Of a stretch of DNA of 64,000 nucleotides, positions 1 through 64,000 are shown one piece after another. Origin of the DNA: Octopus vulgaris (Eukaryota); contig OX597839.1 in assembly GCA_951406725.2 (NCBI GenBank), positions 25,482,001 through 25,546,000 on the forward strand, read 5' to 3'. The notes under the pieces are model-generated. The model was not told where the DNA came from. It made no database searches and worked only from the letters and a program-made list of their open reading frames with translations. The position numbers were made by a program, and so were the translations under genes. Position 1 is the stretch's first letter; every line of letters starts with the position of its first letter.

Positions 1-27154: not shown

Positions 27155-29687
27155 TGTGGGTGGAGGGGTTATAAGGCTGATTATTGCTAAATTTTAGGAA
27201 TTAATAATGGAACTTATTAAGACCAATAATGCCAGATATTCAAGCACCGAGAACATGAAGATTTGAAAAGTGACAATGAAGGACGGTTCTTTAATAATAG
27301 AAGCAGCAGCATCGAAGCATGGTGCCGAATATAATATATATCTTGTTCTTGTTCCAGTTGTTAGCATGTTGGATAAACTATTTTGTGGAACTTGTTCCGG
27401 ATCTTGAACTCAAATCTCAGCAAGGTCAACTTTGGAGTTAGTAAAGTTTAATATTGGGGCAGATTCCTCTCTACCTAAGAAATTAGCTGTGTCCAGATCT
27501 GGAGAAGGATGGGTTCTGCCAAGCTTAAAACTCACATGATAAACTGTATGTAATCACACACACACAGAGATCCTATTTTGTTACTGTATTTCTAATGAAA
27601 TACGTTGCCTTTCAATTAATTTCGAAAAATAGCAAAGAATTTAGTAAAATGACTGTCATTAATTCAGCTGGAGTTTGGAATATAAATTAATATGAAATTA
27701 TGAAGGAAGGTTTTAATTTAGATAACTTTAAAACAGTAAATCATCATCATCATCATCGTTTAGCGTCCGCTTTCCATGCTAGCATGGGTTGGACGGTTCA
27801 ACTGGGGTCTGTGAAGCCAGAAGGCTGCCCCAGGCTCCAGTCTGATCCGGCAATGTTTCTACGGCTGGATGCCCTTCCTAATGCTCGTATTGTAAAACCA
27901 GGAGCAGTCTCAGACAGGTTGATACCAAAAGAGGCAACAACACAACATACAGGAATGCAAAGTAAAAATATTTTCAGAGGACCAAAGTGAGGAATTAGAA
28001 GAATCATCGAGATGTTAGCCGTGATGAATAAGAACTTGTCTCATGCAATGGTCCATGCAGTGATGGTGAGATTAATATGTCAAAGAAGGAGAATAATTAG
28101 CAGAAAATATCATCTAATGTCCACTTTCCTTGCTGGCATGGGTTGGCCGGTTTGACTGAAAACCAGCAAGCTGGGAGGCTGAACCAGGCTCCAATCTGAT
28201 CTGGCAAGGTTTCTACAGCTGGATGCCCTTCCTAATGCCAACCACTCTCAGAGTGTAATAGGTGCTTTTTACATGCCTCTGGCGTGGGTGCCAGTCAGGC
28301 GGCACTGGCATTGGCCACACTCGAATGGTGCTATTTACGTGCTACCGGCACAGGTGCCAGCCAGGTGGCACTGGCATCAGTGATACTTGAATGGTGCTTT
28401 TCACATGCCACCGACATGGGTGCCAGCCAGGCGGCACTCACATCAGCCACACTCAAACGGTGCTTTTTACATGCCACAGACACGGGTGCCAGTCAGGTGG
28501 CACTGGCATTGGTCATGCACGAACGGTGCCTTTTATGTGCCACACTAATATTTGTTTAAAGAAATGGAAGATTAACAATGCTCGCCCTATTGAAGGTGAA
28601 TTACCCCCGCCCCCCTTGCACTTTGCCCCACCAGACTGTGTTTTAACTGTAAACTACATTCTGTTAATAAGATACAGATGAAGATGGGGCGATGGCAACA
28701 GTGACTGGAGATGGAGGATCCTGGTGGAGTGTATGGCTATGACATGAGACTGTGGTGTGTGGTGAGCAATAGTGGTTGTATCTGAGGCTATGACATGAGA
28801 CTGTGGTGTGTGGTGAGCAATAGTGGTTGTGTCTGAGGATTGAACCCTTGCCTATGATCATTGGGATATTCATTCATTCACAGTTTTTATTATTATTTAT
28901 CTCCATATTATTATTTTATTATTATTTATCTCCGTTACTTAGCGGTTTGGCAAAGGAGACCAATAAAATAAGTACTGGGCTTACAAAAGAATAAGTCCCA
29001 GGGTTGAGTTGCTCGATTAATGGCGGTGCTCCAGCATGGCCGCAGTCAAATGACTGAAACAAGTAAAAGAGTATATCAGAAGCTCCAGGATGTATTTAAC
29101 CCCTTACCTGGCAAAGACAAGTTAACTTGTCTTCACCCAATTTGTCTTTCTCAGATTGCAACGAGTAAACTCATCCAAAATATATCATTCCAAAGCCAGC
29201 CACAGATGATTTTATACATCAATTCTTGGCATTTCTTGTGTTTTATCTGTTTTTTATTTACAAATTATGCCCAGATGTCAAGCTGAGAAGATGACAATGA
29301 GTATGAACCTTCTATTAGAAGTTTGGATACATCAGATGAGAGTGCAAGCTCGTCTGATAAAAAAAATTTGTCTGAAAATGAAACTTTTCTCCAAAAAGAG
29401 TTGCTGGGGAAGGGGTTTAAAATTGAATAAAGTAAAATATTTAAAACTGTTTTGTCACCTTATTTCTAAAGAAATACACCAATCTGATGGGTTTTGATTA
29501 ATTATGAAAATAATCAAGAATTCAGAGCAGATAGAAACAGGTGTGTTGCTGTAGAGGAATGGTGTCATGCGGAGAAAGTGGACTTATTAAAAAATAATTA
29601 ATAGAGACAGAAGCAGTATTAATAATCCCACTGGCTATCTGCAACACCAGGGCCAGAACAGACATTCTATATATTACTGACAGAGAA

Positions 29688-29774
29688 ACTGCTGCTGTCT
29701 CCAGCCATGGATGTCTGTCACTGACGAGGCCAAGGAAGGCTGAAATCATGTGATCTAGTAATTCTAGCAGCAGT
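29688..29774 (+). ncRNA. Type I hammerhead ribozyme motif (probably a decayed PLE/retrozyme copy)
   Basis: CTGACGA 29721-27; stem II GGCC/GGCT with loop AAGGAA; GAAA 29742-45; stem III ATCA-TG-TGAT; putative cleavage after C29755; distal ACTGCTGCT/AGCAGCAGT helix. The proximal stem I pairs poorly. Confidence 0.6.
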
Positions 29775-30229
29775 AGTGGATGATTATCTTCCACTATATA
29801 AACATGATAAACAGCGATATAAACATGATGTGCCATAAGTCCATATGAGAGGTCCTCTCAGAGTAAATAATGCAGTATTTTGTGTTCCAACACAACAGTC
29901 ATGTTAATTAAGAGATAAACATGACTTTTTGGTATTAACACAATATTGCTTCTGTTGCTATTAATTATGATGGGAGGTTTTAATATAAATACGAACATTT
30001 TAAAATGAGAAACAGTGTCAAGAAAGTATTAAAGACATTAACCCTTTTGTTACCAAAACAACCGTAGCCAAAGTTTGGAACATGTTTTAAACATTAAAAT
30101 TGTTATGCCCGAGTACAATTTGATTCACACATATACGATGTAGAAATATACTTCAGGACAAGTGAGACCATAACCCATGGCCTTCACCTGGGATGTAGCC
30201 AGTCCTTTTCTTCTTGGGATACAAAACTC

Positions 30230-30608
30230 TGCTTGCGAAGACCTGTTGAGGCAAGTGAAATCAAAATCAATGGAAATTGTAGTTGTGATACCAGTGCTGG
30301 TGGTACGTAAAAGAACCATCCAAATGTGGCCGTTGCCTGCGCCGCCTCGACTGGCCTCCGTGCTGGTGGCACGTAAAAAGCACCAACCAATCATGGCCAT
30401 TGCCAGCCTCGCCTGGCACCTGTGCCAGTGGAACGTAAAAAGCACCCACTACACTCATGGAGTGGTTGGCGTTCGGAAGGGCATCCAGCTGTAGAAACAC
30501 TGCCAGATCAGACTGGAGCCTGGTGCAGCCTCCTGGCTTCCCAGACCCCAGTCGAACTGTCCAACCCATGCTAGCATGGAAAACAGACGTTAAACGATGA
30601 TGATGATC
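30230..30608 (+). mobile_element. RTE-related non-autonomous repeat with (GAT)n tail
   Basis: Core GTTGGCGTT(A/C)GGAAGGGCATCCAGCTGTAGAAAC and tail AAAACGGACGTTAAACGATGATGAT. Copies at about 2520-2630, 39030-39370, 40370-40580, 46140-46350 (+) and 27741-27885, 28110-28545, 35355-35600, 41598-41790, 48863-49345, 50771-50960, 52786-52985 (-). Confidence 0.75.
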
Positions 30609-30609
30609 C

Positions 30610-30840
30610 AAGGCGGTGAGCTGGCAGAACCGTTAGCACACCGGGCGAAATGCGTAGCTGTATTTCGTCTGCCGTTACGTTCTGAGTTCAAATTCCGCCG
30701 AGGTCGACTTTGCCTTTCATCCTTTTGGGGTCGATAAATTAAGTACCAGTTACGCACTGGGGTCGATGTAATCGACTTAATCCGTTTGTCTGTCCTTGTT
30801 TGTTTCCTCTGTGTGTAGCCCCTTGTGGGTAATAAAGAAA
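30610..30840 (+). mobile_element. tRNA-derived SINE family 2 with a Meta-like central domain
   Basis: A box GCTGGCAGAA, B box GAGTTCAAATTCC, core GCCTTTCATCCTTTCGGGGTCGATAAATTAAGTACCAG resembling the MetaSINE domain. Other copies at about 11421-11654(+), 20630-20965(-), 26229-26445(-), 33082-33705(+, cluster), 35650-35970(-), 46367-47105(+, cluster) and 55955-56865(-, cluster). Confidence 0.87.
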
Positions 30841-31856
30841 CGGATGATGATGATCCAATGGTTCAATTAGAAGATATTGACCCATTCCATCAACTTTTAG
30901 GTAAATATATCTCTATGTTGTATATATCTGAATTGAACTGTACATTTGGACATAACAATTTTAATTTTTAAAAAATGTTACAAACTTTTAGCCATGACTG
31001 TATTTTGTTACTACTTCCACCTATGAAATCAGTTTATTTGTTACAGACTTTTGTAGTAGCCCGGTAGCTCCTAAAAGGGATCACACAAGACCACCCTCTC
31101 TCCCTAGTTCACCTTCCATGATTTATTCAGGAGCAATGTGGGTGGAGGGGTTATAAGGCTGATTATTGCTAAATTTTAGGAATTAATAATGGAACTTATT
31201 AAGACCAATAATGCCAGATATTCAAGCACCGAGAACATGAAGATTTGAGAAATGTCAATGAAGGACATTGTTTCAATAAATTTTGAAAGTAATGAGGAAT
31301 TTAGAAAAATATTTTTGCCATTATTAAGCCGGTGATTGGAACATAGAATAACATGAAACTTTAGTGGAAGACTAATTTAGATCACTTTAAAACAGGGAGT
31401 TTGTATCAAAGAGCTGGGGCTGGTGTGAGACAGGTTGGTAACAAAAGGGTTGGTTTACAAAAGATGTTTAATAGTTTAAAAAAAGACAAAAACAAAACAA
31501 AAAAATCTCCAAAAATGTTAATAAATTCAACTCTATGAAATTAACCCTTTAACCCTTCTATTTCTGTTGAGATGCTCTGAGTTTCTTTCAATAAATTTTA
31601 AATATAACAAAGAATTTAGTAAAATAACATTGTTATGATTAAGTTAGTGTTAGGAACACAAATTGTGACTAAGGTTTTGTGGAAGATTTTAATTCAAAAC
31701 TTTTGAAAACAAGACATTTGTACTACAGAGCCAAAGGTGGATTCAGGTGGGTTGGTATCAAAAGGGTTAATTTGCAGATTTTGTTTCACATAGTTGTTTG
31801 ACTTGTTAGAAATAGCAGCCAAATCTTGTACAAACTGAAGACACATTTGACTGTCT

Positions 31857-32086
31857 TTAACCCTTTCATTACCGTATTTATTTTGAGATGCTCTGTGTTT
31901 CTTTCAATTAATTTTAAATATAACAAAGAATTTAGTAAAATTACTTAGTCATCATTAAGCTAGTGTTAGGAACATAAATTGTGACTAAGGTTTGATGGAA
32001 GATTTTAATTCAGAACTTTAGAAAACAAGACATTTGTACTACAGAACCAGAGGTGGTTTCAGCTGGGTTGGTATCAAAGGGGTTAA
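31857..32086. mobile_element. piggyBac-type MITE family B
   Basis: TTAA|CCCTTT...AAAGGGG|TTAA. Related copies at about 31541-31770, 6841-6940, 21648-21868, 45057-45440 and 21335-21640. Confidence 0.78.
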
Positions 32087-32325
32087 CTGTGAAATTAAAT
32101 TTCACAATTATTTATTCCAGGAAAGATATTAAATATCTATCTCAAAATAGAATTAGTATTTTCTGCAATAAACTTGACGTATCTCAACAAAAAATAGTTT
32201 TGAGCACAACATTCCTCAACAAAAGACAAACTGGTTTATAAAACTGATTTCCACAGTTAAAGGGTTAATTTGTAATCACAACCAACCAAACTTTGAATGA
32301 AACTTAATGAGACTAATCAACTTAC

Positions 32326-32553
32326 TTTATGTTTGGCTGAGTATATCTGATTGTGAATGAGTTGTTGTAGTTCACGCAGGAGCGATCGTAGCTGGCCAGA
32401 TTTGATGTCACTGATAGAATTACAAGTCTCTTCGACTGGGCCAACATAATCCACGTCACTGCCATCGCTGATGGCTTTGGCCTGGTTCTGTGTCCGAAGT
32501 TTAGCACATAATTTACAGAGGAGGTTGTACACTTCGACAATCTCATTTAGAAA
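32326..32553 (-). CDS. BICD-related protein, internal exon (phase 0/0)
   Basis: Acceptor ttgctttgttttcag|TTT, donor AAA|gtaagt. 228 nt: FLNEIVEVYNLLCKLCAKLR...GQLRSLLRELQQLIHNQIYSAKHK, with amphipathic helical segments. Confidence 0.85.
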
Positions 32554-33704
32554 CTGAAAACAAAGCAAAACAAAAAGAAATAATTAAAACCAAAAAAAAA
32601 AAAATCCCTAAAATCTATTCTGTTTCAGTGAAGGAACAGGAAACTAAAGAGAAGGAATCCGTCTTAGTGAGAGATCCAGGAAGGGATCTGTCAAGTGATA
32701 TTTGTGTACGTTTAGATACAGAACACAGAAACATTGAAATAGCTCATTATTATAATTAAAGGTGGGTGAATTGTGCAAGAATGGCCAATTCTGAGGTTTC
32801 GCCTGTAATTGAAAAAGGTGTTATAAAAGGAGAAAGGGGCTCTCTACCCCCCTTTTGACCAGGCTCCCGTTGGCTTTTATGGGTTTTTCCACCAGGAACC
32901 TTTCGTAACGCCTCCCCCTATTGGGAGTTTTTCATTGTTATATTATTTGATTGTTACACTGTTTTTACACAATTTTTTCACAAACGGACAAAACCCTTTG
33001 TAACCTTTCGTCCCTTTATGTTTCCTAATCATGTGTGTCAGCCCTTGTGGCCAATAAAACAAATTAATTATTATTAATATTAAGATGGCAACTTGGCAGA
33101 ATCGTTAGCACGACGGGTGAAATGCTTAACGGTATTTCGTCTGCCGTTACGCTCTGAGTTCAAATTCCGCCGAGGTCAACTTTGCTTTTCATCCTTTCGA
33201 GGTCAAATTAAGTACCAGTTACGCACTGGGGTCGATGTAATTGACTTAATCCGTTTGTCTGTCCTTGTTTGTCCCCTCTGTGTTTAGCCCCTTGTCGGTT
33301 GTAAAGAAATAGATATTTCGTTTGCCGCTACGTTCTGAGTTCAATTTCCACCGATGTCAACTTTGCCTTTCTTCTTTTCGGGGTCGATAATTAGGAACCA
33401 GTGAAACACTGGGGTTGATGTAATCAACTATACTCCTCCCCTAAATTCCAGGCCTTGTGCCTATAGTAAAAAGGATTATTATTAGTATTAAGGCAGCAAA
33501 CTGGCAGAATTGTTAGCATGTTGGACAAAATGCTTAGCGGTATTTTATCCATCTTTACTTTCTGAGTTCAAATTCCCTCCAAGGACGACTTTGCTTTCAT
33601 CCCTTTTGGGGTTGATAAAATGAGTACCAGTTGAACACTGGGGTCAATGTAGTCGACTCATCTCCACCCCCAAAATTGCTGCCCTTGTGGAAAAATTTGA
33701 AACC

Positions 33705-33735
33705 GTTATTATTTTTATTATTATTATTATTATTA

Positions 33736-33767
<32 letters not shown>

Positions 33768-34027
33768 TATTGTTATTATTATTTATTATTATTATTATCA
33801 TTATTTTTTTAATTATTATTATTTTTATTATTATTATTATTTTTTATTATTATTCTAATTATTATTATTTTTATTATTATTATTATTATTGTCATTATTA
33901 TTATTTTTTATTATTATTGTCATTATTATTATTTTTTATTATTATTATTGTTATTATTATTATTATTTTTTATTGTTATTATTATTATTATTTTTTATTA
34001 TTATTATTATTTTTATTATTATTATTA

Positions 34028-34063
<36 letters not shown>

Positions 34064-34232
34064 TTTTATTATTATTATAATTATATTATTATTATTTTTT
34101 AAAATTATTATTATTATTATTTATTATTATTATTTTTTTAAAATTATTATTATCATTTTTATTATTATTATTATTACTATTTTTTATTATTATTATTATT
34201 TTTTATTATTATTATTATTGTTATTATTATTA
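33705..34232. repeat. (ATT)n microsatellite
   Basis: About 530 bp of imperfect ATT repeats directly after a SINE 3' end. Confidence 0.95.
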
Positions 34233-34574
34233 GCAGGGGTAGCAACAGTGCTTTGGAGCCATGAAAAACTTACCCAAATTTACCCAAGCAACATTCTTGG
34301 CATTAAATTCTATGAATTCCATCCATTAAGTTCCAAAAGAAATTACCCCCACCCCTCCTCCTGATACCCCAATCAAAATAAACACGCCATTAAGCGATTT
34401 AACGAGCTTCCCAAATTGGAAAGCCAAAATCGTTTCCAATTTTTTTTTTCTTAGATTCACATGTCTGATTCTTCAGCTTTATCACTACAATACAGTGTAC
34501 AGTTTGGTATGTACTATTGCACGTACAGCATGCTTTCTACTGCTGCTACTACTACTACTACTATGACATGTATA

Positions 34575-34786
34575 TGTGCTGAAAAGTTCCTGGCTTTGAG
34601 TAGAAGAAAATACAGGATGAGGACCAGTTAATTATGATTTTATTCAACATAACCCCTTCTCACATTCACACACTTATTGCAGTGGTCCTTCAGTTTTTCT
34701 AAGCCCTGTAAAACAACTCGGAAGGTTGGGCCTCCGACTAGGCCTTTCTTGACACCCTTAAAGCCAAGAACTTTTCAGAACCCCCT

Positions 34787-34837
<51 letters not shown>

Positions 34838-35330
34838 GCATGCTAAAAAGTTCCTGGCTTTGGGTAAAAGAAAATACAGGAGGATCAGTTAATTATGATT
34901 TTATCCAACATATTCTCTTCTCAGATTCACACATTTATTGCAGGGGTCCTTCAGTTTTTCTAAGCCCCATAAAAGAACTCAGAAGATTGGGTCTCCAACC
35001 ATGCCTTTCGCGATACCCTTAAAACCAGGAACTTTTCAGCACACCCCGCCCCCTCATACGGTGTGTTATTTATTACAACGGGTACAGTGTAGTCTGAGTC
35101 ATATTCTTCCTAATTTAGGCACAAGACCGGAAATTTTGCGAGGAAGGGGCAGTCGGTTACCTCAGTGGAATTTGAACTCAAGAACTGGAAGAAAAACTGC
35201 TAAGCATTTTGTCCAACATGGTAATGATTCTGCCAAGTTCCTGGTTTTAAGGGTATTGCGAAAGGCATGGTTGGAGACCCAACCTTCTGAGTTCTTTTAC
35301 AGGGCTTAGAAAAGCTGAATGACCCCTGCA
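34575..35330. mobile_element. Two tandem mariner-type MITEs plus an inverted partial copy
   Basis: GCTGAAAAGTTCCTGGCTTT ... AAA(G/A)CCA(A/G)GAACTTTTCAG inverted termini at 34575-34790 and 34832-35058. 35235-35330 is an inverted part-copy. Confidence 0.75.
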
Positions 35331-36000
35331 CTTGCTACCTTGAATCTAAGTAACCATCATCATCATCAACACCACCACCATTTAATGTCTGTTGTCCATG
35401 CTGTCATGGGTTGGACAGTTTGACCAGAGCTGGCAAGCAGCTTCACCAGACTCCAGTCTGATTTGGCATGGTTCCCACAGTTGGATGCCCTTCCTAACGC
35501 CAACCACTCTACAGAGTGTACTGGGTGCTCTTTTAAGTGGCACCACACGGGCGCTGCTATGTGGTGCCACACGGGGGCTGCTTTTACATGATGCCATACA
35601 AGCACTCACCTGTGTGGCCTGAATCTGAGTGATATTGGTTTCAAATTTTGGCACAAGGCCAGTAATGCTCGGGGGAGGGAGTCAGTTGATTACATTGACC
35701 CCAGTATTCAACTGGTACTTATTTCATTGGCTTCGAAAAGGATGTAAAGGCAAAGTCAACCGCAGTGGAATTTGAACTCAGAATGTGAAGACAGACTCAA
35801 TGCCACAAAGCATTTTGCCCAGCATGCTAACGCTTCTGCCAGCTTGCCGCCCAGTAATTTCGGAGAAGGAGGTAAGTCAATTACATCGACCCCAGTAGTC
35901 CACTGGTACTTATTTTACCAACCCTGAATTGATGAAGAACAAAGTCGCCCTCGGTGGAATTTGAACTCTGAATATCTGACATTGAATAAAGACTTACCTA

Positions 36001-36402
36001 TACTCTTTTACTTGTTTCAATCATTTGACTGCGGCCATGCTGGAGCACCGCCTTTAGTCAAGCAAATCGACCCCGGGACTTATTCTTTGTAAGCCCAGTA
36101 CTTATTCTATCGGTCTCTTTTGCCGAACCGCTAAGTTACGGGGACGTAAACACACCAGCATCGGTTGTCAAGCAATGCTAGGGGGACAAACACAGACACA
36201 CAAACACACACATGCACACATATATATATACATATATACGACAGGCTTCTTTCAGTTTCCGTCTACCAAATACACTCACAAGGCATTGGTTGGCCCGGGG
36301 CTATAGCAGAAGACACTTGCCCAAGATGCCACGCAGTGGGACTGAACCCGGAACCATGTGATTGGTTAGCAAGCTACTTACCACACAGCCACTCCTGCGC
36401 CT
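36001..36402 (-). mobile_element. tRNA-derived SINE family 1 (octopus OK/OR-type), full length
   Basis: Minus-strand head GGCGCAGGAGTGGCTGTGTGGTAAG (A box) and GGTTCAGTCCC (B box), internal (TA/TG)n, tail CAGTCAAATGACTGAAACAAG plus (TAAAAGAG)n. Other minus copies at about 2118-2465, 3028-3403, 6941-7280, 13923-14304, 14615-14828, 19606-20013, 36985-37343, 42578-42989 and 53716-54063. Confidence 0.9.
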
Positions 36403-37887
36403 ATTTAGAGCTTTTATAAAAACTTTCTATCATTGTCCATAAGGCAAATTTTCTATATGGTGAAATTCCTTAGGGTAAATAGACGAAATACCACTAAGCA
36501 ATTTGCCTGGCATGTAAAAGGATTTGCCAACTCACTGCCTTTATAACATCAGTTGTATTAAAATGTAGACAGAAGTGAGCTTTTTCTAAGAAAGCCTTAT
36601 GAAAACAACCTTGTTAAACCAGTGACTCATGGTAGTAAAATTTGTAGACAATGTACGTGAGAGAAAGGGTGGAATTGAAATATCGTTAAAGGCGATGACA
36701 ATGAAGGAAAAAAAATATAAGAAAATACAATTTTAGCTTTGTGTTTCTTTGCAGAGAAACATTTCAAAGAATTCAATAATGATTGTTTATTTTGGCAGAA
36801 TGCCAATTTTGTTTTCTTCTTTTCTTTAATGAGATGATGATGTGCAAGCAATTAACCCATTACTTGTGCTAATTAATGTTTAAGCATATCACCTTGGCTC
36901 CAAAATATCTTAACGATTAATAAAATTTTAAAATTACTTTGATATACTTTTGAAAACAAATTTTAAAATCCCATCTTTTTCATTTTTTACTTGTTTCAGT
37001 CATTAGACTGTGGCCATGCTGGAGCACTGCCTTAGAAAATTTTAATTAAATGAATCAACGCCAATGCTTGTCATTTTCTTTCTTTTTTAAGCCTGGTATT
37101 TATTCTGCTGGTCTTTTCTTGTTGAACCACCAAGTTACAGGGACACAAACAAACCAACAACAGTCAAGTGGCGGTGGGGGATAAATACAGACACAAATCC
37201 ACACATACATAATTGTATATATGATGGGCTTCCTTCAATTTCCATCTACCAAATCCACTCACAAAGGTATAATAGAAGACGCTTAGCCAAGGTGCCATGC
37301 AGTGGGACTGAACCCAGAACCATGTGGTCGGGAAGCAAGCTTCTTACCACACAGCCATACCTGAACCATGTATGTGCGTGAGTCATTGTGTTTGTCCTGC
37401 CACTGCTTGACAACCAGCTGTTGGTTTATTTATGGCCCTGTAGTTTAGTGGTTTGTTAAAAGAGACAAAGATAGTTTAAGCACCTGACTTTAAAAAATTA
37501 AGCACTGGGATCCATCTGTTTGGCTAAAACCCTTCGTGGCGGTGCCCCAGTATGGCCACAGTCCAATGATTGAAACAAGTAAAAGAAACAAAAGAAAATT
37601 AACAACAATTTGGTAGACGGAAACTGAAAGAAGCCTGTCGTATATATGTATATATATGTGTGTGTATGTGTTTGTCCCCCTAGCATTGCTTGACAACCGA
37701 TGCTGGTGTGTTTACGTCCCCGTCACTTAGCGGTTCGGCAAAAAGAGATCGATAGAATAAGTACTGGGCTTACAAAGAATAAGTCTCGGGGTCGATTTGC
37801 TCGACTAAAAGGCGGTGCTCCAGCATGGCCGCAGTCAAATGACTGAAACAAGTAAAAGAGTAAAAAGAGTAAAGAGATCATACATAC

Positions 37888-38052
37888 CTCCTCGGAAAGG
37901 TTGTGGTGTGTTCCGATCTGATTAAAATGTGTTGCCATTGTGGAATTTGCCAGAGGAATTGGAGAACATTCGTCATCACACTCAATGTCGTCTTCGAATG
38001 TCATGTTCATCATCATCATTGATTGTGGGGTCAGACTGGTCAATGCTTCCGA
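37888..38052 (-). CDS. BICD-related (BICDR/CCDC64-like) protein, first exon visible in window (internal, phase 0/0)
   Basis: Acceptor ttctgtattttccag|TCG, donor GAG|gtatgt. 165 nt open: SEALTSLTPQSMMMMNMTFEDDIECDDECSPIPLANSTMATHFNQIGTHHNLSEE. In phase with the next exon. Assigned by splice continuity; this segment is not itself conserved. Confidence 0.75.
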
Positions 38053-51124: not shown

Positions 51125-51520
51125 CTACTCAGCCTAATGTGGAAGCCAGGTATACTCACAGGAATTCCAAGCACCCCACCTTTTTACCCAGTTACAATAA
51201 GAAACTTGAAAGCCAGTCCAGAAGGAGAATTTCTAATTTATAAAAACATCTCCAGAGATATTTTTAATAGAGCTGCACTACATTATAACAAAACATTAGT
51301 GAGGACTGGCTTTAGTGACAAATTAGTGTGCTCAGAGGATCCTAGAGAAAAATAATCTTGGTTAGTTTTCCATTAAACCTAGATGTTTATAAACACAGCT
51401 ACACACTACTTATTCCCAATAAGGCAATACTTTCTAAGCACACATAACTGCAAACTTTTTAATGTGCATAATATTAAGGTCAGTTACTCCTACCTAGATA
51501 ACATTGCACTATAATACCTA
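51125..51520 (+). mobile_element. Second, more decayed Penelope-like fragment (RT thumb/linker)
   Basis: PNVEARYTHRNSKHP, RRISNL, DIFNRAALHYNKTLVRTGFSDKL and KLFNVHNIKVSYSYLDNI occur in the order expected for PLE ORFs. Confidence 0.72.
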
Positions 51521-51559
51521 ACAGTCAACTAATTACTGATAATTAGCCTTACTGATAAG

Positions 51560-52003
51560 TCATCATCATCATCATTGTTCGACCGTGGTCGAGACAATGG
51601 AATTTACCATGCTACGCCAGACTTCACGGTCCATCATGGCATTACGGAGGTCCTGTTGCTGGATGCCTGTATCCCTGGAGATTACATCAGGGTAGGAGAG
51701 TGTGCGCCCTCTGGTATTGTGAGTAGATGGCTTCTAGAGGAGAAGAGTAGAAATTGCCTCATTTTCAGCTCTACAACAATGTCCAGCAAACTGGACTCTC
51801 CTACCTTTCACAAGAGATGACACAGGTGGTAGTTTCCCATATATTTGCATTTTGGTTGGATGGCGCTTCCACGAGAGATTTTGAGCTCTCATAAGGAGGC
51901 AAGTGTAGGTTCCATCCAACCGCCTCTCAAGCTTCTTTGATAACGTCCAGGTTTCTGAGCCATATAGTAGAATTGGTTTGACTGTGGCTTTGAATATTGC
52001 CAT
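51560..52003 (-). mobile_element. RTE-clade LINE 3' fragment
   Basis: ILLYGSETWTLSKKLERRLDGTY...FAGHCCR, same 3' end and tail as 26888-27154. Confidence 0.9.
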
Positions 52004-55000
52004 CCAGTATCATTGCATCTGAACAATCAGATATGCTTTTCTGAATTTGTGAAACTACCCTTAATAAAAATCTGAATAAAACTGTGAAAACGAATATTTA
52101 ACCATCATGACATGTGTTGAGTGCTGTTTTCTTTCATTTGTACACCCGTGTGCATGTGTATGTGTGTGTGTGTGCATGTGTGTGTTTAGTCTACAAGGTG
52201 TATATTCCTAAACATACTGAAAGTGAAGTGTGTTGCAGCTTTTACCCAGCAACCTGTTTTAACTAACTTTATTAAAGAAATATATATACTTCACACCATT
52301 AAACACAATTTCTAACTAATTACACTTCAGACCAGATCTTTCCAAACCATATTATTTTCCAATTATCTTAACTCAGTGATTCTCAGCCTTTTAAATACCG
52401 GGATCAGACCCCAAACCTGGACCAGACCCCAAACCTGGATTTCTGTTTTTCTTAGGGTATTGCTCCAAAAAAAGTAAAACACAAGTCAATTAAAGAAAAA
52501 TTTATTGTATCTATAGAAGACGGTTGAGGGCTGCCAAAAAGATGCTTGAGGGTCGCATATGGCCCTAAGAGCTGCAGTTGAGAACCACTGATCTATATTC
52601 TTCATTGACTGGACATTAAATATTAATAAAGTTGTTGTTTAGCTCTAGTTTAGGTAATTCCAATTATGACCACCCCCTCACCTTGTTTTTATATAATTCG
52701 ATAGTGACACTGACAGGTTGAGCCAACATCTTTCACAAAGCTGTTAGTCTGAGACACTTTTAAGGATCTTTTATTGAGCAGGGAATCATCATCATCATCG
52801 TTTAACGTCAGTTCTCCATGCTAGCATGGGTTGGACGGTTCGACCAGGGATCTGGGAAGCCAGAAGGCTGCACCAGGCTCCAGTCTTATCTGGCAGTGTT
52901 TCTACAGCTGGATGCCCTTCCTAAGGCCAACCACTCCGTGAGTGTAGTGGGTGCTTTTTACGTGCCACCTGCACTGGTGCCAGGCGGGGATGGAAGGCTG
53001 TTATTGTTGCTTAACACCAGGGAAACTTTGATTGACAAAAAATTGACAATAAAATGGAATTCCTGTTATGACAATCTGGTCAACATTATCCAGTGTGTCC
53101 TATTTAAGATGTTAAGGTTTGATTTGAGAGAGGTTTGACTGCTCTTTCTAATAGCTTAAACACCCATGTAGAATCCTCATCTATTCACTTTTAATTACAA
53201 AAGCAATGGTGGTGGTTGTTTGACCCCAGGCCAGCCTTGTTCCAACAAACCTATGATCAAATGATATTTCCAACCATGACCAAACCACTTTTTTGCCAGG
53301 ACAGTGTATTTAAGGGGCAGAAAACTTGGGACCACTTTAGTCACTGAGTATTTTGTAAGGAGATTAGTTGTGATCTGAGGGAGGTTTTGCTGTTATTTCT
53401 CGAAGGTCAATCACCCATGTAAGAGCCTCTCTTTGGTTTGTATAGCTATAATGATATTCTGTATCAGTGATTATCTTAATCAAAATTTCTGACCAGGAGG
53501 ATTCAGTTGTTTGATCAACTGAGTTATCTGCTCCTGACTTGACATGTAAGTGGCTGAGTATTCCTCAGACATGTGTGGCATGGCCTGAACATAACTCTCA
53601 GGGAGGATCAGCATGACACAGTGTGACATGGCTGGACTTTTTGAATTAGATGCAATCCATGTGACAAGCTTCATTACAGTTTCCATTTACCCAAGCTTGT
53701 GTTAAACTGAAACTATACTCTTTTTTACTCTTGTACTCATTTCAGTCATTTGACTGTGGCCATGCTGGAGCACCGCCTTTAGTCGAAAAATATCAACCCC
53801 AGGACTTAATCTTTGTAAGCCTAGTACTTATTCTATCAGTCTCTATTGCCGAACCACTATGTTACGGGGACGTAAACACACCAGCATCAGTTGTCAAGTG
53901 ATGTTGGGGAGACAAAGACAGACACACAAACATATATATGTATATATATACGATGGGCTTCTTTCAGTTTCCGTCTACCAAATCCACTCACAAGGCTTTT
54001 GGTCCACACTTGCCCAAGGTGCCACACAGTGGGACTGAACCCAGAACCATGTGGTTGGGAAGCAACAGACTGGCATTAAGTTTTTGAGCAAAACCCTTCG
54101 TTTCACTTTGCTCCAGTTTACTCAGCTAAAAACAAGTATCACAACCTATAGGGTGCCACTCCTGCACCCTATAACAGTGAATCGTCAAAAGAGACCCCCA
54201 GGTACAGGTCAATAGTTTTTACATAGAATTTGGTCAGTTTGTTAACATTTCAAGGAAAATATATGGCTTGGCTTGATTCTGGTCTCAGCTACTCTAAGGA
54301 ACGGGTGGTGGAGAGTTCTAGAAACTACTTAACGACAGGGTATGTGAACTAAGAAAGCAAACAGTACCTTTAGCGCTATTCTTCTTGGTCTATGAGATTG
54401 GTTCGTAAGTAGGTACTGTCGTCTGCTGCCTCTCAAAGATACCTGGATTTGTATGGCCTGTCTTAAACTCAAACTCAACCAGAAAGAAATTCTTTTAAAG
54501 AAAATATGATGCCTTGAGAGAAAATGTTATGGTTTGGTAAAGAAACCTGGACTTATAGATCACTTAATGTTTCAAAGTAGGCCTGGATATTAAGATATAT
54601 TTTATAAATGTTACAAGAAAAATCACAAAAATATGTAAAAAATTATGTATGCACATGTATGTAATATAACAATATCTGTCTATAAATCTAAGCGTATGTG
54701 CTTTTGTGATGGTATACAGGTATGTAGTGTATGTATGGTTTGTATGGATGGCTGTGAATATATTTATGCATATGTGGAAGTTTTCCTGAATGCATACATA
54801 TATTGTCACGCAAAGAAACAATTTATATATATGTTGTGTGTGTGTGTGTGTGTAAGCTAACAGGAAAAAAATAACTACTTATACAGTCTAAATACTTTGC
54901 ATATTGGAAACACAAATATTCATAGTTAATGCTTAATAAATTTTTTTAAAAAATTGAATAGCATTGGTTTTATTTAATTACCAGCTTGGGAAGACCAAAT

Positions 55001-55089
55001 GAATAACAATTAATTCAAAATAAAGTGTGAAAATTATAAATGATTATAAAATATCAATAACAAATTTATATACATAATACCAAGTTAAA

Positions 55090-55600
55090 TAATTCAGAAA
55101 ACTGCACCAATAACTTATTTCGAAAAAAAAAAAAAACAGTTATGAAAACTACACCAATAATTTGTTTAAAAAAAAAGTTATGAAAACTGCAACAATAATT
55201 CACAAAAAAAAAATTATAAAAACCGCAACAATAATTCACAAAAAACAGTTATGACAACTGTAAATGTTCTTCAGTAAACAGAATAAAACAGCATCAATAA
55301 TTCACAAAAAACAGTTATGACAACTGTAAATGTTCTTCAGTAAACTGGGAAGAAAACTGCATCAATAATTTACAAAACCAGCTATGAAAACTGCATCAAT
55401 AATTTTAATTTTTCAAAAAAAGCAGTTGTAAAAACTTCACTATCATTTAAAATTTTAAAAAGTCTATGAAAACTGCATTGATAAAATTTTTTTTTTTCGC
55501 TTATAAAAACTGCACCAGTTATTTGCAAAAAAATAGTTAAGACAACAATACAAATAATTTACAGTAGAACAGATAAGAAAACTGCATCAATAATTTGTTA
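55090..55600. repeat. Degenerate ~38-bp minisatellite
   Basis: Recurrent AAAACTGCA(C/T/A)CAATAATT..AAAAAACAGTTATG. Confidence 0.7.
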
Positions 55601-56862
55601 TCAGTAAAAAAAAAACCCTGAATCAAATATGTCACAGAAAATGATACCAAAGTATTTTACAAAATAGGTAAAGGTGGGAGAGATAATACTTATGAAATAA
55701 GAGGCTTTATATGACAAACTATAGGGATAAGGAGGTTTTTTGGGGGGCTAAGGGAGTTTTACAGAAGATTTGTAGAGATTAAGAAATGTTTACAGAGATT
55801 AAGAAAACTTAATTTTTAGGAAAAAACAATCATATTAACGTAACACTCACAAGACTGTTACATTTTGAAGTCATTGATTTTCATTAATTATACAAATATA
55901 GTATTACAATCAAGTATATAATTATAGCAACAGGAATAATAATAATAATAATAATCCTGTCTTCTGAAGGCACAGGGCCTGGAATTTGTGGGGAAGGGAC
56001 TAGTTGATTAGACAACCCCAGTATGCAACTGGTGCTTAATTTATTGAACCTGAAAGGATGAGAGGCGAAGTCAACCTTGATGGAATTTGAACTCAGAACG
56101 TAGCGGCAAGTAAAATACTGCTAAGCATTTCGTCCACTGTGCTAACGATTCTGCCAGCTCACCACCTTTTTAATAATAATAATAATTGTTTCTAAATTTT
56201 GGAACAAGGCCAGCAGTTATGAACGGAGGGAGCAAGTCAACTTATATTACCCCAAGGGCCCCACTATTTCTTATTTCGTTGATCCTGAAAGGATGAGTGA
56301 GAAATTCAACTTCAGCAGCATTTGAACTCAGAACACAAAGACAGGTGATATACCGCTAAGCATTTTGCCCAGCGTGCTAACGATTCTGCCAGCTCTCCGC
56401 CTTAATAATAATAATAATGATCCTTTCTGCTACAGGCACAAGGCCTGGAAAATTTCTGCTACAGGCAGAGGGGCCATTTGATTACTTCAACCCCACTGGT
56501 ACTTATCTTATCGGACCTAAAAGAATGAAAGACAAAATAAACCTTGGTAGAATTTGAACTCGGAACATAAAGACCGATGAAATGCCACGAAGCATTTTGC
56601 CTGGTGTGCTAACCATTCTGCCAGCTCCTTTATTTCTTTATTGCCCACAGGGGGCTAAACATTAGAGGGGACAAACAAGGACAGAGAAAGGGATTAAGTC
56701 GATTACATCGAACCCAGTGTCCAACTGGTACTTAATTTATTGACCCTGAAAGAATGAAAGGCAAAGTCGACCTCGGCAGAATTTGAACTCAGAACATAAC
56801 GGCAGACAAAATACCGCTCAGCATTTTGCCCAGCATGCTAACAATTCTGCCATTTCACTGCC

Positions 56863-56913
<51 letters not shown>

Positions 56914-57254
56914 GATATGTATAACAACATTTTTTTTTTTTTTTCATCGTTTTAGAGGTAAGAATGGAATAAAAAAGAAAGGATAAAATATAAAAAACCT
57001 ACTTTACAAAAGAAAACAAAAAAAATGTATTGAGTGCAATACAAAAGAATTTTTTTTTTTACATAAAATTTAATATTTAGTCTGTTCATTATATAAAATT
57101 ATTTTATTGAGCAATATTAATGGGAAAGTCTTTCCAAACATACAAAGACAGGATTTTAAATAAAATTTGTTAAGTAAAACAAGGATTTAAAAAATTTTGT
57201 TTCATTGATAACAGACCATTTTTTAAACTTTTTATTGATAATAGACATTTTTTT

Positions 57255-57537
57255 TTTTTTGCCACTGTTAATAGACCCTATTTATTTTTTGCTTTTTTCA
57301 TTGATGACAGCCCTTGCTTGAAACATTGGAACCCTTTAATTTTTTTTTTTTTGCCACTGCAGACTGTCCTGTGTTTTCTGAAACTCTGTGCCCCCCTTTT
57401 TTTTTTTGCCACTGTTAATAGACCCTATTTATTTTTTGCTTTTTTCATTGATGACAGCCCCTGCTTGAAACATTGGAACCCTTTAATTTTTTTTTTTTTT
57501 TGCCACTGCAGACTGTCCTGTGTTTTCTGAAACTCTG
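57255..57537. repeat. Tandem duplication of ~145 bp
   Basis: GCCACTGTTAATAGACCC...GAAACTCTG occurs twice. Confidence 0.85.
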
Positions 57538-58227
57538 AAAGGGGTTCCTGTGCCCCTTGTGAATTTAAATTTTTTGAATTTGACAATCGAGAAATTTTGG
57601 ACCCTCAACCCTTGACATAACATGAAACAGCACATTTAATTGAAGCCAATGAGGAAACCTTTATGTGGTCACGGGACCTGTTAGAAATAGCAGCCAAATC
57701 TATGTCATATCACAGTCTATTGTCTGAAAAAGGACACACTGGTTGATGTAGCCCATTGCTTGCAAGACAAATAAATGAGTAAAGGGGAAAAAAAAGAGAT
57801 GATCATAAATGTAATATCATTAATCATGGATCTGCTCAATCAGGTTGACCTGGGGTTAAACAACAACAACAACAGCATGTGGTACTCAAGAGTAAATACT
57901 TTCATCAAAGGAAGAGAATGTGACGTTTTTATATTCAGACGCAGGTGAGACTGGACCTCCATGAAGCCCTAAAACTCACCAGATCCTATCAAACTGTTCA
58001 ACCCCTAGCATTAGGGGTTGAATAATGATGACGATGAAGATGACAACAATAACGAGAATTTAAACCTAATTGTGTAAACATGATATTTCTTTGGTTGAAT
58101 TCAATTAATTTTATCGTCTTAGACATTAAGGGTTAAAGCCCAATGAAGCTTGCAGGCTTTTTTCTAATGTTAACAAGGATTGAACTGGCTATGTGATATT
58201 AACCATGTTGGGTATCTGGCTGTAGGA

Positions 58228-58612
58228 GTGGAGGCGCAATGGCCCAGTGGTTAGGGCAGCAGACTCGTGGTCGTAGGATTGCGGTTTCGATTCCCAGACC
58301 GGGTGTTGTGAGTGTTTATTGAGCGAAAACACCTAAAAGCTCCACGAAGCTCCGGCAGGGATGGTGGTGATCCCTGCTGTACTCTTTCACCACAACTTTC
58401 TCTCACTCTTACTTCCTGTTTCTGTTGTACCTGTATTTCAAAGGGCCGGCCTTGTCACTCTCTGTGTCATGCTGAATATCCCCGAGAACTACGTTAAGGG
58501 TGCACGTGTCTGTGGAGTGCTCAGCCACTTACACATTAATTTCACGAGCAGGCTGTTCCGTTGATCGGATCAACCGGAACCCTCGTCGTCGTAACCGATG
58601 GAGTGCTTCCAT
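58228..58612 (+). mobile_element. SINE family 3 copy
   Basis: Near-identical to 48243-48626. Confidence 0.9.
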
Positions 58613-58670
58613 CATCTGTAGCAGGGCAGTCAAACTATTTCACCTGTGTAACAACACGCCGGTACAAAAA

Positions 58671-58951
58671 CAATTGTAGCACGGAAGACATTTGTAAGCC
58701 ATTCAAGAACACACAAAAACCGTTAGTTTCACTTCAACGTTTGAATTTCATTTGTGTCCAAATATTTTCGTTGCTTTCAAACCGCGACCAGTTCACTGAC
58801 AAAAGAGATGCAGCACCAACTTTCGTCAGTGAACAGGTTGCAGTTTCAAAGCAATGGAAATGTTTTGATACAAATTAAATTTAAACATTGAAGTGAAACT
58901 AACAGATTTTGTGGGTCCTTGAATGGCTTACAAACATCATCCATGCAACAA
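58671..58951. mobile_element. Foldback/MITE made of two ~135-bp inverted arms
   Basis: Arms 58671-58805 and 58818-58951 are imperfect reverse complements; same sequence as the 62.2-64 kb array unit. Confidence 0.8.
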
Positions 58952-60502
58952 AAGAAAAAAAAAACAATCTATGCACCAAAACAAAAATAAAAAACCCTTA
59001 ACCCTTTAGTGTTCAGATTATTCAATCAAACATAATGCTTATTGATTCCCATTGATTTGAATTAATCATGCATTATCTCATATCTTCAAGATCTTGATGG
59101 TGCAATTACTTAATGTAGAATAACATTGTAGGGTAGGTGTGAGGGCCTGGATCTGGTCAGTTTGAACATAAAACAGATTAACTATTTTAGCCGGATATGG
59201 CCGGTTTAAATACTAAAGGGTTAAGCTGTAAATCTGAGTAACCATGAAGTTCTTTTACAAGAACCTGCTCAGTCCCACTCTTTTTACATTTTAGGCCCTC
59301 GTCCCCTAGTATAAAACTGACCCTGCTTCCCTCAGGGTTCACAGTCATATGAGTTGCAATGGCAACCTCACTAATGCTCCTTTCTGCTACAGGCACAAGG
59401 CCTGAAAAATTGAGGAAACCTTTATGTGGTCACGGGACCTGTTAGAAATAGCAGCCAAATCTATGTCATATCACAGTCTATTGTCTGAAAAAGGACACAC
59501 TGTTTTCCACTGTTAATAGACCCTATTTATTTTTTGCTTTTTTCATTGATGACAGCCCCTGCTTGAAACATTGGAACCCTTTAATTTTTTTTTTTTGCCA
59601 CTGCAGACTGTCCTGTTTTCTGAAACTCTGAAGGGGTTCCTGTGCCCCTTGTGAATTTAAATTTTTTGAATTTGACAATCGAGAAATTTTGGACCCTCAA
59701 CCGTTGACATAACATGTAACAGCACAATCAGTATGCTCTGTAAAATGGTTGGCATTAGGAAAGGCATAGAGCCATAGAAACCATGCCGAAGCTGACACAG
59801 GAGTATGATGCAGGGCTTGAACTCATTAGGTGCTGTCAAACCCATGGCAGCATGGTACACGGGTGTTGAATGATTGTGATGACGATGGTGATGATGGCGT
59901 GGATGCAAGTGATTTGACTGTGATAATAAAGACAAGGTATTGAAAGGGAAGTGGAAAGGGGGAAGAAATTCCTCAGTTTCATTTCCCCCATTATCAAATA
60001 TATTAAATAAACATCCACAGATTATGTGTGACTCAGTGAAATATTTTCAGAAATGTTCGAGAGAGAGAGAGAGAGAGAGAGGTGGGGGGAGGAAAGAGGA
60101 AGGGAAGGAGTGAAGGAGAGAGAGAGAGAGAAAGAGAGTGAAGTGGTGTCAAGGAGAGAAAGAAGAAAGAGAGAGAAGTCAAACTGAGTGAGGTGGTGGG
60201 GGAGAAATTTTTTACTTAAATCTGTAAATCTGTTCCACCAACAGAGTTTAACGTAAACTTGAAACCTGCACAAGACTGTGGACACACAGACAAGGAATAC
60301 ATGCACACACACACACACTTATGCTAGACATAACAGAATAAATGGATTATCTTGCAACGAGAAGTGGTGAAATAAGTGACCCACGACTGAACAGTTTTAA
60401 TAGTTGAATCAAGTTACAATGTAAAACCCAGTTTTTAAAAAGTTGAACTGGAAAATGTAAAAAGTTGGTTGATAGAAAGGATTGTTTGTATGTGAGTGAT
60501 GG

Positions 60503-60608
60503 GGAGAGAGAGAGAGAGAGAGATTGATAGAGTGATAAACAGACAGACAGAAACAGAGATAAAGATTGATATGGATGGATGGATGGAGATTATATATATA
60601 TATATATA

Positions 60609-60639
<31 letters not shown>

Positions 60640-60935
60640 CTAGATAGACAGACAGACAGATAGAGAGATAGACAGACAGGCAGCTAGATAGACAGACAGA
60701 CAGACAGATAGAGAGATAGATAGAGATAGAGAGAGAAGATAGACAGACAAACAGATAGAGAGATAGATAGATAGAGAGAGAGATAGACAGACAGGCAGCT
60801 AGATAGGTAGATAGATAGATAGATAGATAGACAGGCAGCTAGATAGGTAGATAGATAAATAGATAGAGAGATAGATAGACAGACAGCTAGATAGACAGGC
60901 ACAGCTAGATAGATAGACAGACAGCTAGCTAGCTA
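60503..60935. repeat. (GATA)n/(GACA)n compound microsatellite
   Basis: Direct reading of the sequence. Confidence 0.95.
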
Positions 60936-61208
60936 TAGGGACATTTAATGTCAAGTTGTGACATAGTTCCTATCTCTTCTAATGAATTGTAGGAATGTCT
61001 CACGAAGTATCACATAACTTGACATGATTGGTTGTTGTTCTATGTCGTTTGAACAACTCTTTGGATCTGTTCTTACACAACCGTAGTCACAGAAATGACT
61101 TATGCCATACCACAAGCCAAGCCCTAAATTATGCACAGGGTCATAAGGATGTCATGGTGACATATGGATGTCTTGGGCACTTTTTAAACCCAGTGGTTTT
61201 AGAGTTGG

Positions 61209-61597
61209 GTGGAGGCGCAATGGCCCAGTGGTTAGGGCAGCGGACTCGCGGTCATAGGATCGCGGTTTCGATTCCCAGACCGGGCGTTGTGAGTGTTTAT
61301 TGAGCGAAAACACCTAAAAGCTCCACGACGCTCCGGCAGGGGATGGTGGTGATCCCTGCTGTACTCTTTCACCACAAGTTTCTCTCACTCTTACTTCCTG
61401 TTTCTGTTGTACCTGTATTTCAAAGGGCCGGCCTTGTCACTCTCTGTGTCACGCTGAATATCCCCGAGAACTACGTTAAGGGTACACGTGTCTGTGGAGT
61501 GCTCAGCCACTTAGATGTTAATTTCACGAGCAGGCTGTTCTGTTGATTCGGATCAACCAGAACCCTCGTCGTCGTAACTGACGGAGTGCTTCCATCC
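61209..61597 (+). mobile_element. SINE family 3 copy with TSD
   Basis: Flanked by the direct repeat TTTAGAGTTGGG. Confidence 0.9.
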
Positions 61598-62215
61598 ATT
61601 TAGAGTTGGGCTCTTTCCCGGATGGAACACAACTGACATCTTCTGGAAAGAGGGGCAGACAGAAATATTGGGAAGAAGTGAAGAATACACGACTGTACGC
61701 GACTGTTGCATTATTTATCCATCTGAGAAAGGATAAAGGGCAGAGCTGACCCTGGAAGAATTTGAATACACAATGTAGGGAGCTGAAATAGTTCCCTACA
61801 TTGCTGCTCTTCTATGAACAACCTTGCATAGATTTGTGCCTCGGAGAGGAACTTTCTAGGTGCAATCCCAAGATCATCCGTGGCCGAAGGGGATCTTTAC
61901 CTTCTACACAGACAAACGAAGGAGGATGTTATTGATAATCTCTGTCTCCATTATCTCAGAGATATTAGAATCGAGAGACATAGGGCAATAATTGGCAGGG
62001 GTCAGAGGTTGCCCTTCTCTGGGAGAGGGGACATATTGTAGCATGCTTCTGAAGATCAGAGTTAATTAATGAAAAGAGGGGAGAGCTAGGAGAACTTGGT
62101 GAGTATGGAGGGGTCATCTTTGGGACTCAAACTCTGCAACAGGACAGAGACTGACTCTCAGCTACTGTCTGTCTTCCTAAATGACAGAATTCCTCTCCAA
62201 TCACTTGTAAACATT

Positions 62216-62415
62216 ACGGAGATGTACTTGCACAGCAAGTGACCTGAACTGAGATCGTGTGCTGGAACGAAAGCAATTGCAGCGTGGAAGGTGTTTATAA
62301 GCCATTTAAGAAACACACAAAACCGTTCGATTCACTTCAACATTTAAATTTAATTTGTCAAAATATTTTCGTCGCTTTGAGACCGTGACCTGTTCACTGA
62401 CAAAAATCCGTGCTG

Positions 62416-62464
<49 letters not shown>

Positions 62465-63979
62465 CAATTGCAGCGTGGAAGATGTTTGTAAGCCATTTAA
62501 GAAACACACAAAAGCCGTTCGATTCACTTCAACATTTAAATTTAATTTGTCAAAATATTTTCGTCGCTTTGAGACTGTGACCTGTTCACTGACAAAAATC
62601 CGTGCTGCAGACATATATATATATATATATATAACAATTGTAGCGTGGAAGGTGTTTGTAAGCCATTTGAGAAACACACAAAAGCCGTTCGATTCACTTC
62701 AACATTTAAATTTAATTTGTCAAAATATTTTCGTCGCTTTGAGACTGTGACCTGTTCACTGACAAAAATCCGTGCTGCATACATATATATATATATATAT
62801 ATATAACAATTGTAGCGTGGAAGGTGTTTGTAAGCCATTTGAGAAACACACAAAAGCCGTTCGATTCACTTCAACATTTAAATTTAATTTGTCAAAAATA
62901 TTTTCATCGCTTTGAGACCGTGACCTGTTCAATGACAAAAATCCGTGCTGCATACATATATATATATATAACAATTGCAGTGTGGAAGGTGTTTGTAAGC
63001 CATTTAAGAAACACACAAAAGCCGTTCGATTCACTTCAACATTTAAATTTAATTTGTCAAAATATTTTCGTCGCTTTGAGACCATGACCTGTTCACTGAC
63101 AAAAATCCGTGCTGCATATATATATATATATATATACAATTGCAGCGTGGAAGGTGTTTATAAGCCATTTAAGAAACACACAAAAGCTGTTAGATTCACT
63201 TCAACATTTAAATTTAATTTGTCAAAATATTTTCGTCGCTTTGAGACCGTGACCTGTTCACTGACAAAAATCCGTGCTGCATACATATATATATATATAT
63301 ATATATATAACAATTGCAGCGTGGAAGGTGTTTGTAAGCCATTTAAGAAACACACAAAAACCATTAGATTCACTTCAACATTTAAGTTTATTTTGTCAAA
63401 ATATTTTCGTCGCTTTGAGACCGCGACCTGTTCACTGACAAAACTTCGTGCTGCATATATATTTATAAAATTTAAATAATGAGTGACTTGATCTGAGATC
63501 GTGTGCTGGAACGAAAACAATTGCAGTGTGGAAAGTGTTTATAAGCCATTTGAGAAACACTCAAAATCCGTTCGATTCACTTCAACATTTAAATTTTAAT
63601 TTGTCAAAATAATTTTCGTCGCTTTGAGACCGTGACCGGTTCACTGACAAAACTCCGTCGCGATCTCAAAGCGATGAAAATATTTTGACAAATTAAATTT
63701 AAATGTTGAAGTGAATCTAACGGATTTTGTGTGTTTCTCAAATGGCTTACAAACACCTTCCACACTGCAGTTGTTTTTCGTTCCAGCACACGATCTCAGA
63801 TCAAGTCACTCATTATTTAAATTTTATAAATATATATGCAGCACGAAGTTTTGTCAGTGAACAGGTCACGGTCTCAAAGCGAGAAAATATTTTGACAAAT
63901 TAAATTTAAATGTTGAAGTGAATCGAACGGTTTTTGTGTGTTTCTCAAATGGCTTACAAACACCTTCCACGCTGCAATA
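62216..63979. repeat. Tandem array of ~165-205-bp units (8 forward, 2 inverted) forming a foldback
   Basis: Unit CAATTG(C/T)AGCGTGGAAG...CTGACAAAAATCCGTGCTGCA plus variable (TA)n. Orientation flips at ~63655-63661. Confidence 0.93.
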
Positions 63980-64000
63980 GTAAACATTTTGATACTTTAT

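What the first reader, a model, noticed from the sequence alone, without database searches (positions are those of the whole stretch)
29688..29774. Hammerhead ribozyme fold inside a BICDR intron (antisense to the gene)
Seen: the catalytic boxes CUGACGA and GAAA, a 4-bp stem II, a near-palindromic stem III (AUCA-UG-UGAU) ending at an AUC cleavage triplet, and a perfect 9-bp enclosing helix (29688-96 with 29766-74). Established: type I hammerheads with short palindromic stem III occur in Penelope-like element pseudo-LTRs and non-autonomous retrozymes, and often cleave as dimers. Inference: the surrounding ~340 bp (29520-29860) matches no other repeat in this window and may be a monomer of a cephalopod retrozyme family mobilised by Penelope elements like the relics at 24.1 and 51.1 kb. 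The proximal stem I is broken here, so this copy may be dead.
Basis: partly seen in the sequence, partly recalled or inferred. Interest (0 to 1): 0.72.

Follow-up and report, generated by a model that had tools for sequence, protein, structure and literature searches.

The report
Fossil retrozyme copy with broken hammerhead
This is one worn, likely dead copy of an old protein-free jumping repeat, found in at least 150 places in this genome, that carries a predicted self-cutting RNA and was likely pasted in by Penelope-type retrotransposons; it is a new example of a known kind and likely does nothing for the gene it sits in.

Summary
The hammerhead motif is real (core 29721-29755, + strand) and lies antisense in an intron of a BICDR-like gene. 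It belongs to a dispersed, non-coding repeat of about 348 nt with at least 150 copies. The element spans 29577-29968: a 48-bp inverted arm plus one unit. Across 153 copies helices I-III are conserved and two helix-I pairs covary (p 4e-12 and 1e-9). The family core is mostly the known U3-A8 variant (110 of 153); this copy's C3-G8 is a minority form (6 of 153). The family is a fossil: median 17% from its majority sequence, with heavy CpG decay. This copy's helix I keeps only 4 of 6 pairs. Of 139 loci, 68 run from tail into head and 37 are head-to-head two-armed insertions, with 3' ends at two sites about 40 nt apart, the Penelope footprint. One locus fuses a family arm to a GIY-YIG Penelope arm. 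No link to the window's own relics was found. Cleavage and circular RNA are untested. The scan has reported this kind of element many times on other DNA, in this and related genomes. Verdict: new member of a known kind (non-LTR retrozyme), low to moderate interest.

The parts
29577..29624 (-). Inverted, 5'-truncated arm of the same family (monomer positions 315-348 plus 1-14), joined head-to-head to the main unit
29619..29968 (+). One full unit (monomer positions 1-345) of the ~348-nt non-coding family; 12.5% from the family majority at non-CpG sites, 16 of 19 CpG sites decayed
29715..29720 (+). Helix I, 5' strand
29721..29727 (+). Catalytic strand, positions 3-9; C3-G8 here, U3-A8 in most copies
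29728..29741 (+). Helix II, 4 bp with 6-nt loop; G10.1-U11.1 here, most likely CpG decay of C11.1
29742..29755 (+). GAA, near-palindromic helix III (a perfect 10-nt palindrome in the family majority) and C17, the predicted cut site
29756..29761 (+). Helix I, 3' strand; mismatched at 29757 and 29761
29709..29765 (+). Distal 3-bp extension of helix I (29709-11 with 29763-65) beyond an internal loop; its inner pair covaries in the family
29688..29774 (+).
32320..32583 (-). Open frame holding the nearest identified upstream exon of the BICDR-like host gene
   Evidence: E 0.25
6586..6726 (-). Downstream exon of the BICDR-like host gene (C-terminal region)
   Evidence: E 1.4e-4

Best explanation
This is a decayed, likely inactive copy of an old dispersed ~348-nt non-coding repeat whose source RNA likely cut itself with a type I hammerhead and was likely copied into DNA by a Penelope-type reverse transcriptase/endonuclease. 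Shown: the family, its size and age, the conserved and covarying hammerhead helices, the lack of a long ORF, copies longer than one unit, head-to-head arms and two 3'-end sites. Inferred: source elements were transcribed as more-than-unit RNA, cut after C17 (as a monomer through the 4-bp helix III, or as a dimer through its palindrome), probably ligated into ~348-nt circles, and reverse-transcribed from a fixed start region ~160-200 nt downstream of the cut, often running past one unit and often giving a second, inverted arm. This copy landed antisense in an intron, so host pre-mRNA does not carry the ribozyme strand, and it has since decayed.
For: 49 matches by DNA search; 150 of 150 scored candidates match the family model; 42 exact 20-nt pattern hits against 0 in the reversed control, only 26 of them among those 150 (compared by eye), so the true number is higher. 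In 153 copies: helix-I pair 107-149 A-U 79 / G-C 34 / mixed 26 (p 4e-12); pair 101-153 G-C 45 / A-U 52 / mixed 29 (p 1e-9); core pair 3-8 U-A 110, C-G 6, C-A 24, U-G 4 (p 0.006; 0.017 without this copy). Intact sibling matches Hammerhead_HH9 at E 4e-6. Longest stop-free frame 62 codons. Of 139 loci: 48 longer than one unit, 68 cross tail to head, 37 head-to-head against 1 tail-to-tail; 119 of 192 3' ends fall at monomer 301-320 or 341-20 while 5' ends are spread; 9 of 12 scorable two-armed loci have one short and one long end. Craig et al. (PMC8557442, passages) describe this partial-tandem, inverted-copy, 30-40-bp-tail shape for Penelope-like elements. Age: median 17% from the majority, closest distinct pair 14.5%; 1452 of 2676 CpG sites decayed. 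The hammerhead fold costs this copy about 16 kcal/mol above its best fold, against 1.8 for the family majority.
Against: No cleavage or RNA circle is shown. The covarying pairs mark subfamilies, so they count few independent events, and many non-paired columns covary as strongly; the tool's shuffle control on 39 copies was only modest (5 of 500 for the covariation score, 203 of 500 for pairs changed on both sides). One other helix-I pair tested did not covary (p 0.54). 24 of 153 copies have a C3-A8 mismatch, more than background mutation predicts. Long tandem arrays, typical of described retrozymes, were not seen; most loci hold one to two units. 0 of 29 loci picked by the GIY-YIG protein carry the family's hammerhead within 1.5 kb. 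This copy is one of the 3 of 12 scorable two-armed loci that do not fit the short/long rule. All loci were picked for likeness to this copy's hammerhead, which biases the end and core counts.
Confidence: 0.8

Rival explanations
1. The unit is the pseudo-LTR of an autonomous Penelope-like element whose coding part is lost or was not sampled.
For: Penelope-type insertion shapes; U3-A8 hammerheads are reported in Cercyon elements (PMC4209133); one locus abuts a GIY-YIG element.
Against: In 68 of 139 loci the sequence upstream of the head is the unit's own tail, not coding sequence. Only 1 of 139 loci hits the one Penelope-type protein tested, and in the opposite orientation. That element has its own unrelated 3' UTR. 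Other Penelope families were not tested.
Confidence: 0.12
2. This copy is a working, host-adopted ribozyme, like the conserved intronic hammerheads of amniotes, cutting an antisense transcript.
For: It keeps every core base, a C3-G8 pair and helices II and III. The insertion is present at about 97-99% identity in contigs of two organism labels.
Against: Helix I has two mismatches, and the orthologous contig of the second organism differs at only one other site over 29727-29897. The predicted fold traps the core. It is antisense to the host gene. Its divergence and CpG decay are typical of the family.
Confidence: 0.03
3. The family is a short retroposon or satellite fragment and the hammerhead likeness is chance.
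For: No Rfam hit at the gathering score; weak fold z-score.
Against: All catalytic positions and three helices stand in the correct order across 153 copies, with compensatory pairs, and an intact sibling matches a hammerhead model.
Confidence: 0.03

Closest known systems
Metazoan non-LTR retrozymes (Cervera and de la Pena 2020, PMC7229834: passages and section 14 read; Li, Clavereau and Pollet 2026, bioRxiv 10.64898/2026.07.22.740005: part 1 of 5 and passages read)
   Same: Non-coding unit of about 350 nt (mussel: 350-390 bp), type I hammerhead, long self-paired fold, head-to-tail continuity, Penelope-like elements in the same genome.
   Different: Mostly dispersed one-to-two-unit, often two-armed insertions rather than long arrays; U3-A8 core; 4-bp palindromic helix III; fossil; expression and circles not shown.
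Hammerheads in pseudo-LTRs of Penelope-like elements, including the U3-A8 variant of Schistosoma Cercyon elements (Cervera and de la Pena 2014, PMC4209133: parts 1-2 of 4 read)
   Same: U3-A8 core, palindromic helix III, G10.1-C11.1, single dispersed motifs and opposite-strand pairs 100-700 bp apart.
   Different: Canonical 6-bp helix I and 4-bp helix II instead of the minimal design; no extra base between positions 9 and 10.1; no ORF flanked.
Rfam Hammerhead_HH9 (RF02275), canonical type I
   Same: Same helix lengths and an internal loop in helix I; sibling L016 scores E 4e-6.
   Different: Below the gathering score (29.9 against 52 bits); this copy E 0.66; part of a repeat, not a conserved single-copy intronic element.

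Membership tests
Type I hammerhead ribozyme | Conserved core bases with a Watson-Crick 3-8 pair and an NUH site | tested here: met
   This copy C3-G8 and AUC; family U3-A8 in 110 of 153. U3-A8 is reported as natural and active in vitro (PMC3088659, passages).
Type I hammerhead ribozyme | Helices I, II and III pair (family) | tested here: met
   111 of 153 copies keep 5-6 of 6 helix-I pairs; 11 keep the core and all three helices; compensatory pairs.
Type I hammerhead ribozyme | Helix I pairs (this copy) | tested here: not met
   4 of 6 pairs, two of them wobble; active fold about 16 kcal/mol above the best fold.
Type I hammerhead ribozyme | Rfam gathering score | tested here: not met
   13.8 bits for this copy, 29.9 for a sibling, cut-off 52.
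Type I hammerhead ribozyme | Self-cleavage after position 17 | not testable with these tools
   Needs an in vitro assay.
Non-LTR retrozyme | Short (150-450 bp) non-coding repeat unit with a type I hammerhead | tested here: met
   348-nt unit, longest frame 62 codons.
Non-LTR retrozyme | Head-to-tail tandem organisation | tested here: met
   68 of 139 loci cross the tail-head junction, 48 exceed one unit; L015 and L064 hold two or more units. No long arrays seen; this copy is a monomer plus an inverted arm.
Non-LTR retrozyme | Abundant circular RNA | tested here: inconclusive
   Only contigs of runs guessed to be RNA were available.
Non-autonomous partner of Penelope-like elements | Inverted 5'-truncated adjacent copy and a 30-40-nt tail at one end | tested here: met
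   37 head-to-head against 1 tail-to-tail; two 3'-end sites about 40 nt apart; 9 of 12 short/long.
Non-autonomous partner of Penelope-like elements | Sequence kinship to a pLTR, or an identified partner | tested here: inconclusive
   One chimeric locus; no sequence likeness to that element's 3' UTR or to 7 loci picked by the window relic.
Autonomous Penelope-like element (pLTR) | Unit flanks an RT + GIY-YIG ORF in sense | tested here: not met
   0 of 139 loci in sense for the one family tested; 0 of 29 in the reverse test. Flanks examined were 0.5-1.5 kb.

The most novel reading that the evidence does not exclude
The family's insertions record a Penelope-type enzyme copying a 348-nt hammerhead circle, and the chimeric two-armed locus L009 (a retrozyme arm fused head-to-head through 7 nt to a truncated GIY-YIG Penelope arm) is a single integration event that used both RNAs and so names the autonomous partner, a physical link so far proposed only from co-occurrence and phylogeny in the papers read.
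Probability: 0.3. Interest if true: 0.6.

Novelty: new member of a known kind. Interest (0 to 1): 0.28.

Why it matters
For the locus itself, little: it is a dead intronic repeat copy. For the field, it adds a cephalopod-type retrozyme family with a U3-A8 core in a canonical helix frame (two searches, listed no paper on cephalopod retrozymes), and its insertion shapes support the proposed Penelope-driven mobilisation of animal retrozymes. Younger families noted elsewhere in this scan would be better material for testing that.

Tried and rejected
Rfam: no hammerhead hit over 28500-31000 and nothing at gathering score in the whole window. An exact search for the fully CpG-intact 35-nt motif found 0: no young copy of that form. 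The GIY-YIG family beside L009 as the unit's own coding part: rejected, 0 of 29 loci. The window relics as partner: 51254-51508 and 24413-24550 match the same open frame of L046 (E 2e-16 and 5e-5), whose Atlas look-alikes carry PF26215 at low recognition; no Pfam RT or GIY-YIG hit; calling them Penelope-like rests on my recall of the motif; no family sequence lies near them. C3-G8 as a distinct clade: not supported, such copies are scattered on a weakly resolved tree; yet 5 other C3-G8 copies against about 1 expected suggests a minority source form. A loop II / helix I pseudoknot was considered by eye; no such pair was among the top 25 covarying pairs. Expression: no RNA holder listed; contigs of runs guessed to be RNA hold scattered, diverged family fragments, and one low-depth contig crosses the tail-head junction, but that junction also stands in the large genomic-looking runs, so it says nothing on circles. 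No target-site duplication was seen by eye at 29577 or 29968. The paper on exchanges of the 3-8 pair (PMC1986816) is not held; a search for 'U3A8' found nothing. Supplements of the cited papers were not read; they may list related motifs.

Full report
Observation. The described motif is present at the stated place: CUGACGA at 29721-27, a 4-bp helix II, GAAA, a near-palindromic helix III and C17 at 29755. A core pattern written after the fact occurs once in the window and never in 200 resampled windows. Minus-strand frames at 32320-32583 and 6586-6726 match BICDR1 in order (E 0.25 and 1.4e-4), so the motif is intronic and antisense. The 87-nt stretch does not fold as a hammerhead on its own: only helix II forms, z -1.96. 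Rfam finds no hammerhead in 2.5 kb and only E 0.66 in a 141-nt search.

It is a repeat family. The 341-nt query has 49 matches in the genome at 67-94% identity besides and including itself. A covariance model built from 39 copies matched 150 of 150 scored candidates and nothing else of note in the window. A 20-nt pattern has 42 exact hits against 0 in the control; by eye only 26 of these are among the 150, so several hundred copies are likely. Of the 150 hits, 30 came as loci and 80 more stretches were fetched; the rest overlapped loci already held or, for the 20 weakest new ones, were not fetched. After removing duplicates (186 hits to 154; one further mapping duplicate dropped) 153 copies at 139 loci were analysed.

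Anatomy. The unit is about 348 nt, with no frame over 62 codons. The hammerhead sits at the tip of a predicted ~135-nt rod. In the window the element runs from 29577 to 29968: a 48-bp inverted arm joined head-to-head to one full unit. Of 139 loci, 68 run from the tail into the head, 48 exceed one unit, 37 have head-to-head arms and 1 tail-to-tail. 3' ends pile up at monomer positions 301-320 (58) and 341-20 (61) of 192, while 5' ends are spread. Of 37 two-armed loci 12 have both ends in these classes: 9 short/long, 2 long/long (one is this copy), 1 short/short. A microsatellite follows 35 of 192 3' ends against 176 of 2036 control stretches. Craig et al. describe partial tandems, an adjacent inverted 5'-truncated copy and a 30-40-bp tail at one end as typical of Penelope-like insertions (PMC8557442, passages).

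The ribozyme in the family. Core and helix positions are the best conserved part. Helix III is a perfect 10-nt palindrome and position 11.1 a C before CpG decay; 22 copies match an 18-nt pattern with the intact palindrome, 0 in the control. Two helix-I pairs covary: 107-149 (A-U 79, G-C 34, mixed 26; p 4e-12) and 101-153 (G-C 45, A-U 52, mixed 29; p 1e-9); a third pair tested does not (p 0.54). These changes mark subfamilies, so they are few events, and unpaired diagnostic columns covary as strongly; the shuffle control on 39 copies was modest. The core is U3-A8 in 110 copies, C3-A8 in 24, C3-G8 in 6 (this one included) and U3-G8 in 4 (p 0.006; 0.017 without this copy). In the independent pattern search this copy is the only C3-G8 of 42. 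U3-A8 is known: natural and active in vitro (PMC3088659, passages) and common in Schistosoma Cercyon elements (PMC4209133). An intact sibling scores Hammerhead_HH9 at E 4e-6, below gathering.

Age and state of this copy. Copies are a median 17% (8-31%) from the majority at non-CpG sites, the closest distinct pair 14.5%, this copy 12.5%; 1452 of 2676 CpG sites have decayed, 16 of 19 here. Only 11 of 153 keep the core and all three helices. Here helix I has mismatches at 29757 and 29761, and forcing the hammerhead fold costs about 16 kcal/mol against 1.8 for the majority (a rough figure from a constrained fold). Contigs of two organism labels hold the orthologous insertion at about 97-99% identity, one of them differing at a single site over 29727-29897, so the break is shared and old.

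The partner. One locus, L009, holds a Pfam GIY-YIG fragment (E 7e-5) of an abundant Penelope-type family (150 of 150 scored candidates). Its 3'-most 500 nt are fused head-to-head, through 7 nt, to a family arm, the same geometry as the two-armed insertions. That is suggestive of one integration event with two RNAs. Against it: it is 1 of 139 loci; 0 of 29 loci picked by the protein carry the family's hammerhead; CpG decay is 8 of 15 in the Penelope arm and 16 of 20 in the family arm, so a later insertion at a shared TA-rich target is possible. The window's relics at 24.4 and 51.3 kb resemble each other's relative L046 but not this Penelope family, and no family sequence lies near them.

Mechanism. 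Most likely (0.8) the source elements were non-LTR retrozymes: more-than-unit transcripts cut after C17, probably closed into circles, and copied by a Penelope-type enzyme from a fixed region downstream of the cut, often beyond one unit and often with a second inverted arm. The family, the helices and the insertion shapes are shown; cutting, circles and the enzyme are inferred. A linear multimeric RNA would give the same tail-to-head copies as a circle. Sequencing runs gave no usable evidence on expression.

Comparison and novelty. It works like, and passes the testable features of, the metazoan non-LTR retrozymes (mussel units are 350-390 bp; PMC7229834, section 14), whose Penelope origin a 2026 preprint argues from distribution and phylogeny. 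It differs in being dispersed, two-armed, U3-A8 and fossil. Searches for hammerhead with octopus and retrozyme with cephalopod listed no paper describing such a family. Verdict: observation confirmed, interpretation supported, a new member of a known kind, interest 0.28.

Noticed in passing
L009 920-1844 (G000:C4:53487076-53490309): Chimeric two-armed insertion: a 5'-truncated GIY-YIG Penelope-type arm fused head-to-head through 7 nt to a family arm; possibly a co-integration that names the partner.
   Followed up: partly
L069-L098, 3' UTR about 75-110 nt after the GIY-YIG stop: That Penelope-type family carries its own minimal-hammerhead-like motif with a U3-A8 core (U3-G8 in two), an extra base before a 4-bp helix II and a 4-nt palindrome; the pattern hit at that place in 14 of 30 loci. 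Its 3' ends also seem to come in a short and a ~35-nt longer form.
   Followed up: partly
window 50157-50212 (+): A second hammerhead-like arrangement: a GAAAC box, then CUGAUGA, a short helix and another GAAA; no Rfam hit. It may be a worn copy of the rearranged hammerheads noted elsewhere in this genome.
   Followed up: partly
window 15616-17523 (-): 635-codon open frame with a reverse transcriptase domain (PF00078, E 2e-30), a fairly intact LINE fragment in another intron; pieces of a like element at 7342-7520 and 13800-13940.
   Followed up: no
window 24060-24860 and 51113-51510 (+): Two broken retroelement relics matching the same open frame of L046; Penelope-like by recalled motif only.
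   Followed up: partly
window 29797-29828: Copy-specific short tandem duplication just downstream of the rod.
   Followed up: no
family alignment, core positions 3 and 8: C3 occurs in 30 of 153 copies against a 4% background of T-to-C change, and 24 of them have A8, a mismatch not explained by CpG decay alone; some source elements may have carried a weakened core.
   Followed up: partly
L065, L066, L067 (C17): Three near-identical copies of one two-armed insertion, a recent segmental duplication rather than new transposition.
   Followed up: no
run X7, contig of 1031 nt, laid on L016 1665-1791: A deep contig (depth 311) of a run guessed to be RNA carries a family fragment without the hammerhead, perhaps in a UTR.
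   Followed up: no
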